Below, one piece after another: positions 1-43,243 of a stretch of 43,243 bases of DNA; position 1 is the first letter of the stretch, and the number at the start of each line of letters is the position of its first letter. A model generated the notes under the pieces. That model did no database searches. It saw only the letters and a list, made by a program, of their open reading frames with translations, and was not told the DNA's origin. The stretch covers positions 1 to 43,243 of the IMG/VR virus record IMGVR_UViG_3300032243_001205, one strand, 5' to 3'. Position numbers and translations under genes: made by a program. Source of the stretch: a virus. Its lineage: Duplodnaviria; Caudoviricetes.

Positions 1-288
1 AAGTATCAAATCCAGTGTATGAAGTCACGCAGTAGTACTGGTGTGGGCATGAAAATTGACCTGGACTACAACATTGAAACCATGCGTATCACAGATCCAG
101 GTGAAGAAGCTGGTCCAGTTAATTCATTCGGTAGAGGTAATATACTGGATACAATCAAGGCAAAAAGCAATATTGTCACGGGCACAGAATCAGCTGATCC
201 TAGTAGTCGCGAAGACACCGGGCGGATTACAGCCGACGTGCAAAGTGCCAAATTAAAGCAGTTATTGGGCCAGATAAAAGCCAATTAA
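1..288 (+). CDS. Replicative DNA helicase (DnaB/T4 gp41-like), C-terminal fragment, 5' truncated
   Basis: Frame open from base 1 (KYQIQCMKSRSSTGVGMKIDLDYNIETMRITD); KSR resembles the SF4 helicase arginine-finger motif followed by a low-complexity tail. Confidence 0.7.
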   Translation, partial: KYQIQCMKSRSSTGVGMKIDLDYNIETMRITDPGEEAGPVNSFGRGNILDTIKAKSNIVTGTESADPSSREDTGRITADVQSAKLKQLLGQIKAN

Positions 289-316
289 ATTGTCGTCGAA
301 CTCTGACCAAAACCGC

Positions 317-322
317 TAAATA
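317..322 (+). promoter_or_regulatory. T4-type late promoter core TAAATA
   Basis: CTAAATA in the intergenic gap 22 nt before ATG 345; motif recurs upstream of many genes in the window. Confidence 0.55.
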
Positions 323-344
323 ATAAAAAGGTTCTGGGCCCAAA

Positions 345-593
345 ATGCAAAAGAAAACTCGTAGCTTATTAGAAGAATTGGACTCAATGTACATCGAGCG
401 CGATCAGCGCCATGTGATTGAAAACCGTGCATCTAACGTGATAGCCAGTGCCATACGCTTGCTAGAGCAGATTGACGAGAGTTATAGTGCTGAAGATGCG
501 CAGAACCTACAGCGCAAATTGCTCAATGCTATCAACCAGCGTGACCCAGGCAAATTTACCCGCACAGTGAGACGTACAGATGCAAATTCATGA
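345..593 (+). CDS. Hypothetical helical protein (82 aa)
   Basis: ORF after late promoter, overlaps start of next gene. Confidence 0.75.
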   Translation: MQKKTRSLLEELDSMYIERDQRHVIENRASNVIASAIRLLEQIDESYSAEDAQNLQRKLLNAINQRDPGKFTRTVRRTDANS

Positions 594-1476
594 GATAACA
601 CAACAGAAATTAGACGAAGGTCTTGGCAGTATAGCAGGAGGTATTGCCGGCGGAATATCTAATTTTGCTAATAAAGTAGCGGGTGCAGTATCACCTGTTG
701 GTGCTGCAAAAAACGCTTATGCCTCGGCCGTAAAACCACAACAGATAAAAATGATAGCTGATAAAGCCTACAATGGCTGGAAACAATACGAAAAAACTCT
801 ATTACAAAGCAATCCAGATGCTAGAACCGACGGTATGTACGAACAGGCCTTGTTGGCATTTGTGGTTAAAAATTTGTTAAGTGGACAGTATCTACCCAAT
901 GTCATTAACAAAGATAAAATTACAGCATTGGTTAAACAACTAAGCGGATCCGGCCAAGCACCTGCACAAAAAAATCCTGCTCAAGAACCGCCTGCTACCA
1001 CACCACCTGCTCAAGAACCGCCTGCTACCACACCACCTGCACAAAAAAATCCTGCACCAAAAAAACCTCGCACAAAAAAAGCTCCCGCTAATGCCGCCGG
1101 TGCTGGTGTGTTTAACCAAATGGCTACCCAACTAAGTGAAGTTGCTGGAGCCTTGACCCCACAACAAGAAAAAGATCTATGGTTAAAATTAACACAACAG
1201 GCCGCAGTGGCAACCTCTCATGCTCCGGGTACTAATATTCAACAAAAACCAGGTACTCCCGGTGATGATTCTGATAATGGTACCGCAGGTGGTGCCGGTG
1301 ATGCTCGTTCGTATGCTACTCAATTAGCAAAACATACCCAAGATGCAAAGACAAAAGAAGCTTTTGATTTATTTGTCAACACATCTAACTCACAAACCGG
1401 TGGTATCAATGTAAAATCTACTGGCAATCCTGTAGCCGATGCCTTGTTGATTTCGGCTGGTTTTAGAGGCCTCTAA
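580..1476 (+). CDS. Hypothetical protein, possible internal head protein, with Pro/Ala/Thr repeat linker
   Basis: 298 aa ORF; N-terminus MQIHEI; PAQEPPATTP repeats. Confidence 0.7.
   Translation: MQIHEITQQKLDEGLGSIAGGIAGGISNFANKVAGAVSPVGAAKNAYASAVKPQQIKMIADKAYNGWKQYEKTLLQSNPDARTDGMYEQALLAFVVKNLLSGQYLPNVINKDKITALVKQLSGSGQAPAQKNPAQEPPATTPPAQEPPATTPPAQKNPAPKKPRTKKAPANAAGAGVFNQMATQLSEVAGALTPQQEKDLWLKLTQQAAVATSHAPGTNIQQKPGTPGDDSDNGTAGGAGDARSYATQLAKHTQDAKTKEAFDLFVNTSNSQTGGINVKSTGNPVADALLISAGFRGL
961..1055 (+). repeat. In-frame A-B-B-A repeat: exact 30-bp tandem CCTGCTCAAGAACCGCCTGCTACCACACCA x2 flanked by CCTGCACAAAAAAATCCTGC x2
   Basis: Units at 976-1005 and 1006-1035; flanks 961-980 and 1036-1055. 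Confidence 0.9.
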
Positions 1477-3401
1477 TGAATCTACTCGAAGGTGGCAACG
1501 TATTCAAGGATGCCAAAGGCCAACCTCGCACACAGCGTATCAATCAGACTGATGTAAAATCAACCTTGGCCTGGCTGGAAGAAATGTTGCCTGGGCTTGA
1601 CCTACAAAACAATACACTAGGTAGCACTGGTATCAAAGATACGTCGGGCGACCTGGACATTGCTGTAGACGCCGATCAAGTGACCAAAGAACAATTGGAA
1701 ACACAATTACGACAGTGGGCCACCAGCCACGGATTCCGACCCGAAGAATGGGTCAAAAAGTCTGGAACCGCTGTACACTTCCTTACACCTATCAACGGAC
1801 ATCCCGACCAAGGCTATGTGCAGACTGACTTCATGTTTATGAAAAATGTGCCATGGTCAAAGTTTGTGCTAGGTGCCATGCCCGCAGATTCCAAGTACAA
1901 GGGACGTGAGCGCAATGTGCTAATGAATTCAATAGCCAAGAGCATGGGTTACAAACTCAATCAAGTGAGTGGCATTGCTGACCGTGCCACAGACAAAATC
2001 ATCACTGATGATCCAGACGCAGTGGCCAAACTGTTGTTGAACCGTACAGCCACCCGACAAGACCTGGCTAGTGTAGAATCAATCTTACAAGCATTAAGCA
2101 CAGATCCCAAGCGTGATGCCAAACTGGCTGACTTCCGCGAACATATGAAGCGTGAAGGCCTACCGTTTATGGAAGGAGTTGATGTCAATCCTTACATGGA
2201 ATACAGTGATGTAAACTTCTTGGCTCGCCTGCGTGATCGTATTGTGAATCAAGGCATGCGTCCATTGATTGAGAGTGAAGTGCAAGGTGGACGTGCCAAA
2301 GGCATCGAACATCTCGAAGATTTGGTTTTCCGTAACGGCAGTGAAGGTATCAAACGAGCCCTGGATATTGTGCGTCATACTGCCGCTGACACTGGTCGTA
2401 CCACCACAGTCAAATGGGATGGCAAACCAGCTCTGGTATTTGGCCGCGATGATGCAGGAACATTTGTCCTAACCGACGTTGCCGGATTTACAGCTCGAGG
2501 ATATGACGGTCTGTTTACCAGCCCTAGACAAGTGCGCCAACACTTGGCCGCCAGAGATGCAGATGCTCGAGCTCAGGGTCGTCCGGCTACTCGTGTGGAA
2601 ACCTTGGCTCCCATTTACGATCAACTATGGAGCATGTTAGATGCTGCTGTGCCCAAAACCTACCAGGGATTTGTGCAAGGTGATTTATTGTACACGTCAA
2701 CACCACCATTAGAAGCTGGTAACTATGTGTTTACTCCCAACACTGTGACATATCGAATTCCAGCGGCCAGTGACATGGGTCAAAGGATAGGTGCCAGCGA
2801 TGTGGGCATTGCCATGCACACACGATACGCCGAACCTGGTGCGCCAAAAGAACCCCTGGGCCGTGTGGAGTTTAACAGTGTGCCAGGGTTACTGTTGCTG
2901 GAACCGACCTACGCCAAAGAAAATGTGCGCCCAAATACCGAATTGGTAAAACAACTCCGAGCGGTTTACAATGGCCAAGGTGCCGCAATTGATCAACTGT
3001 TTGATCCGGCTGAACTCCGCGCCTTGCAGATCACTGATTTGCCCAAGTTATGTGTAGATTACATTAACAGTCGTGTGGGCACAGGATTTGACAACCTGTT
3101 GGCCAACCTTGGTCCGTGGCTCCAACAACGAGTTACTGCCAAAAAGTTCAATAATATTGTAGAATATCTGCAGAGTCCACGTAGTAATTTGGCAGGCATG
3201 ACCGCGGCATTTACTGCTTGGGCCTTGCTACACGACATCAAAATGGATATTTTGAATCAACTTGACCTACAACATCCTGGACAAGAAGGCTGGGTCATGT
3301 CTACCCATGCCGGCATGGCCAAGGCTGTAAATCGTTTGGCCGGTGGATTTACTGCCGCTAATCGCGCCTTAAATAACCCAGAATCTGTGGCAAACTCCTG
3401 A
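1476..3401 (+). CDS. Two-domain protein: Pol-beta-superfamily nucleotidyltransferase fused to an ATP-dependent ligase-like (DUF6267-type) domain
   Basis: LGSTG..SGDLDIAVD plus QTDFMF (GS...DxD...D); C-half TVKWDGKP, VQGDLLY, QEGWV, AKAVNR resembling ligase motifs I, III, IV, V. Confidence 0.65.
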   Translation: MNLLEGGNVFKDAKGQPRTQRINQTDVKSTLAWLEEMLPGLDLQNNTLGSTGIKDTSGDLDIAVDADQVTKEQLETQLRQWATSHGFRPEEWVKKSGTAVHFLTPINGHPDQGYVQTDFMFMKNVPWSKFVLGAMPADSKYKGRERNVLMNSIAKSMGYKLNQVSGIADRATDKIITDDPDAVAKLLLNRTATRQDLASVESILQALSTDPKRDAKLADFREHMKREGLPFMEGVDVNPYMEYSDVNFLARLRDRIVNQGMRPLIESEVQGGRAKGIEHLEDLVFRNGSEGIKRALDIVRHTAADTGRTTTVKWDGKPALVFGRDDAGTFVLTDVAGFTARGYDGLFTSPRQVRQHLAARDADARAQGRPATRVETLAPIYDQLWSMLDAAVPKTYQGFVQGDLLYTSTPPLEAGNYVFTPNTVTYRIPAASDMGQRIGASDVGIAMHTRYAEPGAPKEPLGRVEFNSVPGLLLLEPTYAKENVRPNTELVKQLRAVYNGQGAAIDQLFDPAELRALQITDLPKLCVDYINSRVGTGFDNLLANLGPWLQQRVTAKKFNNIVEYLQSPRSNLAGMTAAFTAWALLHDIKMDILNQLDLQHPGQEGWVMSTHAGMAKAVNRLAGGFTAANRALNNPESVANS

Positions 3402-3415
3402 TTTTAGCCAAAAGG

Positions 3416-3423
3416 TATAAATA
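3416..3423 (+). promoter_or_regulatory. Perfect T4-type late promoter TATAAATA
   Basis: Exact T4 gp55 consensus, upstream of AAGGAG RBS and ATG 3464. Confidence 0.8.
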
Positions 3424-3463
3424 AAAGTAGGCCCATTGTGGCCATATATTAAGGAGAATTAAA

Positions 3464-3865
3464 ATGGCTTATATTACTAAAGTTTCTGGTGGTTCACAAC
3501 CAGTATTTGCAACAGACGTATTGAACGGTCCAGTTGCTCAGACAGCTAACATTGCTGCTCAAGGTCCTTTTAACCCAGCTGGTCCCAAGTTAGACTTCTT
3601 CAGCGTTACAGCTAATGCAAGTTTGGCAAGTCAAGGTGGTGTTAATCAATACGTTGCTAACGTATTGCAGGCAGTTCAACAGACAGCTACCGTAGCTATC
3701 GCTCAAGTTGGTCCAAACCCAGCAGTTCTTTCTGTTGCTGTTTATCCAACAGGCGCATTTACAACAGCTACATTTGTTGCCGCTTGCCAAACAGCTAACG
3801 CTGCAATTGGTATCTCAACAGCAAACGTTGCAAACTCTGCTACATTTACAAGTTTAGTTTCTTAA
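3464..3865 (+). CDS. Highly expressed late protein, probably a virion (head decoration-type) protein
   Basis: Own late promoter, strong RBS, own terminator; strong GCT/GTT/AAC/GGT codon bias; Ala/Thr/Val-rich. Confidence 0.65.
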   Translation: MAYITKVSGGSQPVFATDVLNGPVAQTANIAAQGPFNPAGPKLDFFSVTANASLASQGGVNQYVANVLQAVQQTATVAIAQVGPNPAVLSVAVYPTGAFTTATFVAACQTANAAIGISTANVANSATFTSLVS

Positions 3866-3890
3866 TAGTCACTAGTTTGTATAACACAAT

Positions 3891-3913
3891 AAACCTGCTT
3901 CGGCAGGTTTTTT
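3891..3913 (+). terminator. Rho-independent terminator with C(UUCG)G tetraloop
   Basis: AAACCTGC-TTCG-GCAGGTTT-TTT directly after the 3464 gene. Confidence 0.9.
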
Positions 3914-3914
3914 G

Positions 3915-3952
3915 TTGACTTATCTAAGGGTCTCGTTATAATAACTTAAATA
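3915..3952 (+). promoter_or_regulatory. Sigma70-type promoter (TTGACT-16-TATAAT) followed by late core TAAATA
   Basis: TTGACT 3915-3920, TATAAT 3937-3942, TAAATA 3947-3952, ATG 3960. Confidence 0.6.
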
Positions 3953-3959
3953 CTAGATC

Positions 3960-4214
3960 ATGATGGTTAGCAAAATTACAGAATTGACAGTGTTTGAAAG
4001 TCCCGATGGTGGTCGTACTGTGTATGCCAGAAAGCCCGGGGACATTCGTCGCGAACTGCATTATCAAGATCCCAAACTACAACAAGAACTCAGAGACCTG
4101 GAAAGTCAGAAACGTTGGACAGAGATATTCCTGGCTCGTCGTGACAATGTTGAACTCAATGACTTGTGTGAAAAGGTTGAATTGCTCTACGAGCTAAGGA
4201 AACAACCTGAATGA
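3960..4214 (+). CDS. Hypothetical phage protein (FESPDGGRTVYAR motif)
   Basis: 84 aa ORF; ATGA-coupled to next gene. Confidence 0.75.
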   Translation: MMVSKITELTVFESPDGGRTVYARKPGDIRRELHYQDPKLQQELRDLESQKRWTEIFLARRDNVELNDLCEKVELLYELRKQPE

Positions 4215-4639
4215 AATTTGCTTGCCAAACCCTATTTGATATCACTGCCACCGGCGTCACTGGACATTGCAGAACAAATCGCATGCCGTTCCAGGATCAT
4301 GCTGGACAGATTATTCGAGATGAAGCCGCATGGAATCGCAGCCGCAATCAGCAACGCAATTGGGAAACTATCACCCAGATCTTGAGTCTGCGCACACAGT
4401 TGTTTGATTTGACCCTGCCCATACCGGATCAAACTGGCACACGCTGGATGTTTGAATTTGAAACCGAATCTGCAGGTGTTTATGGATCTGACGAAGACCC
4501 TGTCGCAGTATTACGAATGGATGCTGCTGGAGTTCCCATGTTGCGTGAACTCAATAACGACCCAGATATTGACACTGTTTTGGTCACAGAAGGCCCCCGC
4601 CAAAACATTTGGTTTGCCCCGATCTCCATAAATAATTAA
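4211..4639 (+). CDS. Hypothetical protein (142 aa)
   Basis: ORF coupled to the previous gene. Confidence 0.75.
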   Translation: MKFACQTLFDITATGVTGHCRTNRMPFQDHAGQIIRDEAAWNRSRNQQRNWETITQILSLRTQLFDLTLPIPDQTGTRWMFEFETESAGVYGSDEDPVAVLRMDAAGVPMLRELNNDPDIDTVLVTEGPRQNIWFAPISINN

Positions 4640-4686
4640 CAGGGTTTGTCAATAGACAGCCCGCTAAAATAAAGAGAACAACAATC

Positions 4687-4950
4687 ATGGTTGAGGCCAC
4701 TGAAATTGAAAAGAAAAGTTTAGAAGCGCATGTGGAACTCTGCGCCGAACGCTACAATGCACTAGAAGATAAAATGACTGCTATGAGCGAAAATATTACT
4801 CATCTGTGCGAAATGGTCAAAGAAGTCAAGGCCAGTGTCAGCAAAATGAGTGAAAAAAACACTGACAGATTGATCACCTGGGGCATTGGCATTATTGGAT
4901 TTTTGTCTGCATCAACGATCTATTTAATATCTCACTACGTTCTTAAATGA
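4687..4950 (+). CDS. Small coiled-coil protein with C-terminal TM helix (XhlA/holin-like architecture)
   Basis: LEAHVELCAERYNALEDKM coiled coil then LITWGIGIIGFLSASTIYLI; late core TAAATA at 4629-4634. Confidence 0.6.
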   Translation: MVEATEIEKKSLEAHVELCAERYNALEDKMTAMSENITHLCEMVKEVKASVSKMSEKNTDRLITWGIGIIGFLSASTIYLISHYVLK

Positions 4951-5444
4951 AGTCAGACCAAGATTTTGAGCGGCTATTTCGCCAAGAATTTCGTGACATC
5001 ATGCCCAATACTATTTGGCAAAACGATCATGGAGTTTATGAAGCATTTGGGCGTTATCGTATAGAACCAGCTCGTCCGGGATATAGGGTATTTTGCAGTG
5101 CCTCAGATGTGGGTGTTTTTTCCACTACTCGTACAGCACTCAGTTGGTGCATAGCCGATAAACATCGTGCTTATAATACCGCTAGAGAACTGCTGACCGT
5201 GGACAACAAACTGACAGCACTGACACAGGATATCAATGCCAGAGCTGCCATGGGCGATCGTAGCCGTGATCCGGCGTTCCGTGAAACCATATTGGTCAAG
5301 CTGGAAAGCAAAATTATACAGAAAAAACAGCTGGAGAATCAACTGACCAAATGTATTAACTGGGCTAAATATATTCAACAACAAGGATTCGATAATGAAA
5401 CTGCAAGAACTGGCCGTAGCCAACCCAAAAAAGCAAGCCGCTAA
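4947..5444 (+). CDS. Hypothetical protein (165 aa)
   Basis: ATGA-coupled ORF. Confidence 0.7.
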   Translation: MKSDQDFERLFRQEFRDIMPNTIWQNDHGVYEAFGRYRIEPARPGYRVFCSASDVGVFSTTRTALSWCIADKHRAYNTARELLTVDNKLTALTQDINARAAMGDRSRDPAFRETILVKLESKIIQKKQLENQLTKCINWAKYIQQQGFDNETARTGRSQPKKASR

Positions 5445-6249
5445 GGTTTTTGAAAGCTATTTCGGTAATAGCTTCAAAATTGACGCCATTACCCCAACAC
5501 AAGCTCGTGGTTTATTAAGCCGTGTGCGCAGTCTAGTGGCAGAACATCGCCGTACTCCTGAGTTCCATCGCAGTGAACAAAATCCCAATTATCTAAAATT
5601 AATTGTCATGGAACAGGCCTTGGCCGCCAGAGTCGCAGAAGATGGCCAACCAATGACAACGCCAATGGCTGCCGCTAATCCGGCCGACGCACAGAAACAA
5701 CAGGCCCTGATGACCGCACAACAACAACAAAGGAAACGTCAACTGCAAGATGAAATCAAAGAGTTGCAGGCACAGATGGCTGAAAAACAAAAACAAATAA
5801 ACAACCCTGTCATGTCCATGACTGAGACTCGACTACAACGCAGACTGCGTGAAGCCAGTGAAGTACAACAGGCCCAGGTTGTCTTGGCCAGCCAAGACAT
5901 GGTAGATCAAGTGCAAAAGATGATTGAGCAAGTTACTGCCATGCAGTTCAAAGACCTGCCGGCTCTAGTTGATCAGATCAAGAATGAAGTTGGTGTTGAT
6001 CAAGCTGGTCAATTCAACACAGATGCTACTGGTGCACTAGGTGGCCTGGTTCAAAACTTACAAGGCGCCAAGCAACAATTAGAAGTTGCACTTGGTGTGG
6101 TCACAGGACAGGCTCCACAAGTGCCCGGTCAAGAAATGGCAACGGCACCTGTGGTTGAACCCGGTGCCGAGATGCCAGCAGAATTATCTGCTCCCGAAGA
6201 AGAACCAGTGGAACCAGTGGCCGCCGGTCTTGGACGTGAACGTAGATAA
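5395..6249 (+). CDS. Gln-rich coiled-coil protein, possible prohead core/internal protein
   Basis: 284 aa; MKLQEL start; C-terminal GLGRERR; AAGGA RBS. Confidence 0.7.
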   Translation: MKLQELAVANPKKQAAKVFESYFGNSFKIDAITPTQARGLLSRVRSLVAEHRRTPEFHRSEQNPNYLKLIVMEQALAARVAEDGQPMTTPMAAANPADAQKQQALMTAQQQQRKRQLQDEIKELQAQMAEKQKQINNPVMSMTETRLQRRLREASEVQQAQVVLASQDMVDQVQKMIEQVTAMQFKDLPALVDQIKNEVGVDQAGQFNTDATGALGGLVQNLQGAKQQLEVALGVVTGQAPQVPGQEMATAPVVEPGAEMPAELSAPEEEPVEPVAAGLGRERR

Positions 6250-6584
6250 TGTTAATCCGCGAAGTAGCTGATCCTGATGCAAAAAAACTGGCTGCCTTAA
6301 GCCAGTTTTTGCTTGGCCGTAGCAAAGATGAAATGGCCAAGAAACAGATCAGTCAACAGGCTTTTATTGAATTGGCCCGCAGTCTAGGAGTCAATGTCAC
6401 TTCCGAAACCCTCGGTGAATTGATCAGCCAACCACCTTTGAGCAATCTGCTGGAACCCTTGCAACCCAATTCTGGTGTGGTTCGATTCCGAGGTGATACC
6501 GAAACTGTCACTGGCATGAGTGTGGATCAAGCTAGAGCGGTAGTAGACTCAAATGCCAAAGCGGCCTTGAAGCGTCGACAGTGA
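6249..6584 (+). CDS. Hypothetical protein (111 aa)
   Basis: TAATG-coupled ORF, MLIREV start. Confidence 0.75.
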   Translation: MLIREVADPDAKKLAALSQFLLGRSKDEMAKKQISQQAFIELARSLGVNVTSETLGELISQPPLSNLLEPLQPNSGVVRFRGDTETVTGMSVDQARAVVDSNAKAALKRRQ

Positions 6585-6593
6585 TCGGTTCGG

Positions 6594-6622
6594 TTGACTT
6601 TTATTGTACTATCAAGTATAGT
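6594..6622 (+). promoter_or_regulatory. Sigma70-type early promoter TTGACT-17-TATAGT
   Basis: -35 at 6594-6599, -10 at 6617-6622, GGAGG RBS then ATG 6638. Confidence 0.7.
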
Positions 6623-6637
6623 AAGATTGGAGGCAAT

Positions 6638-6934
6638 ATGAAAAAACTCGTAGCTGTTTTATTACTAGTGTCGGCCACAGTGGCCAATGCACACGGCTAT
6701 CACCGTGGTGGATATTGGGTCGGTCCTGCTGTCTTTGGTGGTGTAGTTGGTTACAGTCTGGCTCGTCCTTACTACTATCCTCCTTACTACTATCCTGCAC
6801 CTCCGCCCATAGTGGTACAACAGCCTCCGGTTTATATCCAACAACCCAACCCAGCACCGGGAAATATGCATCAAGAAACCATCTTGGATGCACACTGTAA
6901 CTGTTATAGAACAGTATGGGTCGTCGACCGATGA
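6638..6934 (+). CDS. Secreted Pro/Tyr-rich small protein
   Basis: Start moved to ATG 6638 (GGAGG); signal peptide MKKLVAVLLLVSATVANA; PYYYPPYYYPAPPP; C-terminal CNC. Confidence 0.75.
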   Translation: MKKLVAVLLLVSATVANAHGYHRGGYWVGPAVFGGVVGYSLARPYYYPPYYYPAPPPIVVQQPPVYIQQPNPAPGNMHQETILDAHCNCYRTVWVVDR

Positions 6935-7083
6935 AATTTTTGTGTTTTGTCTTGGTCATGTCGACGGCGTTGACTACAACTGCAGCTGGGCTTGGAAATT
7001 TGTTTGATCTAACAAAAAAACCTGCACCAACACCCCAACCTACTCCACAACCACCAAAGCCACCACAACCAGTGAAGAAATAA
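6931..7083 (+). CDS. Small secreted Pro-rich peptide (50 aa, not in ORF track)
   Basis: MKFLCFVLVMSTALTTTAAGLGNLFDLTKKPAPTPQPTPQPPKPPQPVKK; ATGA overlap upstream, fills the gap to iscU exactly. Confidence 0.6.
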   Translation: MKFLCFVLVMSTALTTTAAGLGNLFDLTKKPAPTPQPTPQPPKPPQPVKK

Positions 7084-7084
7084 T

Positions 7085-7462
7085 ATGGCATACTCTGACA
7101 AGGTAATTGATCACTACGAAAATCCTCGTAATGTTGGTCGGATGGACATAGACGACACAGTAGGCACTGGTATGGTCGGAGCCCCAGCTTGCGGTGACGT
7201 GATGAAACTACAGATCCGAGTAGAAGATGGGATTATAACAGATGCAAAATTCAAAACATATGGCTGTGGGTCGGCGATCGCTTCAAGCTCACTGGTCACA
7301 GAATGGGTCAAGGGCAAAACGCTGGAGCAGGCTGGCGCAATTAAGAATGCTGAGATTGCAGAGGAACTCGCACTCCCGCCGGTTAAGATCCATTGTAGTA
7401 TCCTTGCGGAAGACGCTATTAAGGCGGCAATAAATGATTACCTTAACAAGCACAGCAGCTAA
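7085..7462 (+). CDS. iscU: Fe-S cluster scaffold protein IscU
   Basis: MAYSDKVIDHYENPRNVG, PACGD, YGCGS, LPPVKIHC. Confidence 0.97.
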   Translation: MAYSDKVIDHYENPRNVGRMDIDDTVGTGMVGAPACGDVMKLQIRVEDGIITDAKFKTYGCGSAIASSSLVTEWVKGKTLEQAGAIKNAEIAEELALPPVKIHCSILAEDAIKAAINDYLNKHSS

Positions 7463-7757
7463 CAAAATCCAAGCCAATCTAGAAAAGCGCGGAGCCGGCA
7501 TAGGCATCTGTGTAGGTGTAAGAACCACTGGTTGCAGCGGCATGGCCTATACCTTGGAATATCTAGATGCACCCTGGCCCAAACATCTGTATAGATTTGA
7601 CAGTAAAGGCACCAGTGTATATGTAGACCCTAAGGATTTGGTCTATCTAGATGGCATGACAATAGACTATGTGCGCCAGGGATTGAATGAAGGCTTTGAA
7701 TTCAACAATCCACAGGCTCGAGATCATTGCGGTTGCGGAGAATCATTTAGAGTATAG
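7434..7757 (+). CDS. iscA: Fe-S cluster assembly A-type carrier IscA (HesB family)
   Basis: MITLT, TTGCSG, IDYV..GL..GF.FNNP, CGCGESF. Confidence 0.95.
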   Translation: MITLTSTAANKIQANLEKRGAGIGICVGVRTTGCSGMAYTLEYLDAPWPKHLYRFDSKGTSVYVDPKDLVYLDGMTIDYVRQGLNEGFEFNNPQARDHCGCGESFRV

Positions 7758-7763
7758 TAGTGG

Positions 7764-7792
7764 TTGTCCAATTGCTGTAACAGTGTTATAAT
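7764..7792 (+). promoter_or_regulatory. Sigma70-type promoter TTGTCC-17-(TGn)TATAAT, likely leaderless
   Basis: -10 ends 7792; ATG at 7799; no SD. Confidence 0.65.
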
Positions 7793-7798
7793 TGTTTG

Positions 7799-8515
7799 AT
7801 GTATAATCCAAAATTCCCCTATCACGAATTATCACGCACCACCGAAGACGGACGCAGACTGTATCTTACGCCTGACGGACGCCGGGTGCCCAGTGTTACA
7901 ACCATACTCAGTGCCACACAACCAGCTGAAAAAAAGGAAGCCCTGAATCAATGGCGTAATCGTGTTGGGCATGCTCAAGCCCAGGCCATTACTACAGATG
8001 CTGCCAATCGCGGCACCAGAATGCACAAGTATCTTGAAGACTATATCAAGGATGGGGTACTCAAAGAACGCGGGTCAAATCCATTCAGTTTTGCCAGTCA
8101 TGCCATGGCACAGACTGTGATTGAAGATGGACTGGTAAATGTCAACGAAATTTGGGGTGTAGAAATACCCCTGTACTTTCCGCAACTGTATGCCGGAACC
8201 ACAGATGGATGCGGCTTGCATTTCAACGATGAAAGTATTTTAGACTACAAGCAAACCAACAAACCCAAACGTGCAGAATGGATTGAAGATTATTATTTGC
8301 AATTGGTGGCCTATGCCCTGGCACACAATGAAGTTTACGGTACCAACATACGCAAAGGTGTAGTCCTGATGTGCGTAAAACCACCGGTTGATCCCATCAC
8401 CATGGAACCCACTGCTCGCCCAGAATACCAGGAATTCGTACTAAAACCCGAAGATTTTGACCGTTGGGCCGATGCTTGGTGGCGCAGGCTAGAGCAATAT
8501 TACTTGATGGCTTAA
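7799..8515 (+). CDS. PD-(D/E)XK exonuclease (Cas4/MGME1-like phage exonuclease)
   Basis: PSVTTILS, RGTRMHKYLE, YAGTTD, LDYKQ, YYLQLVAYA. Confidence 0.85.
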   Translation: MYNPKFPYHELSRTTEDGRRLYLTPDGRRVPSVTTILSATQPAEKKEALNQWRNRVGHAQAQAITTDAANRGTRMHKYLEDYIKDGVLKERGSNPFSFASHAMAQTVIEDGLVNVNEIWGVEIPLYFPQLYAGTTDGCGLHFNDESILDYKQTNKPKRAEWIEDYYLQLVAYALAHNEVYGTNIRKGVVLMCVKPPVDPITMEPTARPEYQEFVLKPEDFDRWADAWWRRLEQYYLMA

Positions 8516-8552
8516 ACAGCTAAATACTGGATAGAATTCAAGGACGACTAAC

Positions 8553-10139
8553 GTGGCTATTGTACAAATTTCTCAGGTAACAAACCGTAAAGGGTTAAAC
8601 ATTGACTTACCACAACTGGCTGGTGCTGAGTTGGGCTGGTCAACTGACTCACGTCAATTATACATCGGTAACGGTACCTTAGAAGAAGGTGCACCGGTCG
8701 TTGGCAACACTGAAATCTTAACAGAATTCAGCGACATATTAAATTTCACCAACACCTATACTTACAAAGGCCAAGCAGCCGGTTACACAGCACAAACAGG
8801 TGTGACCCCCGGAACACCGGTCACCCTAAGTCTACAATCGTGGTTGGATCAATTTGCATCAGTATTGGATTTTGGCGCAACAGGTGATGGAGTAACTGAT
8901 GATACCGAGGCCATCAATCGTGCCTTGTATCAATTGTACTGCCGCGAAGTCAATCCACAGATCCGTCGTGCCTTATTTTTTCCAGCCGGCATATATCGTG
9001 TAACTGGGTCAATCAATATTCCTCCTTATGCCACCCTATATGGCGAAGGCCTTGACAATTCTGTCATCACTTTGGATGAGGGCATCAATGACTATGTGGC
9101 TCGTACCGCTGACAGTTTACAAAATACAGGTGTAAACATTGGCAATGCCGGTGCGACTCCACCTGAATACATCACAGTCAGCAACATGGGATTCACCAAT
9201 CTCAATACTACTGGCAGTGTTTTCTTGGTTGAAGATGCCACCAACTGTCGTTTTCAAAATGTTGGCTTCCGCGGCGCATCAACCGCCGCTGATTTAGGCA
9301 CAGCAGATAACGCATCGATTGGTGTTAGTTTTGCCAGTACAAATAGTCTTATCTGCAATCAAATCACATTTGATGGTTGCGTATTTTCTGGCCTGGTCTG
9401 GGGAGTCAAGACCGATCAACAAACAACGGCAGTGACTGTGTCTAGTTCGCAGTTCAATACCTTGTTTCAGGGTGTGGTACTTGGCATAGATACAGTGACC
9501 AATGGTGGACCAACTGGCACCAGGATTGTAGGCAACATGTTCAACGCAGTCTACGCCGAAGGTATTGTGTTTGGTTCTTATCTTGTGCTGGGTATCAATG
9601 CCAGCGGTCACAATATCTTTTATGACGTGGGCAATGGATTTTCTGGATCAACAGGAACTCCCTCTAGCAGCATAATCAGTATCCAATCCAACAACAATGT
9701 CAGCATCAGTGATCTGTTTGAAAGAACCGATGATTTTGCAACTACATATCCCAGGGTCAATCTTAACAACACTGTTAGTATAGCCACTACCAATGGCTCA
9801 CAATTATCCATGGGTAGCTACACACGCCTCGGTGGATCAAGTTTTGCATTGGCCAACAACAGCACAGGCACAATCTTAACATTTAGTACTGACACGGCCA
9901 AGGCTTTCAAGGTTGATTATACCATAATAAGAGATGTGAGCTATCGTACAGGAACAATTTTTGTTGCTTCGAACACTGGATCCGGAGCACCAACTTTTAA
10001 CGATGTGGATGTAGAAAATAGCGACACTGGTATTACATTGACTTTTAATCAAACTGGCACAAATTGTTATTTGGAATATACATCTAGCAATACCGGAGTT
10101 TCTGGTACCATTTATTACTCTGTCACATATCTAGCTTGA
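8553..10139 (+). CDS. Tail fibre/spike-like protein: Mtd N-terminal-like domain plus pectate-lyase-3 beta-helix
   Basis: LAGAELGWSTDSRQLYIG; SVLDFGATGDGVTDDTEAINRA; LFFPAGIY; GTG start; TAAATA at 8521-8526. Confidence 0.75.
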   Translation: MAIVQISQVTNRKGLNIDLPQLAGAELGWSTDSRQLYIGNGTLEEGAPVVGNTEILTEFSDILNFTNTYTYKGQAAGYTAQTGVTPGTPVTLSLQSWLDQFASVLDFGATGDGVTDDTEAINRALYQLYCREVNPQIRRALFFPAGIYRVTGSINIPPYATLYGEGLDNSVITLDEGINDYVARTADSLQNTGVNIGNAGATPPEYITVSNMGFTNLNTTGSVFLVEDATNCRFQNVGFRGASTAADLGTADNASIGVSFASTNSLICNQITFDGCVFSGLVWGVKTDQQTTAVTVSSSQFNTLFQGVVLGIDTVTNGGPTGTRIVGNMFNAVYAEGIVFGSYLVLGINASGHNIFYDVGNGFSGSTGTPSSSIISIQSNNNVSISDLFERTDDFATTYPRVNLNNTVSIATTNGSQLSMGSYTRLGGSSFALANNSTGTILTFSTDTAKAFKVDYTIIRDVSYRTGTIFVASNTGSGAPTFNDVDVENSDTGITLTFNQTGTNCYLEYTSSNTGVSGTIYYSVTYLA

Positions 10140-10552
10140 TCTGGCCTGCTACATTTGCCGCCCGGCTGGAAAGCTGGAACCAATTACGAGATCAAGTTCA
10201 AAATCTATCCGTAGAATCAGCCTTGGAAGACATCAATGCCTGGTGGTTTCGAACCCCATGGTGCCCGTATTACCTGCACTGGGATGATCAAGCAACTTGG
10301 CCAGATCCTTGGCAACTTTTGAGCGATAATGTCTATTGTGACCTTGCAAGAGGGTTGGGAATAGTGTATACTATAAGTATGTTGGATCGTGCGGATATGG
10401 CCCCTACAGACTTGATTTTGACTGAAACTGGTGTTAATTTAGTCCGGGTCGCAAAAGAAAAATATATACTTAATTGGATGCCCGATACCGTCGTAAATAC
10501 CTTCCAAGAAGTAAAAATCCGTCGGCAGTACAAGCAAGACCCAATTATCTAA
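10136..10552 (+). CDS. Hypothetical protein (138 aa, WPDPWQLL...YC motif)
   Basis: TTGA-coupled ORF filling the gap to nrdA. Confidence 0.7.
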   Translation: MIWPATFAARLESWNQLRDQVQNLSVESALEDINAWWFRTPWCPYYLHWDDQATWPDPWQLLSDNVYCDLARGLGIVYTISMLDRADMAPTDLILTETGVNLVRVAKEKYILNWMPDTVVNTFQEVKIRRQYKQDPII

Positions 10553-10588
10553 GCAGTAAATAGTACAAATTAAACGAACGAGAGCAGG

Positions 10589-12907
10589 ATGACGCAAATT
10601 ACAGTTGTAAAAAGAAGCGGTGTAAGAGAGCCACTACAGATTGACAAGTGGCAGGCACAGGTTGCCAAGGTCTGTCAAGGCATTGCTGATGTTAGTCAGT
10701 CAATGATCGAAATCAAAGCACAGTTGCACTTTTATGATGGTATCACCACGCAAGAAATTGACGGTATCACCTTACGAGCCATCGTAGACCTTATTGACAT
10801 AGAATCAAACCCTGATGTTGGTCACACCAACTATCAATATGTGGCAGGCAAGCAACGCTTGAGTATGTTGCGCAAGGATGTCTACGGTGACTACGAAGTT
10901 CCGCACCTGTATGAAATTGTAAAGAAAAATGTTGCAACCGGCCTATATACCAGTGAACTTCTCGAGTGGTACAGTCAAGAAGACTGGAACCGTATGAACG
11001 ACATGTTGGATCATGACAAGGATGAGTTATACAGCTATGCCGCGATTGAACAACTAATTGAAAAGTATCTGGTGCGCAATCGCGCCACAAAGGAAATATA
11101 TGAAACTCCCCAAATTCGTTACATCGTTGCTGCCGCTACTGTGTTCCATCGAGAAGAACCCAATGCAGCCCGTATGCGTTACATCAAAGAGTATTATAAT
11201 GCTGCTAGTGATGGCCTGTTTACTCTTGCGACTCCTGTTTTGGCTGGACTGGGAACACCAACAAAACAATTTAGTTCTTGTGTGCTTATACGTAGCGACG
11301 ATAATCTTGATAGTATTTTTGCCAGTGGAGAAATGATGGCCAAGTATGCCGCAAAACGTGCCGGCATAGGTCTTGAAATTGGTCGCTTGCGTCCCTTGGG
11401 TGCGCCTATCCGCGGTGGCGAAGTCATGCATACCGGAATGATTCCATTCTTAAAGAAGTGGTTTGGTGACCTACGTAGTTGTAGTCAAGGTGGTATCCGC
11501 AATGCCAGTGCCACTGTATTTTATCCTATTTGGCACTATCAGTTTGATGATCTTATTGTGCTCAAGAACAATCAAGGAACTGAAGAAACACGAGTGCGTT
11601 TCATGGACTATGGTGTAGTGCTCAACAGTTTCTTCTGGCGTCGTTTCAAGAATCGTGAATCAATCACTTTCTTTGACCCCAACGAAGTGCCTGATCTGTA
11701 TGAAGCGTTTTATAACGATACAGCTCGATTTGAACAACTATATGTCAAGTATGAGAAGCGAAAAGATTTGAGAACCAAGACCATGGCCGCTGAAGATGTG
11801 TTCAAGGGTGGCATCCTAAAGGAACGCACCGACACTGGTCGCATCTACTTGGTGTTCATTGACAATGTGATGAATCAAGGACCATTTGATCCCAAAGCAC
11901 ATACCATTTATCAAAGTAATTTGTGTTGTGAGATTTTATTGCCTACCAAGAGTTTTGCTCGACTCGATGACCCCGAAGGTCGTATTGCTCTATGCACACT
12001 GGGTTCAATCAACTGGGGAGCATTCCGTAATCCTGAAGACATGCGTCGAGCTTGCCGTATCCTACAGCGCAGCCTATGCAACATACTGGATTACCAAGAC
12101 TTCCTGAGCGTTCAAAGTCAGTTGAGTAACGAAGAAATCAGCCCCTTGGGTATCGGTATTACCAACTTGGCCTACTGGCATGCCAAACGCGGTCTACAAT
12201 ATGGTGAGAAGGATGCCTTACAAGAAGTCAAATCATGGATGGAACATCAAGCATTCTACTTGACAGAAGCCACTGTGGAATTGGCTCGGGAACGCGGTGC
12301 CTGTAAGGACAGCAGTAAAACAAGATACGGCCAGGGCGTCTTTCCGTGGGAACTCCGTGCCGCAGCGGTGAACGAATTGGCCAACTTTGAGCCCGAGCTC
12401 GATTGGGAAACCCTGCGCATGAACATGCAGGCCTATGGTGTGCGCAACGCTACCTTGATGGCAGTGGCACCGGTTGAGAGTAGTAGCGTGGTTATCAATA
12501 GTACCAACGGTATTGAAATGCCCATGAGCCTGATCACTGTTAAAGAATCCAAGGCTGGCAGTTTGATTCAGGTAGCTCCTGAGTATAATAAACTAAAGAA
12601 CAAATATCAACTCATGTGGGAACAAAAAGACTGTGACGGCTATATCAAGACAGCCAGTGTGATTGCTGCTTATGTAGATCAAAGCATAAGTACTAACACT
12701 TTTTACAATCCAGCACACTTTGCCGATCGTAAAGTTCCAACTACCCTAATTGCCAAGAACTTGATGCAGGCACATCGTTGGGGCTTGAAAACATTCTACT
12801 ACAGCCTGATCAACAAACAAGGTTCAAAAGGACAAGACGAACCAGAAGCAAAATTAGAAGCGGTAGACTTTGACGACCAAGAAGATTGCGAAGCTTGTAA
12901 ATTATAA
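10589..12907 (+). CDS. nrdA: Ribonucleotide reductase class Ia alpha subunit with ATP cone
   Basis: VVKRSG ATP cone, QFSSCVL, SCSQGGIR, QSNLCCEI, KTFYY, C-terminal CEAC; TAAATA at 10557-10562. Confidence 0.97.
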   Translation: MTQITVVKRSGVREPLQIDKWQAQVAKVCQGIADVSQSMIEIKAQLHFYDGITTQEIDGITLRAIVDLIDIESNPDVGHTNYQYVAGKQRLSMLRKDVYGDYEVPHLYEIVKKNVATGLYTSELLEWYSQEDWNRMNDMLDHDKDELYSYAAIEQLIEKYLVRNRATKEIYETPQIRYIVAAATVFHREEPNAARMRYIKEYYNAASDGLFTLATPVLAGLGTPTKQFSSCVLIRSDDNLDSIFASGEMMAKYAAKRAGIGLEIGRLRPLGAPIRGGEVMHTGMIPFLKKWFGDLRSCSQGGIRNASATVFYPIWHYQFDDLIVLKNNQGTEETRVRFMDYGVVLNSFFWRRFKNRESITFFDPNEVPDLYEAFYNDTARFEQLYVKYEKRKDLRTKTMAAEDVFKGGILKERTDTGRIYLVFIDNVMNQGPFDPKAHTIYQSNLCCEILLPTKSFARLDDPEGRIALCTLGSINWGAFRNPEDMRRACRILQRSLCNILDYQDFLSVQSQLSNEEISPLGIGITNLAYWHAKRGLQYGEKDALQEVKSWMEHQAFYLTEATVELARERGACKDSSKTRYGQGVFPWELRAAAVNELANFEPELDWETLRMNMQAYGVRNATLMAVAPVESSSVVINSTNGIEMPMSLITVKESKAGSLIQVAPEYNKLKNKYQLMWEQKDCDGYIKTASVIAAYVDQSISTNTFYNPAHFADRKVPTTLIAKNLMQAHRWGLKTFYYSLINKQGSKGQDEPEAKLEAVDFDDQEDCEACKL

Positions 12908-12916
12908 AGGAAAAAT

Positions 12917-13282
12917 ATGAAACTCAAATTACTTATTGTGCTGGCTTTTTTAATCCCGGCATTTGGATTTGCACAGAGCACACAAAACAACGGTAAGGCC
13001 GCTGTAAAAGACAATGGCAATACCAGCCTCAGAGGCTCGTATGGCAACACTGATCTACAAGGTTCTTATGGCAACACTGATATCAAGGGATCTTATGGCA
13101 ACACTGATCTACAAGGCTCTTATGGCAACACCGATATCAAGGGCTCATATGGCAATACCAATCTACAAGGATCTTACGGCAATACTACTAATACCGTTAG
13201 TGTTGGCGGTAATGGAAGCAACGGCAATGCACCAACAAAAATAATAATCAATCTTACTATAGAGATGCCGGCTACCAAATAA
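12917..13282 (+). CDS. Secreted protein with 9-aa GSYGNT(D/N)(L/I)(Q/K) tandem repeats
   Basis: AAGGA RBS; signal peptide MKLKLLIVLAFLIPAFGFA; five full and one partial repeat. Confidence 0.8.
   Translation: MKLKLLIVLAFLIPAFGFAQSTQNNGKAAVKDNGNTSLRGSYGNTDLQGSYGNTDIKGSYGNTDLQGSYGNTDIKGSYGNTNLQGSYGNTTNTVSVGGNGSNGNAPTKIIINLTIEMPATK
13034..13186 (+). repeat. 27-bp coding tandem repeat (about 5.7 units) with 54-bp higher-order alternation
   Basis: Units start 13034, 13061, 13088, 13115, 13142, 13169; endings alternate CTACAA/ATCAAG. Confidence 0.92.
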
Positions 13283-13299
13283 AATTAAAGGAAAACAAA

Positions 13300-14379
13300 A
13301 TGATTAAAAATATATTATTAGCAGTTGTGTTTGGCATCACGTTAGCTGGCAGTGCTGTAGCCGAAGATGCACCAACCACATTGTTAAGCTCAGGAACCAT
13401 AAGTCCTTACCAGGCTCAACGCAACGGACTGTTCATGGCTGCAGATTTTCTTGCGGCAGTTCCTGGCAACACACGATTTGAAATAAGCACACAGCCCTGG
13501 ATGGATACCTCAAACAACACCGTGGTTATTAAAAAGATGCCATATGTGAGTGGTACCAAATATGCCAAAGACTATGCCAAAGAAGGCAGTGTGTTTGCTG
13601 TAACCCAAGATGCCCAGTATCGTTATTTTGTAGGCAACGGATTACCAAACACTGCCATGGGCGACTTTCCTGTGCAACCAGGCACTCCTGCCTACAAGTT
13701 TTACCAAGAAGCTCCAGGCGGCCATGACTTTAGAACAGGTATTCCCGGTCATGACTATTCAAGTGCCGCGGCCATTGGTATCAGTCCTTATGAGTTGAAT
13801 ATTCAACTACCTAAAATTCCCAAGCTAAGTGCCAAGCCTAACCCTATCGCGGCATTGCCAATTGGTGTCACGATTACAGGTACAGTGTGGCACGCTGAGA
13901 TTGCAAACGCCAGTGCCACAGCATGGTATCCACCAGCTTCAATCTTGCCGATTGACCAGTGCTGGGGACATCCGTATGCTCAACAATATCATCTGCATGG
14001 GTATAGCTGGAAGTGTTTTCCTAATCAAGGAACCGAAGGCCACTCACCCCTGTTTGGCTATGCCTTGGATGGATTTGGTGTCTATGGTCCCAGAGGCGAT
14101 GACGGCAAAATGGTCACTAATGCTCAACTGGATGAATGTCATGGACACACCCATCCCGTGATGTGGGATGGTAAGATGCAGAATATCTATCACTATCACT
14201 TGAACCGTGAATTTCCATATGCTATTGGTTGTTTTAGAGGCGAAGTCAACTATGACCAAGCCCTGGGGTCGGCCGACATGCAGGCACACAAAAAACCTCA
14301 TGGCGCACCCAGCAAGGATGACCATATGAATCATGGGCCAAAAGGCATTATTGCAATTCCAATTGGGTCTTTCCAGTAA
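13300..14379 (+). CDS. Secreted YHYH-domain protein
   Basis: Signal peptide; DQCWGH, YHLH, GYALDGFGVYG, LDECHGH, YHYH, FPYAIGCFRG. Confidence 0.85.
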   Translation: MIKNILLAVVFGITLAGSAVAEDAPTTLLSSGTISPYQAQRNGLFMAADFLAAVPGNTRFEISTQPWMDTSNNTVVIKKMPYVSGTKYAKDYAKEGSVFAVTQDAQYRYFVGNGLPNTAMGDFPVQPGTPAYKFYQEAPGGHDFRTGIPGHDYSSAAAIGISPYELNIQLPKIPKLSAKPNPIAALPIGVTITGTVWHAEIANASATAWYPPASILPIDQCWGHPYAQQYHLHGYSWKCFPNQGTEGHSPLFGYALDGFGVYGPRGDDGKMVTNAQLDECHGHTHPVMWDGKMQNIYHYHLNREFPYAIGCFRGEVNYDQALGSADMQAHKKPHGAPSKDDHMNHGPKGIIAIPIGSFQ

Positions 14380-14392
14380 TGTTAGATACTGT

Positions 14393-15508
14393 ATGACCTA
14401 TACTAAACTAAAAGAATTTTCAGTGGTCTACACTGATCGCAGTCTCAATCACATGAGCGATGAATTTGTCGCGGTCATGCAAGATGTCAGTCGAGTGTTA
14501 AAGACTGTTTACCATGCTGCCAGTGCTGTGATCGTTCCAGGGTCGGGCACCTTTGGCATGGAAGCAGTGGCCCGCCAGTTTGCCAACGATGCTCGAGTGT
14601 TAATCATACGCAACGGCTGGTTCAGCTACAGATGGACTGAAATATTTGACATGGGCGCCATCACAGATGATGTCACAGTCTTGACCGGCCAGGCAGTGGC
14701 AGATCAATATCAAGCACAGTATCAGCCACCAGCCATTGAGGATGTAGTGGCCTGGATTAAAACCAATAGACCCGGCATAGTGTTTGCTCCGCATGTGGAA
14801 ACTTCAGCCGGCATGATCCTGCCCGACGATTACCTGACTCAAATTGGTTCAGCATGTAAGTCCGTGGATGCTCTATTTGTGTTGGACTGTATCGCTTCGG
14901 GTGCGGCCTGGGTTGACATGGCGGCCTCGGGTGTCGATGTGCTAATCACTGCTCCACAAAAGGGTTGGACTAGTACACCTTGCTGTGCCCTTGTGGCCAT
15001 GAGTGCTCGAGCTCGTAAGGCAATCGACACCACGGTCAGTACCACCTACAGCATGGATCTGAAAAAATGGCTCAGCATCATGGAAACTTACGAGTCGGGT
15101 CGGTTCATATATCATACTACCATGGCCACTGACAGTATCCGGGAACTGCGTGACACCATGCTGGAAACAGAACAACTAGGATTCGATCATCTAAAACAAC
15201 AACAGTATGCATTAGGACAGCAGATACATGAACTATTAGAATCATACGGCTATCCGCGTGTGGCCGCTGAAGGATTCCGTGCGCCGGGCGTGGTAGTGTG
15301 CTATACTGAAGATGATGCCATAAAAGATGCCACAGCCTTCCGCCAAATTGGTTATCAGACTGCCACAGGAATCGCGCTCAAAGTAGGCGAGCGGGCAGAC
15401 TACAAGACCTTCCGCATTGGCCTGTTTGGATTAGACAAGTTAAATAACATACCTGCGACTGTCGACAGTTTACGACAGGCCTTAGAACAAATAAGACAAG
15501 GAAAATAA
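14393..15508 (+). CDS. PLP-dependent class V aminotransferase (alanine-glyoxylate/serine-pyruvate type)
   Basis: EFSVVYTDRSLNHMS, PGSGTFGMEAV, HVETSAG, LDCIAS, TAPQKG (PLP Lys), FRIGLFG; start moved to ATG 14393 past previous stop. Confidence 0.9.
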   Translation: MTYTKLKEFSVVYTDRSLNHMSDEFVAVMQDVSRVLKTVYHAASAVIVPGSGTFGMEAVARQFANDARVLIIRNGWFSYRWTEIFDMGAITDDVTVLTGQAVADQYQAQYQPPAIEDVVAWIKTNRPGIVFAPHVETSAGMILPDDYLTQIGSACKSVDALFVLDCIASGAAWVDMAASGVDVLITAPQKGWTSTPCCALVAMSARARKAIDTTVSTTYSMDLKKWLSIMETYESGRFIYHTTMATDSIRELRDTMLETEQLGFDHLKQQQYALGQQIHELLESYGYPRVAAEGFRAPGVVVCYTEDDAIKDATAFRQIGYQTATGIALKVGERADYKTFRIGLFGLDKLNNIPATVDSLRQALEQIRQGK

Positions 15509-15509
15509 T

Positions 15510-16610
15510 ATGAGCCAAGCACAATATAACTTAAAGACACGAACAGATTATCTCAACCGTAAAATGTTTCTGGATCCTGCGGGTCCTGTGACTATTCAAC
15601 GCTTTGAAGAAGTCAAGTACAACAAGATTGTCAAGTTTGAACAGGAAGCCCGCGGCTTCTTTTGGGTGCCAGAAGAGATCAGTCTTACCAAGGATGCCAA
15701 CGACTTCAAAGAAGCCACCGACACTGTGCGTCATATCTTCACCAGTAACTTGCTAAGACAAACTGCTCTTGATAGTTTACAAGGTCGTGGCCCTACACAG
15801 GTATTCACACCAGTGGTATCGATTCCAGAATTGGAAGCCTTAATGTACAACTGGGGCTTCTTCGAAACCAATATCCACAGTCGAAGTTACAGTCACATCA
15901 TCCGTAACATCTACAATGTGCCCAAGGAGGTGTTCAACACCATCCACAACACTGAAGAAATCGTCGGCATGGCCAGTTCAATCGGTCTCTACTATGATCG
16001 CCTGCACATGATCAACTGCCGCAAGGAACTGTTGGAACCGTTTGACGAATATGAACACATCAAGGCCATCTGGTTGGCCTTGAATGCCAGCTACGGTCTT
16101 GAAGCCTTCCGCTTCATGGTATCCTTTGCCACCAGCTTGGCCATGGTTGAGAATCGTATCTTCATTGGTAATGGCAATATCATCAGCTTGATCCTGCAAG
16201 ATGAGATCCTGCACAAGGACTGGACTGCTTGGATTATCAATCAAGTGGTCAAAGAAGATCCACGATTTGCTCGTGCCAAGAAAGAATGTGAAGCTGAAGT
16301 CTACAACATGTATCTAGATGTGATCCGTGAGGAAAAGCAATGGGCTGACTACCTGTTCCAAAAAGGACCTGTTATCGGTCTTAACGCCAACATCCTCAAA
16401 GACTTTGTGGACTATACCGCAGTGGGTGCTCTCAAAGAAATTGGAGTTAAATATCAAACTCCGGCTCCTAAATCTACACCTATTCCTTGGTTTATGAAAC
16501 ATGTAAATACCAGCAACAAACAAACAGCCTTACAGGAATCAGAAAGTACGAATTATGTAATAGGTGTGATGAGCGATACACTTGATTACGACGCATTACC
16601 CTCATTATAA
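15510..16610 (+). CDS. nrdB: Ribonucleotide reductase class Ia beta subunit
   Basis: FFWVPEEI, LDSLQGR, ETNIHSRSY, EAFRF, DEILH, ALQESESTNY. Confidence 0.96.
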   Translation: MSQAQYNLKTRTDYLNRKMFLDPAGPVTIQRFEEVKYNKIVKFEQEARGFFWVPEEISLTKDANDFKEATDTVRHIFTSNLLRQTALDSLQGRGPTQVFTPVVSIPELEALMYNWGFFETNIHSRSYSHIIRNIYNVPKEVFNTIHNTEEIVGMASSIGLYYDRLHMINCRKELLEPFDEYEHIKAIWLALNASYGLEAFRFMVSFATSLAMVENRIFIGNGNIISLILQDEILHKDWTAWIINQVVKEDPRFARAKKECEAEVYNMYLDVIREEKQWADYLFQKGPVIGLNANILKDFVDYTAVGALKEIGVKYQTPAPKSTPIPWFMKHVNTSNKQTALQESESTNYVIGVMSDTLDYDALPSL

Positions 16611-16630
16611 TAACAACAAGGAGAACTACA

Positions 16631-16855
16631 ATGAAAGCCATCGTATGGAGTAAAAATCAGTGTCCATTTTGTGTTCAAGCAAAAGCACTATTAGAGTCAC
16701 GAGGTATTGATTACGAAGAACGCAACGTACAAACGGATTGGACAAAGGAACAGTTGTTAGCGGCAGTGCCTACCGCAAGAACATTGCCACAGATCTTCTT
16801 AGACGATAACTACATTGGCGGATTTACAGAGTTACGAAAACATTTACAAGGATAA
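16631..16855 (+). CDS. Glutaredoxin
   Basis: CPFC active site, TLPQIF, YIGGF; AGGAG RBS; follows nrdB. Confidence 0.93.
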   Translation: MKAIVWSKNQCPFCVQAKALLESRGIDYEERNVQTDWTKEQLLAAVPTARTLPQIFLDDNYIGGFTELRKHLQG

Positions 16856-16856
16856 T

Positions 16857-17159
16857 ATGCAAGTAGAAAAAGATCGGGTTTACACATTCAAATTAACCAA
16901 CGCAGACGAAATCGTCGGTAAAGTAGTAGATATTACCACAGATGCCTATGTTATCGCACAGCCGTTAAGTGCTGTGCCCACAGAAAAAGGCATACAATTA
17001 ATTTACACAGTGTTCACTGGTGATCCCAAGGAAAATGCCGCTATAAATAAAACAGCAGTAGCAATGATTTGCCAAACTCGCGAAGAAGTTGGTGATCATT
17101 ACTTAGAGGCCACAACCGGTATTAAACCAGTTCGTAAGCCATCGATCATAATGGGATAA
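16857..17159 (+). CDS. Hypothetical protein, possibly Sm-like fold
   Basis: Start at ATG 16857; TFKLTNADEIVGKV pattern. Confidence 0.65.
   Translation: MQVEKDRVYTFKLTNADEIVGKVVDITTDAYVIAQPLSAVPTEKGIQLIYTVFTGDPKENAAINKTAVAMICQTREEVGDHYLEATTGIKPVRKPSIIMG
17042..17049 (+). promoter_or_regulatory. Perfect late promoter TATAAATA upstream of PAAR gene
   Basis: Exact consensus inside preceding ORF, 115 nt before PAAR start. Confidence 0.6.
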
Positions 17160-17163
17160 TGCA

Positions 17164-17448
17164 ATGCCAGCAGTACAACGAGTGGGTGATCAAGACAGTG
17201 CCGGTGGAAAAATCACGCAAGGTGATTCGTCAGTGCTGGTCAACGGACAAGCTATTGCCATACCTAATCAACCAGTTACTTCACATCCTCCCTATGGTCG
17301 TGGCACCGAACCACATCATCATGCCCATACACAATCGTCAAAAAATACCACAGTACTAGTCAATGGTAAACCTGTGTTGGTTGATGGTGATACTGATTCT
17401 TGCGGACATGTGCGTGTAAATGGCAGTCCAGATGTTACGATAGGTTAA
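17164..17448 (+). CDS. PAAR-domain spike-tip protein (T4 gp5.4-like)
   Basis: PAVQRVGD, VLVNG x2, GDTDSCGH, GSPDVTIG. Confidence 0.9.
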   Translation: MPAVQRVGDQDSAGGKITQGDSSVLVNGQAIAIPNQPVTSHPPYGRGTEPHHHAHTQSSKNTTVLVNGKPVLVDGDTDSCGHVRVNGSPDVTIG

Positions 17449-17450
17449 TC

Positions 17451-18407
17451 GTGGCCACCGGATCATTAACTGCACTACAACTAGATTCTGCTGCAGGACT
17501 GCTACAGAATCAAGGTATTGGGATTAATGCCAATCTTATCACGGCTATTTCTGCTTACGAAAATACCGCATTAATATCTCCATTTCTAAACACCATCACA
17601 GTGGGATCCGCCGGAAACATATTGTCGGCCAATGTTGTTGCCTCGGTTGAAACCTTGGCGGCCAACACCTGTGCCAGTTTGAGCAATAGCGTACCCACAG
17701 AATACAGCAGTCTGGGCAATCAAATGACCCCGGTAATTCAGCATCAGGCCACAGTGGATATCTGTGGTGGAAGTGTTAGTAAACTGACACAGGCAGTGAA
17801 TCAAGCACAAGGCTATACCAGTCAGACCAGCACATTTGTCAACAGTGCAGTAAACTCACAGACTTATCTTGCTGATACATTTACCACGATGAACAGCATG
17901 ATCACTGGTGGCATTACCAATGTAAATTTGGCTACCACGGCATTTGGTACTGATTTGACCAATCTCGGTCGACTGATCAATCTTAGAGACCTTGGTAACT
18001 TTGGCAGTCCATTGGCCTTGGTGCAACAGTTGTATGCCTTGAGTGGTACTATACCTGCACTATCAGTGGCATTTGTTGCCGCAGGAGTGTCACGAGATGT
18101 GGTGTTAAATTTGACTAATCCAACGGCGTCGGTAGTTGACAGTGCTCAACATCTCATGTATCAGGCCATGACAACAATCACCGGCAATGATCTAAATCAG
18201 ATATTAACGATCTTAGGAGTGACCACTGTAGGTATCGAAACCATGGCTGACCTGTTGAATCCGTTGAAACTATTTCCCAACAGTTATCAAAGTCTAACTG
18301 CGCCGACCAAATACGGCCCAGTGGCCGTCTACATCAACTCATCTGGATCAGTTAACACCGGCTTGATCAGACAGTTGCCACCTTATGTAGTGAGTAGCTT
18401 GGTATGA
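17451..18407 (+). CDS. Hypothetical, probably structural (tail/baseplate) protein
   Basis: GTG start after PAAR stop; Thr/Ser/Asn/Ala-rich, few charges. Confidence 0.65.
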   Translation: MATGSLTALQLDSAAGLLQNQGIGINANLITAISAYENTALISPFLNTITVGSAGNILSANVVASVETLAANTCASLSNSVPTEYSSLGNQMTPVIQHQATVDICGGSVSKLTQAVNQAQGYTSQTSTFVNSAVNSQTYLADTFTTMNSMITGGITNVNLATTAFGTDLTNLGRLINLRDLGNFGSPLALVQQLYALSGTIPALSVAFVAAGVSRDVVLNLTNPTASVVDSAQHLMYQAMTTITGNDLNQILTILGVTTVGIETMADLLNPLKLFPNSYQSLTAPTKYGPVAVYINSSGSVNTGLIRQLPPYVVSSLV

Positions 18408-19399
18408 TAGCCTACGACAGACTCAGTCAAATTGTTCCCGCTGATCAAGCCTTGGCCGCCAAGGCTCTGGCCACTAGCCTGCAACAAATAGCCGGTATAA
18501 CCAACATGACCTTGCCGGTATTGGCCAACACAGTGTCCAAGATGCAGACTACAAATAATTTGCCTGCGATTTCAGCACTGACACAGGCAGTTCCGGCATC
18601 TGTAGCTGATTATCTTGCCAACATAGGTGGTACTAATGGAAAATCAGTGGTGGTATGTGATGTGTTGGGTATTGCCGCAGGATATCAAGTTACAGATGAT
18701 TTCGCCAATACAGTATCGACTCTAGCCAATACCAATGTGGCCTACTTGACCACAGTATATCAAAACATGAACAGCGTGGTCGGCGGTGTGTATGGTGACC
18801 CTGTTAATGGTCCTGTAACTATACCGGCGGGCCAACCAGCTGCCGGCACTTATACTTCTACCACAGATGGTATGGGTAATATTTTAGCATCAGCTGCTGA
18901 TTCAGCCATAACTGGCTCCGGTGGAGACACTCCACCAACTGGGCCTGGATTGATTCCTGTGGCACAGGTTGAAATAGCCAATATCTCTACCACAAGTACC
19001 GCACAGGTCGCAACACTCAACTCTTACTTTTCATCTATGGCCGCACAGGTTGTACAAGAACAAAGTTTGCAAACACAAGCACAGATAGATTTTGCTACCT
19101 TGCAGGCCAATGACAAATCGTCAATCTACAGTTTAGTTTACAATTTACCTAGTTATGGTCAACAGACCGAGTCGGGTGGTCTAGCACAGTTTTGGGAAGG
19201 TGTTGCTGATCTCACTACATTTACCGGCCAGGCCGTGGTAGCGACTCTGCGTGAAGGCATCAATCGTGCGGCATTGGCCAATGCTGGTGTACAGACCAAT
19301 AGTGTGGTTCCATCCTCACCCAATCCGCCAATTCCACCGGCCAACTTAATTCCATCTACATATTCATCCACACAGGCGGCCAACGCGGTAGTAAAATAA
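18404..19399 (+). CDS. Hypothetical, probably structural protein
   Basis: ATGA-coupled; same composition as preceding gene. Confidence 0.65.
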   Translation: MIAYDRLSQIVPADQALAAKALATSLQQIAGITNMTLPVLANTVSKMQTTNNLPAISALTQAVPASVADYLANIGGTNGKSVVVCDVLGIAAGYQVTDDFANTVSTLANTNVAYLTTVYQNMNSVVGGVYGDPVNGPVTIPAGQPAAGTYTSTTDGMGNILASAADSAITGSGGDTPPTGPGLIPVAQVEIANISTTSTAQVATLNSYFSSMAAQVVQEQSLQTQAQIDFATLQANDKSSIYSLVYNLPSYGQQTESGGLAQFWEGVADLTTFTGQAVVATLREGINRAALANAGVQTNSVVPSSPNPPIPPANLIPSTYSSTQAANAVVK

Positions 19400-19428
19400 C
19401 CGTTGTAAAAAAGCCACAAACCAAAAGG

Positions 19429-19457
19429 TTGACCCAAAATGTCTCTTTTGTTATACT
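19429..19457 (+). promoter_or_regulatory. Strong early sigma70 promoter TTGACC-17-(TGn)TATACT with A-rich UP region
   Basis: -35 19429-19434, -10 19452-19457, AAGGAG RBS downstream. Confidence 0.85.
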
Positions 19458-19487
19458 AGCATTATAGTGATAATAAAGGAGCAATAA

Positions 19488-19757
19488 ATGGGTTTTGAAT
19501 CAATTGTATTAAATCAAGTAGCTGATACTCTTAAGCAAGATGACCTGGCTGAATTTTACAACGGCACTTTGTTTGTAGGTAGCATTAACGAACGAGAGGC
19601 CCGCAAGGTTTTCCATGTGTTGTCTAAAAACTACGGTGTAGGCACAGTACAAGTAAGTCCCATTGGCAACACCGGCGAATATGCCTTTGATTTTGTTGCC
19701 CAAAAACAACAGTCTGAACCTGAAGATTTCAGCCCGTTTGCCACAGTAAACAGCTAG
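19488..19757 (+). CDS. Hypothetical early protein (89 aa)
   Basis: Strong promoter and RBS. Confidence 0.8.
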   Translation: MGFESIVLNQVADTLKQDDLAEFYNGTLFVGSINEREARKVFHVLSKNYGVGTVQVSPIGNTGEYAFDFVAQKQQSEPEDFSPFATVNS

Positions 19758-19758
19758 G

Positions 19759-19787
19759 TTGACTCCAAATACCCGATTTGTTATAAT
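19759..19787 (+). promoter_or_regulatory. Strong early sigma70 promoter TTGACT-17-(TGn)TATAAT
   Basis: -35 19759-19764, -10 19782-19787; near copy of promoter at 19429. Confidence 0.88.
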
Positions 19788-19816
19788 AGTTGTATAGTTA
19801 ATAATAAGGAGCGGAT

Positions 19817-20137
19817 ATGACACAGAACCATTTAGCCCAGTACACGGTAGAAGAATTGCAAGGTTACTTTTCTGACTTCCATAAAGACTTTTATGGTTTC
19901 CGCCCACGCACTCTTGGCAGTAGTGAAGACTGGAACAATCGTTCTTGGTTTGAAGCACAGATCAATCGTATCCACGACACCATGGACGCAATGAAAAAAA
20001 CCTACAGTGGTCGTGAAGAATTGCGTATCGCGGGTTGGATCATTGACGAAGACGAGTTTAACGACGTCGTTGACCCTGAAGAATATGCTCGTTGGTCTGC
20101 TGATGCCGATGCACAGGCCTATGGGGAGATGGCGTAA
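19817..20137 (+). CDS. Hypothetical early protein (SDFHKDFYGFRPR motif)
   Basis: Strong promoter and AAGGAG RBS. Confidence 0.8.
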   Translation: MTQNHLAQYTVEELQGYFSDFHKDFYGFRPRTLGSSEDWNNRSWFEAQINRIHDTMDAMKKTYSGREELRIAGWIIDEDEFNDVVDPEEYARWSADADAQAYGEMA

Positions 20138-20328
20138 TGGAAAAGAAAAATAAACAAGATATTATTGCATCTCTTCGTCAAGTCTTGACACGAGACCAGA
20201 TCATGACCTTTGTGGCAGGCCTACATCAAACTCAGCAAGAAATGCTCGAAGCCTTGGTCGCATCTAAAGAGCGTCAAGGCTTTCCAGAAGCAATGGCAGT
20301 GATCCGTCACGTCATGGAGAAAAAATGA
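20137..20328 (+). CDS. Hypothetical protein (63 aa)
   Basis: TAATG-coupled, GGAG RBS. Confidence 0.7.
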   Translation: MEKKNKQDIIASLRQVLTRDQIMTFVAGLHQTQQEMLEALVASKERQGFPEAMAVIRHVMEKK

Positions 20329-20405
20329 TTACTTTCATTACTGTGTTGTGCCTGCTCTATCTATTCGTAGATATCCCTGCATACGATCCTTGGAGTGACC
20401 GATGA
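20325..20405 (+). CDS. Tiny single-TM peptide (26 aa, not in ORF track)
   Basis: MITFITVLCLLYLFVDIPAYDPWSDR; ATGA overlaps at both ends; GGAG RBS. Confidence 0.55.
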   Translation: MITFITVLCLLYLFVDIPAYDPWSDR

Positions 20406-20563
20406 AATTGGGTTCTTTTCGTCATTGGTGTACCGAAAAATGGTATGAGCACAAAGATGAACTTGCGGCCTATGGCCAACCATTATGTTATGATTCTCGC
20501 CAGTATTTTGAACGATACAAATATTGGTTAAAACGTGAATACCGGCATCAACAAAATGATTAA
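20402..20563 (+). CDS. Hypothetical aromatic-rich protein (53 aa, not in ORF track)
   Basis: MKLGSFRHWCTEKWYEHKDE...YKYWLKREY; GGAG RBS; coupled both sides. Confidence 0.7.
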   Translation: MKLGSFRHWCTEKWYEHKDELAAYGQPLCYDSRQYFERYKYWLKREYRHQQND

Positions 20564-20825
20564 GTATCTGATTCCTGCTATGGTAATTGCTCTTGTTGGT
20601 TGCGCTGGCCAACCAGAAAAATCCTACTACCCAGCCGACATGAAAAACTTTGTGACTGATTGTAGTCGAGCACGAGCTCAAGTTGACTTTCTAACTCAAC
20701 AAATTGATGAGTATCTTGAGTATCACCGTACTCGCCCACCAACATTAGAAGACCGTAGATATTATGAAAAATTAAAAAACAGTCTTTGGTCATTGAGATC
20801 GTCATGTTCCGTACTACAGCGTTAA
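20556..20825 (+). CDS. Putative lipoprotein
   Basis: MIKYLIPAMVIALVG-C lipobox. Confidence 0.7.
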   Translation: MIKYLIPAMVIALVGCAGQPEKSYYPADMKNFVTDCSRARAQVDFLTQQIDEYLEYHRTRPPTLEDRRYYEKLKNSLWSLRSSCSVLQR

Positions 20826-21370
20826 TCTTGGCCTTGGGTCTTCCAGCGACAGCATACAGTGAATGTTATGTTAGAGCCGCTGTGACCAATCAAACAGCCA
20901 TGACCATTACTGCCATAGCCGATGTTGAACCCATGGTAGTTCCTGTATCTCCTACACAAAACAAGTGCATAGTAAATTTTAGGGCACAGGTCAACGGTCG
21001 TTGGATTACCGCCGAAGGTGAACGTACAGGTCCAAAGTCCATGACGGAACGAGAGTTATGTGCCGGTGCTGTTGATTCTGGACGCATACAAATCTTAAGT
21101 CGTGCTGATGGTGGACGTATGACGGTAGAACAAAATATGGTCTGTAACGATCAACCTGAAATAAAGGTGCGAGTAGTTCAACGTGGTGAGAAGGTTCGCG
21201 AAAGCGAAGTTCGCCCACACCCAAACTTTCCTAGACCGTTTACCTATAGAACAGCTCAATGTCGTTGGTTTATAGAACCTGAAGTACATCCTGGTCGTGA
21301 CCTACTACAGCGCCAGGGTATTATTTGTCAGGTAAATGGTAACGAGTGGCAAGTGGTTGACAAATGGTAA
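20804..21370 (+). CDS. Putative secreted Cys-containing protein
   Basis: MFRTTALILALGLPATAYS signal peptide; six Cys in mature part. Confidence 0.7.
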   Translation: MFRTTALILALGLPATAYSECYVRAAVTNQTAMTITAIADVEPMVVPVSPTQNKCIVNFRAQVNGRWITAEGERTGPKSMTERELCAGAVDSGRIQILSRADGGRMTVEQNMVCNDQPEIKVRVVQRGEKVRESEVRPHPNFPRPFTYRTAQCRWFIEPEVHPGRDLLQRQGIICQVNGNEWQVVDKW

Positions 21371-21385
21371 GGATTGTAGTAATAT
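21357..21385 (+). promoter_or_regulatory. Sigma70-type promoter TTGACA-17-TAATAT
   Basis: -35 21357-21362, -10 21380-21385, upstream of ATG 21420. Confidence 0.55.
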
Positions 21386-21419
21386 GTTGTTATTGAAACT
21401 GAACCCCAAGGGGATTGAA

Positions 21420-22151
21420 ATGAAAAAAATAGTAATCGCAACAGCAGTGACAGGCATTTTGACAGCATGTGGTAGCACTGGTACTAATTACAGTGCTGTG
21501 TATTCTGGACAAAACAGTATGCAGACCGCACAGATGAGCTCGGCCATTGAACAGGCTCCGACGTGGATGAGCAAGTTGCCCAAGGCCGCTGGTTACATCT
21601 TTGAAAACGGTACAGCCACCAGCAGTGATTTTGGTTTTGCTGATATCAAGGCCAAGACCATTGCCTATGCCAAGATTTGCACAGCCGCAGGTGGCAAGAT
21701 CCGTCAACAGACCAAGATTTTCCGCTCTGACACCGGTGATACCAGTGTAGATCAAAGTGAAATGGCCATCCGTAGTATGTGTGCTGACGTGGACATCACA
21801 GGTGTAGAAACTGTGGAAATGAAACATGTTAGTGAAGGTAATCGCATCCGTACCTATGTGTTGGTCACACTACCACTTGGTGACAAGAATGTGTTGAAGT
21901 CTACCCGAGATGCACAAGCTCGTGCTCCAGAAGCATTTAAAGAATTAGATGAAGTTACTTCAGGCAAGAAACCTGCGGAAGTCGCTCCGGTCGCTCCACA
22001 ACGAGGCAACGAGGTTAGTGTGGCTCAACCAGATGGTACCACGAGTACACTAACCTTGATGCCGGTAGAAAACGAAGAATATCGTGCTCGTCGTGCCGAG
22101 GCGTTGAAAAAACCCGGAGCCGTTATCGGACAAGTTTCAATCGCCAACTAA
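21420..22151 (+). CDS. Putative lipoprotein (LPP20-like)
   Basis: MKKIVIATAVTGILTA-C lipobox; APTWM...G.ATSSD...A..KA pattern. Confidence 0.7.
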   Translation: MKKIVIATAVTGILTACGSTGTNYSAVYSGQNSMQTAQMSSAIEQAPTWMSKLPKAAGYIFENGTATSSDFGFADIKAKTIAYAKICTAAGGKIRQQTKIFRSDTGDTSVDQSEMAIRSMCADVDITGVETVEMKHVSEGNRIRTYVLVTLPLGDKNVLKSTRDAQARAPEAFKELDEVTSGKKPAEVAPVAPQRGNEVSVAQPDGTTSTLTLMPVENEEYRARRAEALKKPGAVIGQVSIAN

Positions 22152-22163
22152 CTGAGTAAATAA

Positions 22164-23543
22164 ATGGACACCTTAGACTTCACCGGTGATCAATTTAATG
22201 AGATCAAAGTGGCCGCAGACTGGATACGTGACCTAGAGAGTAGCGACAGTCGGTTACACAAAGAATCTGTCATTGAGAAGGCCCTAATGGCTTCAAAGTT
22301 AGGGTCCTCGAATGCTCAATGTTTCTTGTTTAACTGTTATCAGGCCTACAACCCCTATTATGTGTTTGGTGTAAAGAAAGTTCCTGAGACCAAAGGCTTA
22401 ACTCATCAACCAAATCCTTGGCCCAAGTTCTGGGCCATGCTGGAAGGTTTACGTCTTAGAACACTCACAGGTCATAATGCCAAGACTGCTATCGAGTTCA
22501 TGTCAGAACAGTTTGATAGCGACGAGTGGAATGGCTTATGTCGTAGAGTCATCATCAAAGACCTGCGCTGTGGCATCAGTGAAAAGACTCTAAACAAGGT
22601 TTTGGGCAATACCGAATGGAAGATTCCTACATTTACATGTCAGTTGGCCACAGACTCGGAAAAGCATACAGCCAAGATGACAGGCCTAAAACGCATTGAA
22701 CAGAAGTTAGATGGTGTGCGTGTGCTGGCAGTTGTAACCAAGACCACGGTCAATCTATATTCACGCAACGGCAAACCGTTTGATAACTTTCCTCATATTG
22801 TGGAGTCATTAGAAGATATCAAAAATAAGTTTGCCAAACTATTCCAGTCCTGCCCACATGGATTTGTGTTGGACGGTGAGATCATTGGCGAAAGTTTTCA
22901 AGCCTTGATGAAGCAGGCACAACGTAAAACGGATGTTGAAACAGCAGGAATGACTTATAGTGTGTTTGATTGGCTTCCATTAGCCGACTTTGAGCGTGGA
23001 TTTTGGAATGCCCAACAACATAAACGCTTCCACGTCTTAGAAGAATACCGTTCGGTATTTGAATCAACTGACTGTGTTCGTGTAATGGTCGGAATTGATG
23101 TTGACCTAGACACAGCCGAAGGACATGACATCATGCGTCGTTATGCTGAAGATGCAGTGGCCTTAGGTTTTGAAGGCATCATGATCAAGGACCTAGGTGC
23201 GCCATACGAGTGTCGTCGTAGCACCTTTTGGATGAAATGGAAACCTACCATTACTGTAGATCTCAATATCGTGGGTTTTGAAGAAGGCACTGGTCGCAAT
23301 GAGGGCCGCTTGGGTGCTATAATTTGTGAAGGAGATGACAATGGTCGTCGTATTAATGTTAATGTGGGCAGTGGCCTTTCCGATGCTGATCGTGATGAAT
23401 ATTGGAGTGCCCGAGATCAGTTACTTGGCGATGTGGTTGAGGTCGAAGCAGACGCAGTGACACAGAACCAAGACGGAACTTACAGTTTACGGTTTCCTAG
23501 ATTTGTTCGTTTCCGTGGATTTGAACCTGGAGAAAAATTATGA
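22164..23543 (+). CDS. ATP-dependent DNA ligase
   Basis: EQKLDGVR, VLDGEI, FEGIMIK, WMKWKP, SLRFPRF. Confidence 0.96.
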   Translation: MDTLDFTGDQFNEIKVAADWIRDLESSDSRLHKESVIEKALMASKLGSSNAQCFLFNCYQAYNPYYVFGVKKVPETKGLTHQPNPWPKFWAMLEGLRLRTLTGHNAKTAIEFMSEQFDSDEWNGLCRRVIIKDLRCGISEKTLNKVLGNTEWKIPTFTCQLATDSEKHTAKMTGLKRIEQKLDGVRVLAVVTKTTVNLYSRNGKPFDNFPHIVESLEDIKNKFAKLFQSCPHGFVLDGEIIGESFQALMKQAQRKTDVETAGMTYSVFDWLPLADFERGFWNAQQHKRFHVLEEYRSVFESTDCVRVMVGIDVDLDTAEGHDIMRRYAEDAVALGFEGIMIKDLGAPYECRRSTFWMKWKPTITVDLNIVGFEEGTGRNEGRLGAIICEGDDNGRRINVNVGSGLSDADRDEYWSARDQLLGDVVEVEADAVTQNQDGTYSLRFPRFVRFRGFEPGEKL

Positions 23544-23656
23544 TTGAATGGTTTATGGCGCAGACTTGGTTGATCGAAGGCTTAGTCACGATGGTGGCGG
23601 CTGCGATGGTGGCGACCATTGTGTATTTCTGGGTAGAACATTTTAGAGGCGAATGA
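23540..23656 (+). CDS. Small single-TM protein (38 aa, not in ORF track)
   Basis: MIEWFMAQTWLIEGLVTMVAAAMVATIVYFWVEHFRGE; ATGA overlaps both ends. Confidence 0.6.
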   Translation: MIEWFMAQTWLIEGLVTMVAAAMVATIVYFWVEHFRGE

Positions 23657-23883
23657 TGGTTGCATTCGCCAAACACACGCACAGCCCAGATCCGGTATTG
23701 ACCGTAAACGCACCCGGCGAGAAAAATGCGGTCACATTCTTTTCCAGTGGTGTAGAAGTCCTAAAGTGCAGCGACACGGGGTTTTGGGTCCGTGGAAAGA
23801 AGGTCAAACAGAGTGACCGAGAAGCAGAACAAGTGTATAATAGTTTCAAAGAATGGTTAACTTGGCAACAAATTAGCAGATAG
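23653..23883 (+). CDS. Hypothetical protein (76 aa)
   Basis: Coupled ORF with GAGG RBS. Confidence 0.7.
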   Translation: MMVAFAKHTHSPDPVLTVNAPGEKNAVTFFSSGVEVLKCSDTGFWVRGKKVKQSDREAEQVYNSFKEWLTWQQISR

Positions 23884-23891
23884 AGGACACA

Positions 23892-25076
23892 ATGGCAACA
23901 CAAGAAGAACAGCAACAACTTATTGACACCCTAAAATTCACACCACGCACCTACAAGATCAGCATGTGGGGCTACGGTGGCGAACGAGTCATGGGCACAG
24001 TGGATCCTAAGGTTTGGGATTACTGTATGGAGAACCAAGTAGACCTGAGTGATATTGCGTGGAACAGTGACGCTTGTGAAGAAATAGGTCTTGACCCAGA
24101 TATGTTGCCGTTTCCTCCTGGATCCTGGTACGAGTGTGACGACATGGCTCATACCAATGGTGTTAGCCGTGATGCAGGCACCTTACAAATTGAAGATGAA
24201 AACGGTGAATCCGTATTTGAAAAATCTCTAGATGATATCGATGGATGCAGTGATGACAGCCCAGAGTGGTCCTGCATAGATGAATCCTTTATAGGATCAC
24301 GTGCCAAAGGCGAAGTTGTGTTTATTGGTTCGAGCAATGAAAAAGGCACCTTCTTTGAAGCAGACTTAGAACTTCGTGCGCCATTTGACATTACTAAGCT
24401 AACTCTAAACTACGAAGAAGTTGACGGAGAAGAAATTGTCAGCGGTGTTACCTACGATGGTGAAGACATTGACAACTGGGGCGGCAGTACTGACGGTAAG
24501 AGCAGTGATTTTACTATGGTCCGAATCACGGACGATGAGGGCAACTGGGAACGCTACGAACCTGAAGAAAAAGACTGGGGACATCCCGAGTATGGCACAA
24601 GTCCAAGCACCTGGGAGAAGTCGTCTGACTTCAAATTCAAAAAACAAAAACCCACAATTCCGGGTTACTACAGTGTAAACTATGGATATGGTTCAACCTA
24701 CGGCTCGTTATACTGGGACGGTTCTAACTTTGGTGATTGGGAATACGGCAAGTTCCATGCCAAAGACAACGACAGCATAGTCACTTGGTCAGGTTATAAC
24801 TGGGACACAAGTTCGTGGGTCAATCAACCGCCAGAACCACCAAATCTCGTTTGCTCTGATAAGAAATGCGGTTGGGTTGGCCTGAGCGAAGATCGCCGCA
24901 CAGACGACAACTATGACGATCACTGCCCTGACTGTGATGGCACAGACTTTGATTGGATTGACTATGATCCAGATACCAAGGAAGGTCGTGCTAATCGTGA
25001 GAAATATTGTCGACCATGGGATCCGGTCGTGGCATTAGAGAGAATTCCAGTTCCAACATTAGAGGAGAATGCGTAA
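23892..25076 (+). CDS. Acidic hypothetical protein with C-terminal Cys4 zinc-ribbon-like motif
   Basis: 394 aa Asp/Glu/Trp-rich; CSDKKCGW...HCPDC; GAGG RBS. Confidence 0.8.
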   Translation: MATQEEQQQLIDTLKFTPRTYKISMWGYGGERVMGTVDPKVWDYCMENQVDLSDIAWNSDACEEIGLDPDMLPFPPGSWYECDDMAHTNGVSRDAGTLQIEDENGESVFEKSLDDIDGCSDDSPEWSCIDESFIGSRAKGEVVFIGSSNEKGTFFEADLELRAPFDITKLTLNYEEVDGEEIVSGVTYDGEDIDNWGGSTDGKSSDFTMVRITDDEGNWERYEPEEKDWGHPEYGTSPSTWEKSSDFKFKKQKPTIPGYYSVNYGYGSTYGSLYWDGSNFGDWEYGKFHAKDNDSIVTWSGYNWDTSSWVNQPPEPPNLVCSDKKCGWVGLSEDRRTDDNYDDHCPDCDGTDFDWIDYDPDTKEGRANREKYCRPWDPVVALERIPVPTLEENA

Positions 25077-25459
25077 TGGCCAATTGGGTATTGACAACCG
25101 TTGAAAAGAAAAGCGTTGAAGAGATTGAATTTTGGTTTAAGGATGGCCAAACAATCAAACGCATCACTGGGTTCCGCTGGGGCAAAGTAACTTGCGAAAG
25201 CGATGAACGTCCAGATATTGACCTAGACAATCCCGAAGGCATCAGTGTATTTGACTGTGGCTACGACTTTGAGCTCGATAGCTTAGACGACGGCTGGTAT
25301 ACTGATGTTGAATATCCAGATGACATGGATGATGAAGAATCAGAACGCCTAGATGAACTGTGGGATGAAGATGATCGTGACGGTTGGGAAGCCGAAGGTT
25401 GGAGCAACGACGACTCTGAAACTTGGTTCCATGGTCCATTAAGTTTGGAACAAGAGTAA
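25076..25459 (+). CDS. Very acidic hypothetical protein (127 aa)
   Basis: Start ATG 25076 (TAATG overlap, GAGGAG RBS). Confidence 0.8.
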   Translation: MANWVLTTVEKKSVEEIEFWFKDGQTIKRITGFRWGKVTCESDERPDIDLDNPEGISVFDCGYDFELDSLDDGWYTDVEYPDDMDDEESERLDELWDEDDRDGWEAEGWSNDDSETWFHGPLSLEQE

Positions 25460-25480
25460 TAGCTTATTAAGGAGAAACGT

Positions 25481-26155
25481 ATGAATCAAGCAGTCTATCG
25501 TGCGGCAGATGCCGTTAACTCAGCCATGTTGCGTGTTTATAACCACATGGCCTTGGCCATTGCAACTTCGGGCATTGTGAGCCTATTGGTCAGTTCAAGT
25601 CCGGCACTCATGCAGTTCTTGTTTACTGGCGTCATGCAGTGGATCGTGATTTTTGCTCCCTTAGCCTTTGTGCTATTCCTAGGATTCAAGATCCGTGACA
25701 TGAGTGTGGGCACAGCCAGACTGATGTTATACCTATTTGCGGCTGTGATGGGCTTGAGCTTTAGCACTATCTTTGTTGTTTATAACCTAGGATCTATCGT
25801 GAGTGCGTTCATGGGTGCGGCCATCCTGTTTGTGACCATGAGCGGCTATGGATACTTTACTCGTCGCAGTCTTGAAAGTGTAGGACAGTTCATGTTCATT
25901 GGCCTGATTGCTATTGTAATCGCATCCATCGTCAATATCTTTATTGGAAGTAGTGTGGCAACCATGGTCATATCGGCCTTGGCCGTCATCATCTTCTTGG
26001 GCCTAACTGCCTACGATACACAACAGATCCGCCAAATGGTATCAGTAGTTGAGCCAGATAGCAATGCTGAAATTGTCGGCGCCTTGACCTTATACATGGA
26101 CTTTATCAACTTGTTTTTGAACTTGCTACAGTTGTTTGGCGGCCGTAAGGATTGA
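25481..26155 (+). CDS. Bax inhibitor-1/YccA family membrane protein
   Basis: RVYNHM, about 7 TM helices, LTAYDTQ, GALTLYMDFINLFLNLL. Confidence 0.93.
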   Translation: MNQAVYRAADAVNSAMLRVYNHMALAIATSGIVSLLVSSSPALMQFLFTGVMQWIVIFAPLAFVLFLGFKIRDMSVGTARLMLYLFAAVMGLSFSTIFVVYNLGSIVSAFMGAAILFVTMSGYGYFTRRSLESVGQFMFIGLIAIVIASIVNIFIGSSVATMVISALAVIIFLGLTAYDTQQIRQMVSVVEPDSNAEIVGALTLYMDFINLFLNLLQLFGGRKD

Positions 26156-26159
26156 TACT

Positions 26160-26477
26160 ATGAAAACCCTAGACGAAGCGTTTGACCTTATTGAAGCATT
26201 GAACGAAGAAGCACACGGCATGGCCTGGGATACCTGGATCGAGGCCGACGAGTTAGAGGACTCCGACAACGAGGACGATTGGGACAAGGCCGAAGGCAAG
26301 CGTGAAGAAGCCAGTGATGAACAAGCCGGCTATTTCCGTGACGAATTTGACGCCCTAGAAGATGAAGATCGCGAGGCTGTTCACCATTGGTTAGACAAGG
26401 ACGAATCATTTAGAGAACAGTTCCGTGACTGGTATGGGCGTGATGAATTTGACGACGAATATGGAGTGGCGGTATAA
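26160..26477 (+). CDS. Extremely acidic small helical protein (105 aa)
   Basis: Start ATG 26160 after AAGGA; about 40 Asp/Glu by manual count. Confidence 0.8.
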   Translation: MKTLDEAFDLIEALNEEAHGMAWDTWIEADELEDSDNEDDWDKAEGKREEASDEQAGYFRDEFDALEDEDREAVHHWLDKDESFREQFRDWYGRDEFDDEYGVAV

Positions 26478-26674
26478 TGGGTTGGTTTATTCTGGGTCTC
26501 GTGTTGGGATATGCTATGGGTCAGGGCCGAAAGTCTGACAATATTCCCAAAGATATGGAAACCTGTGACTCAGAAAGGTCGCGGCTCCATGCGGATATAG
26601 TGTATTATAAACGACTTACTAAGAACTTGGTAGATGAAAACAAACAACTAAGGAAACAAATAAATGATGCCTAG
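26477..26674 (+). CDS. Small membrane-anchored coiled-coil protein
   Basis: N-terminal hydrophobic stretch; TAATG-coupled. Confidence 0.65.
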   Translation: MGWFILGLVLGYAMGQGRKSDNIPKDMETCDSERSRLHADIVYYKRLTKNLVDENKQLRKQINDA

Positions 26675-26858
26675 ACCAGAAGTAGCAGGACAGTGTGGAT
26701 GTGGTCGTAGCCCCACAGGTCGTTGTTGTGGCTGGCATGCTCTTACCGAAGATCAATATCGTGCCAAGAAGGATGAATACGACCTGGCACAATACAGAGA
26801 ACAGGCCGAAGAACTTTGGTTCTCGGGTGGCTCATGCACCGGAGGCCGTCCTGAGTGA
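26664..26858 (+). CDS. CDGSH-like iron-sulfur/metal-binding small protein
   Basis: CGCGRSPTGRCCGWH matches C-x-C-x2-S-x4-C-x-G-x-H spacing approximately. Confidence 0.6.
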   Translation: MMPRPEVAGQCGCGRSPTGRCCGWHALTEDQYRAKKDEYDLAQYREQAEELWFSGGSCTGGRPE

Positions 26859-26957
26859 TTTAGATATCCAAATTGCCATCATTCTGGCAATATATTTTGC
26901 ACTAAACTTAGGGATACTCTGGCTGGTGCATACGCTTACTAAAAAATACAACGACAA

Positions 26958-27182
26958 ATGAATCCTATCAAATTATTAGCCGACGGTATCGATAGTCTTT
27001 GGTTATGGACCTATGGCATTATTGCTGGTTGGGGAGTAACCTTCACGGTGATTGTAGTGGCCATAGTACTGTTACTGATCCGCACAATCAATCTGCAACG
27101 CAGAGTAGATAAGTTAGAACAACGTCTTGTTCATGCCGAACGCGATTATAATCTCACGGTGGACAATTGGAAGAACAAATAA
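26958..27182 (+). CDS. Small membrane protein with coiled coil
   Basis: Hydrophobic core then LQRRVDKLEQRL. Confidence 0.7.
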   Translation: MNPIKLLADGIDSLWLWTYGIIAGWGVTFTVIVVAIVLLLIRTINLQRRVDKLEQRLVHAERDYNLTVDNWKNK

Positions 27183-27733
27183 CTCACACTTGCAATGTTT
27201 GTCAGTGTAGGTTCACTGATGATGAAGGCGGCATAGATGGATACTTTGGTATCCTTCCTGTGCATTTTTGTCCTACCTGTTTCAGTTCCATGTGTGATAT
27301 GGCCAGTCAATTTATCACATCCGAAGATGAAGATGAAGAATTGAATCCTGAGCATGAGCGATTGATAGAACATCTTCGGGGCCTTACTAGTGTTGTCATC
27401 AATAATCAACATGGTGGGTTTGGGTTGAGTTATCAAGCCCAGCTTGCTTATCTTGAAGGTGCCGGTATTGCTTATACCTTGGAAGATAGAGAAAGTAGAG
27501 ATGCCACACAACGTCTAGGGCCATGGATCAAGGTCAATGGCAATCCGTGGACTGAACGCAACATTGCCAGAGACAATCCGGTTTTAGTTGGTGTAGTCAA
27601 AGATCTAGGACCCGCAGCCAATGGTCCTCACGCTGATCTTAAGATAGTGCGTGTACCCGGCGATGTGACCTGGCAAATAGAAGAATACGACGGTCTAGAG
27701 TGGGTCGCTGAACGACACAGGACCTGGGATTAA
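27167..27733 (+). CDS. Hypothetical protein with N-terminal CxxC..CxxC and C-terminal IEEYDGLEWV domain
   Basis: CNVC, CPTC; VVINNQHGGFGLS; TTG start. Confidence 0.75.
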   Translation: MEEQITHTCNVCQCRFTDDEGGIDGYFGILPVHFCPTCFSSMCDMASQFITSEDEDEELNPEHERLIEHLRGLTSVVINNQHGGFGLSYQAQLAYLEGAGIAYTLEDRESRDATQRLGPWIKVNGNPWTERNIARDNPVLVGVVKDLGPAANGPHADLKIVRVPGDVTWQIEEYDGLEWVAERHRTWD

Positions 27734-27749
27734 CAATAAATATTAGGAT

Positions 27750-29510
27750 ATGATGTTTGGATACTTGACCTTATTTACAGCCTTGATAATCAGCCTGAGT
27801 GCGGCGGTATATTCGATCTTGGGTTTGACAGCTATCTTTGCCGCGGCCTTTTGGCCCATCGTAGTGCTTGGTGGCAGTCTTGAGGTTGGCAAAATTGTCA
27901 CCACTCTTTGGTTGCACAAGTATTGGAATCGGGCCGAGCTACAGTATAAACTGTATCTATGTTCGGCTGTGGCTATTCTCATGGTCCTGACCAGCATGGG
28001 TGTGTTTGGTTTCTTATCCAAAGCACACCTGGACCAAGCGGTACCGTCAGGTGATATACAGGCCCAAGTCCAGATATTTGATGATAAAATACAAATACAG
28101 AAAGACAACATTAAAACAGCTCGTGCGGCCCTGGCACAAATGGACACCGCAGTTGATCAAGTCATGGGCCGTAGTTCGGACGAAAAAGGTGCCGACAAGG
28201 CCGTGGCAATACGTCGCAGTCAAGCTCGTGAGCGTGGCAATTTACAAAACGATATTTCAAAAGCACAAACAGAAATTGCTCGACTACAAGAACAACGAGC
28301 TCCTGTTGCCAGTCAGGCCCGACAGGTAGAAGCCGAAGTTGGGCCAATCAAATACATTGCCGCATTGATCTATGGCGATAATCCTGATGCCAATATCTTA
28401 GAAAAAGCAGTACGCTGGGTCATTATTCTGATTGTTGCTGTGTTTGACCCATTGGCTATTACACTATTGTTGGCCGCTACCAAGACTTTTGAATGGGAAC
28501 GTGGAGTCGACCTATTCAATGCTAAAAATAAAGACAAAAAACCCGAAGAAGAATCTGCAGAGTCGTGGTTTGATCGTATACGTTTTTGGAATCGACAAAA
28601 GAAACCCAAAACCGACGAAGTCATAGATGAAAGTCAATTTTGGATTAGGAATGTAGAAGATGTAGAACCTATAGTGGACCAGCCGACGCACATATCACCC
28701 GAAGATTACTATCGTGCTATGGGCTTGTTTGATATCCCAGAACAAACAGTTAAAAATACTACTGCAGAACCCGAGATAGAAGTTTCTTCCAAAACCGAAC
28801 CAGACGTTGAAGAACCACAAGAAATCAGCGTTCGCAAGGATCCAACCACACCCGGCTGGATGTTCGGCCTAGGTACTCCGCATCCATCGACACAATCAAA
28901 ATCAGAATCTGAAGAGTCGGATGTGGCCGACACTGTCAACGATGACGACAATGATGATTCTAAAGTGTCAATCGCTGAAAAACAAGCACGTCGAGTTTGG
29001 AAAGAAGAAAATCCCAAGGATACTATCAAACGATACAAACGACTACATGCCTCTGGCGTGATCGATACATTTCCCTGGAATGATCCAGAGTTCCGTCAGC
29101 GCACCAATACCGAAGAAGGCAATCTCTGGGTAGAAGATTCCAATGGAGAATGGGTCAATGCTGGACCCATGTCTCAATTCAATTTTACAGATTTGGGCCT
29201 AGAAGCTGACAACGTGCCAGGTAGTACCCAGGGTGAAATGCGTGGATTTGGCACCAGCTTTCCTGAGGCCGCCGTCAAAGGCGACATGTTCTTGAGAGTG
29301 GACCAATTGCCCAGCGTGTTGTATAAATTCAACGGCATCAGATGGATTGAAGTAGACAAAGGCCTTAGCGACCAACATGCCTATGATGATGCCTACATAG
29401 ATCATCTTATTGAAAAAATCAGCACCGGCGAATATGATCCCGACTTATTGAGCGATGCCGAGCGTGACAGTATCGAACGTCGTTTGAACAACGATCCAAG
29501 AAAAGCCTAG
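27750..29510 (+). CDS. Multi-pass membrane protein with long coiled coil and acidic C-terminal region
   Basis: Three N-terminal TMs, coiled coil, further TM (WVIILIVAVFDPLAI); TAAATA at 27737-27742. Confidence 0.8.
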   Translation: MMFGYLTLFTALIISLSAAVYSILGLTAIFAAAFWPIVVLGGSLEVGKIVTTLWLHKYWNRAELQYKLYLCSAVAILMVLTSMGVFGFLSKAHLDQAVPSGDIQAQVQIFDDKIQIQKDNIKTARAALAQMDTAVDQVMGRSSDEKGADKAVAIRRSQARERGNLQNDISKAQTEIARLQEQRAPVASQARQVEAEVGPIKYIAALIYGDNPDANILEKAVRWVIILIVAVFDPLAITLLLAATKTFEWERGVDLFNAKNKDKKPEEESAESWFDRIRFWNRQKKPKTDEVIDESQFWIRNVEDVEPIVDQPTHISPEDYYRAMGLFDIPEQTVKNTTAEPEIEVSSKTEPDVEEPQEISVRKDPTTPGWMFGLGTPHPSTQSKSESEESDVADTVNDDDNDDSKVSIAEKQARRVWKEENPKDTIKRYKRLHASGVIDTFPWNDPEFRQRTNTEEGNLWVEDSNGEWVNAGPMSQFNFTDLGLEADNVPGSTQGEMRGFGTSFPEAAVKGDMFLRVDQLPSVLYKFNGIRWIEVDKGLSDQHAYDDAYIDHLIEKISTGEYDPDLLSDAERDSIERRLNNDPRKA

Positions 29511-29511
29511 C

Positions 29512-30711
29512 ATGACCACTGCCATTGACCATTGCAGTTTTTGTGACAAGCACAAAGATCGTGTGGGTAAACTGATTGTGAGTCACAAGGTGGCCATCTG
29601 CAATGAATGTGTGGATCTTTGTGGCGGTCTACTAAAAGATACCCGAACACCTGCCAAATCAAAATCTAATCCTGTGGCTGTTCCTGATCCTCGTGACATA
29701 AGAGATTATCTTGACCAACACGTGATCGGTCAAGACACAGCCAAGATTGTGCTTAGTGTGGCCATTGCCAATCACTACAAACGCATCAGTCGCAATGACA
29801 ATACCATAGACAAGGCCAACATACTAATGATCGGACCCACCGGCACAGGTAAAACTCTCCTGGCCAAAACCGTGGCACGATACCTGGATGTTCCAATTGT
29901 GATAGCTGATGCGACCTGTTTAACCGAAGCTGGTTATGTGGGCGACGATGTAGAAAGCATGATTGCCAGATTGTACACTGCCGCTGATGGTGATGTAGAG
30001 CGTTGCCAACGTGGTATTGTGTTCCTAGACGAAATAGACAAAATCGCCCGTAAAAGCGAAAGTGCCACAGTCACCAGAGATGTATCAGGCGAAGGAGTAC
30101 AACAGGCCTTACTCAAATTGATCGAAGGTACTCGTTGTCGTATCCCAACGCAGGGCGCCAAAAAAACCTCTGGTGCCGAAACTGTGGAAATTGACACTAC
30201 AAACATATTGTTTATTGCCGGCGGTGCATTTGTGGGCATGGATCGCATTTTACAAAATCGTGTACAAGGTACTGCCATGGGATTCGGAGCACATATCGCA
30301 TCAGGCGACGGCACCACGGCCGAGCCAGTGACTCCGGATGACCTGGTACGCTATGGGATGATTCCTGAATTTGTGGGTCGCTTCAGCAGTTATGTAAATT
30401 TACATGCCTTGACCAAGAGTCAGTTGATCAGCATATTGACCGAGGTAACAGGCAATTTTGTGGGTCAGTATAAATGGTTATTTGACCAAGACAGCGTGGA
30501 ATTACAATTTGATCCCGAAAGCCTGGATCTCATAGCCGAGCGCACACTAAAAACCCATACAGGAGCTCGTGGACTACACAGCGAGCTTGAGCGGGTGTTA
30601 TTACCACACATGTTTGATCTGCCTAGATATCGCAAGCAACAGATACTACAGGTCACAATCAATAAAACCCAGGTAAATACTCCTAAGACCTTGATAGAAG
30701 AGAACGCATGA
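29512..30711 (+). CDS. clpX: ATP-dependent Clp protease ATP-binding subunit ClpX
   Basis: CSFC...CNEC zinc finger, [35 protein letters not shown] loop, TGARGL. Confidence 0.95.
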
Positions 30712-30929
30712 GAGAGTACAAAAATTCAGTCAAAGTGCCCGACGGTAATGTAGAAAAAGCCCTTAGAAAATTCAAGAAAAAAATTCAAGAGTCTGGCCTG
30801 TTGGACGAACTACGGTCCAGAGAAACCTACGAAAAGCCCACCACTGAGCGCAAGCGTAAAAAAGGTGCTGCTCGAGCACGTTGGCGCAAACAACTACGCA
30901 GTCAGCAACTGCCCAAGAAATTGTTCTAA
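30708..30929 (+). CDS. rpsU: 30S ribosomal protein bS21
   Basis: [11 protein letters not shown]...[23 protein letters not shown]; TAAATA at 30674-30679. Confidence 0.93.
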
Positions 30930-30933
30930 TTTC

Positions 30934-30964
30934 TTGACAACTTCCTAAAAATCTGTTATAAATA
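30934..30964 (+). promoter_or_regulatory. Composite promoter: TTGACA-17-(TGn)TATAAA overlapping perfect late TATAAATA
   Basis: -35 30934-30939; TATAAATA 30957-30964; followed by hairpin 30969-30993. Confidence 0.75.
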
Positions 30965-31027
30965 ATATTGTAGATGCCCGGGTGGGGTCTACACAGTCAT
31001 ATTTTGCTTAATAAAGGAGAAAATAAA

Positions 31028-31474
31028 ATGACAAACTTTGAAATTCGCACGGTCGATTTACCTGCATTCGTAAACCAAATCCACAAGCACAGTATCGGTT
31101 TTGATCACATGTTTGATCAGCTGAACCGTACCTTGGGAACCAGCCGTGATAACTATCCCCCACATAATCTGGTCAAACTTGATGACACACACTATGCCAT
31201 TGAGATTGCTGTGGCTGGATTTGCAGAAAGTGAGATTAATGTAGAACTCAAGAAAAATCTGCTGACAGTCACTGGGGAACAACTAGCAGTCAATGAAGTT
31301 GAGTATTTGCATAAAGGTATCAGCAATAGAGATTTTACTCGTACTTTTCCTCTAGCCGAGCACATTGAAGTAGTCGGTGCTCGAGTAAAAAATGGTATTC
31401 TTACCATTAACCTGGAGCAGATTGTTCCTGAGGAAATGAAGCCTAAAACTATTGCAATCACCTACGAATTGTAA
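31028..31474 (+). CDS. Small heat shock protein Hsp20/IbpA family
   Basis: IGFDHMF, NYPPHN, IEIAVAGF, YLHKGIS.R.F.R.F.L, NGILTI, KTIAI; AAGGAG RBS, ATG 31028. Confidence 0.95.
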   Translation: MTNFEIRTVDLPAFVNQIHKHSIGFDHMFDQLNRTLGTSRDNYPPHNLVKLDDTHYAIEIAVAGFAESEINVELKKNLLTVTGEQLAVNEVEYLHKGISNRDFTRTFPLAEHIEVVGARVKNGILTINLEQIVPEEMKPKTIAITYEL

Positions 31475-31533
31475 TATAATATGTAAATACAGTAGGGGGC
31501 AAGGTGCTCCCTACTAGACTAAAGGGACTCAAA

Positions 31534-31842
31534 ATGTCGCACGAAGGCACAATTACAAAAATACAAATCAATCAAGGTCTCACTGAGCCACCCATGTTCA
31601 AGATCATTTATCTCAATGATAATGCTACTCCCATGGAGTTCGTGATCGAAACCCTGGTGGATTCGTTTAACTACAACGAGCAGACTGCTGTTGAAATTAC
31701 TCATGACATTCACGAAGCTGGGTCAGCTGTGGTTGCTGTGTTGCCTTATGAAATAGCCGAACAAAAAGGCATAGAAGTTACCGTACAAGCTCGCAACAAC
31801 AACTATCCCCTGCAGATCAAGCTCGAGCCCGAAACAGTTTAA
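31534..31842 (+). CDS. clpS: N-end rule adaptor ClpS
   Basis: PPMFKIIYLNDNATPMEFV, IHEAGSAVV, YEIAEQK, YPL; TAAATA 31484-31489 and hairpin 31491-31515 upstream. Confidence 0.93.
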   Translation: MSHEGTITKIQINQGLTEPPMFKIIYLNDNATPMEFVIETLVDSFNYNEQTAVEITHDIHEAGSAVVAVLPYEIAEQKGIEVTVQARNNNYPLQIKLEPETV

Positions 31843-32630
31843 AAATCAATTTCAATACGGCGAGGGTAGTAGGCAGGTTGGCACCATGGAGTATTGCCAC
31901 GTCCTCTAGGGTTACTAACGTATTGTATTCCGCCTAGATTTTGATCCACGGGTCTATGGTAATGCCCAAAGCACCACATTTTGATCTTGTTTTCGGTATC
32001 TTCATCAATGGCCCTGGTAATATGGCTGTTGCCCATGCCGTTGAATCGCCAGGTATCCACTAGATCTGGATCATGTGCAATTATCCAAGGCGCCGGTACA
32101 GTATGACTAAGCATGACTATGGCGCCTACTTCCTTGTGGGTCTGTAGTTTACGCACACTGTTGATCATGTAGGCCGCATCATTGTAGGCCACATCCAGGA
32201 TTCCTTGGGCAGCTGAACTGCTGATACCAAAATGATGTTGTATATAACTCATGCTTTGGTCCACGTCAGCTAAAGAATCAAAATCATAGGTCCACCAAGC
32301 ATTGGTTCCCAATATGGCCACACCGTTGACTATGACCACATTATCCTGCATATAGACCACATTGGATATCTGTGAAATTTCTTGTTCTAATTCACAGTAA
32401 CTGTCGGTCAAATCTTCAAGATAATTCTTGTGTTCTTCATTGCCGTCTACATAAAACACGCCCCCAGGGTAGCACTGCCCCAGATGTGAAAGCACATCTA
32501 TTAACAAACTGCGGTCACGGGCCACATCTCCCAAGACCACACAATACGGGGCTGTGGCCTGCGCGGTCCAATCAAAGGTGTCCCAGGTTTCTACGTGCAG
32601 GTCAGAAATTAAATCAAATGCAAAAGTCAT
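31839..32630 (-). CDS. Calcineurin-like metallophosphoesterase
   Basis: ISDLH, LGD, GNEEH, SHTVP, FGHYH, SNPRG; TAAATA on minus strand at 32637-32642. Confidence 0.88.
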   Translation of the reverse strand: MTFAFDLISDLHVETWDTFDWTAQATAPYCVVLGDVARDRSLLIDVLSHLGQCYPGGVFYVDGNEEHKNYLEDLTDSYCELEQEISQISNVVYMQDNVVIVNGVAILGTNAWWTYDFDSLADVDQSMSYIQHHFGISSSAAQGILDVAYNDAAYMINSVRKLQTHKEVGAIVMLSHTVPAPWIIAHDPDLVDTWRFNGMGNSHITRAIDEDTENKIKMWCFGHYHRPVDQNLGGIQYVSNPRGRGNTPWCQPAYYPRRIEIDF

Positions 32631-32656
32631 GATAACTATTTACAAGGAATTCAACC

Positions 32657-33007
32657 ATGAACATAATATTTAAAACCAATATCGAAGCTGTGGATCAAAA
32701 GTACACAGTGCTGGATTTAGACACATTTAGCCTGCCTGATGGGTCACAGCACACAGCCTGTTGTGTGATCGAACATATACCCATTGACGAATTACCGGCC
32801 ACAGAAAGCCTTAAAGAACTACATGCCAATCTGATCGCCAACTACGGACAACGCAACTGGAACTACTGCGAACAGGCCATAGAACAACTACAGGGTCGAT
32901 GGGGTGGAGACATGGATTCATTTTATACAGAATTAAAGATGCGTATTGACCGGTTGAAAACCATGAATCTCAATGATGCCTGGAGCCCTGTGATACCAAA
33001 AACCTAA
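32657..33007 (+). CDS. Stand-alone homologue of the C-terminal (TPR-like) region of the CHASE2 cyclase
   Basis: By-eye alignment: VLDLDTF/VFELDCI, LHANLIANYGQRNW/EHRDFLKLYYGGDW, MDSFYTELKMRI/MEKYYDAMADRL, DAWSPVI/DSWSGIF. Confidence 0.6.
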   Translation: MNIIFKTNIEAVDQKYTVLDLDTFSLPDGSQHTACCVIEHIPIDELPATESLKELHANLIANYGQRNWNYCEQAIEQLQGRWGGDMDSFYTELKMRIDRLKTMNLNDAWSPVIPKT

Positions 33008-33046
33008 ATTAGATAAATACCCACATAACAATAACAAGGAGCAAAT

Positions 33047-33328
33047 GTGGGAGAGATTTTCAAAATTATCGGTGATCTTGGATTCCCTGTGGCAGCAGCA
33101 CTTGCAGGTGGATACTTCGTATTCTTAACTATTAAATTATTACTAGCTGGTGTATTGAGTGCTATCAAAAGCATGGCTGGAATCATTACTGCCCTAGATA
33201 ATCGCGTTAAAACAATGAATCATGACGTTATCCGCATTGATACTGTTGTGAGTAACGCTTTGGGATTACGTCCAGATGTAGAGCGTATCAGTCGTGCCGA
33301 CGGGAAAAATGACGCAAGGCGCGATTGA
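33047..33328 (+). CDS. Single-TM coiled-coil membrane protein (GFP motif), paralogue A
   Basis: GTG start, AAGGAG RBS, TAAATA 33014-33019; LGFPVAAALAGGYFVF. Confidence 0.8.
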   Translation: MGEIFKIIGDLGFPVAAALAGGYFVFLTIKLLLAGVLSAIKSMAGIITALDNRVKTMNHDVIRIDTVVSNALGLRPDVERISRADGKNDARRD

Positions 33329-33516
33329 TGAAATACTACGACTACGAGTGGGACCTAGAACCCAACAGAATCCTATTAGATGAAGAACTTGATGTAGATG
33401 CATTGGGTTGGCAGGGCGGCGACTATTTCAAAGTTACCAACATCAATGGTCGTACCATGTTGGTCAAAGTTGATGCCTTAGAAAAGTTTTTGAGAGATGG
33501 AGTGGGCAATGAATAA
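33328..33516 (+). CDS. Hypothetical protein, AbrB/SpoVT-like LGWxxGD pattern
   Basis: TGATG-coupled; ALGWQGGDYF. Confidence 0.65.
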   Translation: MKYYDYEWDLEPNRILLDEELDVDALGWQGGDYFKVTNINGRTMLVKVDALEKFLRDGVGNE

Positions 33517-33649
33517 ATGGAAACCGGGCGATCTGCCCACTAACATAGAAGATTACGGTTATGATCATGCAATTTGGACTGATATAGATTTAGCCAAATT
33601 TGCCTTGATAGCATTTGCAGCAGGCCTTATTGTAGGATGGATCGTGTAA
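33509..33649 (+). CDS. Small C-terminally anchored membrane peptide (46 aa, not in ORF track)
   Basis: MNKWKPGD...FALIAFAAGLIVGWIV; GGAG RBS; TAATG-coupled to next gene. Confidence 0.6.
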   Translation: MNKWKPGDLPTNIEDYGYDHAIWTDIDLAKFALIAFAAGLIVGWIV

Positions 33650-33963
33650 TGGGTGGAATAGCGGACGCAATATCAAAATATGGGTTTCCAATTGTCATGG
33701 CAGTTGGAATGGGTTTTATAATTCATTATGTATGGACCTGGGCAACAAAAGAAGTCAAACCGGTGATCAACGATGCCAACGCAGTTCTAATAGCACTTAT
33801 TGATCGTATCAGGATGTTGGACAACGATCTTATCAGACTTAATCAAAAAGTAAACACTGTACTGCATCTACGTGGCAAAACAATCGAACACGAGCGTGTC
33901 GAAGCTGAAAAAGCCATCAACAAAACTGCTGATGATCAAGAAGCCGCAGGCGGAAACGGCTAA
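33649..33963 (+). CDS. Single-TM coiled-coil membrane protein (GFP motif), paralogue B
   Basis: YGFPIVMAVGMGFII; LIDRIRMLDNDLIRL similar to LDNRVKTMNHDVIRI of paralogue A. Confidence 0.8.
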   Translation: MGGIADAISKYGFPIVMAVGMGFIIHYVWTWATKEVKPVINDANAVLIALIDRIRMLDNDLIRLNQKVNTVLHLRGKTIEHERVEAEKAINKTADDQEAAGGNG

Positions 33964-34000
33964 GATTAAACCGACCACTTAACGATACCCTAAATCCTAT

Positions 34001-34006
34001 TAAATA
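34001..34006 (+). promoter_or_regulatory. Late promoter core TAAATA heading the curli cassette
   Basis: ATTAAATA then AGGAG RBS and ATG 34024. Confidence 0.6.
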
Positions 34007-34023
34007 ATAATAGGAGCTAGAGT

Positions 34024-34506
34024 ATGCAAAAAATCTATAAAAAGTACTCAGTTATGGTAACCCTATGGTTACCTATTGCTGTTTATGCTACACCAATAAA
34101 TGATTACTCATTCAAGAGTCCCAGCTTCAACGGCTCTGGTTATAGCAGTCATGTGTTGACCATAGAAAATCAAGAAAATACTCGTCGTGCTCAAGTGGCC
34201 AAAGACATACAGGCCGCCTTGGACAAAGCGGCGGCCGCTGCCAATAATACCAACATTGCCAAGTTTATGAACAACTTGGAAAGCCGTATCTATGCCCAGA
34301 TCAGTCAGAACTTGGCCACGGCCATGTTTGCCAACAACAACTGTTCGGGCAGTAATAGTGTAGGGTGTAGTGGAACATTGAACTTTGAAGGCAATACTAT
34401 ATTCTGGAACAAAGATAGTACCAACATCTATCTTCAAGTAACTGATACCACTGGTAATCAAACTACGGTTACAGTTCCCCTAGGATCATTCCAATTTGGA
34501 AACTAA
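34024..34506 (+). CDS. csgF: Curli assembly component CsgF-like protein
   Basis: Signal peptide; YSFKSPSFNG..SSHVLTIENQE resembles the CsgG-binding N-terminus; LESRIYAQIS; LQVTDTTGNQTTVTVP; adjacent to csgG. Confidence 0.8.
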   Translation: MQKIYKKYSVMVTLWLPIAVYATPINDYSFKSPSFNGSGYSSHVLTIENQENTRRAQVAKDIQAALDKAAAAANNTNIAKFMNNLESRIYAQISQNLATAMFANNNCSGSNSVGCSGTLNFEGNTIFWNKDSTNIYLQVTDTTGNQTTVTVPLGSFQFGN

Positions 34507-35481
34507 ATGAAACAACTATTAGTCATCCTCTCCTTGTTGATCTTAAGTGGGTGTGCTATGACTCAGAAGATGGGCTACGAGTACAAACCCGAGGTGGCTG
34601 CCAATAAGATGCAAAAAGAATTTGATACTTTACCTGCACCCAATGGTAAAAAGGTCACCGTAGCAGTGTATGGCTTTGCTGACAAGACAGGACAACGCAA
34701 ACCAACTCCGGGTATAGCCAGCCTATCCACGGCAGTCACACAGGGTGGTGAAGTGTTCTTGATCAAGGCCCTACAAGATGTTGGCCGTGGTACATGGTTT
34801 GATGTGGTCGAGCGTGTGAACATTGATGCCTTGACCAAAGAGCGCACCATCATCCGCCAGATGCGCGAAGCCTATGAAGGCAAAGACGCCAAACCCTTGA
34901 TGCCACTCATGTTTGCCGGCATCATCATGGATGGTGGCATTATTGGCTATGACTCGGGATCGGAGTCAGGCGGCGCCGCATACAGATTCCTGGGCATTGG
35001 CCCACAAACACAGTATTCAAAAGACACTGTGACCGTGAGTCTGCGAGCTGTGAGTGTAAACACTGGCAAGGTGCTTGCAGCCATAACTGTAACTAAAATT
35101 GTTTACAGCACCGCAGATTCGGTAGCAGTATTAAAGTATATCAATAACAAAAATATTGGTAGTCAACTATTTGGTAATGCTGATAATGTTGCTGGTGTAG
35201 CCGGATCGATGTTTGAAGCAGAGTCAGGTCTGACAGTTAATGAACCTGGCACACTAGCAGTCAAGGCAACAGTAGAAGCCGCGGTAGTTGAATTGATCAA
35301 GGAAGGAGAACGCAAGGGTGTATGGGATTTCAAACAACCTGAAGCCGTTGTCCAACCAGCCACTATAGTAGCACCAGTGGCAGTAGCACCAGCAGTAGAA
35401 GCGAAAAAAGAAGCACTACCGGAAACGGTTAAGAAGTCAATCCCAAAGGACCACAAAGAGTCTAAGGAAAACAAAAAATGA
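34507..35481 (+). CDS. csgG: Curli secretion channel lipoprotein CsgG
   Basis: Lipobox LSG-C; VAVYGFADKTGQRKP, STAVTQG, WFDVVER, LTKERTIIR, GGIIGYD, DTVTVSLRAV..TGKVL. Confidence 0.93.
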   Translation: MKQLLVILSLLILSGCAMTQKMGYEYKPEVAANKMQKEFDTLPAPNGKKVTVAVYGFADKTGQRKPTPGIASLSTAVTQGGEVFLIKALQDVGRGTWFDVVERVNIDALTKERTIIRQMREAYEGKDAKPLMPLMFAGIIMDGGIIGYDSGSESGGAAYRFLGIGPQTQYSKDTVTVSLRAVSVNTGKVLAAITVTKIVYSTADSVAVLKYINNKNIGSQLFGNADNVAGVAGSMFEAESGLTVNEPGTLAVKATVEAAVVELIKEGERKGVWDFKQPEAVVQPATIVAPVAVAPAVEAKKEALPETVKKSIPKDHKESKENKK

Positions 35482-36293
35482 AACAGAGTATAACAGGCGC
35501 TGGCAGTTTGTCGAGAAAATTAACTGCAATTCTATTATCAGTTGTGATGCTGGTAACGGGCGTGTCATTGGCCGCTGACAATAGTATCTATATTGATCAG
35601 ACCGGTGATAATGCTACCATTGCGATAACTCAAGATGGAACCACAAACGTAGTGCGTGGTATACAAGGCACGGGCACTGGCGACACCACCCCGGCTAAAA
35701 TCTATGGTGATGGCAACGAAGTCAGTGTAACACAAACTGGAGCCAATAATGTGCTGAATCTAGGCATAAATCGAGGCACAGGCTCGGGTACTGCTGGCAA
35801 TACCGTAACCTATGAGGTTTCTGGCAACAATGCCACGGCGACCTTAAACCTAAACAATGCCAACACCGGTACAGCTGCCAGTAACACAGTTGGCATTACA
35901 CAAAGTGGCAACTACGCAACATCAGATTTAAGCCTCGTTGGTGATAGTAACACTATAAGTGTAACCACAGCCGGCGGTGCCAACAATGCGTATACCTCAA
36001 CCGTGACTGGAGATAGCAACACACAAAGTATTAGTTTAACCGGTGGTGGTAGTAACAGTGCAACGGTTACGCAATCGGGTAATAGCAACTCTGCTGTTAT
36101 AACCGCTGTGGGTGCTAGTAATACATTCACTGTTTCACAAAGTGATGGCAGCCATACAACTTCGATCGGTGTTGCTGGCAGTAGTAATACCTTTGGTGTG
36201 ACTCAGCAAGGAACTGCCGGAGCTAATATTTTTAACTATACCAGCACCAGCGGAAGTGGAAATACTGTGACTATTAATCAGAATGCTCGGTAA
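35478..36293 (+). CDS. Curlin-repeat secreted protein (CsgA/CsgB-like)
   Basis: Signal peptide; repeated N-x5-Q-x-G-x1-2-N units (NSIYIDQTGDN, NEVSVTQTGANN, NSATVTQSGNSN, NTFGVTQQG); Gly/Asn/Thr/Ser-rich. Confidence 0.8.
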   Translation: MKQSITGAGSLSRKLTAILLSVVMLVTGVSLAADNSIYIDQTGDNATIAITQDGTTNVVRGIQGTGTGDTTPAKIYGDGNEVSVTQTGANNVLNLGINRGTGSGTAGNTVTYEVSGNNATATLNLNNANTGTAASNTVGITQSGNYATSDLSLVGDSNTISVTTAGGANNAYTSTVTGDSNTQSISLTGGGSNSATVTQSGNSNSAVITAVGASNTFTVSQSDGSHTTSIGVAGSSNTFGVTQQGTAGANIFNYTSTSGSGNTVTINQNAR

Positions 36294-36298
36294 GGATT

Positions 36299-37420
36299 AT
36301 GCAAATGCATAGTGGAAGAAACCTGTGCAAGCTGACACTTTCTGCACTCTTAGTGAGTATCTACACGAATTGTGACGCTGCGATTGGAACCGTTACAGAA
36401 CAAGTGAATCTGCCCCCTTCGATACAACGATCGAAAACGACTCTGACCGGAACCAAAGGAACTGGAGTGGAAATGTTGGACGAGGTGAAAACCACCCGCG
36501 GTAAGGCCGGTATTACCTTTAGTGACAACACCCAGGTCCAAGTCAATGAAAACAGTCGTTTAGTCATTGATGATTTTGTGTATGATCCCAAGTCTACCAA
36601 AGGTGGTCGACTGGCAGTAAACATTGCCTCAGGAACTGTGAGATATGCATCAGGACAAATCGCAAAAAATTCCCCTCATATTGTGGTTGTTAATACTCCT
36701 ACCGCTACTATTGGTGTTAGGGGGACCGATTTTACTGCTACTGTTGACGAGCTGGGAGCCAGCACTGTTATACTTTTGCCTAGTTGTCCTTTTGGCTGGC
36801 GTGATGTTGAGCGTGATTGCAAGACCGGAGAAATCTCAGTGACCACTGATATTGGATCGGTCGTTTTAAATCGACCATTTCAGGCCACCAAGGTTGAAAC
36901 CCGTGGCACAATACCAACCAAACCGGTCATACTGAATCTAAATCCTGACGCGATTAACAATATGTTGATTGTGGCACCACCTAGAGAACTTAGAGAAGAC
37001 AGAGATACTAGAATATCAGTCAAGGGCGCACTTGACGTAAATTTCCTTAAAGAAACTGGCCTGGTCAATGCGTTTGATGCACAAGAACCTGCTTTCAAAG
37101 ACACACTGAGAACTAACTTATTAGATCAAGATTTTCTGACCAATGTATTAGATCTTATCAACGCACAAATGGCCGCACAATTAAATCTATTGAACACAAC
37201 CAGTAGTGGTCTATTGCCAGACTATAGTGCTACTACTGGAGTTATTGCCTCGGTTGACGATAACACAGTTACTCTAAGTAGAGATGATGGTAGTAATATA
37301 CAAAGTGTGACCGTGCCTAAAAATCAAAATACAACCATATACCAGATTCAAGGTAGTGTAGAAATTCGCAACCGTGTTAATACCGGTGGATCTACTGTCA
37401 TAACATTAAAGCAGAATTGA
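36299..37420 (+). CDS. Secreted FecR-domain protein
   Basis: Signal peptide then AIGTV; ITFSDNTQVQVNENSRLVIDDFVYDP, GTVRYASG, VNTPTATIGVRGTDF. Confidence 0.88.
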   Translation: MQMHSGRNLCKLTLSALLVSIYTNCDAAIGTVTEQVNLPPSIQRSKTTLTGTKGTGVEMLDEVKTTRGKAGITFSDNTQVQVNENSRLVIDDFVYDPKSTKGGRLAVNIASGTVRYASGQIAKNSPHIVVVNTPTATIGVRGTDFTATVDELGASTVILLPSCPFGWRDVERDCKTGEISVTTDIGSVVLNRPFQATKVETRGTIPTKPVILNLNPDAINNMLIVAPPRELREDRDTRISVKGALDVNFLKETGLVNAFDAQEPAFKDTLRTNLLDQDFLTNVLDLINAQMAAQLNLLNTTSSGLLPDYSATTGVIASVDDNTVTLSRDDGSNIQSVTVPKNQNTTIYQIQGSVEIRNRVNTGGSTVITLKQN

Positions 37421-37421
37421 T

Positions 37422-38108
37422 ATGAACGATTGGGATAAAGGTAACTTAAAATTTGTTGCTTTTGTAGTTGGACTTGCCACAATCTGGCTATTGTTGACTA
37501 TCTTTTTTATTCCCAATCGAGCACACGCTCAAGGTATAATAGGAATGAATCTTGATGGCACGGCCATTTATGCCCCCACTGGTAGCAATACAATTTACAT
37601 AGAACAGATTGGCAGTTATAATTCTATTACAGTCAATCAAGATGGAACGGGTCATGCGGCAGTCGTTACCATGGGCTTGGCGTCTGCTGTTGATAACACG
37701 ACTGTCGCCATCGACCAGAAAGATTCTGGCGCAAAACGGGCCACAGTGGATATTCCTGGTGGCTTCAACAACAGTGTCAGTATACTTCAACAGGGTGCCG
37801 GCAATCATACCGCGTCCATCACAAATCTAAATGGCATTGCCAATAGCGTTACAATCAATCAAGGCGGTGCTGGCAAGCATACCATGGAAATCGTTGGAGC
37901 CGCTGGATCACAGAACAACGGCAATACTATCACAGCTACACAAACAGGAGGTGCGGGCACAGACAAAACTTTCAATCTTTGGTTGAATGGGTGGAATACC
38001 AACGTCACCATTGAACAAACAAATCCTACCACAGCAGGACAAGCCGGAATGAATATCACGTGCGGCAACAGTTGTGGAACACAACCTTGGAGTTACATCA
38101 GCAGATAA
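37422..38108 (+). CDS. Second curlin-repeat secreted protein
   Basis: Long hydrophobic leader ending AHA; NTIYIEQIGSYN, NSITVNQDG, NSVSILQQGAGNH, NSVTINQGG, NTITATQTGG; C-terminal CGNSC. Confidence 0.78.
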   Translation: MNDWDKGNLKFVAFVVGLATIWLLLTIFFIPNRAHAQGIIGMNLDGTAIYAPTGSNTIYIEQIGSYNSITVNQDGTGHAAVVTMGLASAVDNTTVAIDQKDSGAKRATVDIPGGFNNSVSILQQGAGNHTASITNLNGIANSVTINQGGAGKHTMEIVGAAGSQNNGNTITATQTGGAGTDKTFNLWLNGWNTNVTIEQTNPTTAGQAGMNITCGNSCGTQPWSYISR

Positions 38109-38174
38109 CATGTCAACAACATAGGTGAGCAGTAACCATTATCTGATAAGAGTGCGAAGCACCGGGAGATAACG

Positions 38175-38405
38175 ATGATACAATTTAATTTATTAAAAGC
38201 AAAACACATCGACATGAAGTACATCGATGAAGCCAGTATGTATATCACTGCCAACGGCGGCGAGTTCCATATTGGCAAGCGGCAGATAGAGTTTTATGTT
38301 CCTGAAGCCTATTCGGACTTTGTGGCCATGAAGTTTCCGTTCCTACAGGTGGAACAGTATGTGTGGGAAGAAACAGAGGATACCTTCTGGCCTCCTGAGT
38401 CATAG
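38175..38405 (+). CDS. Hypothetical protein (76 aa)
   Basis: GGAG RBS; isolated ORF between curlin 2 and cyclase. Confidence 0.7.
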   Translation: MIQFNLLKAKHIDMKYIDEASMYITANGGEFHIGKRQIEFYVPEAYSDFVAMKFPFLQVEQYVWEETEDTFWPPES

Positions 38406-38455
38406 CTCCAGGGTGTATGCGTAGTTAATTATTACAACCCTGCCTGTAAATATAT

Positions 38456-38537
38456 ATGTCAGCATTATAACTACAACGAGCTGACCGGGCTGTACCTTTG
38501 GAGCCATTACTTTTTGGAGCAATGGCTCTTTTTTTTT
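38456..38537 (+). ncRNA. Candidate late small RNA (about 80 nt)
   Basis: TAAATA 38447-38452, hairpin GTCAGC/GCTGAC (38458-38485), then terminator; only a 4-codon ORF inside. Confidence 0.45.
38501..38537 (+). terminator. Rho-independent terminator
   Basis: GAGCCATT...AATGGCTC stem followed by T9. Confidence 0.88.
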
Positions 38538-38550
38538 CGGTAAATATTAC

Positions 38551-40563
38551 ATGTTGAAAAAAATCTTAATCACACCATGGACAGCTCTACTGACCTTGTT
38601 TCTAGTGGTTGGATTGCGAGTAGCCGATCCTGCATTTGTTGAAAGTGTTCGACTGCGTTACTTTGACACATTGGTAACCAGTCGACCCACAGAAGTCATT
38701 GGAGTCAGCACAGTAAACATAGATGAAAAGGCCTTAGAACGTTATGGACAATTCCCTTTCAGTCGCGATATCTACGCTACCATTATTCGAGACCTGTATC
38801 AACGCAATGCAGGTCTTGTTGTGTTTAACGTTCTTACTCCTGATCGTGATCGCATGGGCCAGGATGCAGCCTACATCCAAGCACTACGCCAGTACCCGAC
38901 GGTACTTCCTAACATTGGATCACAGACTTCACGCAATACTGCGCGAGTTCCGGGATCGGTTGTAATTGGTCCTTATGCTCGGCAGTTCGTTGAGTACCCC
39001 GGCATCATTGCCAACCAGCCTGGTATAGAATCAGCCGCGGTCGGTGTTGGCCTAGTAAACACCTTGCCCGAAGTCGACGGAGTTGTGCGCCGCATGCCCA
39101 TGGTAGCCGACAGCCAAGGTCGGCTGTATCCCAGTCTTGCCATGGAGACTCTACGTGTGGCCGGTGGCGATACCACCTTCCAAGTCAAGATCAATGAAAA
39201 CGGCGTTGAGAAAATGCGTATTCCAAAATTTGGACCCATTGTGACCGACAGTCTAAGTCGCATCTGGATTGATTGGAGCCTTGTGCCAGAACAGTATAGT
39301 TTGACCAATTTACCAAAAAACTTTGAAGGCGATATTGTTATTGTCGGAGTGTCGGCGCAAGGACTGGCCAATCCTGTGGCCACCAGTCGTGGCGAAATGT
39401 TGCCACAAGATTTACAAGCAAGTGTATTGGGTACTGTGATTGCCAACAGAGATCGTCCGGCAATCACTAGACCAGACTGGGCCGATGGTGCTGAAATCAT
39501 AGCCCTAGCGGTATTGGCAGTTGTATTGATATTCTTAACGAGGTGGACCTATGTCGGCATTATTTCTAGCATTATTGTTATTGGCTCTATTATACCTATT
39601 TGTTCGTATGTTTACGGCAGTTATTCTTGGCTCGTCGATGCAACTATTCCTGTGGGCGGGCTTGTTCTTGTTATGCTTCATGCTTATGGAGTCAAGTTTG
39701 TATCAGAGTTTCTCGCTCGTCAACAAATAAAACGACAGTTTGGAAGTTATGTTAATCCTACCATTGTAGAACGCTTGCAAAAGGATCCTGGCTTGATCAA
39801 GTTAGGTGGAGAACGCAAGGAACTCAGTATTGTCATGACCGACCTACGTGGATTTACCACACTTGGTGAAAGCTTTGGCGACGATGTCGAAGGTCTAACA
39901 CAAATCATGAACGACTACATGACAGCCCTGAGCGTACCAGTGCTTGAAAATGATGGTACATTGATCAAGTTCATTGGCGATGCGTCATTGCATGTACACG
40001 GCGCACCCTTGGATGATGTCAATCATGCCAAGACTGCTGTTCGTACAGCACTGGCCATGATCCAAGCAATCGAAGCGTTTAACGTAGGCCTGGTTGCCAG
40101 CGGTCGTCCTCCTGTGGGCATGGGTGCCGGTGTCAACACCGGCGAAACACTCATAGGTAACATTGGCGCCAAAACCAAGTTTGGCTACGATGTCTTGGGC
40201 GATAGCGTAAGTACTGCGGCTAGACTGGAAGGGCAAACCAAGGCCTATGGAGTCCTGCTGATCATAGGTCCACGCACAGCTGAACTTGTACGTGACGAAA
40301 TTCCTGTGTTTGAACTAGATTGTATAGCAGTCAAAGGCAAGACCATTGGCTTAAATATCTATGCAGTAGAACAAGAAACCCAAGAACATAGAGATTTCCT
40401 AAAACTGTACTATGGTGGTGATTGGAAGCGAGCGTCAACCCTAATCCCCAGATGTATAAACGCTAATCCCAACATGGAGAAGTATTATGACGCAATGGCA
40501 GATAGATTGGCTGAAGGCAAACCCGATTCCTGGTCTGGAATATTTAGAGCTACTAGTAAATAG
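38551..40563 (+). CDS. CHASE2-domain membrane class III adenylate/guanylate cyclase
   Basis: N-terminal TM, CHASE2 (VNIDEKALERYGQFPFSR, DGVVRRMP, PSLAMETLR), 3 TMs, TDLRGFT, IKFIGDA, GVNTG, YDVLGDSVSTAARLEG, VKGK; TAAATA at 38541-38546. Confidence 0.95.
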   Translation: MLKKILITPWTALLTLFLVVGLRVADPAFVESVRLRYFDTLVTSRPTEVIGVSTVNIDEKALERYGQFPFSRDIYATIIRDLYQRNAGLVVFNVLTPDRDRMGQDAAYIQALRQYPTVLPNIGSQTSRNTARVPGSVVIGPYARQFVEYPGIIANQPGIESAAVGVGLVNTLPEVDGVVRRMPMVADSQGRLYPSLAMETLRVAGGDTTFQVKINENGVEKMRIPKFGPIVTDSLSRIWIDWSLVPEQYSLTNLPKNFEGDIVIVGVSAQGLANPVATSRGEMLPQDLQASVLGTVIANRDRPAITRPDWADGAEIIALAVLAVVLIFLTRWTYVGIISSIIVIGSIIPICSYVYGSYSWLVDATIPVGGLVLVMLHAYGVKFVSEFLARQQIKRQFGSYVNPTIVERLQKDPGLIKLGGERKELSIVMTDLRGFTTLGESFGDDVEGLTQIMNDYMTALSVPVLENDGTLIKFIGDASLHVHGAPLDDVNHAKTAVRTALAMIQAIEAFNVGLVASGRPPVGMGAGVNTGETLIGNIGAKTKFGYDVLGDSVSTAARLEGQTKAYGVLLIIGPRTAELVRDEIPVFELDCIAVKGKTIGLNIYAVEQETQEHRDFLKLYYGGDWKRASTLIPRCINANPNMEKYYDAMADRLAEGKPDSWSGIFRATSK

Positions 40564-40779
40564 TTGGATCGACTACTGTACCTGGTGGGGATTGCAGATA
40601 TGGTTTGCCCGATATAGGATTCCAGAACAAGCTGGAGATTTTGAACGGTTTGTGGGTTCTTTCAGCTTGAACGGCGTCAAGAGCTCAAACCTTTGCCGGC
40701 CAAATTAGAAACAAAAAGTTTATAAATTTACGGACCCGGGTCGAAATCAGCTAATTATAGTTGGATCTCTGGAGGAAAA

Positions 40780-40845
40780 ATGTTTGATCAAAATGTGTTG
40801 AAAAAAATAGTAAACGACTCAACAGTCGTAGCCGGTGTAGTATGA
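40780..40845 (+). CDS. Possible 21-aa peptide
   Basis: GGAGG RBS; MFDQNVLKKIVNDSTVVAGVV; ATGA-coupled to next gene. Confidence 0.4.
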   Translation: MFDQNVLKKIVNDSTVVAGVV

Positions 40846-41399
40846 ACATCAGTTGGATTCTGTCTGATTCTGCGGCCTTGGATCCCACGCAGGATGTCAA
40901 TGATCTCAAACGGCTGGGTGCATTCTGGGGATCATGGCGTACCTGGCGAGCTTATCAAACAGACAATGTGATTTGCCATGACATGGCCAAGGCTGATGAA
41001 TTGATCCGCCGCCAGTTCCAAACGCATTGTAATTTATACATACCCAACTCGGTCTATGTAAATCTAGATCGTCCCGCTGGTGTTCGACTGTATGAAGGTG
41101 AATTTGTGCATGATGTTGATCGCCAAGAAGAAATAGTGGCCATACATCTAGCGGCCACTACCAGTGAAATCGTCCTGTTGTTGGGTTGGGATCTAACCGA
41201 ATTGGTAGCCGATGCAGACCGTTTCCGAACAGTACAGGCACAGCATCATCGCAACCTAGTACGCCAGGCCATGCAGGATTATGATCAGGTACAGTGGGTC
41301 GTCGTGGACCACCCCAAGCCTGTGGATCCAAATTTACTGAATTTGGGCAATGTGGTCACCGATACCTTGGCAGCAGTGCTGGCTCTAGCAGGTGATTGA
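40842..41399 (+). CDS. Hypothetical protein, possibly degenerate Rossmann-like (MptE/GT29-like) fold
   Basis: 185 aa; DNVICHD and LAA..SEIVLLLGWDL patterns; fold call tentative. Confidence 0.65.
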   Translation: MNISWILSDSAALDPTQDVNDLKRLGAFWGSWRTWRAYQTDNVICHDMAKADELIRRQFQTHCNLYIPNSVYVNLDRPAGVRLYEGEFVHDVDRQEEIVAIHLAATTSEIVLLLGWDLTELVADADRFRTVQAQHHRNLVRQAMQDYDQVQWVVVDHPKPVDPNLLNLGNVVTDTLAAVLALAGD

Positions 41400-41424
41400 C
41401 AATTAATCTCAGTTAGCGTATACT
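41396..41424 (+). promoter_or_regulatory. Sigma70 promoter TTGACA-17-TATACT, likely leaderless
   Basis: -35 41396-41401, -10 41419-41424, ATG 41431, no SD. Confidence 0.8.
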
Positions 41425-41430
41425 AGCTGT

Positions 41431-42462
41431 ATGACTACACTAAAACGTATCGGTTTCTGTTGCAAATGGCTCAATGATCCGTCCGAATGCGGCGGCATGA
41501 AGGTCAATGCAGTGGATCGTGATCTCAACGGTCGTAGCACCACCATGCGTTGGTTGCGTGAGCATCCTGAGGAGGCCGAACAGCGCCAGTGGGACATCAT
41601 GAATCACAACACCCGTGCCGCTGTGAAGCTGATCGAGCGTGTGGCCACCTTGCCGCCTGAACGGCGCATGGTTCGCCTGGGCAGTGAAATGCTACAAGGC
41701 TATACCGAACCCTCATGGAAGGCCTGGTGGCAACAGAAGCATGTGCAGGATCACTTGGAGCGGATTTTTGCTCCTATTGGTGAAACTGCCCGTCGCCTGG
41801 ATGTTAGACTCAGTTTTCATCCTGGACAGTTTTGTGTGTTGGCGTCGGAGAATCCCGGCATTGTAGAACGAAGCTTAGAGGAGTTTGAATATCATGCGAG
41901 TATGGCAGAGTGGATGGGTTACGGACAAACCTTTCAGGACTTCAAAATTAACGTCCACATCTCAGGTAAAAGAGGTCCAGAGGGTCTCCGCGACGCTTAC
42001 CGACGATTATCCTCCACCGCCCGCAGTTGTATTACAATTGAAAACGAAGAAAACTCATGGGGGTTAAATGATTGTCTTACCATTTCTGATCTTGTGCCTA
42101 TTGTGCTGGACGTTCATCATTTCTGGATCCGCGAAGGAGCCTACATCCTACCTGGAGACGACCGTGTTAAGAGAGTTGTTGATAGTTGGCGCGGTGTGCG
42201 TCCTGCTATGCATTATAGCGTCAGCCGGGAAGATATACTTGTGGGACATGATGCACACCAAGCCCCCGACTATGCGGCGCTTTTGGTAGAAGGTCATAAG
42301 AAACAGAAATTAAGAGCACACTCGGACTTTTACTGGAATCAAGCAACCACCGACTGGGCCTTGACATTCTGGGATCAATTTGACCTCCAATGCGAATCAA
42401 AATCTAAGAATCTTGGATCTGAACAGGTTTACAATCGTGCTGTAGAGCTTGGGCTCGTTTGA
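41431..42462 (+). CDS. uvsE: UV damage endonuclease UvsE/UVDE
   Basis: RIGFCC, RLSFHPGQFCVLAS, INVHISG, TIENEE, LDVHH, MHYS, RAHSD, ESKSKN. Confidence 0.93.
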   Translation: MTTLKRIGFCCKWLNDPSECGGMKVNAVDRDLNGRSTTMRWLREHPEEAEQRQWDIMNHNTRAAVKLIERVATLPPERRMVRLGSEMLQGYTEPSWKAWWQQKHVQDHLERIFAPIGETARRLDVRLSFHPGQFCVLASENPGIVERSLEEFEYHASMAEWMGYGQTFQDFKINVHISGKRGPEGLRDAYRRLSSTARSCITIENEENSWGLNDCLTISDLVPIVLDVHHFWIREGAYILPGDDRVKRVVDSWRGVRPAMHYSVSREDILVGHDAHQAPDYAALLVEGHKKQKLRAHSDFYWNQATTDWALTFWDQFDLQCESKSKNLGSEQVYNRAVELGLV

Positions 42463-43024
42463 CAGCCCAATACTCTTTCATTGCTTTACTTTTTTTATCC
42501 AAAGTTTCTTGAGAGTATTTGCGTCCCTTGCTTGCTTTACCTAATGCACTTATTTGTTCTTTTCTTTTAGTATTAGTGGCCCAATTTTGTTTAGCCGACT
42601 CGTTCCAGGCCGCTTGATGTTCCTTGCTACGAGGTTTAGGAACACCCTTACAAGACTTACTTAAATTTTGTTTATGAGCATCAGTTCTGGGTGATTTTTT
42701 TCTACCAAGTTGTTGTTGGCGAAATAACTCTTTTCTTTCTTCGGTATGATTGCCGCCGCCACCAGTTTCTGGAATCTGATTTGCCCACCCAGAATCTTTG
42801 GCAACATTCCAAAGGTCACTATAATATCGACCCCATTGAGATAATTCTTGATTGGTTTGACACTCTTGTATAATTTCAGTATCGTAATCAGCACCGTGTT
42901 CTTTCAGATGTGCTTTCCATATGCCGCCGGATCCGTGATAAGCATGTGGATCGGTTGAAGTAGTTTTGCCGAGATATTTTAGACCTGTTTTACGATGGGT
43001 CTTAACATACAAATAAATAGTCAT
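42404..43024 (-). mobile_element. Free-standing GIY-YIG (Seg-like) homing endonuclease with NUMOD3-like repeats
   Basis: IYLYVKTH..TGLKYLGKT, YHGSG, WAN..PETG; HTEERKELFR, GRKYSQETLDKKSKA; opposite strand, AT-richer, overlaps uvsE 3' end. Confidence 0.8.
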
Positions 43025-43025
43025 T

Positions 43026-43095
43026 GCTGATAGTTCCTTTTCAACTGTTAGAGTAGTTGGATCTGCCAGGATCGCGAACTACACCTTTATTTATA
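43026..43095 (-). promoter_or_regulatory. Late promoter TATAAATA plus structured two-hairpin leader of the endonuclease
   Basis: TATAAATA 43095-43088; GTAGTT...AACTAC hairpin 43082-43053; second weak hairpin around AAGGA RBS. Confidence 0.7.
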
Positions 43096-43242
43096 CTGAA
43101 CTAATTGTTCTATGCGACGCACAGCATCTGGCGCAGCGTCTTCCTCAAATTGATTATACATTTTGGATCTTTGTATCTCACTTGATTGAGATCCTGAAAA
43201 CGCAGAATTAGATTGGGTTTGTTGAATGTTTCTTTGAGCCAT
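43087..43242 (-). CDS. C-terminal fragment of a minus-strand gene running off the window end
   Basis: Open frame ...MAQRNIQQ...AAPDAVRRIEQLVQYK-stop; an alternative frame is also open so the frame is uncertain. Confidence 0.5.
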   Translation of the reverse strand: MAQRNIQQTQSNSAFSGSQSSEIQRSKMYNQFEEDAAPDAVRRIEQLVQYK

Positions 43243-43243
43243 T

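Follow-up and report, generated by a model that had tools for sequence, protein, structure and literature searches.

A phage-borne curli-type secretion block with a FecR-fold protein and a CHASE2 cyclase in a T4-like jumbo phage, a candidate for surface-to-interior signalling in infected cells

In curli biogenesis, the curlins are exported by the Sec pathway and secreted unfolded through an outer-membrane ring of the lipoprotein CsgG with CsgF, and then stack as beta-solenoids. In viruses, the closest described system is that of marine pelagiphages, for which Wittmers et al. 2022 (PMC9599517) reported the order CsgF-CsgG-CsgA/B-FecR-CsgA/B-adenylate cyclase with one or two small genes upstream; here and below, statements on published work refer to those parts of the papers that were available. 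CHASE2 cyclases of Sinorhizobium are activated via the outer-membrane receptor NsrA (PMC13001267, PMC7529298), the FecR-domain gene smc02177 beside cyaD1 of S. meliloti is dispensable for signal perception (PMC5498481), and clusters of a CHASE2 cyclase with FecR-domain, TPR and phosphodiesterase genes have been described in Campylobacterota (PMC9239204). Literature searches returned no published functional test of the phage block.

The window, a stretch of 43,243 nucleotides of viral DNA, carries intact genes (ORFs and Pfam) for CsgF, CsgG, two curlin-like proteins, a FecR-domain protein and a CHASE2 class III cyclase, all on the plus strand. The csgF gene (34024..34506; 160 aa; Pfam PF10614, 2e-11, 44.6 bits vs a cut-off of 25.8; N-terminal motif F-K-S-P-x-F-x-G-x-G-Y) abuts csgG (34506|34507), which encodes the outer-membrane lipoprotein pore (34507..35481; 324 aa; PF03783, 1.5e-41) and overlaps the gene for curlin 1 (35478..36293; 271 aa; PF07012 (Curlin_rpt), 2.9e-17) by 4 nt. 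The gene for the FecR-fold protein (36299..37420; 373 aa; PF04773 (FecR), 5.3e-12) follows after 5 nt, and that for curlin 2 (37422..38108; 228 aa) after a further 1 nt. Downstream lies the CHASE2 class III nucleotide cyclase (38551..40563; 670 aa; CHASE2, 1.3e-36; Guanylate_cyc, 2.3e-16), and csgF is preceded by genes for two small membrane proteins, A (33047..33328; 93 aa) and B (33637..33963; 108 aa). The tight packing and the downstream CHASE2 cyclase described in the initial annotation were borne out by the ORF list and by HMM searches, in which CsgF, CsgG, curlin 1, FecR, CHASE2 and Guanylate_cyc were all matched by Pfam. Three ORFs were absent from that annotation: two, of 63 and 50 aa, lie between genes A and B, and a 76-aa accessory ORF (38175..38405, plus strand) stands after curlin 2 in a subset of relatives.

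This arrangement fits the published definition of the viral T8SS (csgF-csgG-curlin-FecR-(curlin)-(cyclase), small paralogues first), and its gene order is that of the pelagiphage blocks (PMC9599517; PMC7029224, Zaragoza-Solas et al. 2020; PMC9004378, Buchholz et al. 2022). The block is thus already published for marine pelagiphages and is not new; since PMC9599517 reports the whole gene set, more than csgF and csgG was already known. In the cultured phages HTVC008M (KC465899) and Melnitz (MZ577097), the same HMMs labelled the same gene order, with cyclases 35-40% and CsgG 40-41% identical to those of the window, and no CsgE. The carriers differ, being 140-kb marine myophages or podophages for the pelagiphage blocks and T4-like jumbo phages of 329-364 kb here, whose close relatives were found in lake-water runs and whose host is probably a beta- or gammaproteobacterium. 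As a further difference, the available text of PMC9599517 never mentions CHASE2 and labels the small genes as histidine kinases. With bacterial curli systems (E. coli csgBAC-csgDEFG; alphaproteobacterial), the block shares a CsgG with lipobox, CsgF and a CsgA-like solenoid curlin, but its operon also includes a FecR-fold gene and is followed by a CHASE2 cyclase. It also differs from enterobacterial curli in CsgE (PF10627), whose absence, claimed initially for the window, extended to the complete relatives of this phage (0/5, with the E. coli positive control detected); according to PMC9599517, CsgE is also missing from alphaproteobacterial and viral forms. CsgC, CsgD and CsgH were not recognised within the block.

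A late-promoter-like TAAATA core (34001..34006, plus strand) precedes csgF, and further cores lie at 33014 before membrane gene A and at 38447 and 38541 before the cyclase gene. The motif is not enriched in the whole window (31 matches vs a chance mean of 25; 31 was reached by 11/100 shuffles), and the late cores noted initially before csgF and the cyclase were upheld by position: 20 of the 25 plus-strand matches sit within 120 nt upstream of a gene start, in zones that make up 14% of the window, and the core was found in relatives upstream of csgF (60/68), the first membrane gene (56/63) and the cyclase (35/67), as compared with 0/67 for csgG and 303/3840 random windows. The block is likely to be a phage unit that is expressed late.

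CsgG matched solved CsgG (3x2r) with an E value of 1.9e-40 over residues 1-277, and its lipobox Cys16 was kept in 69/71 aligned sequences, the C-terminal tail being variable and acidic/basic. Curlin 1 has a signal-like N-terminus and seven N-x-hydrophobic-x-hydrophobic-x-Q half repeats, and was predicted as a beta-solenoid (pLDDT 86.5) whose best fold match was Pontibacter CsgA 8c50 (Z 22.3, rmsd 8.5, 215 aligned; runner-up Z 16.1). Curlin 2 fell below the Pfam cut-off for PF07012 (19.1 vs 20.7 bits) with a CsgB match of 1.3e-3, and is a variable partner in relatives, with lengths of 155-759 aa and absence from 10/80 loci. A role of the two curlin-like proteins as fibres or spikes of the virion, rather than as CsgG cargo, would agree with the late-type promoter and with beta-helical tailspikes among the lower fold matches (Z 11-13.6); it is nevertheless judged extremely improbable, given that both curlins have hydrophobic signal-like N-termini, that CsgA is the best fold match by a wide margin, and that curlin 1 diverges together with csgG (rho 0.80) and the same genes occur in bacterial chromosomal contexts.

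The FecR-fold protein has a PupR-like domain (residues 28-230; model vs PupR 6ovm, Z 15.3, rmsd 2.8, 136 aligned), after which come a linker modelled with low confidence (about 230-290), a helix and a C-terminal domain of six strands whose end reads T-x-I-T-I-x-Q. It thus resembles FecR-type anti-sigma factors in its periplasmic domain fold but not in its surroundings: the fold, which starts at about residue 28 in model and alignment, is preceded by neither a cytoplasmic anti-sigma domain nor an internal membrane anchor, the STN subdomain is replaced by the long linker and the six-strand domain, and the block is without sigma factor or TonB transducer. From its signal-like N-terminus, the protein is predicted to be exported. 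R141-G142-T143 is invariant, with [VI]RGT in 94/94 phage copies and 6/6 copies from cultured phages or bacteria, and its Gly-Thr, which resembles the self-cleavage site G181-T182 of FecR (PMC12036975) by its place in the Pfam domain rather than by direct alignment, is a candidate self-cleavage site. An ungated CsgG pore through which nutrients or cofactors are taken up, FecR being a regulator related to iron, was proposed in PMC9599517 and PMC7029224 and would suit the missing CsgE gate. We regard such a role as very unlikely, since the conserved CsgF and curlins are left unexplained by it and the FecR-fold protein is without the cytoplasmic anti-sigma part and has an N-terminus of the cleavable type.

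Independent assortment of the curli genes and the FecR and cyclase genes, which had been named as evidence against a joint system, was not what was found. In CsgG-anchored loci, counted without dereplication and limited to those with enough flank for each gene, csgF was present in 48/48, curlin and FecR in 36/36 and the cyclase in 18/18. From the cyclase as anchor, curli or FecR genes lay within 10 kb in 33/38 loci and the membrane pair in 37/38; csgG stood elsewhere on the same contig in four of the five loci with neither curli nor FecR genes nearby, the fifth (L072) being outside the search. The block order was also found in four Caulobacterales MAG loci (two Henriciella, two Caulobacteraceae), flanked by metabolic or TonB-receptor genes in the three of the four that were scanned. 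FecR-domain genes neighbour CHASE2 or cyclase genes in bacteria, as had been stated initially: bacterial FecR-domain relatives adjoined CHASE2 or cyclase genes in 6/19 Caulobacterales loci (1.5-kb flanks) and in 2/3 rhizobial loci checked, and one such relative (L376) adjoined a Crp gene.

Divergence within the block was not uniform. FecR followed csgF, csgG and curlin 1 closely (rho 0.68-0.78) and CHASE2 much less so (rho 0.41 from identities, 0.19 from tree distances), and therefore may serve secretion rather than sensing. This pattern favours two co-inherited but uncoupled functions, in which curli fibres would act as a shield or host trap with FecR as a periplasmic assembly factor in place of the CsgE that was missing from the five complete relatives, while the cyclase and the membrane pair would raise cAMP on a cue of their own and reprogram the host. 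Such a division would also accord with the cyclase's own TAAATA core in about half of the relatives, with its frequent inversion or distance of more than 10 kb from the curli genes, and with aggregation and shielding as published proposals for function (PMC7029224, PMC9599517). Yet in no locus with sufficient flank did one half occur without the other, the two form a single gene run in the four bacterial MAG loci, bacteria also have FecR and CHASE2 genes side by side where the flanks examined are free of curli genes, and by the available account in PMC9004378 cells infected with Melnitz showed no clumping; we therefore consider uncoupled functions rather unlikely.

The cyclase is laid out as TM, CHASE2, TM region, catalytic domain and helical tail. 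Metal-binding D431 and D477, the ATP-type K473 and R558 are invariant in 41/41 aligned cyclases, and position 547 is D here and D/T/S across the alignment; cAMP is the likely product. The transition-state Asn is replaced by Ser554 here and in 32/41 aligned cyclases, and the activity may therefore be low or altered; active class III cyclases without the catalytic Asn have been noted (PMC4886424). Among five near-complete relatives, no cNMP-binding domain was found and no Crp-type regulator was encoded, in which the block is unlike Sinorhizobium NsrA-Clr. A free paralogue of cyclase residues 568-666 (32657..33007, plus strand), without catalytic residues, was missed by pairwise BLASTP but confirmed when profiles were compared (probability 98.5%, E 1.6e-15). 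Its membership in the cassette, assumed initially, was not confirmed: clpS adjoins it in 38/38 full-flank loci and the cassette in 8/38, and it is present in 5/5 records without cyclase and CsgG (3 at least 90% complete). It belongs to the phage backbone (clpS-phosphoesterase) into which the cassette inserts. In the regions of HTVC008M and Melnitz that were examined, it was undetected.

Membrane proteins A and B gave no alignment by pairwise BLASTP but both match phrog_18771 (1e-31 and 9e-28) and align as one family of about 85-125 aa, which agrees with the paralogy proposed initially; both are single-helix membrane proteins, the hydrophobic helix of A lying at the N-terminus ahead of a helical tail. 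From position and paralogy, they are probably the published 'histidine kinases' of the pelagiphage block, a label at odds with their size and with 0/42 members matching HisKA/DHp or HATPase at E 0.1. The cyclase lies within 10 kb of membrane gene A in 40/41 full-flank relatives, and the pair was found in none of the four bacterial MAG copies (Henriciella and Caulobacteraceae; incomplete MAGs), whose cyclases retain the catalytic Asn; within what was searched, the pair is phage-specific. The divergence of B parallels that of A at rho 0.92 and that of the CHASE2 domain at 0.58. In distance correlations over 34 loci, which are non-independent tests and could also result from shared descent or recombination, cyclase segments in residues 1-430 tracked the membrane pair (rho 0.37-0.65) and the FecR N-domain (0.23-0.36) but scarcely the FecR C-terminal domain (0.00-0.16), and segments from residue 401 on gave at most 0.16 with everything. 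The pair's divergence follows the sensor half of the cyclase, and the catalytic half is freely swapped; since the pair is closer to the catalytic end in 26/34 loci, simple linkage does not explain this.

These features of the pair, together with its TAAATA core, would also suit a lysis-timing device, in which a holin-like/antiholin pair is checked by CHASE2, lysis is triggered or delayed on surface contact or superinfection, and cyclase activity is secondary. PHROG holin family 4898 was weakly matched by 19/42 members (best E 4.9e-6), YvrJ was matched by 1/42 at E 0.0045 and was the nearest named Atlas cluster (0.89, a lead only), and a lysis role for CsgG/F has been proposed (PMC9004378). We consider this explanation unlikely, because the holin match, which in the window's copy (protein B) covers residues 7-25, is limited to the hydrophobic helix, no endolysin was recognised beside the block in the window, and the core block also occurs in bacterial chromosomal contexts, where its purpose is not lysis.

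The best reading, which we hold with moderate confidence, is that the export of curlins is linked to a sensor in the envelope, which produces cAMP that a host receptor would read. Against it stand Ser554, the five near-complete relatives without a cNMP-binding protein, the closer descent of FecR with the secretion genes, the missing CsgE, the lack of clumping with Melnitz and the dispensable smc02177. The CsgG-CsgF pore would be built and the curlin subunits exported through it, and the FecR-fold protein, remaining in the periplasm, would act as an adaptor that reports the state of the surface structure to the inner-membrane CHASE2 cyclase, its N-terminal domain facing CHASE2 and its long linker extending towards the fibre or the pore. 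Membrane proteins A and B may act together with the cyclase's sensor half, and cAMP may act on a CRP/FNR-type regulator or other target of the host in late infection. As in the Sinorhizobium NsrA-CyaK/CyaD1/D2-Clr system and the Campylobacterota clusters, a CHASE2 cyclase would stand downstream of an outer-membrane component, with a FecR-domain gene nearby and a cAMP output that is predicted for the block, although their receptor is a TPR/beta-barrel protein and here a curli pore and fibre take its place. The linkage, the bacterial FecR-CHASE2 adjacency and the receptor-activated cyclases of Sinorhizobium together make trans-envelope signalling, as suggested initially, plausible, and the block likely lets the surface of an infected cell signal to its interior; the inputs (neighbouring cells, superinfecting virions) and outputs (lysis timing, aggregation) named at the same time found no support. 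A more specific and doubtful extension is a touch sensor run by the phage, a mechanically gated lysis inhibition common to marine and freshwater phages. The FecR-fold protein would cut itself between Gly142 and Thr143, the two halves staying together non-covalently, and its C-terminal strands would be fixed to the CsgG pore or to the foot of the curlin fibre; attachment of a cell, particle or virion would pull the fibre and separate the halves, and CHASE2 would read the separation and set the lysis time through the two holin-like partners and the swappable cyclase domain.

Many aquatic phages carry the block, at a cost of 6-8 kb, and a known module, rather than a new system, is now extended to T4-like jumbo phages and a few bacterial chromosomes. 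Added here are the membrane pair without kinase domain, its co-divergence with the sensor half, the FecR-fold protein without anti-sigma part, and the placement of the tail gene in the backbone. The Henriciella and Caulobacteraceae copies, in which the catalytic Asn is kept and the pair is missing, are natural controls, and the FecR Gly-Thr offers a single-site handle. If the coupling is true, the block would constitute a phage-encoded signalling chain spanning both membranes of the host.

All of the genes named in the initial annotation were found intact in the window, namely csgF (34024-34506), csgG (34507-35481), two curlin genes, a FecR-domain gene (36299-37420) and a CHASE2 cyclase gene (38551-40563). 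The run csgF, csgG, curlin 1, FecR-domain gene and curlin 2 is abutting or overlapping, all within 5 nt, and a 76-aa ORF separates curlin 2 from the cyclase gene. Pfam matches were obtained for CsgF, CsgG, the curlin repeat (curlin 1), FecR, CHASE2 and the class III catalytic domain, curlin 2 being slightly below the Pfam curlin cut-off. Two small membrane proteins, A (33047-33328) and B (33637-33963), are encoded upstream; the interval between their genes (33325-33649) contains one ORF of 63 aa and then one of 50 aa whose C-terminus is hydrophobic, and both recur at this place in many relatives. The TAAATA cores, which we take from T4 biology to be late promoters, do mark gene starts as had been claimed (20 of the 25 plus-strand copies in the window precede a start in the list made for this analysis), but they are not enriched over the window as a whole. 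In relatives, the core was found before csgF in 60/68, the first membrane gene in 56/63 and the cyclase gene in 35/67, against a background of approximately 8% of random windows.

HMM labelling of the cultured pelagiphages HTVC008M and Melnitz gave the same eight genes in identical order, and the block is a real, well conserved, new copy of a published module. According to the accessible text of PMC9599517, podo- and myoviruses among the marine pelagiphages carry CsgF, CsgG, CsgA/B, FecR, another CsgA/B and an adenylate cyclase; one or two 'histidine kinases' stand ahead of the curli genes, and the module is expressed in metatranscriptomes. Pore genes were also reported in the available parts of PMC7029224 and PMC9004378, in which sibling capture or lysis timing is put forward. 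No functional test of the module was found in search listings of the later literature.

Independent assortment of the curli genes and the cyclase/FecR genes was not seen, whichever gene served as anchor, and the linkage proposed in the initial annotation thus held. With CsgG as anchor (48 viral loci, not dereplicated), csgF was found in 48/48; curlin and FecR accompanied it wherever the downstream flank reached 2.2 kb or more (36/36), and so did the cyclase wherever that flank reached 9 kb or more (18/18). For the cyclase, the best 80 of 149 relatives were scanned; of the 38 loci with full flanks, 33 had curli/FecR genes within 10 kb and 37 the membrane pair. Four of the five loci without curli/FecR genes nearby were searched whole, and csgG was located farther off in 4/4; it was not found in a sixth record, a 23-kb fragment. 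With the membrane pair as anchor (best 80 of 592), the cyclase was present in 40 and some module gene in all of 41 full-flank loci. The idea that the curlins are virion fibres is scarcely credible. Curlin 2 is optional, being absent in 10/80 loci, and varies in length between 155 and 759 aa.

Membrane proteins A and B belong to one family (at least 8000 proteins) with a single hydrophobic helix, in which no kinase domain was found (0/42 members). Weak matches to a PHROG holin family were obtained for 19/42, and YvrJ was the nearest named look-alike; this holin/YvrJ likeness may be taken as a lead. A role of the block in timing lysis, with which a holin-like pair would agree, appears distinctly unlikely.

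Complete relatives with parts of the block (n = 5) have genomes of 329-364 kb with a major capsid protein gene of T4 type; the phage of the window is represented by the 43-kb contig alone, and genome-wide absences were therefore taken from relatives. Most of the stretch was present in near-identical contigs of one public run, possibly the source sample and hence not independent, and relatives at 85% likeness were detected in a lake-water run (29/30 bins) and a freshwater run (27/30 bins). None of the public sequencing runs listed as holding the stretch was an RNA run, a result without bearing on expression. The Fe-S cluster scaffold genes iscU and iscA lie at 7085-7757, the iscA label being our assignment from a motif; IscU shares approximately 80% identity with proteins from Ralstonia, Pseudomonas and enterobacteria in a plasmid collection, a likeness that weakly suggests a beta- or gammaproteobacterial host. 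Host-like protein-quality genes, clpX, rpsU (bS21), hsp20 and clpS, are located just upstream of the block (29512-31842), clpS being the usual cassette neighbour in the carrier phage family, and a UvdE UV-damage endonuclease gene and a convergent homing-endonuclease-like gene lie downstream (41431-43024). Between ribonucleotide reductase-like genes, together with two other host-like genes, lies a gene (12917-13282) for a protein of 121 aa; its N-terminus is signal-like, it contains five nearly perfect 10-residue repeats of GSYGNTD type, and its only PHROG matches were low-complexity ones. A 224-aa polytopic membrane protein (25481-26155), which we presume to resemble the Bax inhibitor-1/YccA family, gave no match in a PHROG search.

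The free cyclase-tail paralogue (32657-33007) is real, matching cyclase residues 568-666 and having none of the catalytic residues, but its membership of the cassette did not stand. In the full-flank loci among the best 80 of 346 tail-gene relatives, clpS adjoined in 38/38 and a phosphoesterase in 37, while the cassette was present in only 8; neither cyclase nor CsgG was found in five tail-gene records, three of them at least 90% complete. In view of these records, a role as private regulator of the phage cyclase was rejected; the tail gene marks where the cassette inserts, and may have arisen as a relic or as a mimic, independent of the cassette, of host cyclases. The adjacent phosphoesterase (31839-32630) was rejected as a regular part of the module, in the role of its phosphodiesterase, because it stands between clpS and csgF in only 11/68 loci and remains beside the tail gene in cassette-free genomes. 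This metallophosphoesterase, whose gene is divergent from the tail gene, has GNEE at the motif site, where we take GNH to be usual. The two genes (31839-33007), found as a pair also in phages without the cyclase, could act together on cyclic-nucleotide signalling of the host.

With the register set against CyaB, D431, K473, D477 and R558 of the cyclase were invariant in 41/41 aligned sequences and position 547 was D, T or S, which reads as the ATP-type set. At position 554, 32 of the sequences have Ser and 9 have Asn; Asn is the residue in HTVC008M and all four bacterial copies, and the two variants are scattered over the loci in the phage/bacterial trees, which are unrooted. No cNMP-binding domain was encoded in five near-complete relatives, and any receptor would therefore be the host's.

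In the model of the FecR protein (pLDDT 80), a signal-like helix is followed by a PupR-type domain (Z 15.3), then by a linker of poor order, another helix and, at the C-terminus, a domain of six strands. Since no anti-sigma part is present in the model, 'iron regulator' is a mere domain label for this protein, and uptake as the function of the block is very doubtful. Within the whole-protein model, the C-terminal domain gave only beta-sandwich matches (Z ~3.5). Its identity as a curlin repeat was rejected (profile comparison, 1.2% probability, E 0.043; best curlin HMM E ~0.03), a terminal T-x-I-T-I-x-Q being the sole likeness. The motif [VI]RGT was present in 94/94 phage copies. E. coli FecR cleaves itself at G181-T182 and signals once both pieces separate (PMC12036975, accessible text). 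Cleavage of the phage protein at Gly-Thr stays a prediction because PMC7186176, in the part available, calls these residues non-conserved among anti-sigma factors and the sites could not be aligned directly, since no relative came up when PDB sequences were searched with the alignment of the FecR protein. Complex prediction for CHASE2 (24-312) and FecR (28-373), both supplied as alignments, scored 0.00 in two runs, which speaks neither for nor against an interaction.

Co-descent was assessed by distance correlation in a dereplicated set of 40 phage loci. CsgF, CsgG, curlin 1 and the two FecR domains co-vary (rho 0.66-0.80). The CHASE2 domain correlates with the membrane pair (0.53, 0.58) and the FecR N-domain (0.41), and does not track the FecR C-domain (0.13) or csgF (0.08); by tree distance, CHASE2-FecR reached only 0.19. 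The catalytic domain follows none of the other parts, not even the CHASE2 domain of the same protein (0.04), and clpS is weakly correlated with all parts (at most 0.21). Sliding windows over 34 loci placed a break in history near cyclase residue 400, the membrane pair being closer to the catalytic end in 26/34. These patterns may indicate that catalytic domains were exchanged while the sensor half stayed with the membrane pair and, less strictly, with the FecR domain. This reading is a lead only, because the correlations take no account of non-independence and the permutation test used is a lenient one.

The reading that we favour, though finely balanced, is that an infected cell would build the pore and export curlins, and that a periplasmic FecR-fold adaptor would hand the state of this structure on to the CHASE2 cyclase. 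Analogues of such a relay are NsrA-CyaK (PMC13001267, PMC7529298) and CHASE2-FecR-TPR clusters (PMC9239204), as described in the available text. The history of FecR, which goes with the secretion genes, counts against it, as does a rhizobial FecR-domain neighbour that was dispensable for sensing (PMC5498481, available part); the lack of the catalytic Asn, and of a receptor in the phage as judged from five near-complete relatives, also weighs against it. A fibre and a cyclase that are not coupled would be a rather unlikely alternative to the relay.

FecR relatives were sought in 185,579 species genomes, and the best 80 of 255 were considered. The top group among them consisted of contigs of low GC that carry the phage-type gene set and are probably viral contaminants of MAGs. 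Among the loci fetched, L131-L144 except L137 and L139 are low-GC phage-type cassettes in MAGs labelled Luteolibacter, Polynucleobacter, Bacteroidetes, Pelagibacter and others, and such contaminants could mislead origin analyses. Four loci differed, on MAG contigs (GC 0.52-0.57) of which two are from Henriciella and two from Caulobacteraceae; neither these contigs nor the four incomplete MAGs holding the rest of the block yielded the membrane pair. The order csgF-csgG-curlin(s)-FecR-CHASE2 cyclase was found in three, the fourth starting inside a curlin, and the three with scanned flanks have TonB-receptor or metabolic genes around them. In one Caulobacteraceae copy, the gene immediately after the cyclase encodes a PycTM effector of Pycsar type (L137:13518-14111); present in 1/4 bacterial loci, it was treated as incidental. 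A search for longer fused forms of the FecR protein gave seven weak matches, all confined to the FecR domain, and counts as weak evidence. In 301 Caulobacterales genomes, the long form was present in the seed genome only and FecR-domain matches alone in 22 others; a CHASE2/cyclase gene was adjacent in 6 and a Crp gene in 1 of 19 such loci fetched, and FecR faced a CHASE2 cyclase in 2/3 rhizobial loci. The block is therefore rare in bacteria, yet not confined to phages, and these bacterial copies qualify the statement, in the accessible text of PMC9599517, that these genes are absent from bacterial T8SS operons.
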